Source: Escherichia coli (GTDB lineage: Bacteria > Pseudomonadota > Gammaproteobacteria > Enterobacterales > Enterobacteriaceae). From it: a stretch of DNA of 64,000 nucleotides. Below, piece by piece: positions 1 through 64,000 of this stretch (within the stretch, counting starts at the first letter, position 1; each line of letters starts with the position of its first letter). The notes beneath the pieces were generated by a model that was given only the letters and a program-made list of their open reading frames with translations, ran no database searches and had not been told where the DNA came from. The stretch lies in assembly GCF_001677475.2 (NCBI RefSeq), contig NZ_CP015229.1; one strand, given 5' to 3'. Both the position numbers and the translations under genes were made by a program.

Positions 1-114
1 GATTACCGGGAAGCCGTATATCGTGAAGATGCCCGGTAAGAGCGATGAAAATGCGCAACCTTTTTTACATACGTTAATTGCGCAGACGGATAAAACAGTG
101 CCTGCGCAATAATC

Positions 115-1026
115 TTAAATCCCTGCCCCCTGGCTAAAATGCTCTTCCCCAAACACCCCGGTAGAAAGGTAGCGATCGCCGCGATCGCAGATGATCGCGA
201 CCACCACCGCGCCGGGGTTAGCTTTTGCCACGCGCAGTGCTCCGGCAACCGCGCCGCCAGAGCTGACGCCACAGAATATTCCTTCCCGCACTGCCAGTTC
301 GCGCATGGTGTTTTCTGCATCGCGCTGATGAATATCCAGCACCTCATCCACCAGCGAAGCGTTGAAAATCCCCGGCAGATATTCCGCAGGCCAGCGGCGA
401 ATGCCGGGAATGCTACTGCCCTCTTCCGGCTGCAGGCCAACAATGGTCACCGGTTTGGATTGTTCGCGCATAAAGCGTGAAACGCCGGTGATAGTGCCGG
501 TTGTTCCCATGCTGGAGACAAAATGGGTAATGCGCCCGCCAGTTTGCTGCCAGATTTCCGGCCCGGTGGTAGTATAATGGGCGTAGGGATTATCAGGATT
601 ATTGAACTGATCGAGCAGCTTTCCTTCACCACGATTCGCCATTTCAAGCGCCAGATCGCGCGCACCTTCCATGCCCTGCTCTTTGGTGACAAGAATCAGT
701 TCCGCACCATAAGCACGCATCGCCGCACGGCGTTCCTGGCTCATGTTGTCGGGCATCAGCAATTTCATGCGATAGCCTTTAAGCGCGGCAATCATTGCCA
801 GCGCAATGCCGGTGTTACCACTGGTGGCTTCGATCAGCACGTCACCCGGTTTAATTTCCCCGCGCTTTTCCGCCTCGACGATCATCGAAAGTGCCGCACG
901 ATCTTTTACCGAACCTGCCGGGTTATTGCCTTCCAGTTTCAACCAGACTTCACTGCCGTTATTCGGCCCCATTCGCTGCAACTTCACCAGAGGCGTATTG
1001 CCAATTGTTTGTTCTAATGTACTCAC
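115..1026 (-). CDS. cysM: Cysteine synthase B (O-acetylserine sulfhydrylase B); GTG start inside the longer six-frame ORF
   Basis: Translation from VSTLEQTIGNTPLVKL matches CysM over the full 303 aa; last gene of the cysPUWAM cluster. Confidence 0.93.
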   Translation of the reverse strand: MSTLEQTIGNTPLVKLQRMGPNNGSEVWLKLEGNNPAGSVKDRAALSMIVEAEKRGEIKPGDVLIEATSGNTGIALAMIAALKGYRMKLLMPDNMSQERRAAMRAYGAELILVTKEQGMEGARDLALEMANRGEGKLLDQFNNPDNPYAHYTTTGPEIWQQTGGRITHFVSSMGTTGTITGVSRFMREQSKPVTIVGLQPEEGSSIPGIRRWPAEYLPGIFNASLVDEVLDIHQRDAENTMRELAVREGIFCGVSSGGAVAGALRVAKANPGAVVVAIICDRGDRYLSTGVFGEEHFSQGAGI

Positions 1027-1049
1027 GATCTCTATCCATACGTGGTGTT

Positions 1050-1088
1050 GCCTGATGCGACGCTTGCGCGTCTTATCAGGCCTACAGG
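1050..1088. repeat. REP (repetitive extragenic palindromic) element
   Basis: gcctgatgcgacg...cgtcttatcaggcctaca matches the enterobacterial REP consensus; lies between cysA and cysM. Confidence 0.65.
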
Positions 1089-1110
1089 TTACAAACCTTG
1101 CCATTAAAAA

Positions 1111-1138
1111 GCCCGGATCGCGGGAAGCGCCTCCGGGC
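1111..1138 (-). terminator. GC-rich hairpin with a U-run after it on the minus strand; possible partial terminator or attenuator between cysA and cysM
   Basis: gcccgga / tccgggc form a 7-bp stem; minus-strand transcript then reads cuuuuuaaugg. Confidence 0.35.
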
Positions 1139-1159
1139 GTTTAACATTCACTCAACCTA

Positions 1160-2257
1160 TCAGGCGCTTTGTGCGAGAGCAAGTTCCTCATCGCGGGTTT
1201 CAATACGCTCGTCGCCGTTATACAGCCGCGCATGTTGCAGACCAACGAATAAACGCTCGCCACGTTGCGGGGCGTCGTCGCCGTGCATCACGACCGTCAG
1301 CGCTTCGTTGTACCACCCCAGCGGCTGCACGACTAATTGGGTGTAGTGGCCTTTCGGGCTGGCTTCCAGTACCTGTACCGGCAGCGGCGAATCGAGGCTG
1401 GTACGGCGGCTGATATCCACTTCCCACGGACGCAGGAAGAGATCCACCGGCCCCTGATACGCAGGTGTATAGCCCAGCGGCCAGCGATGTGCGCCAACAT
1501 GGAACTGCCCGCCGCGAATGGTTCCCTGCAGGCGGTTCACTTCGCCCATAAATTCGAGTACAAAACGGGTCGCTGGTTCGCGCCATACCTGGTCCGGTGC
1601 ATCAGCCTGCTCGATATTGCCCTGGCTCATCACCACTACACGATCGGCTACTTCGGTCGCTTCTTCCTGGTCATGGGTCACAAACACGCTGGTGAATTTC
1701 AGCTCTTCATGTAACTGACGCAGCCAGCGACGCAGCTCTTTACGCACCTGCGCATCCAGCGCGCCAAACGGTTCATCAAGCAGCAGAATTTGCGGTTCTA
1801 CAGCCAGCGCGCGCGCCAGCGCTACACGCTGTTTCTGGCCGCCGGAAAGCTGCGCCGGATAACGATCCGCCAGATGGGCAAGCTGCACCATCTCCAGCAA
1901 TTTTGTCACTTTCGCTTTGATCGCCGCGGCATTCGGGCGCTCGCGACGCGGCAGCACCGTCAGGCCAAAAGCGATATTGTCGAACACCGTCATATGACGG
2001 AATAGCGCGTAATGCTGGAACACGAAACCGACTTTACGGTCCCTCGCGTGCAGACGGCTGACATCGGTACCGTGAAAGCGAATTTGTCCGCTGGTTTGAT
2101 GCTCCAGCCCGGCAATAATGCGCAGCAGCGTGGTTTTCCCGGAACCGGACGGCCCCAGCAACGCGACCATCTGACCAGAAGGAATATCCAGTGAGATATC
2201 GTTCAGCACCTGGGTGCGACCAAACGACTTCTTAATATTGGCAATCTCAATGCTCAT
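1160..2257 (-). CDS. cysA: Sulfate/thiosulfate ABC transporter ATP-binding protein
   Basis: 365 aa with Walker [10 protein letters not shown] and ABC signature LSGGQKQR; matches CysA and its operon position. Confidence 0.95.
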
Positions 2258-3122
2258 GATGCTCCTCCTGCTGCGCGCGTTTTTCCTGATTCTCCAGGCG
2301 CCACTGCAACATACTCTTTAAAAACAAGGTGATAATCGCCATCAGCGTCAACAGCGCGGCGGCGGTAAAGGAGCCGACGGTGTTGTAGTCCTGCTCCAGC
2401 AATTCAATCTGTAACGGCAGCGACAGGGTTTCACCGCGAATCGAGCCGGAAACCACCGATACCGCGCCAAACTCGCCAATCGCGCGGGCGTTGGTCAGCA
2501 CCACGCCGTAAAGCAGCGCCCAGCGAATATTCGGTAATGTGACGCGACGGAACATCTGCCAGCCGGACGCGCCAAGCAAAATCGCCGCTTCGTCCTCCTG
2601 GCTGCCCTGGCTTAACATCACCGGCACCAGCTCGCGCACCACAAATGGACACGTCACGAAGATGGTGACCAGCACCATTCCCGGCCACGAGAACATAATT
2701 TGCAGGTTATGCTCGTCGAGCCAACCGCCCAGCGGGCCATTAGAGCCGTAGAACAGCAGATACACCAGACCGGCAACCACCGGCGATACGGCAAACGGAA
2801 TGTCCAGTAGCGTCAGCAGTAACTGGCGTCCAGGGAAGTTAAAGCGCGTCACCAGCCAGGCCAGCAGAATGCCGAACACCAGGTTCACCGGCACGGCAAT
2901 CAGCGCAATCATCACCGTCAGCCAGATGGCGTGCAGCATGTCCGGGTCAGCCAGATTCTGTATAACTGGCATCAGCCCTTTGCTGAACGCCTGTATGAAG
3001 ATATAAATCATCGGCACCAGCAGGATGAACGCCGATACCAGCATCCCGATGCCAATCAGAAACCATTTGCCCCAGTTAATCGGGCGCGCGTCATAACGCT
3101 TCAATTGTGTCACTTCCGCCAT
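2247..3122 (-). CDS. cysW: Sulfate/thiosulfate ABC transporter permease
   Basis: 291-aa polytopic membrane protein; position and sequence match CysW; overlaps cysA start by 11 nt. Confidence 0.93.
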
Positions 3123-3955
3123 TAATGACCTACCACACGCCGACCAAAGCGACTTTGCAGAGTGTTAATTGAGAACAGCAGCATCAGGGATGCCGCGAGG
3201 ATCACCGAAGCAATCGCGCTCGCCGCCGGGTAATCAAACTCCTGCAAGCGCACAAAAATCATCAGCGACGTAACTTCCGTCTTCCAGGCGATGTTCCCGG
3301 CGATAAATATCACCGCGCCAAACTCACCAAGACTACGGGTAAACGACAGCGCAATACCGGCAATCAGCGCCGGAGAGAGTTCTGGCAGCACCACTTTGCA
3401 GAAGCTCTGCCAGCGCGTTGCACCGAGCGTTTCTGCCGCTTCTTCATATTCCGGCCCTAACTCTTCCAGCACCGGCTGCACGGTACGCACTACAAACGGA
3501 ATGCTGGTAAAGGCCATCGCCACCGCAATCCCCAGCCAGGTATAGGTGACTTTGATATCAAACTTCGCCAGCCATTCACCGTAAAAACCGTTCACGGAAA
3601 AGAGCGAGGCCAGCGTTAAACCGGCCACTGCCGTTGGCAGCGCAAAGGGTAAATCCATCAGCGCATCAAGCAGCGTGCGGCCAGGGAAGCGATAACGGGT
3701 TAAGATCCACGCCATCAGCAGGCCGAAAACACCGTTAAAAATCGACGCGACAAACGCCGACAGCAGCGTCACTTTATAGGCCGCGACCACCTGCGGATTG
3801 GTGATCACCTCCCAGTACTGCGCCCAGCTCATCTCAGAAAGCTGCATCACCAGCGCGGAGAGCGGCAGTAACAAAATCAGGCACACAAACAGCAGACTGG
3901 TGCCGAGGCTCAGGGTAAAGCCCGGCAACACGCGTCGTGAAGAAACTGCAAACAT
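3122..3955 (-). CDS. cysU: Sulfate/thiosulfate ABC transporter permease
   Basis: 277-aa membrane protein matching CysU (CysT); stop/start overlaps with cysW and cysP. Confidence 0.93.
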   Translation of the reverse strand: MFAVSSRRVLPGFTLSLGTSLLFVCLILLLPLSALVMQLSEMSWAQYWEVITNPQVVAAYKVTLLSAFVASIFNGVFGLLMAWILTRYRFPGRTLLDALMDLPFALPTAVAGLTLASLFSVNGFYGEWLAKFDIKVTYTWLGIAVAMAFTSIPFVVRTVQPVLEELGPEYEEAAETLGATRWQSFCKVVLPELSPALIAGIALSFTRSLGEFGAVIFIAGNIAWKTEVTSLMIFVRLQEFDYPAASAIASVILAASLMLLFSINTLQSRFGRRVVGH

Positions 3956-4971
3956 TACTTACGCCCCGCCGCTAACAGCTTGTCTAACTCGCCGCCGCTG
4001 GTGAAGTGGGTTTTCATCACTTCCGGCCAGGAGCCAAATTTGTCTTCCACGCGGAACAGATCGGTCTGCGGGAATTTGTCTTTCAGTTTGTCCATGACTT
4101 CCGGGTTATTTACGCGGTAGTAATAGTCGGTGATGATGGTTTGCGCCTGCGGGCTGTAGAGCCAGTTCAGGTAGGCTTTTGCTGCTTTTTCCGTACCGTT
4201 GGCCTGCACGTTTTTATCGACCCACGCCACCGGGAATTCCGCCAGAATGTTGGTTTTCGGAATCACCACTTCAAAGCCCTGCGCTTCATACTGTTTACGG
4301 ATGTTGTTCACTTCCGACTCGAAGCTGATCAGCACATCGCCCAGGCCGCGCTCGGCAAAAGTGGTGGTCGCGCCACGACCGCCGGTATCGAACACTTCAA
4401 CGTTTTTCAGGAACTGGGTCATAAACTGTTCGGTTTTGGCTTTATCGCCACCGTCAGCTTGATCCGCTACGCCCCATGCCGCCAGATAGGTATAACGCGC
4501 GTTACCCGACGTTTTCGGGTTCGGGAAAATCAGCTTCACGTCGGAGCGCACCAGGTCGTTCCAGTCGTGGATATTCTTCGGGTTGCCCTTACGCACCAGG
4601 AAGCCCATGGTGGAGTAGAACGGCGAGCTATTATTCGGCAGGCGCGACTGCCAGTCTGCCGGGATCAGCTTGCCTTTGTCATGCAGGATCTGTACGTCAG
4701 TCACCTGGTTATAAGTGACAACGTCGGCTTTTAAGCCCTGCAAAATTGCCAGCGCCTGTTTTGATGACCCGGCATGAGATTGTTTTATCGTCAGTTTGTC
4801 GCCGCCGTTATCTTTTGCCCACTGCTGTTCAAACGGGATATTCAGGGCGGCAAACAGCTCGCGGGAGACGTCATAAGAACTGTTCAGCAGTTCCGTTGCC
4901 TGTACATGGCCCGCCAGCAGCAGAGAAGCGACCAGCGCGAGTGAGTTCTTTTTCAGTAAGTTAACGGCCAT
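3955..4971 (-). CDS. cysP: Periplasmic thiosulfate-binding protein
   Basis: 338 aa with N-terminal signal peptide; matches CysP; first gene of the operon. Confidence 0.93.
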
Positions 4972-5120
4972 TGCGCACCCTTATAAATTTAATGACTTTC
5001 TAATAGTCATCATATTTATAACGGACGTGAAAGGAGTAACGGTTTTATATACCGTTTGGTGATTTGGAAGTTGAAAAGGGAATAAGAACTTGGTTCAACA
5101 GGCGTAATTGTTGCAGTCAG
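4972..5120 (-). promoter_or_regulatory. cysP promoter region (CysB-activated in E. coli)
   Basis: AT-rich region directly upstream of the first operon gene; assignment is from established cys-regulon knowledge, individual sites not mapped here. Confidence 0.4.
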
Positions 5121-5274
5121 TTTGGACACGGACAGCGCGGAGAAACCGGAGCGTACACATAGTACGTGAGGATTTCGAGCACTGCCCGGGGCAAAAATGA
5201 CAAATAAAATAGCCTGGTGAACTTAGTTCAAGACGAAATCCTCCCCACACATGCAGGGAGGAAACAGAGGTGAA

Positions 5275-6066
5275 TCAGATGCCGACGCTAACCGTCTCCG
5301 GCAGTGTGCTGCCGCCATCAATCACATTCTGTGTACCGGTTAAATAACTTGATTCATCCGATGCGAGGAAGGCTGCCAGTTCGCCGACTTCCAGCGGATC
5401 GGCGAGGCGACGCATCGGGATTGCTTTTGCCATTTCAGTCAGCACCGATTCTGGATCTTCCGGGTTCGACTGGCGGGCAATGCTTTCCGCCATTGGCGTG
5501 CGAACGTATCCCGGGCAGATGGCGTTAACGCGAATACCAGACTGCGCGTACTCCACCGCCAGCGATTTAGTCAGGCCAACAATCGCCGCTTTCGTTAAGG
5601 CGTACGCCGTTTCACCCGGATCGGCCACCATATCGCCAGTGACCGAAGACATCATCACAATGCGACCATCTTTGCGGGCAATCATCTCCGGCAGCACCGC
5701 CTTCGTGACGTTCCATACGCCTTTAATATTGATATCAATATGGAAATCGCGATCTTCATCGCTCATATCGAGGAAACTGCCCAGACGACAAACGCCTGCG
5801 TTATTCACCAGGATATCAATGCGCCCTTCTTTTTCCTTCGCGCGCTTGATAGCTGCGGCTACCGACGCCGGGTCACGCACATCGGCGACAACCGCCGTAC
5901 AGCGATGACCACGACCACACAGTTCGTCCGCCAGTTTTTCGATCTCAGGGGAGATATCCAGCAAGATTAGGTTTGCGCCATGACGCGCAAAAGTTCTGGC
6001 AATTCCTTCGCCAATTCCCTGCAATGCGCCCGTAATCAGTGCTGTCTTGCCCGTGAGTTTACCCAT
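5275..6066 (-). CDS. ucpA: Short-chain dehydrogenase/reductase family oxidoreductase
   Basis: Translation from MGKLTGKTALITGA has the SDR glycine-rich NAD(P)-binding motif; 263 aa matches UcpA. Confidence 0.9.
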   Translation of the reverse strand: MGKLTGKTALITGALQGIGEGIARTFARHGANLILLDISPEIEKLADELCGRGHRCTAVVADVRDPASVAAAIKRAKEKEGRIDILVNNAGVCRLGSFLDMSDEDRDFHIDINIKGVWNVTKAVLPEMIARKDGRIVMMSSVTGDMVADPGETAYALTKAAIVGLTKSLAVEYAQSGIRVNAICPGYVRTPMAESIARQSNPEDPESVLTEMAKAIPMRRLADPLEVGELAAFLASDESSYLTGTQNVIDGGSTLPETVSVGI

Positions 6067-6194
6067 TTTAATGCTCTCCTTGTTAATACAGAGCGTTACA
6101 CTCCATTCCCTCTGAAAATACAGGATAAACAAAATATTGCTGCGGATCAGCTCACTAATTCAGGAAAATCTCAATTCAGTCGCTGCTTTATGCA

Positions 6195-7052
6195 TCATTT
6201 CAGGCGTTGCGTTAGCTCACTGCTGCGCTCAATCATTTTCAATGACTCCACATCATTGAGTTGCACAAGGCCAACAAACAGTAAATCGGTAACAGAATTT
6301 TGCGCCGTGCGGGTGGACATCGACGAGCTGCGCCATTCGGTTTCGCCAGAAACGGTATCGAGGGTGAAATGCGCCAGCCGCCGCAGCGGGGAATCGGTTA
6401 ACGAGGTAATGGCAATCACCGTTGCCCCCTGCTTTCGCGCTGCCTCGGCGCACAGCACAATCTCTTTTTTACTGCCGCTGTAAGAGATAGCGATTTGTAC
6501 ATCGCCTTTTTTTAGCGCCTGGGAAACGGTGGCTTGTACATGTGTGTCGGCTTCGCAGGCCACGCGATAGCCAATTTTCATCAGTTTGAATGAAAGATCG
6601 CGCCCCACCAGCGCCGACCCGCCCAGGCCCGTTATCTGGATAAACGGTGCTTTACTGATGACCTCAATGATTTTTTGCAGCCGCGCGTAGTCGAACAACG
6701 CGCAGGTTTGCTCCAGCGCCAGTTCTTTTTCGCGATTCAGTTTGCGGGCAATCACTTCCAGCGAATCATCACTGGTAATCGAACTGTGCAGGTGCAGCGC
6801 CGTGGCATTCGTTTTCTCCCGGCTGGCACTGTATTCGCCAATTAACGCCATACGCAATTCAGTAAATCCTTGCGCGCCGAGCTTCTGGGCAAACTTCACA
6901 ATACTCGACTGACTGATGCCGAGCTGTTTCGCCATCTTGCGCGAAGAAACGGATTTCAGCTCACTCACGTTGTCCTGCAGAAAGTCAGCAATTTTTTGCT
7001 CGTTCTCGGTAAATTCACTTTCCGCATTGCGTATTTTCGTCAGGTACAACAT
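6195..7052 (-). CDS. murR: RpiR-family transcriptional regulator of MurNAc catabolism
   Basis: Translation from [14 protein letters not shown] (285 aa) matches MurR; divergent from murQP. Confidence 0.9.
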
Positions 7053-7215
7053 CTTCCACTCTCCTGGGCTGGCAGCAAAAATTCCGCTTAAGTTCTTATG
7101 ACGCTCTTCACACTCTGCGAGTGTAGACTCAATGATTCCTTTAAGTCTGTCAATTCGGGATATATGATTCCATACATCTGCAATTATTTGATCGTAAATA
7201 GTAAGGTCACCACCG
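7053..7215. promoter_or_regulatory. murR-murQ divergent promoter/operator region
   Basis: 163-bp region between divergent start codons; holds inverted repeat ACACTC-tgc-GAGTGT at 7110-7124. Confidence 0.45.
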
Positions 7216-8112
7216 ATGCAACTTGAAAAGATGATTACCGAAGGCTCGAACGCCGCCTCGGCTGAAATTGACCGCGTATCAACGCTGGAAATGTGCCGGA
7301 TTATCAACGATGAAGATAAAACCGTGCCGCTTGCCGTTGAGCGCGTACTGCCGGATATCGCCGCAGCGATCGATGTTATCCACGCCCAGGTAAGCGGCGG
7401 CGGGCGTCTGATTTATCTCGGTGCGGGAACATCAGGTCGTCTGGGGATTCTGGATGCCAGCGAATGTCCGCCGACCTACGGCGTGAAACCGGGCCTGGTA
7501 GTTGGTTTGATTGCTGGCGGCGAATATGCTATTCAGCACGCGGTGGAAGGCGCGGAAGATAGCCGGGAAGGTGGTATTAATGATCTGAAAAATATCGGCT
7601 TAACCGCGCAGGATGTGGTGGTTGGTATTGCGGCCAGCGGACGCACGCCGTATGTGATTGCCGGACTGGAATACGCACGCCAGCTTGGCTGCCGCACAGT
7701 GGGAATTTCCTGTAATCCCGGGAGCGCTGTTTCAACTACCGCAGAGTTTGCCATTACGCCGGTAGTTGGGGCCGAAGTGGTCACTGGTTCTTCTCGAATG
7801 AAAGCAGGTACGGCGCAGAAACTGGTGCTCAACATGCTCTCCACCGGGCTGATGATTAAATCCGGCAAAGTGTTCGGCAACCTGATGGTCGATGTGGTCG
7901 CCACCAACGAAAAACTGCATGTGCGCCAGGTCAATATCGTTAAAAACGCCACCGGATGTAATACCGAACAAGCAGAAGCGGCGTTAATTGCCTGCGAACG
8001 CAACTGTAAAACTGCCATTGTGATGGTGCTGAAAAATCTCGATGCCGCAGAAGCTAAAAAACGCCTGGATCAACACGGCGGCTTTATTCGTCAGGTTTTA
8101 GACAAGGAATAA
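7216..8112 (+). CDS. murQ: N-acetylmuramic acid 6-phosphate etherase
   Basis: 298 aa SIS-domain protein matching MurQ. Confidence 0.95.
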
Positions 8113-8115
8113 CCC

Positions 8116-9540
<1,425 letters not shown>

Positions 9541-9543
9541 TAT

Positions 9544-9633
9544 CATGAAACGGACAATGCTCTATCTTTCTCTGCTGGCTGTTAGCTGCAGCGTCAGCGC
9601 CGCAAAATACCCTGTTCTGACAGAAGGTAGTTG
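9544..9633 (+). pseudogene. 29-codon ORF with signal-peptide-like N-terminus; possible remnant of yfeW (PBP4B)
   Basis: MKRTMLYLSLLAVSCSVSAAKYPVLTEGS then stop, in the slot where K-12 (from memory) carries yfeW; only 179 bp separate murP and yfeX. Confidence 0.3.
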
Positions 9634-9663
9634 ATCAAGTATATGCGGCGTTAAAGCAGTAAT

Positions 9664-9700
9664 AAAAAGGCCAGTCAGTAATGTTACTGCCTGGCCTTTA
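9664..9700 (-). terminator. Rho-independent terminator downstream of yfeX (may also serve murP)
   Basis: aaaggccag...ctggccttt 9-bp stem with inner cagtaa/ttactg stem; U-run follows on the minus strand. Confidence 0.65.
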
Positions 9701-9719
9701 ATCAATGAATCAGAAACGC

Positions 9720-10703
<984 letters not shown>

Positions 10704-10714
10704 TCAGACGCAAA

Positions 10715-11290
10715 TTAACGCCGCCAGATAATTTTACTGACTTTCCAGTTTTTCAGGGTATCGTCAGAAGGCATTAACCCTTCAGGACCACTCCATTCCC
10801 CGCTGAACTGGTAGCTAATATGTTGACTGCCTTCGGCTTTACATTCGACGGCACGATTATCATCACTGTCGGCCTTTTGGCAATTGCCAAATGCTTTGCT
10901 GTAAAGGTCGCTAAACGGTGTACCGATTTTAACACCGGTGTCAGCAGCAATATCGCTATCCAGCACATCAATGCGGCTGATCGTGCCTTGATCGCCGTTA
11001 ATCACCATCGCCACGTTGTCGCCTTTCATCACTTCAAAAAAGCGCACCACGTTGCCGTTCGCGGTTTTCATTCCGCTGCGCAGGCGATAATCGCCATCAA
11101 GCGCATCGGCAATGGCTTGTTCTTGCAGTGGTGTGGACGCCGTTAATTCACCCACGCCCTGCTCGCTCACTTTGGTGGACGAACCAAACCAGTTCCACGG
11201 GTTAGCGGCAGACCAGTTAACTGACGACATCGTGGAACAGCCGGCCAGCATCAACGGCATAGCGCATAACATTAAACGCAGCGATTTCAT
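10715..11290 (-). CDS. yfeY: Lipoprotein of unknown function
   Basis: 191 aa with lipobox LAGC; matches YfeY. Confidence 0.9.
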   Translation of the reverse strand: MKSLRLMLCAMPLMLAGCSTMSSVNWSAANPWNWFGSSTKVSEQGVGELTASTPLQEQAIADALDGDYRLRSGMKTANGNVVRFFEVMKGDNVAMVINGDQGTISRIDVLDSDIAADTGVKIGTPFSDLYSKAFGNCQKADSDDNRAVECKAEGSQHISYQFSGEWSGPEGLMPSDDTLKNWKVSKIIWRR

Positions 11291-11350
11291 GTCACTTCCT
11301 TTGGTTATTCAATAACGTTGCTTGGAGTGCAAATTCACCAAAAAGTGCCG

Positions 11351-11800
11351 TTATTCTTTTTCTTCATTAAAACAAGCGCGTAAACGTCGATTGGTCAGCA
11401 GCCAGATTAACGCCACAATATCCGCCACTACCAGCGCCAGACCGATACCGCTAACGGATTCACCGTTCAGCCACAGCCACGGTTGCCAGCAAAGTAAAAC
11501 CACTTGCGCTAACAGCAACAGAAAATAGAGCCCATGCCAGGTGCGAGGAAACGTAGCCCGCCGACCGCTCAACAAAAACGCCAGCACCGCCGGAATGCCA
11601 GGAATCAGCCCCAGCCAGAAATTATCGTGATCGGGATAAAACAGATTTAGCAGCGCAGTACCCTGCTCGCGCGACGCACCGGCAATGACAAACAGCACCC
11701 AGGTTCGCGCCTGAAGCAATAGCACAAGCCAGAAGAGCAAGGGTAAACGCAGGCGACCGTGCGCATCATAATGGACAGGATGAAACTCAGTACTCTTCAT
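11351..11800 (-). CDS. yfeZ: Inner membrane protein of unknown function
   Basis: 149 aa from [15 protein letters not shown], hydrophobic segments; matches YfeZ. Confidence 0.88.
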
Positions 11801-12212
11801 CTTCAATCAAACGCTTACCCAGACTCAGCACGTCGGCGTGTTCATATCCCAGGCGTTCATACATTCCGAGCACCATGTCGTTATCTTCCGGCACATTGAT
11901 CTGAATTTTCGGGCAGCCGCGAGCAATCAGCTTTTTCTCCAGCCGGTTAAGCAACGCATTGGCAATCCCACGCCCACGAAACTCAGGATGCACGCCAAGA
12001 TAATAAGCAGACCCGCGATGCCCGTCATAACCGCCCATCACCGTTCCGACCACTTCACCGTTCACCTCAGCGACCAGAAACAAACTGACGTCATGGTTCA
12101 TCTTACGCTCGATGTCCATTTCCGGATCGTTCCACGGACGCAGCAAGTCGCAACGCTCCCAAAGGGTGATTACCTCTTCGAAATCTTCCTGGCGAAATAC
12201 GCGTATCTCCAT
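11787..12212 (-). CDS. ypeA: GNAT-family acetyltransferase
   Basis: 141 aa from [14 protein letters not shown] matches YpeA; overlaps yfeZ start by 14 nt. Confidence 0.9.
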
Positions 12213-12425
12213 GGTATTCGTTACCTTTTTGCGGGTTAAAAGGCTGATTATGGCGTGAACGGTCGAATTAGCCAATATCTGACGAAAATCGGTTGAAAAA
12301 GTGGCATAATGGGGAGTTGTCAACTATTGAAATGAAAAGTAAAACAATTCTCAACAGCAAACCGTCGTAACGGATTACGCGATACGATATAACATCTGGA
12401 ACTTTATTATTACAACTCAGGCCGT

Positions 12426-13295
12426 ATGAGCACTTTTAAACCACTAAAAACACTCACTTCGCGCCGCCAGGTGCTGAAAGCCGGTTTGGCTGCCCTGACG
12501 TTGTCAGGAATGTCGCAAGCCATCGCCAAAGACGAACCTTTAAAAACCAGCAACGGACACAGCAAGCCGAAAGCCAAAAAATCTGGCAGCAAACGTGTCG
12601 TTGTTCTCGATCCAGGCCACGGTGGGATCGATACCGGAGCGATCGGACGCAACGGTTCGAAAGAAAAACATGTGGTGCTGGCGATTGCTAAAAACGTCCG
12701 TTCCATTTTGCGTAATCATGGGATTGATGCGCGTTTAACGCGTTCTGGCGATACGTTTATCCCACTTTACGATCGCGTTGAAATCGCCCATAAACATGGC
12801 GCAGATCTGTTTATGTCAATTCATGCCGATGGCTTTACCAACCCGAAAGCTGCCGGTGCTTCGGTATTTGCCCTCTCTAACCGTGGGGCAAGTAGCGCAA
12901 TGGCGAAATACCTGTCTGAACGCGAAAACCGCGCCGATGAAGTTGCCGGTAAAAAGGCGACTGACAAGGATCACCTATTGCAGCAAGTGCTGTTTGATCT
13001 GGTGCAAACCGATACTATTAAAAACAGCCTGACGCTTGGCTCGCATATTCTGAAAAAGATTAAGCCGGTGCATAAACTGCACAGCCGCAACACCGAACAA
13101 GCCGCGTTTGTGGTGTTGAAATCGCCGTCGGTTCCTTCGGTGCTGGTGGAAACCTCGTTTATCACCAACCCGGAAGAAGAGCGACTGTTAGGCACGGCGG
13201 CGTTTCGTCAGAAAATCGCCACAGCGATTGCTGAAGGCGTGATCAGTTATTTCCACTGGTTCGACAACCAGAAAGCACATTCGAAAAAGCGATAA
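12426..13295 (+). CDS. amiA: N-acetylmuramoyl-L-alanine amidase A
   Basis: 289 aa with Tat-type signal (SRRQVLK) and amidase_3 domain; matches AmiA. Confidence 0.95.
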   Translation: MSTFKPLKTLTSRRQVLKAGLAALTLSGMSQAIAKDEPLKTSNGHSKPKAKKSGSKRVVVLDPGHGGIDTGAIGRNGSKEKHVVLAIAKNVRSILRNHGIDARLTRSGDTFIPLYDRVEIAHKHGADLFMSIHADGFTNPKAAGASVFALSNRGASSAMAKYLSERENRADEVAGKKATDKDHLLQQVLFDLVQTDTIKNSLTLGSHILKKIKPVHKLHSRNTEQAAFVVLKSPSVPSVLVETSFITNPEEERLLGTAAFRQKIATAIAEGVISYFHWFDNQKAHSKKR

Positions 13296-14198
<903 letters not shown>

Positions 14199-14203
14199 CT
14201 CCC

Positions 14204-15256
14204 TCACCCCCATTCCCGCATCCGCTGATGCAACGTCAACGACGGCTTCTCGGCAAACAGCTGCTGGTAATCCGTGGCAAATTGCCCCAGATGCCAGAAT
14301 CCCCACTGCATGGCGGCGTCTTTTACCGTTGTGCTTTGCGACCACGGGCTTATCAGTTCGCGGCGTACGGCATTCAGGCGAATGCGTTTCAGCCACGCGT
14401 TCGGGCCAATGCCTAAAATAGCGTGAAACGCGTTTTGTAGCGTGCGGCGACTGACATGCAGTTGATTACACAAATCCAGCACCGTCACCGGTTCGGACAT
14501 GTTTTCCAGCACATATTCACGGGCGCGGGAAAGTAATCTACGGTAACTCTGATGACTGATGCTTTCCGCCGTCACCATTGGTTGCGCTTCTTCCAGCATC
14601 GCCCCCATCGCCATTAGCAAATTATCCCCCAGCACTTTTCGCACTGCAGGCTGATGGAGATTTTCCGGGTTCTCGCAAAACGTCGCCAGCGCCTGTTGGA
14701 CAAAGCCCCACAGCGCGGCTTTATGCTGCTCTTTCACTTCCAGCGCCGACTGGCTACGCAGCATATGTAATACCCGATCCGGATTATGCAAAAAGTTAGC
14801 CTGACGGGTGATGACATCTTCAGAAAGCACTACGCCCAGGATCGTGTAATCGTCCGGCGTACTTAATTCAAACTCAGTGCCACCGGGGCGCGTCGCTATT
14901 TCTGCGCTTCCCAGACATTGCGAACCGATAAATCCCTGCTCACCGCGCGTCGCCGGAATGCCAAACCAGAACGAGTTCGGCCAGACCAGGCACGACTGAC
15001 GCAGTGCCAGACCGGTGTATTCACGAAAAACCTGAATATCATCGAGTAGAATTTCCGTAAATTCACCATGAAACTTGCCCGGATGCAGCTGATCGTAAAT
15101 CTGCTGCCAGGCGGTAATCGTTAAAGCATGTTCATAGACATCCGTTGTCTGTCGTTGATGAACATTATCCACTTCGACCTTCGGCGTGAGCTTCAGGTTT
15201 TCGGGTAAGGGTTCATGATAAAGATGGTGCAAATTGGCTGTACGGGTCTTTTTCAT
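14204..15256 (-). CDS. eutR: AraC-family activator of the eut operon
   Basis: 350 aa with C-terminal AraC HTH; matches EutR; last gene of the eut operon. Confidence 0.94.
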
Positions 15257-15301
15257 GATGTTAATGCCAGGTGTTGTAGGACACCCGGCACCTCCGACAG
15301 G

Positions 15302-15802
15302 TTAATGGGGCTTGAGACGATAACGACTACTGCGTTTACGTAACGTCCCGGCAGAAAAGAGCTGTTCGAGCGCATTTCTGGCTTTTTCCAGCGGCCAGCC
15401 AAAGTGGGCAGCCACTTCTCCTGCCGTCATTCCCTGACGTACTGATGTTAACAGCGCCAACAACTCGTCAGCAGATTCCGCGACGATAACTGGCGCGTCG
15501 GGTTCCTTTACGGGTTGCTTCGGCTGGCGGTTAAAGCCAGTAACCAGCCACTGGGTGTCATCGTCTGGCCGACCGATCTCCTTACGGCTGATGACACGCC
15601 CGGTACGCATCGCGGCAGCACAACCTGCGTCCAGCGCAGCACGACACGCCGCCAGATCGCCTTCCACCACCAGCGTTAAGCGACCAGGGTCAAGCACTTC
15701 GTGACTGAGCAGACGAACGTTAGCTGCTTTGAGCATGGCATCCGCTGCATCTATCGCGGCGACCATGCCGTCCACTTCCAGCAATCCCAGTGCATTGATC
15801 AT
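15302..15802 (-). CDS. eutK: Microcompartment shell protein EutK
   Basis: BMC domain (MINALGLLEVDG...) plus C-terminal extension; 166 aa from the second Met. Confidence 0.9.
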   Translation of the reverse strand: MINALGLLEVDGMVAAIDAADAMLKAANVRLLSHEVLDPGRLTLVVEGDLAACRAALDAGCAAAMRTGRVISRKEIGRPDDDTQWLVTGFNRQPKQPVKEPDAPVIVAESADELLALLTSVRQGMTAGEVAAHFGWPLEKARNALEQLFSAGTLRKRSSRYRLKPH

Positions 15803-15814
15803 CGGCAACCTCCA

Positions 15815-16474
15815 TTACGCACGCTGGATTGGATTACGCGCGATTTCCAGCACTGCATCGGTAAAGGCGTTACAGGCCGCTTTACACGCTGCCTGGCTAC
15901 CGGTTAAAAATGCTGCCGAGTAGTTAGTTTCAGACGGTGGCGGGACATAGGTCACCAGCTGTACGTCGGCAGATTTCAGGGCTGCATCAATGCCGTAGGT
16001 CGCTTCCAGCGGCGGTGCCACCAGATACGCCATCGGATCGCCAAGCGTGATCCCGGCGGTTGATGAGAGATAAGAACCGGTACGCGAAACTACATGTGCC
16101 AGGAAGGCTGTATTTTCTGCGTCATTAGCCCACTGGAAAGCAGCGCCATTTTCAATATGCGCAACCATCGCATCCAGACCTGCACGCACTTCCGCCGGGT
16201 TTGGCCCACCAAGCATAATCAGCACTTCACCGGCAGTCGGTGACGGTCCGTGTGCAGCGCCCGCATACAGCGAGCGACCATACACCACTTCGACCATCGC
16301 CTGTTTGGTCGCTTCGTCAGCCGCAATGTAGGTTACGTCATCGGAGTCGGCAGAAATCAGCCCGAGGCTACGAATATGCGGCGGCAATTTCAGTTCACGC
16401 GCAAATTCGGCGTTAACGGAGGCAATCACCCGCATGGCGGTGACAGACGGTCGAATCAAATCTAAAGCTGGCAT
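15815..16474 (-). CDS. eutL: Microcompartment shell protein EutL (tandem BMC domains)
   Basis: 219 aa matching EutL. Confidence 0.94.
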
Positions 16475-16483
16475 GATGCCTCC

Positions 16484-17371
16484 TTATCGGGTCATGTTGA
16501 TGCCGGATGCTTTCTGCTCCAGCATACGTTTCGCCAAATCCACAATGACGGCTGCGGCTTCAACCGGCGGTGTGCCGCCCTGGTGAATGTTAGAGATACA
16601 GGTGCGATCGGCCTCAACGGTGGTCGCCATACGCGGCGAGTAAACGGCGTAGCAGGAGAGGCTTTCTGACTGCCCTAATCCCGGGCGTTCGCCCACCAGC
16701 AGGATCACCACTTTCGCGCCGAGGATCTCACCGATCTGATCTTCAATCTTCACGCGACCATAACGAACAAAGAATGGCGTACCGACTTTCAGCCCGGCCT
16801 GTTTCAGGCCCGCCATCAGCGGCGGCAGGATCTCTTCGTAGTTCACGGTGATCGCATCAGTTGACAGGCCATCAGAAATAACGACCTGCACGTCCGGATT
16901 GGCAACACACTGCGCTTTCAGCGCTTCAACAGCTTCTGCACTCAGGCGGCGGCCCATATCCGGGCGAGTCAGGTAGAGATTTTTGTCGCTAATTTCAGAG
17001 CGTACTTCCAGCAAGCCCTGCGCTTTCACCCACTCTTCCGGCACTTCTTTAAGTACGGTATCTTTCGAACGAGAGTGATCGGCCAGGAAACGCAGCAACG
17101 CCTGGGTACGCGGACGCGGACCGGCACGACCGGTACAAACGCGGGCCACGGTGCTGCGACGCAGTTCTGTTAACACATCCGCACGATGTGGGTTTTCAAC
17201 ACCAATCCACGCTTTTGCTTCCGCAGAACCTAAATCCAGCGCGCAGCTTTCCGAGGTCACCGATGCCGCACAGGTGGTGGTGGCGCACTTTGCTTCTGAC
17301 GGCTCGGGGGCCGTTTGTCCCATTGACGCCATCACGCTGCGTACAATTTCTTCAATCTGTTTTTGATCCAT
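16484..17371 (-). CDS. eutC: Ethanolamine ammonia-lyase small subunit
   Basis: 295 aa matching EutC. Confidence 0.95.
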
Positions 17372-17391
17372 GATGTGTTATCTCCGCGTCA

Positions 17392-18753
17392 TCAGAAGAA
17401 CAGTGACGGATCGCCCGCCCGTTTGGTCAGGCGACCGTTTGCCATAATGCCCATGCTTTCCAGCCAGCGCTCAAACTCCGGTGACGGGCGCAGGTTGAGT
17501 AACTGACGCACAGTGGCAGTGTCGTGGAAGGCCGTGGTCTGGTAGTTGAGCATGATGTCATCGCCTAACGGCATCCCCATGATGTAGTTGCAGCCTGCGG
17601 TGGCGAGCAGGATCATCAGGTTTTCGTTGAGGTTCTGGTCAGCGTCAGCGTGGTTGGTGTAACAGCAGTCACAGCCCATAGAGATGCCGCTCAGCTTGCC
17701 CATAAAGTGATCTTCTAAGCCCGCACGGATAATCTGACGGTCATTGTAGAGATACTCCGGCCCAATAAAGCCGACCACGGTGTTGACGATAAACGGATCG
17801 TAATGACGCGCCAGCCCATAGTTACGTGCTTCCATCGTCACCTGGTCTGCGCCGAAGTTAGCGCCAGCGGATAGCGCTGAACCTTGTCCGGTTTCGAAGT
17901 AGAGGCAGTTTTCCCCGGCGATACGGTTGAACTCTGCACCCACTGCGCGCGCTTCGTCGAGCATCGCCAGTTCCACACCAAACTCTTTCAGCCCTTTTTC
18001 ACTGCCACAGATACTCTGGAAAATCAGCCCGCCTGGTGCGCCACGACGAATCGCTTCGATCTGGGTGGTGACGTGCGCCAGTACGCAGCCCTGAGTTGGG
18101 ATGTTGAATTTGTCGATCACGCTATAGATGGTGTCCAGCACGCGGCTTAAGTTTTCCACGTCGTCAGTTACCGGGTTGACGCCGATCACCGCATCGCCCA
18201 CCCCGAAGGAAAGCCCTTCGTAGATTTGCGCGGCGATACTTTGCACGTCGTCACGGGTGTCATTTGGCTGCAAACGGGCGCTGAAGGTGCCCGGAATACC
18301 GATGGTGGTATTGGCCTTTTTGATTACCGGCATTTTCTTCGCGCCGTAGATCAGGTCCGCGTTGGAGCAAATCTTCGCTACCGCCGCGACCACTTCCGAG
18401 GTCAGCCCTTTGCGGGTAAAGGCAATGTCGTCCACGCTGGTTTCATCGCTCAGCACATACTCACGCAGTTCGCTGATGCTCCAGTTTTTAATCTGGTTGT
18501 AGGCCGTTTCGTTAACGTCGTCCTGAATCAGCCGCGTCACGCAGTCATCTTCATAGGCAATCACCGGATTATTGCGGATGTCCGCTACGGTCATTTCCGA
18601 CAACACCTGCTTTGCCGCCACGCGCTCCTGTGAGCTTGCCGCTGCAACGCCTGCCAGCACATCCCCCGAACGCAGTTCGTTGGCTTTAGCCAGCACCTCT
18701 TTTACATCCTTAAACTGATATACATTGCCGAACAATGTGGTCTTTAGTTTCAT
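17392..18753 (-). CDS. eutB: Ethanolamine ammonia-lyase large subunit
   Basis: 453 aa matching EutB. Confidence 0.96.
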   Translation of the reverse strand: MKLKTTLFGNVYQFKDVKEVLAKANELRSGDVLAGVAAASSQERVAAKQVLSEMTVADIRNNPVIAYEDDCVTRLIQDDVNETAYNQIKNWSISELREYVLSDETSVDDIAFTRKGLTSEVVAAVAKICSNADLIYGAKKMPVIKKANTTIGIPGTFSARLQPNDTRDDVQSIAAQIYEGLSFGVGDAVIGVNPVTDDVENLSRVLDTIYSVIDKFNIPTQGCVLAHVTTQIEAIRRGAPGGLIFQSICGSEKGLKEFGVELAMLDEARAVGAEFNRIAGENCLYFETGQGSALSAGANFGADQVTMEARNYGLARHYDPFIVNTVVGFIGPEYLYNDRQIIRAGLEDHFMGKLSGISMGCDCCYTNHADADQNLNENLMILLATAGCNYIMGMPLGDDIMLNYQTTAFHDTATVRQLLNLRPSPEFERWLESMGIMANGRLTKRAGDPSLFF

Positions 18754-18764
18754 AAGTCGTTCCC

Positions 18765-20168
18765 TCAGGAAGGAAATGCGAGTGATTTCACCGTCACCGG
18801 CACAACCGATCCGCCAAAAAGAGGCGTACCAATGTCGATATAGTCCCCCGCGCGGACAATCACTTCGTCAATGACTGCCAACGGGAGTTGTTGTAGCTGT
18901 GGGCGCAATAACATGCCCAGAGCTTTACCAAAGTCCTGCCCGGCCACCACCAGCAGGGGATGCGGATTCGGAAAACGCGCGACGAAATCGACCAGCGCGT
19001 TGATGACCGTCAGTACCGCGGCGTAACGCACAGGCAGCGAGGCGGGAAGCGCCAGCACGTACGCGTCAGTTTTGGGATCAAGATCCAGCTGAATCAGCGC
19101 CTGTTGCCAGGCACTCACCAGATCCGTTTCATCAATCGGGATCGCCACCGGCAAATTGCGCAGCGGCAGTTGTACGCCCTCCAGCCAGATTGTGCTGCCA
19201 GAGAGCGAAAGGGTATGTGCACCCGCGCCAATCACCGTGGCGCGTACGGTTTGCGCCGGAAACTGCACATTCATCTCACGCAGGCGCGGATGGTCATGCA
19301 GCGCCGTTGCCAGAAGTGGGCCAATATCGGCAAAACAGAACGGGTCGGCGGGCTGGTGGCGATAACATTCGCCCACGCCGCCAGAAAGCGTAATGATTTC
19401 GGGCGTAACACCTGTGGGCAGCAAACCGGTTTGCATCAATGCCTGCGCGAGCGGCGAGAGCGTTCCGTCAATCACTTCGACAATCAGTTCTGCCATCCGC
19501 CGGGTAACCTGCACCAGCTGCGCGCCGGTCAGCGAACGGACGTCAGTGCCTGCACCGAAGCACTCATCCACAATCATCTGCCCCGGTTTATGAGCGTAAA
19601 CCACGCGCCCCTGGCTGTCGGTTTCCAGCAGGCGACCACCGACGTTGAGGCAGGCAGTGCCGCTGATTTTTCCGGCATCGAACAGGGCGTAGTTCGCGGT
19701 GCCACCGCCGATGTCGATATTCAGTACCCGACACAGCCGTTGTTCAGAAAGGGTTTGCGCCCCGGCACCGTGACCAGCGATTACGGATTCGAGGTGCGGC
19801 CCGGCGCTGGCGACGACAAAATCGCCCAGCGACTGAGAGAGCGCCATCACCGCCAGGCGAGCATTGCGGGTTTTCGCGCTTTCACCGGTGATGATGATGG
19901 CACCAGAATCAACGCTTTCCGGCGCAATTCCCGCTGCCTGATATTGCTCTAAAATCAGCGATTTCAGTTCCGCTTCTTTTAAACCACCCTGTTTATCGAC
20001 AGGGGTAAAGAACACCGGGCTTTGCCAGCTAATTTCGCGTTTGATGAATTCGTAGCGCGGCACCTGCGACACCGCCGCACGGTTAACCAGCTCCAGGTGG
20101 GAGAAAATCACCTGGGTGGTGGTGGTGCCGATATCGATACCGACGCTCAGTAGCTGGCGAGTGTTCAC
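18765..20168 (-). CDS. eutA: Ethanolamine ammonia-lyase reactivating factor
   Basis: 467 aa matching EutA; ends 11 bp upstream of the eutB start. Confidence 0.95.
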   Translation of the reverse strand: MNTRQLLSVGIDIGTTTTQVIFSHLELVNRAAVSQVPRYEFIKREISWQSPVFFTPVDKQGGLKEAELKSLILEQYQAAGIAPESVDSGAIIITGESAKTRNARLAVMALSQSLGDFVVASAGPHLESVIAGHGAGAQTLSEQRLCRVLNIDIGGGTANYALFDAGKISGTACLNVGGRLLETDSQGRVVYAHKPGQMIVDECFGAGTDVRSLTGAQLVQVTRRMAELIVEVIDGTLSPLAQALMQTGLLPTGVTPEIITLSGGVGECYRHQPADPFCFADIGPLLATALHDHPRLREMNVQFPAQTVRATVIGAGAHTLSLSGSTIWLEGVQLPLRNLPVAIPIDETDLVSAWQQALIQLDLDPKTDAYVLALPASLPVRYAAVLTVINALVDFVARFPNPHPLLVVAGQDFGKALGMLLRPQLQQLPLAVIDEVIVRAGDYIDIGTPLFGGSVVPVTVKSLAFPS

Positions 20169-21391
20169 GATTGTGCCTCCGCTTCGGTTTTAGCCGTTGC
20201 CGCGTCTTCTTTTGGCACCAGCATCATCGCCACGCCAATCGCCGTGACGCCGCCGATAAGCTTGCCGACAATCATCGGGAAGATCATGGCGTTCATGTTG
20301 GCAGCGGCGAAGCCTAAGTGGTCGCCCAGGGCGAAAGCAGCGGAAACGGCGAAGGCGCAGTTGATGACTTTGCCGCGGGTATCCATCTGCTTCATCATGC
20401 CAAACATCGGGATGTTGTTGGCAAGCGTTGCCACCATGCCGGCTGCCGCGATGTTGTTCATATTCAGCACTTTACCGACGCTCATCAGCGGTTTTTCAAA
20501 CCAGCGGGTCAGCAGCAGCACCATCGGATACGCCCCTAACAGAACGCAGGAGATAGAACCGATAACTTCAATGGCGCGCATCACCTCACCGGGTTTATCG
20601 CCAGGGGCCATAAAGATAGGATCCAGACCGGGGATCAGTTCCCAGCCAAGCAGGAATTTCACTACCGCAGCGGCAAGACCGAGGGTGATCAATGCAACGA
20701 GGAATTTGGCAAAGATCTGGAAGCCGTTGATCATTTTTTCCGGGATGAATTTCAGCCCCAGCGCCACCAGAATCGCGACAATGATCACCGGGATCATGTT
20801 CATCAGGATCAGGGCGAAAGTGAAATCCACCGGCTGACCGTTGATCTGTACACCGGAGTACATCGCTACCAGACCACCAGCGATACAACCAATCGGAATG
20901 GTCACAATGCCCGCCAGCACGCCGAGCGCCAGATAACGACGGTCAGAAGGTTCGATAATGCCGAGCGCCACCGGAATGGAAAACACAATCGTTGGCCCCA
21001 TCATCGACCCGAGAATTAACCCAGAGTATAGCCACGCGGCTACGTCGCCGCCCGCCAGCTCTTTGGCGAGGAAGAAGCCGCCCATATCGCACGCCAGCAG
21101 TGTTCCGGCGAACATCGATGGGTTAGCGCCGAGCATTTCGTAAACCGGAATAATTACCGGCCCGAGTACGTGGGCCAGTACCGGTGCCAGCGCGGTCATA
21201 CCGACCATCGCCAGGCCCAGTGCGCCCATTGCCATAAAGCCTTCTTCGAACTGACCGCCTGATCCTTCGATACTTTTACCGAACTTACCGAGGAAACGAG
21301 CAGAACCGCCGAACTGCGACAGGATCCTGTCTACGGCAGCTATCAGCATAAAGAACATCATGATGTACATGATGATTTCGTTAATTCCCAT
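20165..21391 (-). CDS. eutH: Ethanolamine permease
   Basis: 408-aa polytopic membrane protein matching EutH; 4-nt overlap with eutA. Confidence 0.94.
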   Translation of the reverse strand: MGINEIIMYIMMFFMLIAAVDRILSQFGGSARFLGKFGKSIEGSGGQFEEGFMAMGALGLAMVGMTALAPVLAHVLGPVIIPVYEMLGANPSMFAGTLLACDMGGFFLAKELAGGDVAAWLYSGLILGSMMGPTIVFSIPVALGIIEPSDRRYLALGVLAGIVTIPIGCIAGGLVAMYSGVQINGQPVDFTFALILMNMIPVIIVAILVALGLKFIPEKMINGFQIFAKFLVALITLGLAAAVVKFLLGWELIPGLDPIFMAPGDKPGEVMRAIEVIGSISCVLLGAYPMVLLLTRWFEKPLMSVGKVLNMNNIAAAGMVATLANNIPMFGMMKQMDTRGKVINCAFAVSAAFALGDHLGFAAANMNAMIFPMIVGKLIGGVTAIGVAMMLVPKEDAATAKTEAEAQS

Positions 21392-21421
21392 CGCCTTTAC
21401 TCCCTGTTAGTTGTTATTTAT

Positions 21422-21506
<85 letters not shown>

Positions 21507-21507
21507 T

Positions 21508-22695
21508 TTATTGCGCCGCTGCGTACAGACCGACAATCTGTTCCAGGCTGGCGGTACGCGGGTTGCTGCGCAGACAAATATCTTCCTGCGCGGCCTGCGC
21601 CCATGCGCCGTAATGTCCGGTGGTTGCACCCACGTCTGCCAGCCGCTTGTTGATCCCGACTTCCGCAATCAGCTCACTTACCGCGTTAATAGCGTCACGA
21701 TCGTCGGATTTTTTAGTTCGCAGCGCCCGACCAATCTGACTAAACCGATCACGACAAACCATCCGGTTAAATTCCATCACCGTTGGCAGCAACATGGCGT
21801 TCGCCAGACCGTGTGGAATATGCAGCGCCGCCCCTGGCTGATGCGCCATCGCGTGGCACAACCCAAGTCCGGCACTGGAAAACGCCATTCCCGCCATACA
21901 TGAAGCCAGCAACATGCTCTCGCGCGCGGCAAGGTCATGACCGTAGCCCACCGCTTTCGGCAGTGATTTGCCAATCATCGCAATGGCACCAATCGCCAGA
22001 CTGTCGGTAAACGGTGTGGCGTTCAGCGCGCTGTACGCTTCAATGGCATGGGTTAACGCATCAATGCCAGTCATCGCCGTGACATGCGACGGCACACCTT
22101 CGGTCAATGCGGCGTCGAGGATCGCCACATCCGGCATCAGCGAGGCATGGGCTAACACCTGCTTGCGCCCGCTCACCGCGTCAATAATCACCGTTACGTT
22201 GGTGGTTTCAGAGCCGGTTCCGGCGGTCGTTGGAATGGCAATCAGCGGCAAGCGCGGTTGCAGAACGCTGGTTTCTGACATCTCTGCCAGCGTGCTATCC
22301 GGGTTCGTCACCAGCAACGCCACGGCTTTTGCTGCATCCAGCACCGAGCCGCCGCCAAACGCGATCAACCCATCACAGCCTGATTCACGCAACTGCGCCA
22401 CGGCTGCACACACGTCGGTGATGCACGGTTCGCCCACCGGACATGGCCAGAGCGTCATGGCGATACCTTTAACGGCCAGGCTGCGCGTCAGCCCGGCGGT
22501 CATCCCTGCCTGATGCAAAAAGCTGTCTGCCATCACGAACAGATGTTTCAGCCCACGCGTTTGCGCTTGCTGCCCGCAACTGCTCACCGCGCCCGGACCG
22601 CAAAGCGTCACCGGTGGAACGCTAAATGTTTTTACCCGTTGCAGATTCAGGGTATCGAACGCCTGAAAGAGCGCGGTCTGCAATTCATTTTGCAT
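21508..22695 (-). CDS. eutG: Iron-containing alcohol dehydrogenase
   Basis: 395 aa matching EutG. Confidence 0.94.
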   Translation of the reverse strand: MQNELQTALFQAFDTLNLQRVKTFSVPPVTLCGPGAVSSCGQQAQTRGLKHLFVMADSFLHQAGMTAGLTRSLAVKGIAMTLWPCPVGEPCITDVCAAVAQLRESGCDGLIAFGGGSVLDAAKAVALLVTNPDSTLAEMSETSVLQPRLPLIAIPTTAGTGSETTNVTVIIDAVSGRKQVLAHASLMPDVAILDAALTEGVPSHVTAMTGIDALTHAIEAYSALNATPFTDSLAIGAIAMIGKSLPKAVGYGHDLAARESMLLASCMAGMAFSSAGLGLCHAMAHQPGAALHIPHGLANAMLLPTVMEFNRMVCRDRFSQIGRALRTKKSDDRDAINAVSELIAEVGINKRLADVGATTGHYGAWAQAAQEDICLRSNPRTASLEQIVGLYAAAQ

Positions 22696-23521
22696 ATAGC
22701 CCCTCCGCTTTTTCTCGCCCGCTACTGGCGATCGCCAGCGGGGTCATAAACAAACTGTGCTGCGGTAAATGCACCTGTAACGCCGGGAATTGTTTGCGAA
22801 ACAGTTCCGCCACGCCCGGTTGCATACAAGAGCCGCCCGCCAGCCATAAATCAGTAATGCCCTGCCCTTCAATATGCCGGGCAACAATGTCCGCCATTTT
22901 TTCGTACACCGGTTTCACCGCGGGCCAAATCTCTTCACCGTGACCGCGCTTGTACTGCTCTGCCTCTTCCAGCGAAATACGACGATTTCCGGCGAGAGTC
23001 AGAGAGATGTGATGTCCGCCAGTGGCTTCATCCGCCGAGTACGTCACCTTGCCCTTTTTCACGATGGCAATGCCGGTAGTGCCACCGCCGATATCCACTA
23101 CGCCTGCGTTATCCAGTTGCAGCAGATCCGCGACTGCGGTTGGCTCATCCAGCACATGGCTCACTTCCAGTCCGGCAGACTCCAGCACGTTGATGGAAAT
23201 ACGCGGGTCCGTACCTGGAGGAAAAGAGGTCGCCGCATGGCTAAAACGGCGACCGAATTGCTGCTCGAGGGTGTCGAGATGGCGACGAACAATGGTGACC
23301 GCACCGAAGAAATCCCAGACGATGCCGTCGCGGACCACATCAGCCCAGTCGAGGCATACCGCCACCGGCTGACCGTCGCGGTCAACAACCATCGACACCA
23401 CATCGCAGGTGCCCAGATCCACCCCCAGCCACAGCGGAGATTCCGTCGCGGCAGGCGTCTGGTTACACAGCGTTGCCGCTATGTGCAGACGTGGGGTGAG
23501 CCATTGTTCGTCGTGCGCCAT
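22685..23521 (-). CDS. eutJ: DnaK/actin-fold chaperone-like protein
   Basis: 278 aa matching EutJ; 11-nt overlap with eutG. Confidence 0.93.
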   Translation of the reverse strand: MAHDEQWLTPRLHIAATLCNQTPAATESPLWLGVDLGTCDVVSMVVDRDGQPVAVCLDWADVVRDGIVWDFFGAVTIVRRHLDTLEQQFGRRFSHAATSFPPGTDPRISINVLESAGLEVSHVLDEPTAVADLLQLDNAGVVDIGGGTTGIAIVKKGKVTYSADEATGGHHISLTLAGNRRISLEEAEQYKRGHGEEIWPAVKPVYEKMADIVARHIEGQGITDLWLAGGSCMQPGVAELFRKQFPALQVHLPQHSLFMTPLAIASSGREKAEGLYAK

Positions 23522-23531
23522 CTGTTACTCC

Positions 23532-24935
23532 TTAAACAATGCGAAACGCATCGACTAATACACAGCGACGCAGACGGACAAACGTCCGCGCGCTGGTTAC
23601 CCCTTCACCGGTTGGCGTGGTGATGGTCATGGTGGTCCAGCCTTCCCCGCCCAGCCCCAGCCCGGCAATACACGGTCCGTTCTTAACGAAAATGCTGGTA
23701 TCAATGGCATTCGCCATCTGGTTCATGTTCTCGATATTGCGCGAGTGCATTGCCGCCGTGTGGTGGCAACCGCCTTCCAGTTTCACCGCCAGCGCAATGG
23801 CATCCGCCACGTTGGCGACGCGCACGACGGGCAGCACCGGCATCATCAGTTCAGTCACAGCAAACGGATGTTCTGCGGTGGTTTCTACAAACAGCAGTCG
23901 CGTTTGTTCCGGAACTTTAAGGCCGATTGCCGCCGCGATTTTCGCCGCATCGCGACCAACCCAGTCACGGCTGACGGTGCCTTTTCCGCGCTCGTCGATA
24001 TTTTTCAGCAACACCGGTTGCAGCTGCTGCGCCTGCTCTGCGGTCAGTTTCACCGCGTGCTGGCCTTCCATCAGACGCATCAGTTCATCGGCTACGCTAT
24101 CCACAACAATCAGTACCTTTTCGTCGGCACAAATGATGTTGTTATCGAAAGACGCGCCTTTGACGATGGACTGAGCAGCACGGGCGAGGTCAGCGGTTTC
24201 ATCCACCACTACCGGCGGGTTGCCAGCGCCTGCGGCAATCAGACGTTTATTGGTGTGTTTACGCGCCGCTTCTACTACCGCTTCGCCGCCGGTCACCACC
24301 AGAAGGCCGATGCCCGGAAACTTGAACAAACGTTGCGCGGTTTCGATATCCGGATTGGCCACGGTCACCAGTAAGTTTTCCGGCCCGCCTGCAGCAACAA
24401 TTGCCCGGTTGAGCAGCGTAATCGCTCGCTGAGAGACTTTTTTCGCCGCCGGATGCGGGGCAAAAATGACGCTGTTGCCCGCAGCAATCAGGCTGATGGC
24501 GTTATTAATAACGGTCGCCGCCGGGTTAGTGGACGGCGTTACCGAAGCCACCACGCCCCAGGGCGCGTTTTCAATTAGGGTCAGGCCGTTGTCGCCGGTC
24601 AGCACCTGCGGAGAGAGGCACTCAACGCCTGGTGTGCCGCGCGCCTGAGCGACGTTTTTGGCAAATTTATCTTCGACGCGCCCCATGCCGGTTTCACTGA
24701 CGGCAAGTTCCGCTAAATCTCTGGCGTGTTTTTCGCCTGCTTCACGAATGGCAACAATGGCTAACTGGCGCATTGCCACGCTCTTTAACCCTTGCTGGGC
24801 AATTTTGGCTGCCGCAACGGCGTCATCCAGGGACGCGAAAACGCCCATCTCATGAACGGCGGCGGGCGGCGTATCACTGCTTTGCATTTTCAGCAGTACC
24901 GCTTTCACCACCTGTTCAATATCCTGTTGATTCAT
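23532..24935 (-). CDS. eutE: CoA-acylating acetaldehyde dehydrogenase
   Basis: 467 aa aldehyde dehydrogenase-family protein matching EutE. Confidence 0.95.
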   Translation of the reverse strand: MNQQDIEQVVKAVLLKMQSSDTPPAAVHEMGVFASLDDAVAAAKIAQQGLKSVAMRQLAIVAIREAGEKHARDLAELAVSETGMGRVEDKFAKNVAQARGTPGVECLSPQVLTGDNGLTLIENAPWGVVASVTPSTNPAATVINNAISLIAAGNSVIFAPHPAAKKVSQRAITLLNRAIVAAGGPENLLVTVANPDIETAQRLFKFPGIGLLVVTGGEAVVEAARKHTNKRLIAAGAGNPPVVVDETADLARAAQSIVKGASFDNNIICADEKVLIVVDSVADELMRLMEGQHAVKLTAEQAQQLQPVLLKNIDERGKGTVSRDWVGRDAAKIAAAIGLKVPEQTRLLFVETTAEHPFAVTELMMPVLPVVRVANVADAIALAVKLEGGCHHTAAMHSRNIENMNQMANAIDTSIFVKNGPCIAGLGLGGEGWTTMTITTPTGEGVTSARTFVRLRRCVLVDAFRIV

Positions 24936-24946
24936 GATGTTCTGCC

Positions 24947-25234
24947 TTATTTGTGGAAAATTACCTGACCGCCAGACACCACCTCATCGACGATGCCAAT
25001 CACGCACAGATCGACCGGTGACGTTTCGCTTTTATGCGCCTGGCGGGCGGAACTGCCACTCACCAGCAACACCCACTCCCCGGTTCCCGCGCCAATATTG
25101 TCGATGGCGACGGCACATTGCCCGTCAGGATTACCTTGTGGATCAATCATTTCCACCATCAGCAATTTGTCATGCGCCAGTCCGTGATGGCGTACGGTAC
25201 AAACAATTTGTCCAGTGACGACTGCCAGTTTCAT
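24947..25234 (-). CDS. eutN: Microcompartment vertex protein (EutN/CcmL family)
   Basis: 95 aa matching EutN. Confidence 0.93.
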   Translation of the reverse strand: MKLAVVTGQIVCTVRHHGLAHDKLLMVEMIDPQGNPDGQCAVAIDNIGAGTGEWVLLVSGSSARQAHKSETSPVDLCVIGIVDEVVSGGQVIFHK

Positions 25235-25340
25235 ACCCGCCTCCGTGGCGTATTTCAGGTAAAAGCTCCCCCTACCCTCCGCGGAAGGTAAAATGAAAAA
25301 TGAGAGAGCGTGACGCCCGAATCGACGTCACACAGGGTGA

Positions 25341-25634
25341 TTACAGGTTGCTGCTATCGCCTTTCAGGCCGATCGGGAAAACTTCTTCCAGGTCGCCGTG
25401 CGGGCGCGGGATAACATGTACAGATACCAGCTCGCCGATACGCTGTGCCGCTGCGGCACCGGCATCGGTCGCCGCTTTACAGGCTGCAACATCACCACGA
25501 ACCATAGCAGTACACAGGCCGCCGCCAATCTGCTTAACACCAACCAGTTTGACGCGCGCAGCTTTCACCATCGCGTCAGAAGCCTCAATCAGTGCAACCA
25601 GGCCCCGGGTTTCGATCATTCCTAATGCTTCCAT
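25341..25634 (-). CDS. eutM: Major microcompartment shell protein (BMC domain)
   Basis: 97 aa from [26 protein letters not shown]; canonical BMC hexamer sequence. Confidence 0.93.
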
Positions 25635-25672
25635 TGTGCTTTCCTCTTTATCAGGGTCCAGAACGGGACCGT

Positions 25673-26689
25673 TCATTCAACCAGTGTTTGTAAACTGCTT
25701 TCGCGGTTCACTTCTGTCTGACGCGGCACAGCTGCCACCAGCGCCAGCTCGATAATTTCCTGCACGCTACAACCACGAGAGAGATCGTGCATCGGCGCGG
25801 CAAGTCCTTGTATCAATGGCCCGACGGCACGATATCCGCCGAGTCGTTGTGCGATTTTGTAGCCAATATTTCCGGCTTCCAGCGACGGAAAAACCATCAC
25901 ATTGGCCTTGCCTTGTAGCGGGCTGGCAGGCGCTTTTTGCGCCGCCACTTCCGGCACGAAGGCGGCGTCAAACTGCAACTCGCCATCGACTACCAACTGC
26001 GGCGCGCGCTCACGGACGATTTCTGTCGCCTGCTGGACGTTGGCAACGCAGGGGTGACGGGCGCTGCCGTTACTGGAAAACGACAACATCGCCACGCGCG
26101 GCTCTTCTCCGGTGATGGCGCGCCAGGTTTCGGCGCTGGCAAGCGCGATATCCGCCAACTGCGCCGCCGTCGGCTGTGGCACTACGCTGCAATCGGCAAA
26201 GCCCAATGCGGGGCCACTGTACTGTGGCAGCATCAGGAAAATGGAGGAGAGCGTTTTACAGCCTGGCTGTAAGCCAATAATGCGTAATCCGGCACGCAGC
26301 ACATTCGCCGTGGAAGAGAGATTGCCCGCGATACAGACATCCGCTGTCCCGGCGCTGACCATTGCGGCAGCGAACATCAGCGGATCGGTGAGTTTTTCCA
26401 GCGCATCCGGCGGCGTTTTTTCGCCCGCGCGGGCCAGCCAGCGATGAGCAAATTCTTCCCGCATTGCGAGGTTGCCATGCGGATCAATCACCTGTAGCCC
26501 GTCCATCGCCACGCCATGACTGAGCGCAAACTGACGAAGTTCAAACGGATTGGCGACCAGAATGGGCGTTGCCAGACCTTGTTGATGTAAATATTGCGCA
26601 GCTTTCAGCACACGTTGATCTAACGCATCCGGAAAAACTACTCTGGCGGGCGCTCGCAACGCCAGTTCACGACAACGTTCAATAATCAT
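25673..26689 (-). CDS. eutD: Phosphotransacetylase
   Basis: 338 aa Pta-like protein matching EutD. Confidence 0.94.
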
Positions 26690-27489
26690 TGCGTTTCCCC
26701 CAGTCGTTGTTGGATCTGCTTCACCGTTAGCGGCTGCTTCGTTACGCTCAGGATCATCATCACGTAGACCGTGCTCGAAAGGCGGTTCAGTGCCTGCAAG
26801 ATGTCCGGGCGTAATACTTCAAAACTGCGGGTTATAAACACCTGCGCCGCTACGGTTTCGGTTTCCCGCACTTTGGTGCGTAGCAGATTGAGCAACGCAG
26901 CATCGCGCCCGTGGCTGGCTTCCGGCACCAGATGATCGTGGTCGAGATAGCGCAGCGGCTGGTGAGAAAGCCGATGCAGATCTTCGTCAGAAAGCCCGAC
27001 AATCGCTTGTTCGCCCAGCGGTTCCCCCAGCGCATCGGCGCGCATAATGTTGCCAAGACGCGAGCGGATGTCCGCCAGCCACGGCTGCCACGGTTCTGCC
27101 AGTTCAATTTGCAGCCACACTGCCAGCGCAATGGTGCTGTCGAGAACCGCGCGAAAACCCAGGCGCGGATCGCTTTTGGCGACCATTTTTTCCGCCGACA
27201 GGTGAGTCAGCGTATCCGGCTTTTTTGCCACCGGCTGGCGGCACAGTTCGCAGCACGCCTGCGGATGTTCATCGCTACTGGTCAGCCCGTGAACGGGCTG
27301 TGGCTGCTGCTGTTCATCGTCAACAAACAGGCGGCCCTGCTCGTCAATAAACTTGATGCGCAGATGGCGGCTTTCCAGTAACTCCCGGGCAGAGGGCGTC
27401 AGGCGACTGTGCGCAGGGAGATGGATCTCTGCGCCTTCGCTGAGCGTATGGTTCGCTCGTAGCCATGCTTCGGTGATGAAATCTTTCAT
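26686..27489 (-). CDS. eutT: Corrinoid adenosyltransferase
   Basis: 267 aa matching EutT; 4-nt overlap with eutD. Confidence 0.93.
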
Positions 27490-28187
27490 AGGGATTGCCA
27501 GTTAGCCGGCCAGGCGACATACAGGAATTTCACGCTGGATGTCGTGCCAAATTCGATGCTGGAGCCTTTCGGGATAAACATCACGTCGCCTGCTTTGGCG
27601 ATCATGGTTTCGCCTTCGTGGCGAACATGCAGTTCCCCTTCCAGCACCATGTCGATTTCGTCGTAGTTCAGGGTCCATGGGAAGAAGGCGTTCTCCCACT
27701 GCATAAAACCGGCGGCCATGCTACTGCCGTCATCTCCGGTGACCAGATCCGTTAATCCGACGCAGTGTGGCTGTGCGCCGTCGAAACGACCAAACTTGAC
27801 GCTGCTGCCATCAATCACTTTGATGCCGCCTTTGCCGGTCACCGATTTGAAGCTCGGCTGCATTGCCCCCTGCTCCAGCGACTGTTTTTCCTTCATCACT
27901 TTTTCCATCAGCTGCGCGACCAGGCTTTCGGTAAACTGGCCTTCCGGCAACTGGGCAATGATGGTTTCGCGGATGCGCTGGCTTTCGGTTTTATCGGCTG
28001 GCGCGCTGGCGGGAACAGACGCCGTTACCGGAGTCGATTCATCGCATTCGGTGATGGTAAAACCCAGTAGTTCCGCCACTTCACGGGCTTCCGGAGTAAT
28101 AATGCTGGCACGTAGAACCACGGACATTGCCTGTTCGCCGCGCGCGTGTGCTTCACGAATATCATTCGCTGTGATGAGTTTTTTCAC
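27486..28187 (-). CDS. eutQ: Cupin-fold protein EutQ
   Basis: 233 aa matching EutQ; 4-nt overlap with eutT. Confidence 0.93.
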   Translation of the reverse strand: MKKLITANDIREAHARGEQAMSVVLRASIITPEAREVAELLGFTITECDESTPVTASVPASAPADKTESQRIRETIIAQLPEGQFTESLVAQLMEKVMKEKQSLEQGAMQPSFKSVTGKGGIKVIDGSSVKFGRFDGAQPHCVGLTDLVTGDDGSSMAAGFMQWENAFFPWTLNYDEIDMVLEGELHVRHEGETMIAKAGDVMFIPKGSSIEFGTTSSVKFLYVAWPANWQSL

Positions 28188-28641
28188 CTGCTTCCTCCTG
28201 TTTGGTGAGAGATGCCAGATAATCCACCAGTTGCTGCACGCTTTGCGGGTCGTGGCTGTTTAGCTCGAAAATCGGCTCTTCGAAGCCAGTCTCAAGCAAT
28301 AACTTTCGCGTTGCGGCGACGTCAGCATCTGGCATGTCCGTTTTACTGATGACGGCGATTTGCCGTTTGCTGACGCCAATATCCAGCAACCCGGCAGGCA
28401 ACCGACTTTCCGGGTCATTCGCGTCGTGGACATAGATCAGCATGTCCACATCCTGTAGCGTGGTAATTAAGGCGTGATACCAGCGGGGATGGCTAAAATA
28501 TTCACCTGGCGTATCAATATCACCCTTATTATTAAATTCCACAGCCTGCGTTTTTCGCGCGAGGGTATAATCCCCTTGCAACGCATTAAATAACGTTGTC
28601 TTTCCTGCTCCGACAGCACCCACAAACGCAATTCGTTTCAT
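28162..28641 (-). CDS. eutP: P-loop NTPase EutP
   Basis: 159 aa with Walker A GAVGAGKTT; matches EutP; 26-nt overlap with eutQ. Confidence 0.93.
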   Translation of the reverse strand: MKRIAFVGAVGAGKTTLFNALQGDYTLARKTQAVEFNNKGDIDTPGEYFSHPRWYHALITTLQDVDMLIYVHDANDPESRLPAGLLDIGVSKRQIAVISKTDMPDADVAATRKLLLETGFEEPIFELNSHDPQSVQQLVDYLASLTKQEEAGEKTHHSE

Positions 28642-28653
28642 GAATGCCTCGCA

Positions 28654-28989
28654 TTAACTTTTGGTCATTTCACAAAGCGTATAATTTAATAAGCGACCTA
28701 AACCACTGACAGTTTGTGATAACGCTTCTTCTACTGCACCCACCGAGCCATAAATCACCAGCGCGCCGCTAAAACGGTCGAGAAATCCGATATGCACATC
28801 GGCGGCTTTCAGCGCTAAATCACCGGCGATCATCGCCGTTTCGCCGGGAGTTAGCGTCATAATGCCGATTGCACCCGCATCCGGAACGCCGATTTTCTTC
28901 GCCAGTTCCTCGCCGGGATGCGCGATGAGATGCGCCAGTGTGACCTGTTTGCCGGGCACAAATTCTTGAATGATGCGTTCTTTATCCAT
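28654..28989 (-). CDS. eutS: Microcompartment shell protein EutS (permuted BMC domain)
   Basis: 111 aa from [15 protein letters not shown]; matches EutS; first gene of the operon. Confidence 0.9.
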
Positions 28990-29150
28990 GAGTCGCCGCC
29001 TGTGAAAAACTTGCGTGTATCGTGACAATTTTTCGTCAGAGTAAATAACAAAATTCGGCAAGCGCGTTTAAAAGGTGAGGTAGATCACTAAGAATGGAGA
29101 GATATTTACTGTTATGAATAAACTTTCATATGCGACGCATGAATATAAAT
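28990..29150 (-). promoter_or_regulatory. Main eut operon promoter region upstream of eutS
   Basis: AT-rich region directly upstream of the first operon gene; assignment from known eut operon organisation, sites not mapped. Confidence 0.35.
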
Positions 29151-29238
29151 AAAATAATATCGAGATATTTTATATACTGATTTTTTTATTATTCGCAAAC
29201 TCAGTAATAAGCTTTACTAATATATTGCAGCTAAACTG

Positions 29239-29262
29239 CTTACCCTGAATATTCAGGGTAAG
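29239..29262. other. Perfect 24-bp palindrome between the maeB stop and the eut promoter region
   Basis: cttaccctgaa-ta-ttcagggtaag is exactly self-complementary; no U-run follows on either strand. Confidence 0.5.
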
Positions 29263-29280
29263 CGTGAGAGTTAAAAAAAA

Positions 29281-31560
29281 TTACAACGGTTGGGTTTGCG
29301 CTTCAACCACGGCCAGCGCCACCATGTTGACGATACGACGCACCGATGCGATCGGCGTTAACACGTGAACCGGTTTCGCCACGCCCATCAGCACCGGACC
29401 GACAGTCACACCTTCCGAGCTGGAAACGCGCAGTAAGTTGTAACTAATGCGGGCAGCTTCCATGTTTGGCATTACCAGAATATTGGCGGAACCTTTCAAA
29501 GGGCTGTCCGGCATACGGTCATTGCGAATCGCTTCCACCAGCGCTGCATCGCCGTGCATTTCACCATCAATCATCAGTTCTGGCGCTCGTTCCCTGACCA
29601 GTTCCAGCGCCTGACGCATTTTGCTCGACGACGGGCAGTCAGAAGAACCAAAGTTGGAGTGCGACAACAAAGCAACACGCGGCTCAATACCAAAACGACG
29701 GACAGTTTCTGCCGCCATCAAGGTGATCTCCGCCAGCTCTTCTGCGTCTGGTTCGTCATTGACGTATGTATCGGCAATAAAGGTGTTACCACTCGGCAGC
29801 AGCAGCGCGTTCATGGCACCTGCGGTGTGAACGCCATCGCGATAACCAAAGACATTTTTTACCACGCTAAAGTGTTCATGGTAATCACCCACCGTACCGC
29901 AAATCATTGCATCGGCTTCGCCACGCTGAACCATGATCGCGCCGATCACTGTCGGGTTACTGATCAGCGCACGCTGCGCCTGCTCCTGGGTGACACCACG
30001 ACGCTTCATGATCTGGAAGTATTCGGTCCAGTACTCTTTAAAGCGCGGATCGGATTCGTTATTGACGATCTCAAAATCAACACCCGCTTTGATCTGCAAG
30101 CCCAGTTTCTGAATGCGCATTTCGATCACGTTCGGACGACCGATAAGGATCGGTTTCGCCAGTCCCAGCGTTACCAGTTCCTGAGTGGCATGCAGAACGC
30201 GCGCCTCTTCCCCTTCCGGCAGAACAACGCGCTTCGGCGCTTTGCGAGCCTGGGAGAAAATCGGCTTCATAAACAGGTTGGTTTTGTAAACGAACTCAGT
30301 CAGCTTGTCGATGTAGACGTCGAAATCAGCAATCGGACGCGTCGCCACGCCCGACTCCATCGCCGCTTTCGCGACCGCAGGAGCGATCTTAACGATCAAG
30401 CGCGGATCAAACGGTTTTGGAATGATGTATTCCGGACCAAAGCTCAGATCCTGATCGCCATAAGCTGAAGCCACCACTTCACTCTGTTCCGCATGGGCCA
30501 GTTCTGCAATCGCGCGTACTGCCGCCAGTTTCATCTCTTCGTTGATGGCGGTTGCGCCAACGTCCAGCGCGCCACGGAAGATGAACGGGAAGCAAAGAAC
30601 GTTGTTCACCTGGTTCGGGTAGTCGGAACGGCCGGTACAGATGATGGCATCCGGACGCACTTCTTTCGCCAGCGGCGGCAGAATTTCCGGTTCCGGGTTC
30701 GCCAGCGCCAGGATCATTGGCGCACGGGCCATTTTCTTCACCATTTCCTGGGTCAGCACTTTCGGGCCGGAACAGCCGAGGAAAATATCCGCGCCTTCAA
30801 TCACATCATCGAGGGTACGTTTGCCGTCATCCACTACCGCATATGCGGCTTTGGTTTCCGCCATGTTTGGCTCACGGCCCTGATAGATAACACCTTTTGA
30901 ATCGCAAACCACGATGTTATGTTTTTGCAGCCCCAGCGCCACCAGCAGGTTCATACAAGCGATTGCTGCGGCACCCGCGCCGGAAACCACCATCCGCACG
31001 TCGGAGATGTTTTTCTCCACCACGCGCAAGCCGTTGAGGATGGCGGCAGTGCTGATGATTGCCGTGCCGTGCTGATCGTCGTGGAATACCGGAATATTCA
31101 TCCGCTCGCGCAGTTTCTGTTCAATATAGAAACATTCTGGCGCTTTAATGTCTTCGAGGTTGATTCCGCCGAAGGTCGGTTCGAGCGCAGCGACAACTTC
31201 AATAAATTTGTCCGGGTCGAGTTCATCAACTTCAATGTCAAATACATCAATCCCGGCGAATTTCTTAAACAGAACGCCCTTGCCTTCCATCACCGGTTTG
31301 CCTGCCAGCGCTCCAATGTTGCCTAACCCCAGCACCGCCGTACCGTTAGAGATCACCGCCACCAGGTTACCGCGCGCGGTATATTTGTAGGCTTTTAGCG
31401 GGTCTTTTTCGATTTCAAGACAAGGTGCGGCAACGCCTGGTGAGTAGGCCAGCGCCAGATCGCGCTGCGTTGCCAGAGGCTTGGTTGGAGAAACCTGGAT
31501 TTTCCCTGGAACTGGAAATTCATGGAAATCAAGTGCACTTTGTTTTAACTGGTCATCCAT
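29281..31560 (-). CDS. maeB: NADP-dependent malic enzyme (malic enzyme domain plus PTA-like C-terminal domain)
   Basis: 759 aa matching MaeB. Confidence 0.96.
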
Positions 31561-31848
31561 TTGGTTGTTCCTTTCACGTAACGTTCACAAATAAAGTGTG
31601 TGGGCAACAGCCCCTGCCCACAACGTGGCGCACATTATTACCCTGCCGGAGTCTACAGACTTTGAGCAAGTCCAAACTCTCACCATTAATATAATGTTTT
31701 GGTAATAATCCTATAACACTGATGTTACCTGCTTAATCCAGCAATACCATGCCTGTCTGCTATGCTTTTTTGATGCGTTTAGCGAAATTTCTCAGAAGTG
31801 TGAATTAACGCACTCATCTAACACTTTACTTTTCAAGGAGTATTTCCT

Positions 31849-32799
31849 ATGAACGAGTTAGACGGCATCAAACAGTTCACCACTGTCGTGGCAGACAGCG
31901 GCGATATTGAGTCCATTCGCCATTATCATCCCCAGGATGCCACCACCAATCCTTCGCTGTTACTCAAGGCTGCCGGATTATCACAATATGAGCATTTAAT
32001 AGACGATGCTATCGCCTGGGGTAAAAAAAATGGCAAGACCCAGGAACAACAGGTGGTCGCAGCGTGTGACAAACTGGCGGTCAATTTCGGTGCTGAAATT
32101 CTCAAAATCGTACCCGGTCGCGTGTCAACAGAAGTTGATGCACGCCTCTCTTTTGATAAAGAAAAGAGTATTGAGAAGGCGCGCCATCTGGTGGACTTGT
32201 ATCAGCAACAAGGCGTTGAGAAATCACGCATTCTGATCAAACTGGCTTCGACCTGGGAAGGAATTCGCGCGGCAGAAGAGCTGGAAAAAGAAGGTATTAA
32301 CTGCAACCTGACGCTGCTGTTTTCTTTTGCCCAGGCGCGGGCCTGTGCAGAAGCGGGCGTTTTTCTGATTTCGCCGTTTGTCGGGCGTATTTATGACTGG
32401 TATCAGGCACGCAAGCCGATGGACCCGTATGTGGTGGAAGAAGATCCGGGTGTTAAATCGGTGCGCAATATCTACGACTACTATAAGCAACACCACTATG
32501 AAACCATTGTGATGGGCGCGAGCTTCCGTCGCACCGAACAAATCCTCGCCTTAACCGGCTGCGATCGACTGACTATCGCACCGAATTTGCTGAAGGAGCT
32601 GCAGGAAAAAGTTTCGCCAGTGGTACGTAAATTAATCCCACCTTCTCAGACGTTCCCACGCCCAGCTCCCATGAGCGAAGCGGAGTTCCGTTGGGAGCAC
32701 AATCAGGATGCGATGGCGGTAGAAAAACTGTCTGAAGGCATTCGTCTGTTCGCCGTTGATCAACGCAAACTGGAAGATCTTCTTGCCGCCAAACTATAA
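31849..32799 (+). CDS. talA: Transaldolase A
   Basis: 316 aa matching TalA; followed by tktB. Confidence 0.95.
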
Positions 32800-32818
32800 A
32801 CCAGCCACGGAGTGTTAT

Positions 32819-34822
32819 ATGTCCCGAAAAGACCTTGCCAATGCGATTCGCGCACTCAGTATGGATGCGGTACAAAAAGCCAATTCTGGTCATCCCGGCG
32901 CGCCGATGGGCATGGCTGATATTGCCGAAGTGCTGTGGAACGATTTTCTTAAACATAACCCTACCGACCCAACCTGGTATGATCGCGACCGCTTTATTCT
33001 TTCCAACGGTCACGCGTCGATGCTGCTCTACAGTTTGCTACATCTGACCGGTTACGACCTGCCGCTGGAAGAACTGAAGAACTTCCGTCAGTTGCATTCG
33101 AAAACCCCAGGCCACCCGGAAATCGGCTATACGCCAGGTGTTGAAACCACCACCGGTCCACTTGGACAAGGTTTGGCGAACGCCGTCGGGCTGGCGATAG
33201 CAGAGCGTACGCTGGCGGCGCAGTTTAACCAGCCAGATCATGAAATTGTCGATCACTTCACCTATGTGTTTATGGGCGACGGCTGCCTGATGGAAGGTAT
33301 TTCCCACGAAGTCTGTTCGCTGGCGGGCACGCTGGGACTGGGCAAGCTGATTGGTTTTTACGATCACAACGGTATTTCGATTGATGGAGAAACTGAAGGC
33401 TGGTTTACCGACGATACAGCAAAACGTTTTGAAGCCTATCACTGGCATGTGATCCACGAGATCGACGGCCACGATCCGCAGGCGGTGAAGGAAGCGATCC
33501 TTGAAGCGCAAAGCGTGAAAGATAAGCCGTCGCTGATTATCTGCCGTACGGTGATTGGCTTTGGTTCGCCGAATAAAGCAGGTAAGGAAGAGGCGCACGG
33601 CGCACCGCTGGGTGAAGAAGAAGTGGCATTGGCACGGCAAAAACTGGGCTGGCACCATCCGCCATTTGAGATCCCTAAAGAGATTTATCACGCCTGGGAT
33701 GCCCGCGAAAAAGGCGAAAAAGCGCAGCAGAGCTGGAATGAGAAGTTTGCCGCGTATAAAAAGGCCCATCCGCAACTGGCAGAGGAGTTTACCCGTCGGA
33801 TGAGCGGCGGTTTGCCGAAGGACTGGGAGAAAACGACTCAGAAATATATCAATGAGTTACAGGCGAATCCGGCGAAAATCGCTACCCGTAAGGCTTCGCA
33901 AAATACGCTTAACGCTTACGGGCCAATGCTTCCTGAGTTGCTCGGCGGTTCGGCGGATCTGGCTCCCAGCAACCTCACCATCTGGAAAGGTTCTGTGTCG
34001 CTGAAGGAGGATCCGGCGGGCAACTACATTCACTACGGGGTGCGGGAATTTGGCATGACCGCTATCGCCAACGGCATCGCGCACCACGGCGGCTTTGTGC
34101 CGTATACCGCGACGTTCCTGATGTTTGTTGAATACGCCCGTAACGCCGCGCGGATGGCGGCACTGATGAAAGCGCGGCAGATTATGGTTTATACCCACGA
34201 CTCAATTGGTCTGGGCGAAGATGGTCCGACACACCAGGCTGTTGAGCAACTGGCCAGTCTGCGCTTAACGCCAAATTTCAGCACCTGGCGACCGTGCGAT
34301 CAGGTGGAAGCAGCGGTGGGCTGGAAGCTGGCGGTTGAGCGCCACAACGGACCGACGGCACTGATCCTCTCAAGGCAGAATCTGGCCCAGGTGGAACGTA
34401 CGCCGGATCAGGTTAAAGAGATTGCTCGTGGCGGTTATGTGCTGAAAGACAGCGGCGGTAAGCCAGATATTATTTTGATTGCTACCGGTTCAGAGATGGA
34501 AATCACCCTGCAAGCGGCAGAGAAATTAGCAGGAGAAGGTCGCAATGTTCGCGTGGTTTCCCTGCCCTCGACCGATATTTTCGACGCCCAGGATGAGGAA
34601 TATCGGGAGTCGGTGTTGCCTTCTAACGTTGCGGCTCGCGTGGCGGTGGAAGCAGGCATCGCCGATTACTGGTACAAGTATGTTGGTCTGAAAGGGGCAA
34701 TTGTCGGGATGACAGGTTATGGGGAATCTGCTCCGGCGGATAAGCTGTTCCCGTTCTTTGGCTTTACCGCCGAGAATATTGTGGCAAAAGCGCATAAGGT
34801 GCTGGGAGTGAAAGGTGCCTGA
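32819..34822 (+). CDS. tktB: Transketolase 2
   Basis: 667 aa from [27 protein letters not shown]; the six-frame ORF begins 21 codons earlier inside talA. Confidence 0.94.
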
Positions 34823-34844
34823 TGGTGATCGCCTGATGCTGATT

Positions 34845-34900
34845 GCCGGATGCGACGCTGACGCGTCTTATCCGGCCTACAGCGTCTTATCCGGTCTACA
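34845..34900. repeat. REP element(s) between tktB and ypfG
   Basis: gccggatgcgacgctgacgcgtcttatccggcctaca followed by a partial second copy gcgtcttatccggtctaca. Confidence 0.7.
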
Positions 34901-34917
34901 TGTCCCCGCCATTTTGT

Positions 34918-35961
34918 TTAACGGGTGATCCACAACGTGGGCCAGGCGTCTGGCCCATGCCAGTTATCGCAGGTGGGTTCTGCGGCGTAACGCACCAGGC
35001 GAAAACGCTGACCGTCAAAGCGCCAGCGCGCCTGAATGCCACAATCGCTTAATCCGCGCCCTTTCGCTAAGGTCACCAGTTCACGCGATTTCTCATCAAA
35101 TGTTGCGTTCATCAGTTCCAGTTCATTCGTCTCCTGACCGTTGTTGAACGGCAAACGCAACCGAACCGGGCGCGAGGCCAGCGGCTTTTTACGCGACACA
35201 ATCCATGCCAAATCAATGGTGTTATAGGCCCCTGCCTCACAGCTAATCATCATCAGCGCTTTATCATCAGTCAGCGCAGTGACATTCACCTCACGACGCA
35301 ATGGATCAAGCGAGCAGCGCAGACCATTCATCCGCCAGTTTCCATAATCCAGCAAATCGTTGCGTTCTTCGAGTGAGAGTGGCGTCGGCGTTGGGTTAAC
35401 CACCACAACCTCTTTCAGCGCAGGCGCGGGCGGTACGCTGAGCGGCGGTTCGTCCCCTTTCTTGATCCAGGCGGTTTCACTGCCAACGCGCTTTTGCTGA
35501 GCATCAATAAACAACAACGCCGCTTTTAAGCCGCTCAGAGAAATGGTCTGATTGCCGTCGCGTAAGGTGATCGCCTTCCCTTCCTGAATTATCTGCAAAA
35601 ACGCGGTGATGGTTGCCGTATCATCGGTTACTAATAACCATGGTGAAATCCGCCACTTGTCACCACTTAACGCCAACGGCTCACCATCTAACAGCAGCCG
35701 TGGCGCTATCTCCCCTTCAGACGCATCCGGCGACTTCAACCCGCCGCGCTCAATACGTAAAACGGCATCAGTATGCGCCCCGGCGCTGCGGCTCAGGGTC
35801 ATCACCAGTCCATTATGATCGCCCGTATTGCGCGCCACACAAAAATTTTGATTATTACAGGTGACCTGCCAGTCGGAAAACGCCTGTTGCGCTGGTGCCG
35901 CCCACACCAAAGACGTCGGCAACAAAGCGAAAAAAAAGAGAAGGAAAATGCGATAGCGCAT
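34918..35961 (-). CDS. ypfG: DUF1176 family protein with signal peptide, function unknown
   Basis: 347 aa with N-terminal signal sequence (LLFFFALLPTSLVWA); matches YpfG. Confidence 0.88.
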   Translation of the reverse strand: MRYRIFLLFFFALLPTSLVWAAPAQQAFSDWQVTCNNQNFCVARNTGDHNGLVMTLSRSAGAHTDAVLRIERGGLKSPDASEGEIAPRLLLDGEPLALSGDKWRISPWLLVTDDTATITAFLQIIQEGKAITLRDGNQTISLSGLKAALLFIDAQQKRVGSETAWIKKGDEPPLSVPPAPALKEVVVVNPTPTPLSLEERNDLLDYGNWRMNGLRCSLDPLRREVNVTALTDDKALMMISCEAGAYNTIDLAWIVSRKKPLASRPVRLRLPFNNGQETNELELMNATFDEKSRELVTLAKGRGLSDCGIQARWRFDGQRFRLVRYAAEPTCDNWHGPDAWPTLWITR

Positions 35962-36086
35962 GGACGGTACGACCCCAGAAGTTCAAACAAACAGCACAAG
36001 TCGTATCTTCGTTGCGCAGGTAACGTGGCTCAATCGGATTTGTCGGATTGAGCCAATAATAAACAACGAAATATTATTGTTATTTT

Positions 36087-36662
36087 TCAGTCCATTAAAT
36101 GTGACATTTGCAAATAGTTAAGCAATAACACCGTCTTACCGTCACGTATCTCGCCGGTTTTGATCATCTCCAGCGCCTGGCTGAACGGCAGCTCGAGCAC
36201 TTCAATATCTTCATCTTCGACACCGCCACCGGCGTTAGCGCGCTGATTGTCACTGTATTCGGCGATAAAAAAGTGGATTAGCTCAGTCACACCGCCTGGC
36301 GACATATACAGTTCAAATAATTTGCGCACTTCGCCCACTTCATAGCCCGTCTCTTCAATCGCTTCTTTGCGAATGCACACTTCCGGTTCGTCGTTATCCA
36401 GCAGCCCGGCGCAGGTTTCAATCAGCAGCCCGGTTTCATTGCCATTAACCCAGGTAGCGACACGGAACTGGCGAATCAGAACCACCGTCTTTTTCTTCGC
36501 GTTGTACAGGAGGATCGTCGCACCATTACCGCGATCGTAAACTTCACGTTTATGGCGGATAACTTCGCCATCTTTGCGCGTGAGATCGTAAGTAATGTTG
36601 TGCAGGGTGAAATAGTTATCGGAGAGAATTTTGTCTTTAATGAGGGTGATTTGTTGCGTCAT
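36087..36662 (-). CDS. nudK: GDP-mannose pyrophosphatase (Nudix hydrolase)
   Basis: 191 aa from [15 protein letters not shown] with a Nudix box; matches NudK. Confidence 0.9.
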
Positions 36663-36729
36663 ACCGACTCCACAGCGCGAAATGAACAATTATCTTACGC
36701 TGTGAAGTCGGGTTTGTCTGCGCAGGCTA

Positions 36730-38709
36730 TCAGTGAGATTTGACTGATTTTACCCCCAGCCAGTCAATAATCCCCTGTGCCGCATGACGCCCTTCTGCCA
36801 TTGCGGTAACCACCAGATCAGCACCACGCACGGCGTCGCCACCGGCGAAGATTTTCGGATTGGTGGTCTGGTAACGGTACTGGCTTTCCACATCCGCGAT
36901 GATGCGGCCCCATTTGTCTACCGTTACACCGTGCGACTCCAGCCACGGCATCCCGTGTGGATTGAAGCCAAACGCCATAATCACCGCATCGGCTGGCATG
37001 ACAAATTCACTGCCCTCAATCGGTACAGGTCGCCGACGCCCCTGGGCATCCGGCTCGCCAAGACGCGTGCGCAGGAAACGAATCCCGCAAACGTGACCTT
37101 GTTCATTCAGCTCAAGCGCCACCGGCTGGACGTTAAATTCGAAGTTGGCCCCCTCTTCGCGGGCGTTCTTCACCTCTTTCTTCGAGCCTGGCATGTTAGC
37201 TTCATCACGACGATAAGCGCAGGTGACGTTACTCGCGCCGTGGCGCAGCGCAGTACGCACACAGTCCATCGCGGTGTCGCCGCCGCCCAGTACCACGACG
37301 TTAAGTCCGGCGGTATTGATAAACGGCTCTTCCGGTAGCTCTTCGAGCCCCATCACCTGTTTAGTGTTGGCGATGAGGAACGGCAGCGCGTCATAAACGC
37401 CCGGCGCATCTTCATTGGGTAAACCCGCTTTCATGGAACGGTAAGTGCCTACGCCAACGAAGACCGCGTCGTATTGTTCCAAAAGCGAATCCAAAGAGAC
37501 ATCTTTACCCACTTCACAATTGAGTTCGAAGTGAATCCCCATCGCGCTGAAGATTTCCCGACGGCGTGCCAGCAGGGATTTATCCAGTTTGAAAGAAGGA
37601 ATGCCGAAAGTGAGCAAGCCACCGATTTCTGGATGGCGATCGTACACCGTCACCGCCACGCCATTGCGGGTCAGAACATCCGCACAGGCCAGCCCCGCCG
37701 GACCTGCACCGATAATCGCCACCCGCTTGTCCACTTTGGTGACATGGCTTAAGTCAGGACGCCAACCTTTCGCCAACGCCTGATCTGAAATGTAGCGTTC
37801 AATGTTGCCGATAGTTACTGCACCGTGCTCATCGCGAATAGTACAGGCACCTTCACACAAACGGTCTTGCGGACAAACGCGTCCGGTAATTTCCGGCAGG
37901 GTGTTGGTCTGGTGAGAAAGCTCGACGGCGGCGTCGATGTTTCCGGCTTTCACCAGTTCAATCCACTGCGGTATATGATTATGCAGCGGGCAGGTCCATT
38001 CACAAACGCTGTGCTCGCCGCATTTAAGGCAGCGCGAGGCTTCCCGTTGTGCCTGATCGGCACGGAATGGCAGATAAATTTCATCAAAACCGGTTTTGCG
38101 CGCTTCAATCGCCAGTTTATCCGGCTCGCCACGCGCGGGCGTTGCCTGCATTTGTTCGACTTTACTCATTACCGGCATTTCTTGTGCCGCGGTACTGGCA
38201 TGCCACGGTTGATGTTCCTGACGTGCGGTGCGCAAGCGGCGGGATTTCGCCATGCCGGAGAGTGCGGCGTCAGTGACCAGTTGCAGCGCGTCTGCCGGGC
38301 AATTCTCGACACAGGCAGGACCGTTTTCGCGCCCTGCACAAAGATCGCATTTATGCGCCGTGGCTTTTACTTTTCCTGCCGCGACGGGTGTTAGGACGAT
38401 TTGCATCGTACCAAACGGACAGGCCACCACGCAGGATTTACAGCCAATACACTTTTGCTGATTGACCTGAATGCTGTCATCAACGTGGCTGATTGCGCCA
38501 TTAGGGCAGCTACGGGCGCAGGGCGCATCTTCACAATGGTGACAGGTCACTGCACTACGTTGCTGCTGATGTTTGATAACCGTAATTCGGGGATGAAAAT
38601 GGTGTTGGCTCAGGACATGTTGCTCATCATTGTGAGCCATGACACAGGCGATTTCACAAGCATGACAACCCAGACATTGCTGACTGTTGGCCATAATAAA
38701 ACGATTCAT
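36730..38709 (-). CDS. aegA: Fe-S cluster-containing oxidoreductase (ferredoxin-like N-terminus plus GltD-like FAD/NAD(P) domain)
   Basis: 659 aa with multiple CxxCxxCxxxCP motifs; matches AegA. Confidence 0.93.
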   Translation of the reverse strand: MNRFIMANSQQCLGCHACEIACVMAHNDEQHVLSQHHFHPRITVIKHQQQRSAVTCHHCEDAPCARSCPNGAISHVDDSIQVNQQKCIGCKSCVVACPFGTMQIVLTPVAAGKVKATAHKCDLCAGRENGPACVENCPADALQLVTDAALSGMAKSRRLRTARQEHQPWHASTAAQEMPVMSKVEQMQATPARGEPDKLAIEARKTGFDEIYLPFRADQAQREASRCLKCGEHSVCEWTCPLHNHIPQWIELVKAGNIDAAVELSHQTNTLPEITGRVCPQDRLCEGACTIRDEHGAVTIGNIERYISDQALAKGWRPDLSHVTKVDKRVAIIGAGPAGLACADVLTRNGVAVTVYDRHPEIGGLLTFGIPSFKLDKSLLARRREIFSAMGIHFELNCEVGKDVSLDSLLEQYDAVFVGVGTYRSMKAGLPNEDAPGVYDALPFLIANTKQVMGLEELPEEPFINTAGLNVVVLGGGDTAMDCVRTALRHGASNVTCAYRRDEANMPGSKKEVKNAREEGANFEFNVQPVALELNEQGHVCGIRFLRTRLGEPDAQGRRRPVPIEGSEFVMPADAVIMAFGFNPHGMPWLESHGVTVDKWGRIIADVESQYRYQTTNPKIFAGGDAVRGADLVVTAMAEGRHAAQGIIDWLGVKSVKSH

Positions 38710-38914
38710 AACGACCTTCTTTTTTGGTTGTAAAAACCTTATTCTTTATATGAGTGTTGTTATTACCCGACTTACAGGGGAATCGGCAATGTTCATGTGC
38801 CCAGAATAAGTAACTATTTCGCTATAAACTGTGGCAGATCAAATAATCCCATCACTGACTAAATTGTGTTTCAGCGAACTGGAACATTAATGATTTTTTG
38901 TGGAGAAGACGCGT

Positions 38915-40615
38915 GTGATTGTTAAACGACCCGTCTCGGCCAGTCTGGCCCGGGCCTTTTTTTACATTGTGCTGCTGTCGATTCTTTCCACGGGTATCGC
39001 TCTGCTAACTCTGGCGAGCAGTTTGCGCGATGCTGAGGCTATCAATATTGCCGGATCGCTGCGTATGCAGAGTTACCGCCTGGGCTACGACTTGCAAAGT
39101 GGCAGTCCACAACTCAATGCACATCGCCAGTTATTTCAGCAGGCACTGCATTCACCGGTATTAACCAACCTCAACGTCTGGTATGTGCCAGAAGCAGTAA
39201 AAACTCGCTATGCGCATCTGAATGCCAACTGGCTGGAGATGAATAATCGGCTCAGCAAGGGCGATTTGCCGTGGTATCAGGCCAATATTAATAATTATGT
39301 TAATCAGATAGACCTGTTCGTGCTGGCTTTACAGCACTACGCTGAACGCAAAATGCTGCTGGTGGTGGCGATTTCCCTGGCTGGCGGCATCGGTATTTTC
39401 ACGCTGGTCTTTTTTACTTTGCGCCGCATACGCCATCAGGTGGTTGCCCCGCTGAATCAGCTGGTTACCGCCAGTCAGCGTATTGAACACGGGCAGTTCG
39501 ACTCGCCGCCGCTGGATACCAGCCTGCCGAATGAGCTTGGCCTGCTTGCAAAAACCTTTAACCAGATGTCGAGCGAGCTGCATAAATTGTACCGTTCGCT
39601 GGAGGCGTCAGTAGAAGAAAAAACTCGCGATCTCCACGAGGCCAAGCGTCGTCTGGAGGTGTTGTATCAGTGTTCGCAGGCGCTGAACACCAGCCAGATT
39701 GATGTGCATTGTTTCCGCCATATTTTGCAGATTGTTCGCGACAATGAAGCGGCTGAATACCTGGAGTTAAATGTCGGTGAAAACTGGCGGATTAGCGAAG
39801 GGCAACCAAACCCGGAATTGCCGATGCAGATTTTACCGGTGACAATGCAAGAGACGGTTTACGGCGAACTGCACTGGCAAAATAGTCACGTTTCATCATC
39901 AGAACCGCTGCTTAACAGTGTTTCGTCGATGCTGGGACGCGGTTTGTACTTTAATCAGGCGCAGAAGCATTTTCAGCAGTTATTGTTGATGGAAGAACGT
40001 GCGACCATCGCCCGCGAATTGCACGACTCGCTGGCTCAGGTACTTTCTTACTTACGTATCCAGTTGACGTTACTGAAGCGTTCGATACCGGAAGATAATG
40101 CCACCGCACAAAGTATCATGGCCGATTTTTCCCAGGCGCTGAATGATGCTTATCGGCAGTTACGCGAGCTGTTAACTACTTTCCGCCTGACGCTGCAGCA
40201 GGCGGATCTCCCCTCCGCGTTGAGGGAAATGCTGGATACGTTACAAAATCAAACCAGCGCCAAACTGACCCTCGACTGCCGTCTGCCAACCCTGGCGCTG
40301 GATGCGCAAATGCAGGTGCATTTGTTGCAAATTATTCGCGAAGCGGTGCTGAATGCGATGAAGCACGCCAACGCCAGCGAAATCGCCGTTAGCTGCGTCA
40401 CCGCGCCGGATGGCAATCACACAGTCTATATTCGCGACAACGGGATTGGCATCGGTGAACCGAAAGAACCCGAAGGCCATTATGGTCTGAATATCATGCG
40501 CGAACGCGCGGAAAGATTGGGTGGGACGCTGACTTTTTCGCAACCTTCCGGCGGCGGCACGTTAGTGAGTATTAGCTTTCGCTCTGCGGAGGGTGAGGAA
40601 AGTCAGCTGATGTAA
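38915..40615 (+). CDS. narQ: Nitrate/nitrite sensor histidine kinase; GTG start
   Basis: 566 aa from (V)IVKRPVSASLARAFFYIVLL with HAMP and histidine-kinase domains; matches NarQ. Confidence 0.9.
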   Translation: MIVKRPVSASLARAFFYIVLLSILSTGIALLTLASSLRDAEAINIAGSLRMQSYRLGYDLQSGSPQLNAHRQLFQQALHSPVLTNLNVWYVPEAVKTRYAHLNANWLEMNNRLSKGDLPWYQANINNYVNQIDLFVLALQHYAERKMLLVVAISLAGGIGIFTLVFFTLRRIRHQVVAPLNQLVTASQRIEHGQFDSPPLDTSLPNELGLLAKTFNQMSSELHKLYRSLEASVEEKTRDLHEAKRRLEVLYQCSQALNTSQIDVHCFRHILQIVRDNEAAEYLELNVGENWRISEGQPNPELPMQILPVTMQETVYGELHWQNSHVSSSEPLLNSVSSMLGRGLYFNQAQKHFQQLLLMEERATIARELHDSLAQVLSYLRIQLTLLKRSIPEDNATAQSIMADFSQALNDAYRQLRELLTTFRLTLQQADLPSALREMLDTLQNQTSAKLTLDCRLPTLALDAQMQVHLLQIIREAVLNAMKHANASEIAVSCVTAPDGNHTVYIRDNGIGIGEPKEPEGHYGLNIMRERAERLGGTLTFSQPSGGGTLVSISFRSAEGEESQLM

Positions 40616-40690
40616 TGCCTCTTATTGACCAAAGAATAGTGGCACTTAAGGTTCAGTATAAAAGGGCATGATAATTTACATTAACTCCTT

Positions 40691-40708
40691 TTTTTCTCCA
40701 CGATTGGC
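40691..40708 (+). promoter_or_regulatory. BaeR response-regulator binding box in the acrD promoter
   Basis: tttttctccacgattggc matches the published BaeR consensus TTTTTCTCCATDATTGGC; 70 bp upstream of the acrD ATG. Confidence 0.6.
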
Positions 40709-40778
40709 TCGTACCTTGCCGCTACAGTGAAGCAAGTCAAGCCTACAACGATACGCAGAAACACGAGGTCCTCTTTTA

Positions 40779-43700
40779 ATGGCGAATTTCTTTATTGATC
40801 GCCCCATTTTTGCCTGGGTGCTGGCAATCCTGTTGTGTCTGACAGGTACCCTGGCGATTTTTTCATTGCCCGTTGAACAATACCCCGATCTCGCGCCACC
40901 GAATGTGCGAGTGACCGCTAACTATCCCGGCGCATCGGCCCAGACGCTGGAAAACACCGTGACCCAGGTTATCGAGCAAAATATGACCGGCCTCGATAAT
41001 CTGATGTATATGTCGTCTCAGAGCAGTGGTACCGGTCAGGCATCTGTCACTTTAAGTTTTAAAGCAGGCACCGATCCGGACGAAGCCGTGCAGCAAGTAC
41101 AAAACCAGCTGCAATCAGCCATGCGAAAGTTACCGCAGGCGGTGCAAAATCAGGGCGTGACGGTGCGTAAAACCGGCGATACCAACATTCTGACCATTGC
41201 CTTCGTCTCTACCGATGGTTCGATGGATAAACAGGATATTGCTGATTATGTTGCCAGTAATATTCAGGACCCGTTAAGCCGCGTGAATGGCGTCGGGGAT
41301 ATCGATGCCTATGGTTCGCAATATTCCATGCGTATCTGGCTGGACCCGGCGAAACTCAACAGTTTCCAGATGACGGCTAAAGATGTCACTGATGCCATTG
41401 AGTCACAGAACGCGCAGATTGCGGTTGGGCAACTTGGTGGTACACCTTCCGTCGATAAGCAGGCGCTCAACGCCACCATTAACGCCCAGTCACTGCTGCA
41501 AACACCAGAACAGTTCCGCGATATCACCTTGCGGGTGAATCAGGACGGCTCAGAGGTAAGGCTGGGCGATGTCGCCACCGTCGAAATGGGGGCGGAGAAA
41601 TACGATTATCTTAGCCGCTTCAATGGTAAACCAGCCTCCGGGCTGGGGGTAAAACTGGCCTCCGGCGCGAACGAAATGGCGACAGCGGAGCTGGTACTCA
41701 ATCGTCTCGACGAGCTGGCGCAGTATTTTCCACACGGACTGGAATACAAGGTGGCGTATGAAACCACCTCGTTTGTTAAAGCCTCCATTGAAGACGTGGT
41801 GAAAACGCTGCTGGAAGCTATCGCCCTGGTTTTCCTCGTTATGTATCTGTTCCTGCAAAACTTCCGCGCCACGCTGATACCCACTATCGCCGTGCCGGTG
41901 GTGTTGATGGGAACCTTCTCCGTACTATACGCCTTCGGTTACAGCGTCAACACATTAACCATGTTCGCGATGGTGCTGGCGATCGGTCTGCTGGTGGATG
42001 ATGCCATCGTGGTGGTGGAAAACGTCGAACGTATTATGAGTGAGGAAGGACTCACTCCTCGCGAAGCCACACGTAAATCGATGGGGCAGATCCAAGGGGC
42101 ACTAGTCGGGATTGCGATGGTTCTTTCGGCGGTATTTGTACCAATGGCCTTCTTCGGCGGCACCACCGGTGCCATCTATCGCCAGTTCTCTATTACCATT
42201 GTTGCGGCGATGGTGCTGTCTGTACTGGTAGCGATGATCCTCACTCCGGCTCTGTGTGCCACGCTACTTAAGCCACTGAAAAAAGGTGAGCATCACGGGC
42301 AAAAAGGCTTTTTTGCCTGGTTTAACCAGATGTTTAACCGCAACGCCGAACGCTACGAAAAAGGGGTGGCGAAAATTCTCCATCGTAGCCTGCGCTGGAT
42401 TGTGATTTATGTCCTGTTGCTTGGCGGCATGGTGTTCCTGTTCCTGCGTTTGCCGACGTCGTTCTTACCGCTGGAAGACCGGGGCATGTTTACTACCTCG
42501 GTACAATTGCCCAGCGGTTCAACCCAACAACAGACCCTGAAAGTCGTTGAGCAAATCGAGAAATATTACTTCACCCATGAAAAAGACAACATCATGTCGG
42601 TGTTTGCCACCGTTGGCTCTGGCCCTGGGGGCAACGGGCAAAACGTGGCGCGAATGTTTATCCGCCTGAAAGACTGGAGCGAACGCGACAGTAAGACCGG
42701 CACCTCATTTGCCATTATTGAACGTGCAACGAAGGCGTTTAACAAGATTAAAGAAGCTCGCGTTATCGCCAGCAGCCCGCCAGCAATTAGCGGTCTTGGC
42801 AGTTCTGCGGGTTTTGATATGGAGTTGCAGGACCACGCTGGAGCGGGTCACGATGCGCTGATGGCAGCACGTAACCAGTTGCTGGCGCTGGCGGCGGAAA
42901 ACCCGGAGCTAACCCGTGTGCGCCATAACGGCCTCGACGACAGTCCGCAGTTGCAGATTGATATCGACCAGCGTAAAGCTCAGGCGCTGGGCGTTGCTAT
43001 CGACGATATTAACGACACACTGCAAACCGCCTGGGGTTCGAGCTATGTGAATGACTTTATGGATCGCGGTCGCGTGAAGAAAGTCTATGTGCAGGCAGCT
43101 GCGCCGTATCGCATGCTGCCAGATGACATTAATCTCTGGTATGTCCGAAATAAAGATGGCGGCATGGTGCCCTTCTCTGCTTTCGCGACCTCACGCTGGG
43201 AGACAGGCTCACCGCGTCTGGAACGCTATAACGGTTATTCTGCGGTTGAGATTGTTGGGGAAGCCGCACCGGGGGTCAGTACCGGTACGGCGATGGATAT
43301 TATGGAATCGTTAGTGAAGCAGCTGCCAAACGGCTTTGGTCTGGAGTGGACGGCGATGTCGTATCAGGAGCGGCTTTCCGGCGCGCAGGCTCCGGCGCTG
43401 TACGCCATTTCCTTGCTGGTGGTATTCCTGTGTCTGGCGGCGCTGTATGAAAGCTGGTCGGTGCCGTTCTCGGTAATGCTGGTCGTGCCGCTGGGGGTTA
43501 TCGGCGCGCTGCTGGCAACCTGGATGCGCGGGCTGGAAAACGACGTTTACTTCCAGGTGGGCCTGTTAACGGTCATTGGTTTATCGGCGAAAAACGCCAT
43601 CCTGATCGTCGAGTTTGCTAACGAGATGAACCAAAAAGGCCACGACCTGTTTGAAGCGACGCTCCACGCCTGCCGTCAGCGTTTACGCCCGATTCTGATG

Positions 43701-43892
43701 ACCTCGCTGGCATTTATCTTCGGCGTATTGCCAATGGCAACCAGCACGGGTGCCGGTTCCGGTGGTCAGCATGCGGTGGGTACTGGCGTAATGGGCGGGA
43801 TGATTTCGGCCACTATTCTGGCTATTTACTTCGTGCCGCTGTTCTTTGTGCTGGTGCGCCGCCGCTTCCCGCTGAAGCCGCGCCCGGAATAA
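40779..43892 (+). CDS. acrD: RND-family aminoglycoside/multidrug efflux pump
   Basis: 1037 aa, 12-TMS RND transporter; matches AcrD. Confidence 0.96.
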
Positions 43893-43899
43893 GCAATAA

Positions 43900-43931
43900 A
43901 AAAGGCGACATGCCAATGTGTCGCCTTTTTC
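43900..43931. terminator. Bidirectional rho-independent terminator (acrD on plus, ypfM on minus)
   Basis: aaaaaggcgaca-tgccaatg-tgtcgccttttt: perfect stem flanked by an A-run and a T-run. Confidence 0.75.
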
Positions 43932-43990
43932 AACTTTCCGATTAAGAACCTGCTCAGCGGGTTCTTGCTGTTTGTACTTTGTCTCAGGAA

Positions 43991-44050
43991 TTACTTACGA
44001 AGCATAACTTCGATAAAGTCTTTCCAGTTCCCCAGTTCACGTTCAATCAT
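43991..44050 (-). CDS. ypfM: 19-aa small protein
   Basis: Reverse complement reads atgattgaacgtgaactggggaactggaaagactttatcgaagttatgcttcgtaagtaa = MIERELGNWKDFIEVMLRK; below the ORF-track size cut-off. Confidence 0.7.
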   Translation of the reverse strand: MIERELGNWKDFIEVMLRK

Positions 44051-44412
44051 AACAACCTCTCTTATAATTATGGGTATTCTACGGAAACAATATACCGTGG
44101 TGAAGCTAATTTACTCGATTGCTGCGATGACTACCTCCGGGGGACAAACCTTATGTAAATACTATGGTCCTGCGGTGATGATTTGTATGTGATACACAGC
44201 AACATTTCGAGATATTCATACGGCATCTAATACTTATTTAATTCTGGTTAAAATACAGACAGATAACAAGATGAATATTCTTAATGTTTACGTTAAAAAT
44301 GTTTAATATTATTTAATAGTTGTTAATTTGAATACTTCAATAATGTTATATTTCCTGATAATCATTTGCAGGCAAAATGTTTTCACTCTTAAATGAGTAT
44401 TTATTCTCATAA

Positions 44413-44787
<375 letters not shown>

Positions 44788-44790
44788 TCT

Positions 44791-45918
44791 ATGTCGTGCC
44801 CGGTTATTGAGCTGACACAACAGCTTATTCGCCGCCCTTCCCTGAGTCCTGATGACGCAGGATGCCAGGCTTTGTTGATTGAACGTTTGCAGGCGATCGG
44901 TTTTACCGTTGAACGCATGGATTTTGCCGATACGCAGAATTTTTGGGCATGGCGTGGGCAGGGTGAAACGTTAGCCTTTGCCGGGCATACCGATGTGGTG
45001 CCGCCTGGCGACGCCGATCGTTGGATCAATCCGCCGTTTGAACCGACCATTCGTGACGGCATGTTATTCGGGCGCGGTGCGGCAGATATGAAAGGCTCGC
45101 TGGCGGCGATGGTGGTAGCTGCAGAACGCTTTGTCGCACAACATCCCAACCATACGGGACGACTGGCATTTCTGATCACCTCTGATGAAGAAGCCAGTGC
45201 CCACAACGGTACGGTAAAAGTCGTCGAAGCGTTAATGGCGCGTAATGAGCGTCTCGATTACTGCCTGGTCGGCGAACCGTCGAGTATCGAAGTGGTAGGT
45301 GACGTGGTGAAAAATGGTCGTCGCGGATCGTTAACCTGCAACCTTACCATTCATGGCGTTCAGGGGCATGTTGCCTACCCGCATCTGGCTGACAATCCGG
45401 TACATCGCGCAGCACCTTTCCTTAATGAATTAGTGGCTATTGAGTGGGATCAGGGCAATGAATTCTTCCCGGCGACCAGTATGCAGATTGCCAATATTCA
45501 GGCGGGAACGGGCAGTAACAACGTTATTCCGGGTGAACTGTTTGTGCAGTTTAACTTCCGCTTCAGCACCGAACTGACTGATGAGATGATCAAAGCGCAG
45601 GTACTTGCCCTGCTTGAAAAACATCAACTGCGCTATACGGTGGATTGGTGGCTTTCCGGGCAGCCATTTTTGACCGCGCGCGGTAAACTGGTGGATGCGG
45701 TCGTTAACGCGGTTGAGCACTATAATGAAATTAAACCGCAGCTACTGACCACAGGCGGAACGTCCGACGGGCGCTTTATTGCCCGCATGGGGGCGCAGGT
45801 GGTGGAACTCGGGCCGGTCAATGCCACTATTCATAAAATTAATGAATGTGTGAACGCTGCCGACCTGCAGCTACTTGCCCGTATGTATCAACGTATCATG
45901 GAACAGCTCGTCGCCTGA
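44791..45918 (+). CDS. dapE: Succinyl-diaminopimelate desuccinylase
   Basis: 375 aa M20 peptidase matching DapE. Confidence 0.95.
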
Positions 45919-45945
45919 TGGGTGGTTCTGCAAGAGGAAATAAGC

Positions 45946-46146
45946 ATGGACTGGCTGGCTAAATATTGGTGGATTCTGGTGATTGTCTTTTTGGTAGGCG
46001 TCCTGCTGAACGTGATTAAAGATCTCAAGCGCGTCGACCATAAGAAATTTCTCGCCAACAAGCCGGAGCTTCCCCCGCATCGTGATTTCAACGATAAGTG
46101 GGACGATGACGACGACTGGCCGAAAAAGGATCAACCGAAGAAGTAA
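45946..46146 (+). CDS. ypfN: Small membrane protein (UPF0370)
   Basis: 66 aa from [21 protein letters not shown] with an acidic/basic C-terminal tail; matches YpfN. Confidence 0.85.
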
Positions 46147-46149
46147 GCT

Positions 46150-46215
46150 GAGCGGCCGGATAAGGCGTTAACGCCGCATCCGGCCATGATGCCTGATACG
46201 GTCTTATCAGGCCTA
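46150..46215. repeat. REP elements between convergent ypfN and ypfH
   Basis: gcggccggataaggcgttaacgccgcatccggcc and gcctgatacggtcttatcaggcctac match the REP consensus. Confidence 0.7.
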
Positions 46216-46226
46216 CCCGGCTATTA

Positions 46227-46925
46227 TTACATCATTTCAATCACATCATCATCGCCAGGCTTACCGCCACTTAGCGCTTCGTCGAAATAATGTTTCGGAA
46301 TGGTATAACGCAAGTGATCCAGGGCAAATTGCATACTGCGATTGTCGATCGCATGGCCTAAATCCTCCACGATATCCAGCGTCACGTCACCACCGGCACT
46401 GATTAACGCTTCCTGCGCCGCAACCGCATGCGCCAGATCGATAACCGGATCTTCACCACCATGAATCAAGTGAATTGTCGTGGCTGTAGACGCGGTTTCC
46501 GGCAGGCTCGCATAGCGTCCGTTAAAGGCAATGACGCGTGAGGCAAGGCCCGGTTCGGCTTTAATGCTCTCCAGCGCCATAATCGCGCCTTGAGAGAAAC
46601 CGATTAACGCCGTGGCGGTAGCCCCTACTCCGCTCTGTTTCTGCCAGTAGCGCACCGTCTCAATAAACGTCGGCATGATGGCATCCACACGCGCCTGGCG
46701 ATTATCTTCCGTAATACCCTGCACCGAAAACCACTGACGCCCCGCCGGATTACCGCTCGGCTCCGCGCCTCCGACACACACCACCAGCGCATCAGGAAAT
46801 AGCGGCGCAAACCAGCTACCTATTTCCCCCATTGCCACCGGGTTATCCCCGACACCGTGGAAAAGCAGTAACAACTGTTGCGCAGGTTTATCCGGGCTTT
46901 GAACAACAAAATGGTCATGTTTCAT
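46227..46925 (-). CDS. ypfH: Alpha/beta-hydrolase esterase
   Basis: 232 aa from MKHDHFVVQSPDKPAQQLLLLFHGVGD; matches YpfH. Confidence 0.88.
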   Translation of the reverse strand: MKHDHFVVQSPDKPAQQLLLLFHGVGDNPVAMGEIGSWFAPLFPDALVVCVGGAEPSGNPAGRQWFSVQGITEDNRQARVDAIMPTFIETVRYWQKQSGVGATATALIGFSQGAIMALESIKAEPGLASRVIAFNGRYASLPETASTATTIHLIHGGEDPVIDLAHAVAAQEALISAGGDVTLDIVEDLGHAIDNRSMQFALDHLRYTIPKHYFDEALSGGKPGDDDVIEMM

Positions 46926-46998
46926 GGCGAACTCCTTAACTGATGTCATTAATTTTACGCCGCTGACTCACAATGACCATGAGATAAAATTGAAGGAG

Positions 46999-49014
46999 TC
47001 AGTGAAAAAAATGCCATTGCGTTATGCGATCGCGCAGACGCTCAGTGCGAACATCATCAAGTGCGAACAGCGCCTGCGCGGCCTCTTCCCGCTGGCGAAC
47101 CAGTAACATCTTGCGGCCTGAAAGTTTAAGTGTGGTACATAACTGCGCGTCACTGGCGTTTTTCTGTAAACGCCCACGCAGCGCCGGTAATGCCAGTTCG
47201 CTGGTTTGTAACAGACGCATTAAGCAACCTAACGACGTTAATAGCGGACGATGAGCGAAAGCAAAACCGGCCAGTTCAAGCCAGTCGTCGTCAGAAAGGA
47301 CGGCATCGTTTAGTGGATCAACAGGGAGCGTTTCGCCATTCCACTGCGCGATAGTTTGCGCATCACGGCGTAAACGAAAATGCTCACGTTCTGCCAATTG
47401 TTTACCCGCTTCGCTAATCGGTAACAACGCCATCGCCGTATAGCAACCGCTGCTGGCTTCGCGATGATTACCCATTCGCACCAGCACAAAACCACAGCGT
47501 TGCCAGAAACGCCATAATTCCTCGGTGTAGCCAAAGCTTACCGAAAGGTAATCGAGGCCAAGCGTATATTGCAAAGCGCTGGCAATGAGCTGTTGCCCAA
47601 CGCCTTCGCCCTGACGCGCCGGATGGACTGCAATCCGGCTGACCCGCCGTCCGCGCAATGTCGCTGCCAGTGGATTGCTGCCGTGCGCCGCCAGCGACTG
47701 GGCCACCAGATTACCCCGAGGGCGACGAAAACCTGCCCATACCGCCTGACTGAGTTGTTGAGATAATCCCCCCTCATCCACCAGCCACAGCGCCCCGGCA
47801 ATCTCGTTTTCGCCAGCCGCCTGTAAAAAATGTTGCCCTGGTGCATCCATCATCCGGCGTAAATCCAGCGGCGAGGTCCGGTAGTGCGCGCCAGACAATA
47901 ATTGATAAACCTTTAACGGCGTTTCTGGCTCGCTTCGCCATAACGTCTGTTCAAATGCGGAAATGACGATATTGCCTTGTGGTGTGTGGGTGAAGTTTTC
48001 ATCGTCAAAAACCAGTGCCTCACTAACCATTTTTTCCAGCGGGCATCCCTGTGCCCAGCGGATCGGCTGTTGCAGTTCAAAACGGTGTAAATGCGGAAAG
48101 TGAGCGCAAAATTTCAGCAAAAAACCACGTCCTGTACCTTCGTAGCCCTGCACCGTAGTGGTTAACAACGTTCGAGGAAAACGCGATACCAGTTGATGCA
48201 ACAACGGCGCAGGTATGGCTGCGGCTTCATCGACCACCAGCCAGTCGGCTTGCTCATCGCTGGCTAACAAGGCATCCGGTGCAATAAAGCGAAACTTCTC
48301 GCCCGCAAATTGTGCCAGTACATCCGTTGCCGCTTTTGCGGGCGCGGTGACAATCGCACTGCCCGCAATACGAGAAATGAGTTGCCCTGCCAACGCCGAT
48401 TTACCGCGCCCACGCGCAGCCGTTACCGCTGCCACGCCCAATGGCATGGTCAGTAGCTGCTGTAAGAGTTGCTGTTGTTCTGGTTGTGGTGTGCCGGTCG
48501 CGGGGTGCCAGTCAGTACGGGGAGTAAAATGCGCCAACGAGAACGGCTGGTTTTGCCGCCAGAGAATAGCGTCGTTATCCGCCGTAAGTACGCGTTTGAG
48601 ATGCTGGACAAAATGCGGCGTCGCAATAGGGTCAGGGCAATCACTCCAGCGCAGCGAGTCGGCATCAGGTTGGTTTTCCCACTCTTCCCATACAGGGAGT
48701 AACAAAACCAGCCAACTTCCCGCTTTCAACGTTCCGCTAAGTGCCGCAAAGGCAGCGGCATCAAAGCCGTGGCGGGCGTCGAATACCGCATGCCGGAACT
48801 CGCGCCCAAGTAAAGTTTGTAGCGCCGAGGGTGAACTGTGGTTTTCAGCATCTGGCTGCGGCGAAATCCACAGCCAGTCGCCAGGTAAGGCATCACGCAA
48901 CTTAAGCGCATGAGCAAAACACCAACCCTCTTCCCCGCTCAACACCAGCAAGCGGCGGATCCCTTCACGTTTCATTTGCGCTGTTAATGTGTGAAGCGCA
49001 GTCAGTTCAGCCAT
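46999..49014 (-). CDS. tmcA: tRNA(Met) cytidine acetyltransferase (helicase-like domain plus GNAT domain)
   Basis: 671 aa matching TmcA (YpfI). Confidence 0.93.
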   Translation of the reverse strand: MAELTALHTLTAQMKREGIRRLLVLSGEEGWCFAHALKLRDALPGDWLWISPQPDAENHSSPSALQTLLGREFRHAVFDARHGFDAAAFAALSGTLKAGSWLVLLLPVWEEWENQPDADSLRWSDCPDPIATPHFVQHLKRVLTADNDAILWRQNQPFSLAHFTPRTDWHPATGTPQPEQQQLLQQLLTMPLGVAAVTAARGRGKSALAGQLISRIAGSAIVTAPAKAATDVLAQFAGEKFRFIAPDALLASDEQADWLVVDEAAAIPAPLLHQLVSRFPRTLLTTTVQGYEGTGRGFLLKFCAHFPHLHRFELQQPIRWAQGCPLEKMVSEALVFDDENFTHTPQGNIVISAFEQTLWRSEPETPLKVYQLLSGAHYRTSPLDLRRMMDAPGQHFLQAAGENEIAGALWLVDEGGLSQQLSQAVWAGFRRPRGNLVAQSLAAHGSNPLAATLRGRRVSRIAVHPARQGEGVGQQLIASALQYTLGLDYLSVSFGYTEELWRFWQRCGFVLVRMGNHREASSGCYTAMALLPISEAGKQLAEREHFRLRRDAQTIAQWNGETLPVDPLNDAVLSDDDWLELAGFAFAHRPLLTSLGCLMRLLQTSELALPALRGRLQKNASDAQLCTTLKLSGRKMLLVRQREEAAQALFALDDVRTERLRDRITQWHFFH

Positions 49015-49028
49015 CCCTGCCCCGGAAG

Positions 49029-49892
49029 TTAAATGCTTTTACCAAAAGTATTGCATTGTGCCGGATCGCCGCTGTCGAAACCACGTTTAAACCAGCTGTA
49101 GCGTTGCTGAGAAGTACCATGAGTGAAACTGTCTGGTACTACTCGCCCCTGACTTTGCTGTTGTAAACGGTCATCGCCGATGGCCTGCGCCGCGTTCAGC
49201 GCCTCTTCCAGATCGCCGGTTTCCAGAACACCTTGCTGCTGCATACTATGCCCCCAGACACCGGCAAAACAGTCGGCCTGGAGTTCCATACGCACAGATA
49301 AGCGGTTCACTTCCGCCTGCGTCGCGTTTTGTTGCAGTTGACGAACTTTCGGCTCGATGCCTAACAGTTTCTGCACATGATGACCGACTTCATGGGCGAT
49401 AACGTACCCCTGGGCAAAATCGCCATCCGCGCCAAGTTTGTCTTTCATGTCATCATAGAAAGAGAGATCGATATAAACCGTGCCATCCGCCGGGCAATAG
49501 AACGGTCCCATAATGGACTGGCCCGCCCCGCAGCCGGTGCGCGTCATTCCACGGTACATGACCAGCTTCGGTTGCTGATAGGTTTTACCCATCTTCTCGA
49601 ATTGCTGTCCCCAGGTGTCTTCCGTGGTTGCCAGAATCACCGAAGTGAATTTTGCGGCTTCGTCTTCATTAGGACTAATTGACCGTGTTGATTGCTGTTG
49701 GGAAACCGGCTGTCCGGTCATCAACCCGGTTAAATCAACGCCATAGTAGCCTGCAACCAGCACGACTATCAGTAAAATCAGCCCGCCTTTACCGCTTGGC
49801 AGGCGAAAACCGGGACCGCCCATAGACGGACCACCAGAGCTGTTGCGCCTGTCTTCAACATTATCACTTTCACGTCGCCCTTGCCAACGCAT
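49029..49892 (-). CDS. ypfJ: Predicted zinc metallopeptidase (HExxH) with N-terminal membrane anchor
   Basis: 287 aa with HEVGH motif at residues 167-171; matches YpfJ. Confidence 0.9.
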
Positions 49893-50006
49893 AGATACCT
49901 CAACAATATATTCATTATAGAAATGATCGTAGGTGGTTCAGAGGAAGATTACCACAGGAAAGCGGGATGAAATGGCGGAGGAATGAGCGTTCAATGCACA
50001 TCTTCC

Positions 50007-50033
50007 GAGAGCGGTTGTCTTGCCGTGCCAGCT
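50007..50033. other. Perfect 11-bp-stem hairpin just downstream of purC
   Basis: tcttgccgtgc-cagct-gcacggcaaga; no U-run follows on the minus strand, so not a canonical intrinsic terminator. Confidence 0.5.
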
Positions 50034-50059
50034 GCACGGCAAGATGATGAACAGAAAAA

Positions 50060-50773
50060 TCAGTCCAGCTGTACACCCAGGCGGCGGGCGACGGCTTCAT
50101 AGGCTTCGATCAGGCCACCGAGGCTCTGGCGGAAACGGTCTTTGTCCATTTTCTCCAGCGTTTCTTTGTCCCACAGGCGGCTGCCGTCCGGGGAGAACTC
50201 ATCGCCCAGTACCACTTCACCTTTGTACAGGCCAAACTCCAGTTTAAAGTCGACCAAAATCAGACCAGCATCATCGAACAGTTGTTTCAGCACGTCGTTC
50301 GCTTTGTAGGTCAGCTCTTTCATACGCGCCAGGTTCTCTTTGCTCACCCAGCCAAAGGTTTCGCAGTAAGATTCGTTGACCATCGGATCGTGCATGGCGT
50401 CGTTTTTCAGGAACAGATCGAACAGCGGCGGGTTCAGCTCAATACCTTCTTCGATTCCAAGACGTTTCACCAGAGAGCCAGCAGCACGGTTACGCACGAC
50501 ACACTCAACCGGCACCATATCCAGCTTTTTCACCAGACATTCGGTATCGGAGAGCAGACGCTCCATTTGAGTCGGGATACCCGCTTCAGCCAGTTTGCTC
50601 ATAATGAAGTAGTTGAACTTGTTGTTCACCATACCTTTGCGATCAAACTGCTCAATGCGCGCGCCATCCCCTGCTGACGTATCATTGCGGAATTCGAGCA
50701 CCAACAGGTCCGGGTTTTCCGTGCTGTATACGGTTTTCGCTTTACCACGATACAACTCAGCTTGCTTTTGCAT
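50060..50773 (-). CDS. purC: Phosphoribosylaminoimidazole-succinocarboxamide (SAICAR) synthase
   Basis: 237 aa from [22 protein letters not shown]; matches PurC. Confidence 0.95.
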
Positions 50774-50828
50774 CTTTATCACTCCTGGGTGTGAATTAAC
50801 GTTTTAAAATCTTTTGCTGTCTGGTGTG

Positions 50829-50875
50829 CCGGATGTTTTGTCAGATGCGGCAAGAACGCCTTATCCGACCTACGT
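50829..50875. repeat. REP element upstream of purC
   Basis: gccggatgttttgtcagatgcggcaagaacgccttatccgacctacg matches the REP consensus. Confidence 0.6.
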
Positions 50876-50926
50876 CCGACAAACAAATTTCGTGCGAATT
50901 ACCGCTAAAATCGCGTTTTCCTGCCG

Positions 50927-50942
50927 ACGCACACGTTTGCGT
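50927..50942. promoter_or_regulatory. PurR operator (PUR box) in the purC control region
   Basis: acgcacacgtttgcgt; reverse complement ACGCAAACGTGTGCGT fits the PurR consensus ACGCAAACGTTTTCNT. Confidence 0.55.
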
Positions 50943-50952
50943 ATCATATCAG

Positions 50953-50978
50953 AAAAAAGGGCCGGATGACTCCAGCCC
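50953..50978 (-). terminator. Rho-independent terminator downstream of bamC
   Basis: gggccgga-tgac-tccagccc hairpin, followed on the minus strand by a U-run (complement of aaaaaa at 50953-50958). Confidence 0.5.
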
Positions 50979-50985
50979 TATATTT

Positions 50986-52020
50986 TTACTTGCTAAACGC
51001 AGCCTGGAAGACAGCTACCAGCGCGTCGTTCTGACTCTGAGTCAGAGTATGACCTTTCGGATCGATGAACTGTAGGCTGCTGCGGTTATCTAAATCGCCA
51101 ACCTGCAGTTTATAGTCACCGGATGCCAGGCCTGGATCGCTCGCGCCCAGTTCCTGCCAGTCGCTGTCAGACAGCGGCTTATAAGTTACGGCCATGTTGC
51201 CCTGCGAACGGGTGCTGTCGGTCACTTTCATGCCCACTTTTTCCAGCGCCGCTGGCAGACGTCGCCAAACCACATTGAACGGCCCGCGTACGACCAGCAT
51301 TGGTAAACCGGTGTCATCAGCTGCACTTTGTACGTCCATAGTGGTGGAGGCACGATTTTGCGCAGCGTTCGCGGCGTCAGTGGCAGATTTATCCAGACCG
51401 GCGGAAATAACGTTCATCATCTCCGTGCTGTAACGCTGCATGGAAGCCGCGTCTGCAACCGGTTTGCCCGCCTGTTCCAGGTTCAGCAGTTTAACCGTAA
51501 CCGCCTGCTGATAACCCTGCGGCTTAACAGAGATTTGATAACGACCACGATACTGCTCGTCTTCGTCCAGACGGTTCCATTGTACCCAATCGGTGGTCAG
51601 TGTCTGACCAGCATCATCACGTTGGGTGATGGTGTAGCTTTTCGCCTGCAGCACGCTAACCACCTGCGGCCACAGAGTATTGCCACGACCATTTTCCACC
51701 AGCAATGAAGCGGTATCGCCCGTGAACTGGGTACGCGCGCCAGAAACCAGTGCCAGCGGCTGGGCTGGTGGACGAATGTCCAGCGCCTTACCGACAGCAC
51801 CACTACCGTTGGTCACCGGGATTGCATAATCACCGGAGGTCACCGGCAAAATCATTCCAGCCGGGGCATGAAGCTCCGCAAGCGGTGCCGCTTCCAGGTA
51901 GGCTTCATCACCACTGACCTGACGCTTATAGCGTGAGTCAGAACTACAGGCAGCGAGTAATAAAACAAGCGAAACACCCGCAACCTTTGCCAGGCGCGAC
52001 TTTTGAACAGAGTAAGCCAT
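50986..52020 (-). CDS. bamC: Outer membrane protein assembly factor BamC (lipoprotein)
   Basis: 344 aa from [25 protein letters not shown] (lipobox); matches BamC/NlpB. Confidence 0.93.
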
Positions 52021-52036
52021 CAAATCTCCCTAAACT

Positions 52037-52915
52037 TTACAGCAAACCGGCATGCTTAAGCGCCGCTCTGACCGTCTCACGACCACTGTCGGTGATTGGT
52101 GTCATTGGCAGGCGCAGCGTATCGGTCGCCACAAGACCCAGTTCCTTACATGCCCATTTCACCGGGATTGGATTGGGTTCGACAAATAGTTTGTTGTGTA
52201 ATGGCATCAGACGCTGATTAATAACGCGTGCCTCGGCAAAATGCCCTTCTGCTGCCAGTTTGCACATCTGGGCCATATCACGCGCTGCGACGTTAGCCGT
52301 AACGGAAATAACCCCATGACCGCCTAATTGCATGAAGTCCAGCGCGCTCGCATCATCGCCGCTCAGCAGAACAAAATCATCTGAAACCAGCTCTTTGATC
52401 TGGTTTACACGCGTTAAGTTCCCTGTTGCCTCTTTGATTCCGATAATATTTTTTACTTTCGCCAGACGGCCCACCGTTTCCGGGAGCAGATCGCAGCCAG
52501 TACGGGACGGCACATTATACAGAATTTGCGGCAGGTCAGTATGTTCAGCGATGGCTTTGAAATGCTGATACAAACCTTCTTGCGACGGACGATTGTAGTA
52601 AGGGGTTACCGTCAGGCAGCCGACGATACCACTGTCATTGAAGCGCTGCGTCAGGCTAATGGCTTCCGCAGTAGCGTTAGCGCCGGTCCCGGCAATCACC
52701 GGAATGCGCCCGTCAGCCAGCTCCAGCGTCATCATCACCACATCAGCATGTTCGTCATGATTTAAGGTAGCGGACTCGCCAGTGGTGCCAACAGAAACGA
52801 TCGCCGAAGTACCGCTGGCGACATGATAATCAATCAGTTTTTTCAAGCTAGCCCGACAGACATTACCTTTTTCATCCATCGGAGTAACAATCGCGACAAT
52901 ACTTCCCGTGAACAT
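52037..52915 (-). CDS. dapA: 4-hydroxy-tetrahydrodipicolinate synthase
   Basis: 292 aa from [19 protein letters not shown]; matches DapA. Confidence 0.95.
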
Positions 52916-53060
52916 GGGCCATCCTCTGTGCAAACAAGTGTCTCAATGGTACGTTTGGTATGGCATTAAAAGCAAGCAGACAGAACCGTTCTGATTGTTG
53001 TATGCATGTTTTTTTTATGCTTTCCTTAAGAACAACTCACCCATTAAAGGAATAACCAGT

Positions 53061-53633
53061 TTGACACTGTCATCGCAACATTATCTGGTGATCACTGCGT
53101 TGGGTGCCGATCGCCCTGGAATTGTGAACACCATCACCCGTCATGTCAGTAGTTGCGGCTGTAATATTGAAGACAGTCGCCTGGCGATGCTGGGAGAAGA
53201 GTTCACGTTTATTATGCTGCTTTCCGGTTCATGGAATGCCATTACTCTGATTGAATCAACGTTACCGTTGAAAGGTGCCGAGCTGGATCTTTTAATCGTG
53301 ATGAAGCGCACGACGGCGCGTCCGCGTCCGCCAATGCCAGCATCTGTCTGGGTTCAGGTCGATGTGGCAGACTCCCCGCATTTAATTGAACGCTTCACAG
53401 CACTTTTCGACGCGCATCATATGAACATTGCGGAGCTGGTGTCGCGCACGCAACCTGCTGAAAATGAACGGGCTGCGCAGTTGCATATTCAGATAACCGC
53501 CCACAGCCCCGCATCTGCGGACGCAGCAAATATTGAGCAAGCATTCAAAGCCCTATGTACAGAACTCAATGCACAAGGCAGTATTAACGTCGTCAATTAT
53601 TCCCAACATGATGAACAGGATGGAGTTAAGTAA
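53061..53633 (+). CDS. gcvR: Glycine cleavage system transcriptional repressor (tandem ACT domains); TTG start
   Basis: 190 aa from (TTG)TLSSQHYLVITALGADRPGIVN; aagga lies 7 nt upstream of the TTG. Confidence 0.8.
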   Translation: MTLSSQHYLVITALGADRPGIVNTITRHVSSCGCNIEDSRLAMLGEEFTFIMLLSGSWNAITLIESTLPLKGAELDLLIVMKRTTARPRPPMPASVWVQVDVADSPHLIERFTALFDAHHMNIAELVSRTQPAENERAAQLHIQITAHSPASADAANIEQAFKALCTELNAQGSINVVNYSQHDEQDGVK

Positions 53634-54103
53634 TGAATCCACTGAAAGCCGGTGATATCGCACCGAAATTTAGCTTGCCGGATCAAGACGGAGAACAAGT
53701 TAATTTGACCGACTTCCAGGGACAGCGTGTTCTGGTTTATTTCTACCCGAAAGCCATGACCCCCGGCTGTACCGTACAGGCCTGCGGCTTACGCGATAAC
53801 ATGGATGAGTTGAAAAAAGCGGGCGTTGATGTGCTGGGTATCAGCACCGATAAACCCGAAAAACTCTCCCGTTTTGCGGAAAAAGAGCTGCTTAACTTTA
53901 CGCTCCTGTCTGATGAGGACCACCAGGTGTGCGAACAATTCGGCGTCTGGGGTGAAAAGTCCTTCATGGGCAAAACCTACGATGGTATTCATCGCATCAG
54001 CTTCCTGATTGACGCTGATGGCAAAATCGAACATGTCTTTGACGATTTCAAAACCAGCAATCACCACGACGTTGTGCTGAACTGGCTGAAAGAACACGCC
54101 TGA
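53633..54103 (+). CDS. bcp: Thiol peroxidase / bacterioferritin comigratory protein (peroxiredoxin)
   Basis: 156 aa with peroxiredoxin active site (PGCT); matches Bcp; start overlaps the gcvR stop. Confidence 0.95.
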   Translation: MNPLKAGDIAPKFSLPDQDGEQVNLTDFQGQRVLVYFYPKAMTPGCTVQACGLRDNMDELKKAGVDVLGISTDKPEKLSRFAEKELLNFTLLSDEDHQVCEQFGVWGEKSFMGKTYDGIHRISFLIDADGKIEHVFDDFKTSNHHDVVLNWLKEHA

Positions 54104-54298
54104 TTACTTTGCTCCATTCCGTGCTGGCTGCGCTTGCGGTCAGCACACCTCACTTCTCGTGATCAAGATCACATTCTTGCTTTCCCCTGCGACACGGGTG
54201 TCGAATTCATTTTTTGCTGAACGTTAATGACCATCATTTTTGTACCGTTCAGAATACAGTTAATTCATAACTTATTGAATATATTAAATTAATAAGAC

Positions 54299-54314
54299 TG
54301 GCATCCTTTATGCA
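54299..54314 (+). promoter_or_regulatory. Sigma-54 (-24/-12) promoter of the hyf operon
   Basis: TGGCAT-ccttt-ATGCA places GG and GC at the canonical spacing (consensus TGGCAC-N5-TTGCA); about 40 bp upstream of the hyfA ATG. Confidence 0.6.
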
Positions 54315-54355
54315 ATATGAAATGCAATGTTTCATATCATTTTCAAGGAGCCGAC

Positions 54356-54973
54356 ATGAACCGCTTTGTGGTGGCCGAACCACTGTGGTGTACAGGATGT
54401 AATACCTGTCTCGCTGCCTGTTCGGACGTGCATAAAACGCAAGGTTTACAGCAACACCCGCGCCTGGCCCTGGCGAAGACGTCAACACTCACTGCCCCTG
54501 TCGTGTGTCATCACTGTGAGGAAGCCCCTTGCCTGCAGGTCTGCCCGGTCAATGCCATCTCCCAGAGGGATGATGCGATCCAACTCAACGAAAGCCTCTG
54601 TATTGGCTGCAAGCTTTGCGCCGTGGTCTGCCCATTTGGCGCAATCAGCGCTTCAGGAAGCCGTCCGGTGAATGCCCCTGCGCAATATGTTTTTCAGGCT
54701 GACGGCTCACTCAAAGACGGCGAAGAAAACGCGCCGACCCAACATGCTTTGCTGCGCTGGGAACCGGGTGTCCAGACCGTCGCGGTGAAATGCGACCTGT
54801 GTGATTTCTTGCCAGAAGGTCCGGCCTGCGTTCGCGCTTGCCCGAATCATGCGTTACGGCTGATCACCGACGATAGCCTGCAACGTCAGATGAAAGAAAA
54901 ACAGCGCCTTGCCGCAAGCTGGTTTGCCAATGGCGGGGAGGATCCCCTTTCCCTCACTCAGGAGCAACGCTAA
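54356..54973 (+). CDS. hyfA: Hydrogenase 4 ferredoxin-type subunit (4Fe-4S)
   Basis: 205 aa from MNRFVVAEPLWCTGCNTCLAAC with several Cys clusters; matches HyfA. Confidence 0.92.
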   Translation: MNRFVVAEPLWCTGCNTCLAACSDVHKTQGLQQHPRLALAKTSTLTAPVVCHHCEEAPCLQVCPVNAISQRDDAIQLNESLCIGCKLCAVVCPFGAISASGSRPVNAPAQYVFQADGSLKDGEENAPTQHALLRWEPGVQTVAVKCDLCDFLPEGPACVRACPNHALRLITDDSLQRQMKEKQRLAASWFANGGEDPLSLTQEQR

Positions 54974-56991
54974 TGGATGCCCTGCAATTATTAACCTGGT
55001 CGCTGATCCTCTATCTGTTTGCCAGTCTGGCTTCGCTGTTTTTACTCGGTCTGGACAGACTGGCTATTAAGCTTTCCGGCATCACATCGCTGGTGGGTGG
55101 CGTGATTGGCATCATCAGCGGAATTACGCAATTACATGCAGGCGTAACTTTAGTCGCCCGTTTTGCCACGCCTTTTGACTTTGCCGATTTAACCCTGCGA
55201 ATGGATAGCCTCTCGGCATTTATGGTGCTGGTTATCTCCTTGCTGGTGGTGGTTTGTTCGCTCTATTCATTGACTTATATGCGCGAATACGAGGGTAAAG
55301 GCGCGGCGGCGATGGGCTTCTTTATGAATCTTTTCATCGCATCGATGGTTGCCCTGCTGGTGATGGACAACGCTTTTTGGTTCATCGTGCTGTTTGAAAT
55401 GATGTCGCTGTCTTCCTGGTTTTTGGTCATTGCCAGGCAGGATAAAACGTCGATCAACGCTGGCATGCTCTACTTTTTTATCGCCCACGCCGGATCGGTG
55501 CTGATTATGATCGCTTTCTTGCTGATGGGGCGCGAAAGCGGCAGCCTCGATTTTGCCAGTTTCCGCACGCTTTCACTTTCTCCGGGGCTGGCGTCGGCGG
55601 TGTTCCTGCTGGCCTTTTTCGGTTTTGGCGCGAAAGCCGGGATGATGCCGTTGCACAGCTGGTTGCCACGCGCTCACCCTGCCGCACCATCGCACGCTTC
55701 GGCGTTGATGTCTGGCGTAATGGTCAAAATCGGTATTTTCGGCATCCTGAAAGTAGCGATGGATCTGCTGGCGCAAACGGGTTTGCCGCTGTGGTGGGGC
55801 ATTCTGGTGATGGCGATCGGCGCAATCTCCGCGCTCCTGGGCGTGCTGTATGCGCTGGCGGAACAGGATATCAAACGGCTGCTGGCCTGGAGTACCGTCG
55901 AAAACGTCGGCATTATTTTGCTGGCGGTCGGTGTGGCGATGGTCGGTCTGTCACTGCACGACCCGCTGCTCACCGTTGTTGGACTGCTCGGCGCGCTGTT
56001 TCATCTGCTCAACCATGCGCTGTTCAAAGGGCTGCTGTTTCTCGGCGCGGGTGCGATTATTTCGCGTTTGCATACCCACGACATGGAAAAAATGGGGGCA
56101 CTGGCGAAACGGATGCCGTGGACAGCCGCAGCATGCCTGATTGGTTGCCTCGCGATATCAGCCATTCCTCCGCTGAATGGTTTTATCAGCGAATGGTACA
56201 CCTGGCAGTCGCTGTTCTCACTAAGTCGTGTGGAAGCCGTAGCGCTACAACTTGCGGGTCCTATTGCTATGGTGATGCTGGCAGTCACTGGTGGGCTGGC
56301 AGTAATGTGCTTCGTCAAAATGTACGGTATTACTTTCTGTGGAGCGCCGCGCAGTACACACGCTGAAGAGGCACAGGAAGTGCCAAATACGATGATCGTC
56401 GCCATGCTACTGCTCGCGGCACTCTGCGTATTCATTGCGCTTAGTGCCAGTTGGCTGGCACCGAAGATAATGCACATTGCCCATGCGTTTACCAATACCC
56501 CTCCCGTCACTGTCGCCAGCGGAATAGCACTTGTACCCGGCACGTTTCATACACGGGTCACTCCCTCATTACTGTTGCTGTTACTACTGGCGATGCCTTT
56601 GCTGCCTGGCCTTTACTGGCTGTGGTGTCGTTCGCGCCGCGCAGCGTTTCGTCGCACAGGAGATGCCTGGGCATGCGGCTACGGCTGGGATAATGCGATG
56701 GCCCCGTCAGGCAATGGCGTGATGCAGCCGCTGCGTGTGGTCTTTTATGCGCTATTTCGTCTACGACAACAGCTCGACCCTACGCTGAGGCTGAACAAAG
56801 GTCTTGCGCACGTCACCGCCAGGGCTCAGAGCACAGAACCCTTCTGGGATGAGCGGGTGATCCGCCCCATCGTGAGCGCCACCCAACGGCTGGCCAAAGA
56901 AATACAGCATCTGCAAAGCGGCGACTTTCGTCTCTATTGCCTGTATGTGGTCGCCGCACTGGTTGTGCTGCTAATCGCTATTGCCGTCTAA
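54973..56991 (+). CDS. hyfB: Hydrogenase 4 membrane subunit (NuoL/antiporter-like)
   Basis: 672 aa polytopic membrane protein; matches HyfB; ATG overlaps the hyfA stop (taATG). Confidence 0.94.
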   Translation: MDALQLLTWSLILYLFASLASLFLLGLDRLAIKLSGITSLVGGVIGIISGITQLHAGVTLVARFATPFDFADLTLRMDSLSAFMVLVISLLVVVCSLYSLTYMREYEGKGAAAMGFFMNLFIASMVALLVMDNAFWFIVLFEMMSLSSWFLVIARQDKTSINAGMLYFFIAHAGSVLIMIAFLLMGRESGSLDFASFRTLSLSPGLASAVFLLAFFGFGAKAGMMPLHSWLPRAHPAAPSHASALMSGVMVKIGIFGILKVAMDLLAQTGLPLWWGILVMAIGAISALLGVLYALAEQDIKRLLAWSTVENVGIILLAVGVAMVGLSLHDPLLTVVGLLGALFHLLNHALFKGLLFLGAGAIISRLHTHDMEKMGALAKRMPWTAAACLIGCLAISAIPPLNGFISEWYTWQSLFSLSRVEAVALQLAGPIAMVMLAVTGGLAVMCFVKMYGITFCGAPRSTHAEEAQEVPNTMIVAMLLLAALCVFIALSASWLAPKIMHIAHAFTNTPPVTVASGIALVPGTFHTRVTPSLLLLLLLAMPLLPGLYWLWCRSRRAAFRRTGDAWACGYGWDNAMAPSGNGVMQPLRVVFYALFRLRQQLDPTLRLNKGLAHVTARAQSTEPFWDERVIRPIVSATQRLAKEIQHLQSGDFRLYCLYVVAALVVLLIAIAV

Positions 56992-57001
56992 GGAAATCAC
57001 C

Positions 57002-57949
57002 ATGAGACAAACTCTTTGCGACGGATATCTGGTCATTTTTGCGTTAGCACAGGCCGTGATTCTGCTGGTGCTAACCCCGCTTTTTACGGGTATTTCCCGG
57101 CAGATACGCGCGCGAATGCACTCCCGTCGCGGACCGGGGATCTGGCAGGATTATCGCGATATCCACAAACTGTTTAAACGCCAGGAAGTTGCGCCAACAT
57201 CTTCAGGTCTGATGTTCCGCCTGATGCCGTGGGTATTAATCAGCAGCATGCTGGTGCTGGCGATGGCCCTACCACTATTTATTACTGTTTCCCCTTTTGC
57301 GGGCGGCGGCGATCTGATCACCCTTATCTATCTTCTTGCCCTGTTTCGTTTTTTCTTTGCTCTTTCCGGGCTGGATACCGGAAGCCCGTTTGCGGGAGTC
57401 GGTGCCAGTCGCGAGTTGACGCTCGGCATTCTGGTCGAACCCATGCTCATTCTCTCACTGCTGGTATTGGCGCTGATAGCGGATTCCACGCATATCGAGA
57501 TGATCAGCAAGACGCTGGCGACGGGCTGGAACTCGCCGCTAACCACCGTACTGGCGTTACTGGCCTGTGGTTTTGCCTGCTTCATTGAGATGGGAAAAAT
57601 TCCCTTTGATGTTGCTGAAGCAGAACAGGAATTACAGGAAGGCCCGCTGACCGAATATTCCGGTGCCGGGCTGGCGTTGGCGAAATGGGGGCTGGGGCTG
57701 AAACAGGTCGTGATGGCAGCACTGTTTGTGGCCCTGTTTCTGCCCTTTGGGCGCGCGCAAGAACTTTCTCTCGCCTGCCTGCTGACTTCTCTTGTCGTTA
57801 CGCTGCTCAAGGTTTTGCTGATTTTTGTTCTGGCCTCTATCGCAGAAAACACGCTGGCACGCGGGCGTTTTTTACTCATTCACCATGTGACCTGGCTTGG
57901 CTTCAGCCTTGCTGCGCTTGCCTGGGTCTTCTGGTTAACCGGTCTGTAA
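57002..57949 (+). CDS. hyfC: Hydrogenase 4 membrane subunit (NuoH-like)
   Basis: 315 aa from MRQTLCDGYLVIFALAQ; matches HyfC. Confidence 0.92.
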   Translation: MRQTLCDGYLVIFALAQAVILLVLTPLFTGISRQIRARMHSRRGPGIWQDYRDIHKLFKRQEVAPTSSGLMFRLMPWVLISSMLVLAMALPLFITVSPFAGGGDLITLIYLLALFRFFFALSGLDTGSPFAGVGASRELTLGILVEPMLILSLLVLALIADSTHIEMISKTLATGWNSPLTTVLALLACGFACFIEMGKIPFDVAEAEQELQEGPLTEYSGAGLALAKWGLGLKQVVMAALFVALFLPFGRAQELSLACLLTSLVVTLLKVLLIFVLASIAENTLARGRFLLIHHVTWLGFSLAALAWVFWLTGL

Positions 57950-57965
57950 GGAGCACTGACGGAAT

Positions 57966-59405
57966 ATGGAAAATCTTGCTCTGACGACGTTATTGCTGCC
58001 TTTTATCGGCGCACTGGTCGTTTCGTTTTCGCCACAACGTCGGGCCGCCGAATGGGGGATTTTGTTCGCCGCGCTGACCACGCTGTGCATGTTGTCGCTG
58101 ATCTCCGCGTTTTATCAGGCCGATAAAGTTGCCGTCACGTTGACGTTGGTCAACGTGGGGGATGTGGCGTTGTTTGGCCTGGTCATTGATCGCGTGAGTA
58201 CGCTGATTCTGTTTGTGGTGGTGTTCCTCGGTTTGCTGGTCACGATCTACTCCACGGGTTATCTGACGGATAAAAATCGCGAACACCCGCATAACGGCAC
58301 GAATCGTTATTACGCATTTTTGCTGGTGTTTATCGGCGCGATGGCGGGACTGGTACTCTCCTCGACGCTGCTCGGTCAGTTGTTGTTTTTTGAAATTACG
58401 GGCGGCTGCTCCTGGGCGTTGATCAGTTATTACCAGAGCGATAAAGCGCAGCGTTCAGCACTAAAAGCGTTGCTTATCACTCATATCGGTTCGTTGGGGT
58501 TGTATCTTGCCGCCGCCACGCTGTTTTTGCAGACCGGAACGTTTGCGCTCAGCGCGATGAGCGAGTTACACGGCGACGCACGCTATCTGGTTTATGGTGG
58601 CATCCTGTTTGCCGCGTGGGGGAAATCGGCCCAGCTACCGATGCAAGCGTGGCTACCGGATGCAATGGAAGCGCCAACACCGATCAGCGCCTATCTCCAC
58701 GCCGCATCGATGGTGAAAGTGGGCGTTTACATTTTTGCCCGTGCCATTATCGACGGCGGCAATATCCCGCATGTGATTGGCGGCGTTGGCATGGTTATGG
58801 CACTGGTCACCATTCTTTATGGCTTCCTGATGTATTTGCCACAGCAGGATATGAAGCGGTTGCTGGCCTGGTCGACCATCACTCAACTTGGCTGGATGTT
58901 CTTCGGCTTGTCGCTCTCCATCTTCGGCTCGCGGCTGGCGCTGGAGGGTAGCATCGCCTACATCGTCAACCACGCATTCGCTAAAAGCCTGTTTTTCCTT
59001 GTAGCAGGTGCACTGAGTTACAGCTGCGGCACGCGCTTGTTGCCGCGTCTGCGTGGCGTATTGCACACCCTGCCATTGCCTGGCGTGGGTTTCTGCGTGG
59101 CAGCGCTGGCAATTACCGGCGTGCCGCCGTTCAACGGCTTCTTCAGTAAATTCCCGCTGTTTGCTGCCGGTTTTGCGTTGTCAGTGGAGTACTGGATCCT
59201 GCTGCCCGCCATGATTCTGCTGATGACTGAATCGGTCGCTAGTTTCGCCTGGTTTATTCGCTGGTTTGGTCGCGTCGTGCCTGGCAAACCTAGCGAGGCC
59301 GTCGCCGATGCCACACCGCTACCAGGGTCAATGCGCCTGGTGTTGATTGTACTGATTGTGATGTCGCTGATTTCCAGCGTAATCGCCGCGACCTGGTTGC
59401 AGTAA
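57966..59405 (+). CDS. hyfD: Hydrogenase 4 membrane subunit (NuoM/antiporter-like)
   Basis: 479 aa matching HyfD. Confidence 0.93.
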   Translation: MENLALTTLLLPFIGALVVSFSPQRRAAEWGILFAALTTLCMLSLISAFYQADKVAVTLTLVNVGDVALFGLVIDRVSTLILFVVVFLGLLVTIYSTGYLTDKNREHPHNGTNRYYAFLLVFIGAMAGLVLSSTLLGQLLFFEITGGCSWALISYYQSDKAQRSALKALLITHIGSLGLYLAAATLFLQTGTFALSAMSELHGDARYLVYGGILFAAWGKSAQLPMQAWLPDAMEAPTPISAYLHAASMVKVGVYIFARAIIDGGNIPHVIGGVGMVMALVTILYGFLMYLPQQDMKRLLAWSTITQLGWMFFGLSLSIFGSRLALEGSIAYIVNHAFAKSLFFLVAGALSYSCGTRLLPRLRGVLHTLPLPGVGFCVAALAITGVPPFNGFFSKFPLFAAGFALSVEYWILLPAMILLMTESVASFAWFIRWFGRVVPGKPSEAVADATPLPGSMRLVLIVLIVMSLISSVIAATWLQ

Positions 59406-59416
59406 GGAGATGATGA

Positions 59417-60067
59417 ATGACCGGTTCTATGATCGTAAATAATCTGGCGGGACTGATGATGCTGACATCACTGTTTGTGATTAGCGTCAAAAGCTATCGC
59501 CTGTCATGCGGATTTTACGCCTGCCAGTCACTGGTGCTGGTGTCTATTTTCGCCACCCTCTCGTGCCTGTTCGCCGCAGAGCAACTGCTGATCTGGTCCG
59601 CCAGCGCCTTTATCACCAAAGTGCTGCTGGTACCGTTAATCATGACTTACGCTGCACGAAATATTCCCCAGAACATCCCGGAAAAAGCGTTATTCGGTCC
59701 GGCAATGATGGCACTGCTCGCGGCGTTAATTGTCCTGCTTTGCGCATTTGTCGTTCAGCCCGTGAAGCTACCGATGGCTACCGGGCTGAAACCGGCGCTG
59801 GCGGTGGCGTTAGGTCATTTTCTGCTTGGCCTGCTGTGCATTGTCAGCCAGCGCAATATCCTGCGGCAAATTTTTGGTTACTGCCTGATGGAAAACGGCT
59901 CCCATCTGGTGCTGGCGCTTCTAGCCTGGCGTGCACCGGAACTGGTGGAAATTGGTATCGCTACCGACGCCATCTTCGCCGTCATTGTAATGGTGTTACT
60001 GGCAAGAAAAATATGGCGTACCCACGGCACGCTGGACGTGAACAACTTGACCGCGCTGAAGGGATAA
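59417..60067 (+). CDS. hyfE: Hydrogenase 4 membrane subunit
   Basis: 216 aa matching HyfE. Confidence 0.92.
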
Positions 60068-60071
60068 TGAG

Positions 60072-61652
60072 ATGAGTTATTCTGTGATGTTCGCTTTACT
60101 CCTGCTCACGCCGCTACTTTTTTCGCTGCTCTGTTTTGCCTGCCGGAAACGGGGACACTCTGCGACTCGCACGGTGACAGTACTACATGGCTTAGGGATC
60201 ACACTGCTGCTGATTCTGGCACTGTGGGTGGTCCAAACCGCCGCTGATGCGGGAGAAATATTCGCTGCGGGACTGTGGCTTCACATTGATGGCCTGGGCG
60301 GTTTGTTCCTCGCCATTCTTGGTGTGATTGGCTTTCTCACCGGTGTTTACTCGATTGGCTACATGCGTCATGAAGTGGCACACGGCGAGCTTTCACCCGT
60401 TACGCTGTGCGATTACTACGGTTTCTTCCATCTGTTTTTGTTCACCATGCTGCTGGTTGTTACCAGCAATAACCTGATTGTGATGTGGGCGGCAATCGAA
60501 GCCACCACCTTAAGCTCGGCGTTTCTGGTAGGCATTTACGGTCAGCGTTCATCGCTGGAAGCTGCATGGAAGTACATCATTATTTGTACTGTTGGTGTCG
60601 CTTTTGGTCTGTTCGGTACCGTGCTGGTATACGCCAACGCCGCCAGCGTTATGCCGCAGGCAGAAATGGCGATATTCTGGAGCGAGGTTCTTAAGCAATC
60701 GTCCTTGCTTGACCCAACATTAATGCTGTTGGCCTTTGTGTTTGTGCTAATTGGCTTTGGCACCAAAACCGGGCTTTTTCCCATGCACGCCTGGCTGCCG
60801 GATGCTCACAGTGAAGCGCCGAGTCCGGTCAGCGCCCTGCTCTCCGCCGTATTGCTGAACTGCGCGCTGTTGGTGCTTATTCGCTATTACATCATTATTT
60901 GCCAGGCCATCGGCAGCGATTTCCCCAACCGGTTGTTGCTCATCTTCGGCATGTTGTCGGTTGCCGTGGCGGCATTTTTCATTCTGGTACAGCGGGACAT
61001 TAAGCGTCTGCTGGCGTACTCCAGCGTGGAGAACATGGGACTGGTCGCGGTGGCGATAGGCATTGGCGGGCCGCTGGGAATTTTTGCCGCGCTGCTGCAC
61101 ACCTTAAACCACAGTCTGGCAAAAACGCTGTTGTTCTGCGGTTCCGGCAATGTACTGCTCAAGTACGGCACGCGCGATCTCAACGTCGTCTGTGGGATGC
61201 TCAAAATCATGCCATTTACCGCCGTGTTGTTTGGCGGCGGTGCGCTGGCGCTGGCCGGGATGCCGCCCTTCAACATTTTTCTTAGCGAATTTATGACCGT
61301 TACCGCCGGACTGGCGCGTAATCATCTGCTGCTTATCGTCCTGCTGTTATTGCTGTTAACGCTGGTGCTGGCGGGCCTGGTACGGATGGCTGCGCGGGTG
61401 TTAATGGCGAAACCGCCGCAGGCCGTTAACCGGGGTGAACTTGGCTGGTTGACCACCTCGCCAATGGTGATTCTGCTGGTCATGATGCTGGCGATGGGAA
61501 CGCATATTCCACAACCTGTCATCAGGATCCTGGCTGGCGCTTCCACTATAGTCCTCTCAGGGACGCACGACCTGCCTGCACAACGTAGCACCTGGCATGA
61601 TTTTTTGCCTTCAGGCACCGCATCTGTTTCGGAGAAACACAGTGAACGTTAA
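60072..61652 (+). CDS. hyfF: Hydrogenase 4 membrane subunit (NuoN/antiporter-like)
   Basis: 526 aa matching HyfF. Confidence 0.93.
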
Positions 61653-63357
61653 TTCATCGTCAAATCGTGGCGAAGCGATTCTCGCCGCCCTGAAAACGCA
61701 GTTCCCCGGCGCGGTGCTGGATGAAGAGCGACAAACGCCTGAACAGGTCACCATTACGGTGAAAATCAATCTGCTGCCTGACGTTGTGCATTATCTTTAT
61801 TATCAACATGATGGCTGGCTTCCAGTCCTGTTTGGCAACGACGAGCGGACACTTAACGGTCATTACGCAGTTTATTATGCCCTTTCTATGGAAGGGGCCG
61901 AAAAATGCTGGATCGTGGTGAAGGCACTGGTCGATGCCGACAGTCGGGAGTTTCCGTCAGTCACACCGCGCGTCCCTGCCGCGGTCTGGGGCGAGCGAGA
62001 AATTCGCGATATGTACGGGCTGATTCCGGTTGGCCTGCCGGATCAGCGTCGGCTGGTGTTGCCCGATGACTGGCCGGAAGATATGCATCCGCTGCGCAAA
62101 GACGCGATGGATTATCGACTGCGCCCTGAACCGACGACTGATACCGAAACGTATCCGTTTATCAACGAGGGCAACAGCGATGCGCGGGTGATCCCTGTCG
62201 GCCCGCTGCATATCACCTCCGATGAACCAGGTCACTTCCGCTTGTTTGTGGATGGCGAGCAAATTGTCGATGCTGATTACCGCCTGTTTTATGTCCATCG
62301 CGGCATGGAGAAACTGGCAGAAACGCGGATGGGCTACAACGAAGTGACCTTCTTGTCGGACCGCGTGTGTGGGATTTGCGGTTTTGCCCACAGTGTGGCC
62401 TATACCAACTCGGTTGAAAATGCACTGGGGATTGAGGTGCCGCAACGAGCGCATACTATTCGCTCGATTCTGCTGGAAGTCGAACGGCTGCATAGTCATT
62501 TGCTCAACCTTGGCCTCTCCTGCCATTTTGTTGGTTTTGATACCGGCTTTATGCAATTTTTCCGCGTGCGGGAAAAGTCGATGACGATGGCGGAATTGCT
62601 GACCGGGTCGCGTAAAACCTACGGTCTGAATCTGATTGGTGGTGTTCGCCGCGATATTCTCAAAGAGCAACGTCTGCAAACGCTGAAACTGGTGCACGAG
62701 ATGCGCGCCGACGTGTCGGAGCTGGTAGAGATGCTGCTTGCCACGCCGAATATGGAACAACGCACTCAGGGCATTGGCATTCTCGACCGACAAATCGCCC
62801 GTGATTATAGCCCCGTAGGGCCGCTGATCCGCGGCAGTGGCTTTGCCCGTGATTTGCGCTTTGATCACCCCTACGCCGACTACGGCAATATTCCAAAAAC
62901 GCTGTTTACCTTTACCGGCGGCGATGTCTTCTCCCGCGTGATGGTCCGTGTCAAAGAGACGTTTGATTCGCTGGCAATGCTGGAATTTGCCCTCGACAAC
63001 ATGCCAGATACCCCACTGCTGACCGAAGGCTTTAGCTATAAACCTCACGCATTCGCGCTGGGCTTTGTTGAAGCGCCACGTGGTGAAGACGTGCACTGGA
63101 GCATGCTCGGTGATAACCAAAAATTGTTCCGCTGGCGCTGTCGTGCCGCCACCTACGCCAACTGGCCAGTGCTACGTTACATGCTGCGCGGCAATACCGT
63201 TTCTGACGCACCGCTGATTATCGGTAGCCTTGATCCCTGCTACTCCTGTACCGACCGTGTGACGCTGGTTGATGTGCGCAAGCGCCAGTCAAAAACCGTG
63301 CCGTATAAAGAGATCGAACGCTACGGCATTGATCGTAACCGTTCGCCGCTGAAGTAA
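61642..63357 (+). CDS. hyfG: Hydrogenase 4 large catalytic subunit (NuoC-NuoD fusion, NiFe); GTG start
   Basis: HycE-like sequence with C-terminal DPCxSCTDR Ni-binding motif; ggag lies 8 nt upstream of the GTG at 61642; exact start uncertain. Confidence 0.85.
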
Positions 63358-63366
63358 GGACAGAAG

Positions 63367-63912
63367 ATGCTGAAGTTACTGAAAACTATTATGCGCGCCG
63401 GAACCGCGACGGTGAAATATCCCTTCGCGCCACTGGAAGTCAGCCCAGGCTTTCGCGGGAAACCGGACCTGATGCCCAGCCAATGTATTGCCTGCGGTGC
63501 CTGCGCCTGTGCTTGTCCGGCAAATGCGCTGACTATCCAGGCCGACGACCAGCAAAATACGCGCACCTGGCAGCTCTATCTGGGGCGTTGTATTTACTGC
63601 GGACGTTGTGAAGAAGTGTGCCCGACCAGAGCCATTCAGCTTACCAATAACTTTGAACTGACCGTCACCAATAAAGCCGATCTCTATACCCGCGCGACGT
63701 TCCATCTACAACGTTGCAGCCGTTGCGAACGCCCGTTTGCCCCGCAAAAAACCGTCGCACTGGCTGCAGAACTGTTGGCACAGCAACAAAATGCACCACA
63801 AAACCGCGAAATGTTACGGGCGCAAGCGAGCGTCTGCCCGGAATGCAAACAACGCGCGACGCTGATCAACGACGACACAGATGAACCGCTGGTGGCTAAG
63901 GAGCAGCTATGA
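63367..63912 (+). CDS. hyfH: Hydrogenase 4 Fe-S subunit (NuoI-like, 2x 4Fe-4S)
   Basis: 181 aa with [12 protein letters not shown] and [12 protein letters not shown] motifs; matches HyfH. Confidence 0.93.
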
Positions 63913-64000
63913 GTCCAGTGCTTACACAACATGTCAGCCAGCCCATCACGCTGGACGAGCAAACGCAAAAGATGAAGCAGCATTTGTTACAGGATATACG
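63909..64000 (+). CDS. hyfI: Hydrogenase 4 small subunit (NuoB-like), 5' end only; truncated by the window edge
   Basis: ATG at 63909 overlaps the hyfH stop; [30 protein letters not shown] fits the HyfI N-terminus and gene order. Confidence 0.75.

What the first reader, a model, noticed from the sequence alone, without database searches (positions are those of the whole stretch)
54140..54320. hyf control region: sigma-54 promoter with two upstream palindromes as candidate enhancer sites
A -24/-12 element (TGGCAT-N5-ATGCA, 54299-54314) sits about 40 bp before hyfA. Upstream of it lie a perfect 14-bp palindrome gTGATCaaGATCAc (54159-54172, two Dam GATC sites) and a second palindrome cgacacgggtgtcg (54190-54203). 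These are at the roughly 100-140 bp distance typical of binding sites for sigma-54 activators such as HyfR or FhlA. An AT-rich stretch in between could be the DNA bend site.
Basis: partly seen in the sequence, partly recalled or inferred. Interest (0 to 1): 0.45.

Follow-up and report, generated by a model that had tools for sequence, protein, structure and literature searches.

The report
Known hyf promoter; first palindrome binds CRP
This is the already well-studied control region of the E. coli hydrogenase-4 (hyf) operon: the sigma-54 promoter is real, but the first upstream palindrome is a near-consensus CRP (catabolite control) site, and only the second looks like the docking site for the sigma-54 activators FhlA/HyfR.

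Summary
All three elements are at the stated coordinates in the bcp-hyfA intergenic region of an E. coli strain (hyfA ATG = 54356).

- **Sigma-54 promoter.** TGGCATCCTTTATGCA (54299-54314) is the known hyf -24/-12 promoter. [quoted passage not shown]
- **Palindrome 1 (54159-54172).** It is not a perfect 14-mer: 6-bp arms flank a non-symmetric AA. It reads cGTGA-N6-TCACA and is the best CRP match in the 64-kb window. This exact 16-mer is the CRP ChIP-seq site for hyfA in ETEC H10407. It is a CRP site, not an enhancer for FhlA/HyfR. Its GATC sites are not conserved in other genera.
- **Palindrome 2 (54190-54203).** CGACA-N4-TGTCG fits the FhlA-type upstream activating sequence. That motif is about 40-fold enriched upstream of sigma-54 promoters of hyfA homologues in other genera, and the element is conserved in Citrobacter and Kosakonia. 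No binding data were found.
- **AT-rich segment.** It holds a conserved IHF-consensus match (54268-54280) and an unexplained invariant 16-bp block (54228-54243).

Verdict: an ordinary, already known promoter. Interest is low.

The parts
54121..54146 (+). bcp 3' hairpin (GTGCTGGCTGC-GCTT-GCGGTCAGCAC). It is the probable bcp terminator or stabiliser and marks the left boundary of the hyf control region.
   Evidence: It is the dominant structure in the RNA fold and appears as I2. It is retained in the 1127 hyf-less E. coli genomes, whose homology stops just after it. Citrobacter and Kosakonia have canonical terminators at the equivalent place.
54158..54173 (.). Its centre is at -160.5 from the predicted start.
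   Evidence: The CRP matrix was built from 106 ETEC ChIP-seq sites with this site left out. The site scores 18.7 bits, rank 1 of 63,985 positions, with 0 hits in 30 shuffles. The identical 16-mer is listed for hyfA in ETEC CRP ChIP-seq. hyfA is a known CRP target recovered by genomic SELEX. The half-sites TGA / ATCACA are invariant across three genera while the spacer varies.
54190..54203 (.). Its centre is at -129.5 from the predicted start.
   Evidence: It has the same form as elements in the K-12 hydN (CGACACTAGTGACG) and fdhF (CGTCAAAACTGACG) control regions. The motif YGWCR-N4-YGWCR occurs at 5.6 per kb upstream of sigma-54 promoters of hyfA homologues, against 0.14 per kb in adjacent coding DNA. 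CGACAC...TG.CG is invariant in Citrobacter and Kosakonia. Binding was not tested.
54228..54243 (.). Invariant 16-bp block TGACCATCATTTTTGT of unknown function. It may be a second activator contact.
   Evidence: It is identical in 10 E. coli alleles, 4 Citrobacter and 2 Kosakonia (Y at one position), at 70-72 bp from the -24 element. It is absent from the other FhlA-regulon promoters.
54268..54280 (.). IHF-consensus match TAACTTATTGAAT (YAANNNNTTGAWW, the reverse complement of WATCAANNNNTTR). Its centre is at -52 from the predicted start.
   Evidence: It matches 8 of 9 specified positions. Equivalent matches lie 24-25 bp from the -24 element in all 8 aligned sequences and in several more distant hyfA/hycB-type promoters. 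The pattern alone is not above chance in the window.
54299..54314 (+). Sigma-54 -24/-12 promoter TGGCATCCTTTATGCA.
   Evidence: The K-12 sigma-54 ChIP-seq motif ATGGCATCCTTTATGCA is marked confirmed in EcoCyc. It is the highest RpoN holoenzyme SELEX peak. TGGCA...TGC is conserved in Citrobacter and Kosakonia.
54325..54326 (+). Predicted transcription start.
   Evidence: The rule of Bonocora et al. (motif centre + 19) gives 54325, which is 31 bp before the ATG and equals their tabulated distance. My recollection of the primer extension in Skibinski 2002 (30 bp upstream) gives 54326. That paper could not be read here.
54345..54350 (+). Shine-Dalgarno sequence AAGGAG of hyfA.
   Evidence: Sequence. 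The CAAGGAGCC block is conserved across genera.
54356..54973 (+). hyfA (hydrogenase 4 subunit HyfA, 205 aa).
   Evidence: ORF list and RefSeq annotation of the matching E. coli records.

Best explanation
This is the regulatory region of the hyfABCDEFGHIJR-focB (hydrogenase-4) operon, and it works as a composite sigma-54 promoter.

1. RNA polymerase with sigma-54 sits as a closed complex on TGGCAT-N5-ATGCA (54299-54314).
2. An enhancer-binding ATPase, either formate-activated FhlA or the operon's own HyfR, binds the CGACA-N4-TGTCG element (54190-54203, centre about -130). It may also contact the invariant block at about -90.
3. IHF probably binds the consensus match at about -52 and bends the AT-rich DNA, so the activator can touch sigma-54 and open the promoter. 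Transcription starts about 30 bp before hyfA.
4. The first palindrome (core 54158-54173, centre -160.5) is a near-consensus cAMP-CRP site. It lies exactly 31 bp, three helical turns, upstream of the activator site and puts the operon under catabolite control.

What is shown: sigma-54 occupancy and CRP occupancy of these exact sequences (published ChIP-seq and SELEX), and cross-genus conservation of all elements and their spacing.

What is inferred: FhlA/HyfR binding to palindrome 2, IHF binding, and how CRP helps.
For: - Identity of the region: 100% match to the E. coli bcp-hyfA intergenic region, and 96% to K-12.
- Sigma-54: K-12 ChIP-seq site OS23 has the same 16-nt core, a predicted start 31 bp from hyfA, and is marked confirmed in EcoCyc. 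It is the strongest RpoN SELEX peak.
- CRP: the site scores 18.7 bits and ranks 1st in the window. The exact 16-mer lies under a CRP ChIP-seq peak in ETEC. hyfA is listed as a known CRP target and was recovered by SELEX.
- Activator site: the motif form matches elements in the hydN and fdhF control regions. It is about 40-fold enriched upstream of sigma-54 promoters of hyfA homologues, at -57 to -185 from the -24 element. The E. coli site is at -102, as in C. freundii.
- Geometry across Escherichia, Citrobacter and Kosakonia: CRP to activator site 31.0 bp in 8 of 8 sequences; activator site to block 30.5-31.5 bp; IHF-like centre to the -24 element 24-25 bp.
- Parallel case: fdhF has the same order, with a CRP ChIP site 33 bp upstream of the FhlA-type element and then the sigma-54 promoter.
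- Loss of hyf: in 1127 hyf-less genomes the CRP site is gone and palindrome 2 has decayed, while the bcp hairpin is kept.
Against: - No footprint or ChIP data for FhlA or HyfR at hyf could be found or read. Skibinski 2002 and Leonhartsberger 2000 are not held.
- Palindrome 2 scores only 5.6 bits with the published FhlA matrix, because of its G+C-rich centre and C at position 1.
- The loose pattern YGWCR-N4-YGWCR occurs 12 times in the window against 5.6 expected.
- Only one strict copy is present, whereas several other promoters of this family carry two or three.
- Palindrome 1 also gives the best FhlA-matrix score in the region at 9.6 bits, so some activator contact there is not formally excluded.
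- The IHF pattern alone is not above chance.
- One E. coli strain (CX04) carries a change in each palindrome.
Confidence: 0.72

Rival explanations
1. One reading: both palindromes are enhancer (UAS) sites for FhlA/HyfR, in the way many sigma-54 activators use tandem dyads.
For: - The palindromes share the same 6-2-6 geometry and lie 31 bp apart.
- TGATCAAGATCACA is the best hit of the published FhlA matrix in the region, at 9.6 bits and in the top 0.03% of window 14-mers.
- Equivalent positions in Citrobacter and Kosakonia also score 8-11 bits.
Against: - Palindrome 1 fails both YGWCR half-sites: it has GAT and CAC in place of GWC.
- The bases invariant across genera are TGA and ATCACA, which are the CRP contacts, while the spacer is free.
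- It is the top CRP-matrix hit and lies under a CRP ChIP-seq peak.
- The CRP and FhlA motifs overlap in outline (TG...N...CA), which explains the partial matrix score.
Confidence: 0.08
2. Palindrome 2 plus the following T-run (CGACACGGGTGTCG AATTCATTTTTT) is the intrinsic terminator of bcp, not a protein-binding site.
For: The terminator scan flags it, with a 5-bp stem, a 4-nt loop and a T-rich tail. It lies 87 nt after the bcp stop codon.
Against: - The stem is weak and is not formed in the minimum-energy or centroid fold. The strong hairpin at 54121-54146 dominates.
- In Citrobacter and Kosakonia the right arm is TGCCG, which breaks the pairing, and no T-run follows. The sequence motif itself is conserved, and canonical bcp terminators lie further upstream.
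- In hyf-less E. coli the dyad has decayed although bcp is intact.
Confidence: 0.07
3. Palindrome 1 is an FNR site (TTGAT-N4-ATCAA type) that gives anaerobic control, rather than, or as well as, a CRP site.
For: gTGAT-CAAG-ATCAc matches 8 of 10 FNR core positions. Myers et al. list hyfA among predicted FNR sites with prior evidence of FNR regulation.
Against: - The same paper classes the hyfA site as 'silent', with no FNR ChIP-seq peak.
- The outer bases are G and C (GTGA / TCAC), the CRP-type discriminator, rather than TTGA / TCAA.
- CRP ChIP-seq occupancy is documented.
Confidence: 0.08
4. The two GATC sites make palindrome 1 a Dam-methylation-sensitive switch.
For: Two GATC sites lie inside the site. 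From my own knowledge, CRP-protected, undermethylated GATC sites have been described at other E. coli CRP sites (Wang and Church 1992; Hale et al. 1994).
Against: - The GATCs are not conserved: 2, 1, 0 and 1 copies in the four lineages.
- GATC is part of the CRP consensus and occurs in many ChIP-seq CRP sites, so its presence follows from a near-consensus site.
Confidence: 0.05

Closest known systems
E. coli K-12 hyfA promoter (hyfAp; Andrews 1997, Skibinski 2002; EcoCyc/RegulonDB)
   Same: It is the same locus. Across the 252-bp intergenic region there are only 10 differences from K-12, and none lies in the CRP site, palindrome 2, the 16-bp block, the IHF-like site, the -24/-12 core, or the 5' UTR.
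   Different: It is a different allele: 96% identical to K-12 and 100% to strain MEI003. It has C instead of A at -27 and several changes in the AT-rich spacer.
E. coli fdhF promoter (FhlA- and sigma-54-dependent)
   Same: The order of parts is the same: a CRP ChIP-seq site, then an FhlA-type CGWCA-N4-TGWCG element 31-33 bp downstream, then a TGGCAT-N5-ATGCA sigma-54 promoter.
   Different: The activator site lies closer to the -24 element (about 78 bp against about 102 bp). There is no copy of the 16-bp block. From my own knowledge, the fdhF activator site has been characterised experimentally; the hyf one, as far as I could find, has not.
hyc/hyp and hydN FhlA upstream activating sequences
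   Same: They share the half-site YGWCR (TGTCG / CGACA / TGACG). The hydN element CGACACTAGTGACG is 11/14 identical to hyf CGACACGGGTGTCG.
   Different: Those regions carry several overlapping or tandem half-sites with A+T-rich centres. hyf has one dyad with a G+C-rich centre.
Class of CRP sites TGTGA-N6-TCACA
   Same: It matches 9 of 10 core bases with 6-bp spacing, and scores well above the median of ChIP-seq sites (18.7 bits against 12.9).
   Different: It sits at -160.5 at a sigma-54 promoter, not at the -41.5, -61.5 or -92.5 positions used at sigma-70 promoters. The activation mechanism must therefore differ and is not known.

Membership tests
Sigma-54 (-24/-12) promoter | GG and GC doublets in the TGGCAC-N5-TTGCW frame with fixed spacing | tested here: met
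   TGGCATCCTTTATGCA at 54299-54314, with GG at 54300-01 and GC at 54312-13. It scores 11.9 bits with the RpoN matrix.
Sigma-54 (-24/-12) promoter | Occupied by sigma-54 holoenzyme | not testable with these tools
   Published only. K-12 ChIP-seq peak OS23 lies on the identical 16-nt core, and it is the top RpoN genomic-SELEX peak.
Sigma-54 (-24/-12) promoter | Transcription start about 12 nt downstream of the GC, at a sensible distance from the gene | tested here: inconclusive
   The predicted start at 54325 is 31 bp before the ATG and equals the tabulated K-12 value. EcoCyc marks the promoter as confirmed. The primer-extension paper could not be read.
CRP binding site | TGTGA-N6-TCACA dyad with a high matrix score | tested here: met
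   cGTGA-TCAAGA-TCACA scores 18.7 of 21.6 bits and ranks 1 of 63,985, with none in 30 shuffles.
CRP binding site | In vivo or in vitro occupancy by CRP | not testable with these tools
   Published only. The identical 16-mer is listed for hyfA in ETEC H10407 CRP ChIP-seq, and hyfA was recovered by CRP genomic SELEX.
CRP binding site | Half-sites conserved and spacer free in orthologous promoters | tested here: met
   TGA and ATCACA are invariant in 8 of 8 sequences from three genera, while the spacer varies.
FhlA/HyfR upstream activating sequence | Two YGWCR half-sites (TGTCG/CGACA/TGACG) separated by 4 nt | tested here: met
   CGACA-CGGG-TGTCG at 54190-54203. Its published-matrix score is only 5.6 bits.
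FhlA/HyfR upstream activating sequence | Located roughly 60-190 bp upstream of a sigma-54 -24 element | tested here: met
   It lies 102 bp upstream. Homologous promoters place the motif at -57 to -185.
FhlA/HyfR upstream activating sequence | Conserved in orthologous promoters | tested here: met
   CGACAC...TG.CG is invariant in Citrobacter (4) and Kosakonia (2). It has decayed in hyf-less E. coli.
FhlA/HyfR upstream activating sequence | Two or more copies per promoter, as in hyc/hyp, hydN and several other genera | tested here: not met
   Only one strict copy lies in the 252-bp region. A second, diverged contact at the 16-bp block is speculative.
FhlA/HyfR upstream activating sequence | Bound by FhlA or HyfR | not testable with these tools
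   No footprint, ChIP or EMSA data for hyf were found in the papers that could be read.
IHF site | WATCAANNNNTTR consensus between the enhancer and the promoter | tested here: inconclusive
   TAACTTATTGAAT matches 8 of 9 positions in reverse orientation. It is conserved in position in 8 of 8 sequences, but the pattern is at chance frequency in the window.
Rho-independent terminator (for palindrome 2) | Stable G+C-rich stem followed directly by a U-run, with pairing conserved | tested here: not met
   The stem has 5 bp and the T-run begins 7 nt after it. It is not in the minimum-energy fold. Pairing is broken in the other genera.

The most novel reading that the evidence does not exclude
With the CRP site and the CGACA-N4-TGTCG dyad it would form a phased array at 31-bp intervals. 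That would explain why HyfR activates hyf far more strongly than FhlA does (the HyfR/FhlA difference is from my memory of Skibinski 2002). It would also explain why CRP is needed at a sigma-54 promoter, with the same CRP-to-activator-site spacing reused at fdhF.
Probability: 0.15. Interest if true: 0.4.

Novelty: already known. Interest (0 to 1): 0.12.

Why it matters
It matters little beyond correct annotation. The hyf sigma-54 promoter and its CRP site are already in the literature and databases. The useful correction is that a GATC-rich palindrome upstream of a sigma-54 promoter should not be assumed to be an enhancer. Here it is a CRP site, and only the second dyad fits the activator motif.

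Three side results could interest people working on hydrogenase-4, which is notoriously 'silent' in E. coli:
- a conserved, unexplained 16-bp block;
- a fixed 31-bp CRP-to-enhancer spacing that is close to the 33-bp spacing at fdhF;
- natural promoter lesions: GG to GA at -24 in O157:H7, and a deletion scar in about 21% of complete genomes.

Tried and rejected
- **Terminator reading of palindrome 2.** Flagged by the scan, but rejected on the fold, on lack of conserved pairing, and on decay in hyf-less strains.
- **Dam switch.** Rejected on non-conservation of the GATCs.
- **Structured RNA.** No Rfam family covers 53900-54500; there is only a chance PhrS hit at E = 0.51 inside bcp.
- **Sigma-70 promoter.** None was found in 53500-54500.
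- **16-bp block as a small ORF** (M-T-I-I/T-F-V...). Rejected: there is no Shine-Dalgarno sequence, the start codon varies (ATG/TTG/CTG), and the downstream peptide and its length are not conserved (reading).
- **16-bp block as a known site, compared by eye with consensus sequences recalled from memory.** IHF matches 6 of 9. Fur matches 14 of 19 in E. coli but about 10-12 of 19 in the other genera. There is no convincing match to FNR, ArcA, NsrR, NtrC, TyrR or PurR. No copies lie in the K-12 hyc/hyp, hydN or fdhF regions.
- **Papers not held.** Skibinski 2002, Self 2004 and Bush and Dixon 2012 could not be read.
- **Broad ChIP literature search.** It returned nothing useful.
- **Genome collection scan.** It returned no Escherichia, so E. 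albertii, E. fergusonii and Shigella could not be compared.

Full report
**Where we are.** The finding lies in the 252-bp intergenic region between bcp (stop at 54101-54103) and hyfA (ATG at 54356). The region is 100% identical to E. coli strain MEI003 and 96% identical to K-12 MG1655. In both it is annotated as bcp, then hyfA, then hyfB. Of 5426 complete E. coli genomes, 4297 carry this region.

**Check of the observation.** All three elements are at the stated coordinates.
- TGGCAT-N5-ATGCA lies at 54299-54314, with GG and GC in the canonical sigma-54 frame.
- GTGATC-AA-GATCAC lies at 54159-54172 and contains two GATC sites.
- CGACAC-GG-GTGTCG lies at 54190-54203.

Neither dyad is a 'perfect 14-bp palindrome'. 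Each has 6-bp perfect arms around two central bases that are not self-complementary.

Two 6-2-6 inverted repeats in 252 bp are unlikely by chance (P about 0.004). The sigma-54 motif is not exceptional by sequence alone. The degenerate pattern is expected 0.71 times per window, and the site ranks only 7th in the window by a sigma-54 matrix. The stretch 54204-54298 is 76% A+T.

**The promoter is the known one.** Bonocora et al. [quoted passage not shown]
- its motif is ATGGCATCCTTTATGCA, on the + strand, upstream of hyfA;
- its predicted start is 31 bp from the gene;
- it is flagged as experimentally confirmed in EcoCyc.

The window has the same 16-nt core and differs only at -27 (C for A). Applying their rule (motif centre + 19) gives a start at 54325, also 31 bp from the ATG. 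The bcp-hyfA spacer is also the strongest RpoN-holoenzyme genomic-SELEX peak in K-12 (PMC8743547). From memory, Skibinski et al. 2002 mapped the start 30 bp upstream of hyfA and showed dependence on sigma-54, FhlA and HyfR. I could not read that paper.

**Palindrome 1 is a CRP site.** Extended by one base on each side it reads CGTGA-TCAAGA-TCACA, which is 9 of 10 core positions of TGTGA-N6-TCACA.
- I built a CRP matrix from the 106 other sites in the ETEC H10407 CRP ChIP-seq table (PMC4287617). The hyf site scores 18.7 of a possible 21.6 bits. It ranks first of 63,985 positions in the window, and none of 30 shuffled windows reaches that score. The median of the ChIP-seq sites is 12.9 bits.
- The same table lists exactly CGTGATCAAGATCACA as the site under the CRP peak at hyfA.
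- Shimada et al. list hyfA among known CRP targets that were also recovered by genomic SELEX.
- The published FhlA matrix (PMC7658346 Table 2, built from Schlensog 1994 and Leonhartsberger 2000, so independent of hyf) also gives its best regional score here, 9.6 bits. However, the site fails the G-W-C core of both FhlA half-sites.
- An FNR reading (8 of 10 core positions) is weakened by Myers et al., who class the predicted hyfA FNR site as silent in ChIP-seq.

**Palindrome 2 fits the FhlA/HyfR enhancer motif.** Elements in the K-12 hydN, fdhF and hyc/hyp control regions share half-sites of the form YGWCR (TGTCG, CGACA, TGACG, CGTCA) spaced by 4 nt. The hydN element CGACACTAGTGACG is 11/14 identical to hyf CGACACGGGTGTCG.

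I collected 45 loci encoding HyfA relatives from other genera. Twenty-eight have distinct upstream regions with a sigma-54 promoter. In these, YGWCR-N4-YGWCR occurs 25 times in the 160 bp upstream of the promoter, or 5.6 per kb. In the adjacent coding DNA it occurs at 0.14 per kb. The sequences are related, so the nominal P value overstates the case, but several genera contribute. The motif lies 57-185 bp from the -24 element. The E. coli element is at 102 bp, the same as in C. freundii.

There are caveats:
- The published-matrix score is only 5.6 bits.
- The loose pattern occurs 12 times in the window against 5.6 expected.
- Only one strict copy is present.
- I found no direct binding data.

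**Phylogenetic footprint.** Citrobacter (4 species) and Kosakonia (2 species) keep the gcvR-bcp-hyfA gene order. Their intergenic regions align with E. coli. Against a background that is otherwise largely diverged, the conserved islands are:
- the CRP half-sites (TGA / ATCACA), with a freely varying spacer;
- CGACAC...TG.CG;
- a 16-bp block, TGACCATCAYTTTTGT;
- an IHF-consensus match (YAANNNNTTGAW);
- the -24/-12 element;
- the ribosome-binding site.

The spacing is fixed:

| Interval | Distance |
|---|---|
| CRP centre to dyad centre | 31.0 bp in all eight sequences |
| Dyad centre to block | 30.5-31.5 bp |
| Block to -24 element | 70-72 bp |
| IHF-like centre to -24 element | 24-25 bp |

The GATC sites are not conserved (2, 1, 0 and 1 copies). 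This, together with GATC being common in CRP sites, argues against a Dam-based mechanism.

**Within E. coli.** In ten alleles spanning the identity range, both palindromes, the block, the IHF-like site and the whole 5' UTR are invariant, with one exception: strain CX04 has one change in each palindrome. Variation otherwise concentrates in the bcp hairpin, the short spacers flanking the two palindromes, and the AT-rich stretches between the 16-bp block and the -24 element.

**Terminator rival.** The scan flags palindrome 2 plus the T-run as terminator-like.
- The RNA fold is dominated by the hairpin at 54121-54146 and does not form the palindrome-2 stem.
- The other genera break the pairing (TGCCG) and lack the T-run. 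They have canonical terminators directly after bcp.
- In the 1127 genomes that lack hyf, the bcp hairpin is intact. The CRP site is missing, and palindrome 2 survives only as an asymmetric remnant, CAACACTCGTTTCA.

The palindromes therefore serve hyf, not bcp.

**Parallel with fdhF.** Reading towards fdhF in K-12, the order is as follows:
1. a CRP ChIP-seq site, CGTGATGGCTGTCACG;
2. 33 bp further on (centre to centre), the FhlA-type element CGTCAAAACTGACG;
3. then TGGCATAAAAGATGCA.

This is the same order of parts as at hyf, where the CRP-to-dyad spacing is 31 bp.

**Mechanism.**
1. Sigma-54 holoenzyme forms a closed complex at 54299-54314.
2. FhlA (formate-activated) or HyfR binds the dyad at about -130.
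3. IHF at about -52 probably bends the AT-rich DNA.
4. ATP hydrolysis by the activator opens the promoter, and transcription starts at about 54325/6.
5. cAMP-CRP at -160.5, on the same helical face as the activator site, adds catabolite control by an unknown route, perhaps bending or stabilising activator binding.

Sigma-54 and CRP occupancy are published for these exact sequences. Activator and IHF binding are inferred from motif, position and conservation.

**Verdict.** This is an already known regulatory region. Interest is low. The only open item is the invariant 16-bp block at about -90, which matches no site I could recognise.

Noticed in passing
window 54228-54243: The 16-bp block TGACCATCATTTTTGT is the best-conserved element of the intergenic region. 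It is invariant in 10 E. coli alleles, 4 Citrobacter and 2 Kosakonia, at a fixed 70-72 bp from the -24 element. It matches no binding motif I could recognise and is absent from the other FhlA-regulon promoters.
   Followed up: partly
L054 (E. coli O157:H7 Z1826), equivalent to window 54299-54316: The O157:H7 lineage has TGACAT instead of TGGCAT at -24, losing the invariant GG, and ATGCAT instead of ATGCAA. The variant is identical in 139 complete genomes, including EDL933 and Sakai. The hyf sigma-54 promoter is probably dead there.
   Followed up: partly
L002 2501-2600 (ST131), compared with window 54104-54222: 1127 of 5426 complete E. coli genomes (e.g. ST131, Nissle) lack hyf and share one bcp-yfgO junction. 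It looks like a deletion between two GCTGAA microhomologies, the left copy at window 54215-54220. The scar keeps the bcp hairpin, lacks the CRP site, and has a decayed palindrome 2.
   Followed up: partly
L051 (strain Res13), equivalent to window 54302-54315: A 14-bp tandem duplication, CATCCTTTATGCAA, lies inside the -24/-12 element in one pig isolate. It keeps one intact TGGCAT-N5-ATGCA frame.
   Followed up: no
window 54315-54337: A perfect 8-bp inverted repeat, ATATGAAA-N7-TTTCATAT, straddles the predicted transcription start. A direct repeat ATGCAAT occurs at 54310-16 and 54322-28. Both are invariant in E. coli but absent from Citrobacter and Kosakonia. They could be an operator, or could be chance.
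   Followed up: partly
L005 19470..19260, minus strand (K-12 fdhF upstream): fdhF has the same architecture as hyf: a CRP ChIP-seq site 33 bp upstream of the FhlA-type element, then the sigma-54 promoter. This suggests a shared CRP-plus-FhlA design in the formate regulon.
   Followed up: partly
window 54121-54146: A strong hairpin lies 18 nt after the bcp stop codon, with an 11-bp stem and no T-run. It is conserved even in hyf-less strains and is the probable bcp 3' end structure. The window allele has T at 54140 and C at 54146, where K-12 has C and T.
   Followed up: partly
window 38631-38646: TGTGAGCCATGACACA is the 6th-best CRP-matrix hit in the window. It is the exact site listed for aegA/narQ in the ETEC CRP ChIP-seq table.
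   Followed up: no
window 54465 and 54623, minus strand (inside hyfA), and 58787, plus strand: Several sigma-54-matrix hits score as high as or higher than the real hyf promoter (AGGCGCGGGTGTTGCT, CGGCGCAAAGCTTGCA, TGGCATGGTTATGGCA). They are probably chance, but intragenic sigma-54 sites are known in E. coli.
   Followed up: no
Related-loci result: The scan of one genome per species returned no Escherichia or Shigella locus for HyfA; the best hit was Citrobacter amalonaticus at 71%. Close-relative comparison therefore had to come from the E. coli genome collection only.
   Followed up: no

Follow-up and report, generated by a model that had tools for sequence, protein, structure and literature searches.

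Where does translation of hyfG, which encodes the large subunit of hydrogenase 4, begin in Escherichia coli, and why does the open reading frame examined here predict a protein of 571 residues when a length of about 555 residues is given for the reference protein? To answer these questions we analysed the junction of hyfF and hyfG within a 64,000-nt stretch of E. coli DNA (hereafter the window, to which all coordinates refer; all features described at the hyf locus are on the plus strand). The reading of the locus that we consider highly probable from the comparative data is that of an ordinary junction between two operon genes, in which HyfG would be initiated at GTG 61642 under the direction of a GGAG element, with translational coupling to hyfF as the likeliest mode of expression. 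The 571-residue protein is the ancestral form and the K-12 protein an internally deleted one.

Organisation of the locus

The open reading frames hyfA to hyfH are all intact and of the expected sizes (54317–63912). They stand in the order hyfA-B-C-D-E-F-G-H, including the membrane genes hyfD, hyfE and hyfF that are specific to FHL-2, and are annotated likewise in E. coli strain 7/2 and in K-12; hyfI and the genes that follow lie beyond the end of the window. The coding sequence of hyfF (60072–61652, 526 aa), which is annotated at matching coordinates in both of these strains, ends with a TAA stop codon at 61650–61652. A Shine-Dalgarno sequence, GGAG, is found at 61631–61634 within the last codons of hyfF, where the initial annotation had placed it, and is separated from a GTG codon at 61642–61644 by a spacer of 7 nt (61635–61641) and not 8 nt as had been stated, a trivial difference. 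From this GTG, hyfG runs in the +1 frame relative to hyfF over 571 codons and a stop (61642–63357), and its overlap with hyfF is the 11 nt that had been proposed (61642–61652), as is also the case in K-12. The next gene of the operon, hyfH (63367–63912, supported by the ORF list and by annotation), begins after 9 nt past the hyfG stop. Between 61597 and 63357 the hyfG frame is uninterrupted, and an ATG does lie in it at 61597–61599, 15 codons 5′ of the GTG; a product of 586 aa would result from this ATG. The earlier statement that no in-frame ATG lies near the N-terminus thus holds only downstream of that position, where an ATG is next met in frame at codon 83.

Of 5426 complete E. coli genomes, 4294 contain a match to a 701-bp segment around the junction, strain 7/2 being 99.7% identical to it and K-12 derivatives about 98%. 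Two further differences from strain 7/2 were seen elsewhere in the window. The gene pbp4b (yfeW) is absent between murP and yfeX (approximately 9626–9663) and is present in strain 7/2, where a copy of IS200C adjoins it, and in many other E. coli; as the murP-yfeX junction lacking pbp4b is common to 1272 of 5426 genomes, this is a common presence/absence polymorphism. In the cysP-ucpA interval (approximately 5099–5225), about 128 bp find no equivalent in strain 7/2 when the two sequences are aligned.

The HyfG protein

The predicted protein is 99.65% identical to WP_001102312.1 of strain 7/2 and can be aligned over residues 7–571 with HycE (PDB 7z0s_E; E = 2.7 × 10−292), the large subunit of hydrogenase 3 in formate hydrogenlyase-1 (PDB 7z0s and 7z0t, chain E). 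A NuoC-like 30-kDa domain was recognised at residues 39–155 (PF00329, 85.3 bits against a cut-off of 22.5), followed by a catalytic domain of the NuoD/49-kDa type (PF00346, 170.4 bits; PF00374, 54 bits). Both CxxC pairs that are expected to hold the Ni-Fe site are present, namely an N-terminal pair of the RxCGxC type (C243 and C246) and a C-terminal pair within the motif DPCYSCTDR (C533 and C536). Residues 540–571, which follow the conserved R539 in the place of the C-terminal assembly peptide, align with the C-terminus of HycE and agree with the 32-residue C-terminal peptide described in HyfG by Finney et al. (2020). On sequence grounds, the protein can be assigned to the large subunits of group 4a [NiFe]-hydrogenases of the HycE/HyfG type, which are NuoC-NuoD fusions. 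HycE shares this two-domain architecture, the nickel-iron cysteine motifs and the C-terminal extension; it differs in that the start candidate of hycE-type loci is an ATG, in that its gene follows a HycD-type gene and not hyfF, and in having an N-terminus that is 3 residues shorter in the alignment.

Position and conservation of the hyfG start codon

The start at GTG 61642 and the 11-nt overlap are already known, in that both are annotated in databases, and the comparative data presented here back them firmly. The RefSeq entries for hyfG of strain 7/2 (WP_001102312.1, 571 aa) and of a K-12 derivative (WP_001102321.1, 555 aa) use this same GTG, and so does the curated record of MG1655 (NC_000913.3), in which hyfF occupies 2606917..2608497 and hyfG 2608487..2610154 (NP_416982.1, 555 aa) with the same 11-nt overlap. 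The residue numbering adopted by Finney et al. (2020) for HyfG (Gly-85/Ala-86) likewise fits initiation at this codon. Within E. coli the junction hardly varies: a 45-nt sequence spanning 61618–61662 was 100% identical in 4270 of 4290 genomes, and all 29 E. coli hyfG alleles that were fetched begin with GTGAACGTTAAT.

For comparison across genera, one genome per species was scanned for relatives of HyfG, which yielded 80 loci, and those with a homologue of HyfF directly upstream were classed as hyf-type. The hyf-type loci belong to the Enterobacterales, Shewanella and Celerinatantimonas; among the genera represented are Citrobacter, Klebsiella, Kosakonia, Phytobacter, Trabulsiella, Yokenella, Pluralibacter, Atlantibacter, Proteus, Providencia, Pectobacterium, Brenneria, Dickeya, Serratia, Samsonia, Shewanella and Celerinatantimonas. 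A GTG start preceded at 5–8 nt by GGAG or AGGAG was found in all 58 hyf-type loci, the window being counted among them, and the same signal was seen in two more loci whose upstream hyfF was cut by a contig end or could not be recognised. In 57 of the 58 the stop codon of hyfF falls between −2 and +23 nt from the hyfG GTG; the exception is a locus of Enterobacter sp. EA-1 (L009), in which hyfF looks disrupted. The exact geometry at these 57 junctions is variable: a 4-nt GTGA overlap and a 1-nt gap were each found 17 times, a 2-nt gap and an 8-nt overlap 7 times each, an 11-nt overlap 4 times (E. coli included), a 14-nt overlap 3 times and a 23-nt overlap twice. In most hyf-type species an in-frame stop closes the hyfG frame no more than about 20 codons 5′ of the GTG, so that a distant upstream start is excluded. 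A stop immediately precedes the GTG in Acerihabitans, and in Celerinatantimonas the frame opens just one codon before it.

The motif itself carries little information, since GGAG-N7-GTG was counted 6 times in the window, where shuffling of the sequence gives an expectation of 6.05; the argument for the start is thus built on conservation and not on the motif by itself. At hycE-type loci, the N-terminal in-frame start candidate is an ATG, which was called outright at three of them; at the remainder the ATG candidate has no strong Shine-Dalgarno match by the criterion used. Breaks in the hyfG alignment were observed near residue 381 in the Enterobacter sp. EA-1 locus and near residue 328 in Trabulsiella odontotermitis strain 01 (L022), which are possibly frameshifts or assembly errors.

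Conservation of the first 16 residues had been offered as a test of the start, but this test proved invalid. The first 12 to 20 or so residues of HyfG differ both in sequence and in length between genera, as is apparent when E. coli is compared with Citrobacter (MNYSDSVNNQSIRGEA) and Trabulsiella (MSYQQYMNGLAQGDLRG). Relative to its closest relatives (Citrobacter sp. and Klebsiella indica, L003–L005), E. coli hyfG has lost 12 nt, or 4 codons, immediately after GTGAA, by which its overlap with hyfF was shortened from 23 to 11 nt. The initiation signals are conserved where the N-terminal peptide is not, and conservation of the peptide has no bearing on the position of the start. In the alignment with HycE and with annotated HyfG N-termini, which had also been suggested as a check, residue 4 of HycE aligns to residue 7 of HyfG, so that the N-terminal lengths agree, and the N-terminus of K-12 HyfG is identical to that encoded in the window.

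Initiation at any codon other than GTG 61642 is very unlikely in the light of these comparisons. No ATG other than that at 61597 lies in frame close to the N-terminus, and the frame stays open after it, but a 586-residue HyfG with a 56-nt overlap would have to be initiated with no Shine-Dalgarno-like sequence upstream, at a codon that was seen only in E. coli, a stop usually being met elsewhere within some 20 codons upstream of the GTG. The 15 additional residues would have no counterpart in HycE, and this codon is passed over both by PGAP and in the curated record of K-12; we give such a start almost no credence. Just as improbable is a start downstream of 61642, whether at GTG 61714, which is in frame and would give 547 aa, or at a non-canonical codon such as CTG 61690, which would give the 555 aa of the reference protein. 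The figure of 555 is correct for K-12 HyfG, as the NC_000913.3 record confirms, but it is wholly explained by an internal 48-bp deletion in the K-12 gene (see below). Neither downstream codon is preceded by a Shine-Dalgarno sequence, and initiation at them would drop residues that align with residues of HycE in the sequence of the solved structure. GTG 61714 also encodes the V of a PGAVL motif, a position at which all 79 homologues have V, I, M or L.

Relation between hyfF and hyfG translation

Coupling of hyfG translation to that of hyfF, which the initial annotation had suggested, is plausible and is in our view the likeliest mode of expression, given the conserved tight juxtaposition of the two genes and the absence of a promoter-like site in the region scanned (61000–62200). 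HyfG would be initiated at GTG 61642, directed by the GGAG inside the last hyfF codons, with hyfF ending 11 nt on. Ribosomes finishing HyfF may keep the initiation region of hyfG unfolded, or may re-initiate at the nearby weak GTG, and either process would link production of the catalytic subunit to that of HyfF, its partner in the membrane. The junction has the geometry of known coupled overlapping pairs, the start of hyfG lying a few nucleotides from the stop of hyfF and its ribosome-binding site inside hyfF; location on the same strand and conservation across species are further points of likeness. Such pairs commonly overlap by 4 nt (GTGA or ATGA), whereas the overlap in E. coli is of 11 nt; a 4-nt form is present in 17 other hyf loci.

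The same 61000–62200 region contained one terminator-like site, which lies inside hyfF and is at the rate expected by chance. The mRNA between 61590 and 61700 was predicted to fold with −28.7 kcal/mol (z = −0.70, not significant), and a small hairpin around GGAG was not conserved in other species. One classical mechanism of coupling, the unmasking of a sequestered ribosome-binding site, is therefore unsupported. Rfam and tRNA scans of the entire 64,000-nt window gave no matches. Programmed frameshifting or a HyfF-HyfG fusion was also considered but seems unlikely: inspection by eye of the overlap, downstream of which hyfG continues in the +1 frame, showed no obvious slippery run, and the ribosome-binding site and GTG of hyfG are conserved. 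No paper linking hyfG with ribosome profiling was found in the literature searched.

It might instead be that ribosomes load directly on GGAG and initiate at GTG 61642 independently of hyfF translation, the overlap being a matter of compact packing. With a spacer of 7 nt, the GGAG alone makes an adequate ribosome-binding site, and no mRNA structure in need of unmasking was detected, so that direct loading has some claim to be considered. We nevertheless regard it as rather unlikely, since the hyfF stop has been kept between −2 and +23 nt from the GTG at 57 of 58 loci while the flanking sequences and the length of the overlap turn over, and since the start of hyf-type genes is always the weaker GTG and never ATG, when the hycE-type candidate is an ATG. 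This difference would point to selection that favours dependent over maximal initiation. Separately, a single G-to-A change would turn the hyfG start into ATG, yet GTG is found throughout the 58 hyf-type loci and in the two in which hyfF was not recognisable; the GTG thus seems to be maintained.

A 48-bp deletion distinguishes K-12 hyfG

The initial annotation had left the start undecided on account of the 571 residues predicted against about 555 in the reference protein, but this reason falls away when the two proteins are aligned. K-12 hyfG (b2487, NP_416982.1, 555 aa) occupies the same operon position, has the same GTG, GGAG and 11-nt overlap, and is about 98% identical in DNA sequence. The N-termini of the two proteins are identical and a single gap of 16 residues is found internally, at residues 386–401; the two also differ at H50Q, T168S, T321I and H352R (window to K-12). 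The length difference therefore arises because K-12 lacks 48 bp inside hyfG. Protein and DNA alignments place the missing segment at 62797–62844; it is present in the window and deleted in K-12 and in E. coli B. It begins with a 10-bp sequence, GCCCGTGATT (62797–62806), which is repeated directly after it (62845–62854), and the loss of 48 bp between two such copies is typical of deletions that arise between short direct repeats.

The distribution of the two alleles was determined with a 128-bp probe across the indel. The full-length allele was found in 2179 of the 4294 complete E. coli genomes that carry hyfG, among them E. coli W and O157:H7 strains. In nearly all the others the probe matched in two pieces with 70% coverage, which corresponds to the deletion allele (about 49% of hyfG-bearing genomes); its carriers include MG1655 and a derivative of E. 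coli B. In other genera the 16-residue segment was present without gaps at all 80 loci, of both hyfG and hycE types, and 10 of its 16 positions were invariant in 79 sequences; HycE retains it as ARDFSNVGPMVRASGH. Since the segment has been kept at every locus from other genera, the deletion is derived and the window allele ancestral. Five fixed nucleotide differences separate 19 deletion alleles from 10 full-length ones; the deletion alleles show almost no diversity from nucleotide 600 onwards, while their 5′ third is variable, a pattern that points to one origin followed by recombination. No mention of this deletion was found in the literature searched; an earlier mention by Andrews (1997) is possible.

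Could the deletion inactivate hydrogenase 4?

The inactivity of FHL-2 in E. coli has been called a “long-standing mystery” (Lindenstrauss and Pinske, 2019), and in K-12 Hyd-4/FHL-2 activity has long gone undetected even with the operon under strong promoters. Finney et al. (2020) tried strong promoters and swaps of the HycE C-terminus in 15 constructed K-12 strains, and referred the inactivity of E. coli FHL-2 to “additional, unknown, biosynthetic problems”. We advance tentatively, as a possibility that remains in some doubt, that the in-frame 48-bp deletion of K-12-type alleles inactivates the catalytic subunit and so contributes to this lack of activity.

The GPxxRGSG core of the deleted segment is conserved in the 49-kDa, NuoD and ND7 chains of complex I in the PDB, so that the segment can be followed from HycE to mitochondrial complex I. 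In the structural study of Steinhilper et al. (2022), HycE Arg395 was placed in a proposed proton pathway leading from the Ni-Fe site (HycE R478/D529/H284/E437/R395; NDUFS2 R297). Once the 12-residue offset due to a tag is removed, R395 of HycE aligns with R397 of HyfG (codon 62830–62832), which lies inside the deleted segment. The arginine of the GPxxRxSG segment is thus present in the window allele (R397) and absent from the K-12-type allele, and the Pfam score of the 49-kDa domain falls from 170.4 bits for the full-length protein to 129.6 bits for the K-12 allele.

The pattern of substitution in the deletion alleles is suggestive of relaxed constraint. Private variants were 6 nonsynonymous and 3 synonymous among 18 deletion alleles and 9 and 25, respectively, among 10 full-length alleles (Fisher p = 0.046), counts that are small and in which the youth of the deletion haplotype would by itself inflate the nonsynonymous fraction. 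Every copy of the deletion allele carries T321I, and some sub-lineages have P185S, P196L or W508R; positions 185, 196, 321 and 508 are each invariant in 79 of 79 homologues.

Several lines of evidence stand against inactivation. As cited in a 2025 review, Mirzoyan et al. (2017) observed Hyd-4-dependent H2 in stationary-phase cells of K-12. The hyfG open reading frame is intact in 19 of 19 deletion alleles. Additional lesions flagged by PGAP in hyfF, hyfH, hyfI or hyfR were found in 4 of 8 genomes with the deletion and in 3 of 8 with the full-length allele, that is, with no difference between the two classes. The hyf operon of E. coli is poorly expressed and has no maturation protease gene of its own, which also counts against the deletion as the cause.

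The lesions themselves merit a separate remark. Many natural E. coli carry them, whichever hyfG allele they have (PGAP; L085, L088, L090, L091, L095, L098, L099, L104 and L108), and they include a 1-nt frameshift in hyfI (E. coli W and several STEC), internal stops or frameshifts in hyfR and one stop in hyfF. In parts of the species, decay of the hyf operon seems to be under way.

Whereas the question of the start codon has no wider consequence, the fact that the K-12 reference HyfG is a deletion allele could matter. If the deletion does inactivate the enzyme, strains that carry the intact 571-aa allele together with hyfA to hyfH, or K-12 strains in which the 48 bp have been restored, could make active FHL-2. 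Were the deletion the cause of the missing activity, repair of these 48 bp alone would open hydrogenase 4 of E. coli to experimental study.
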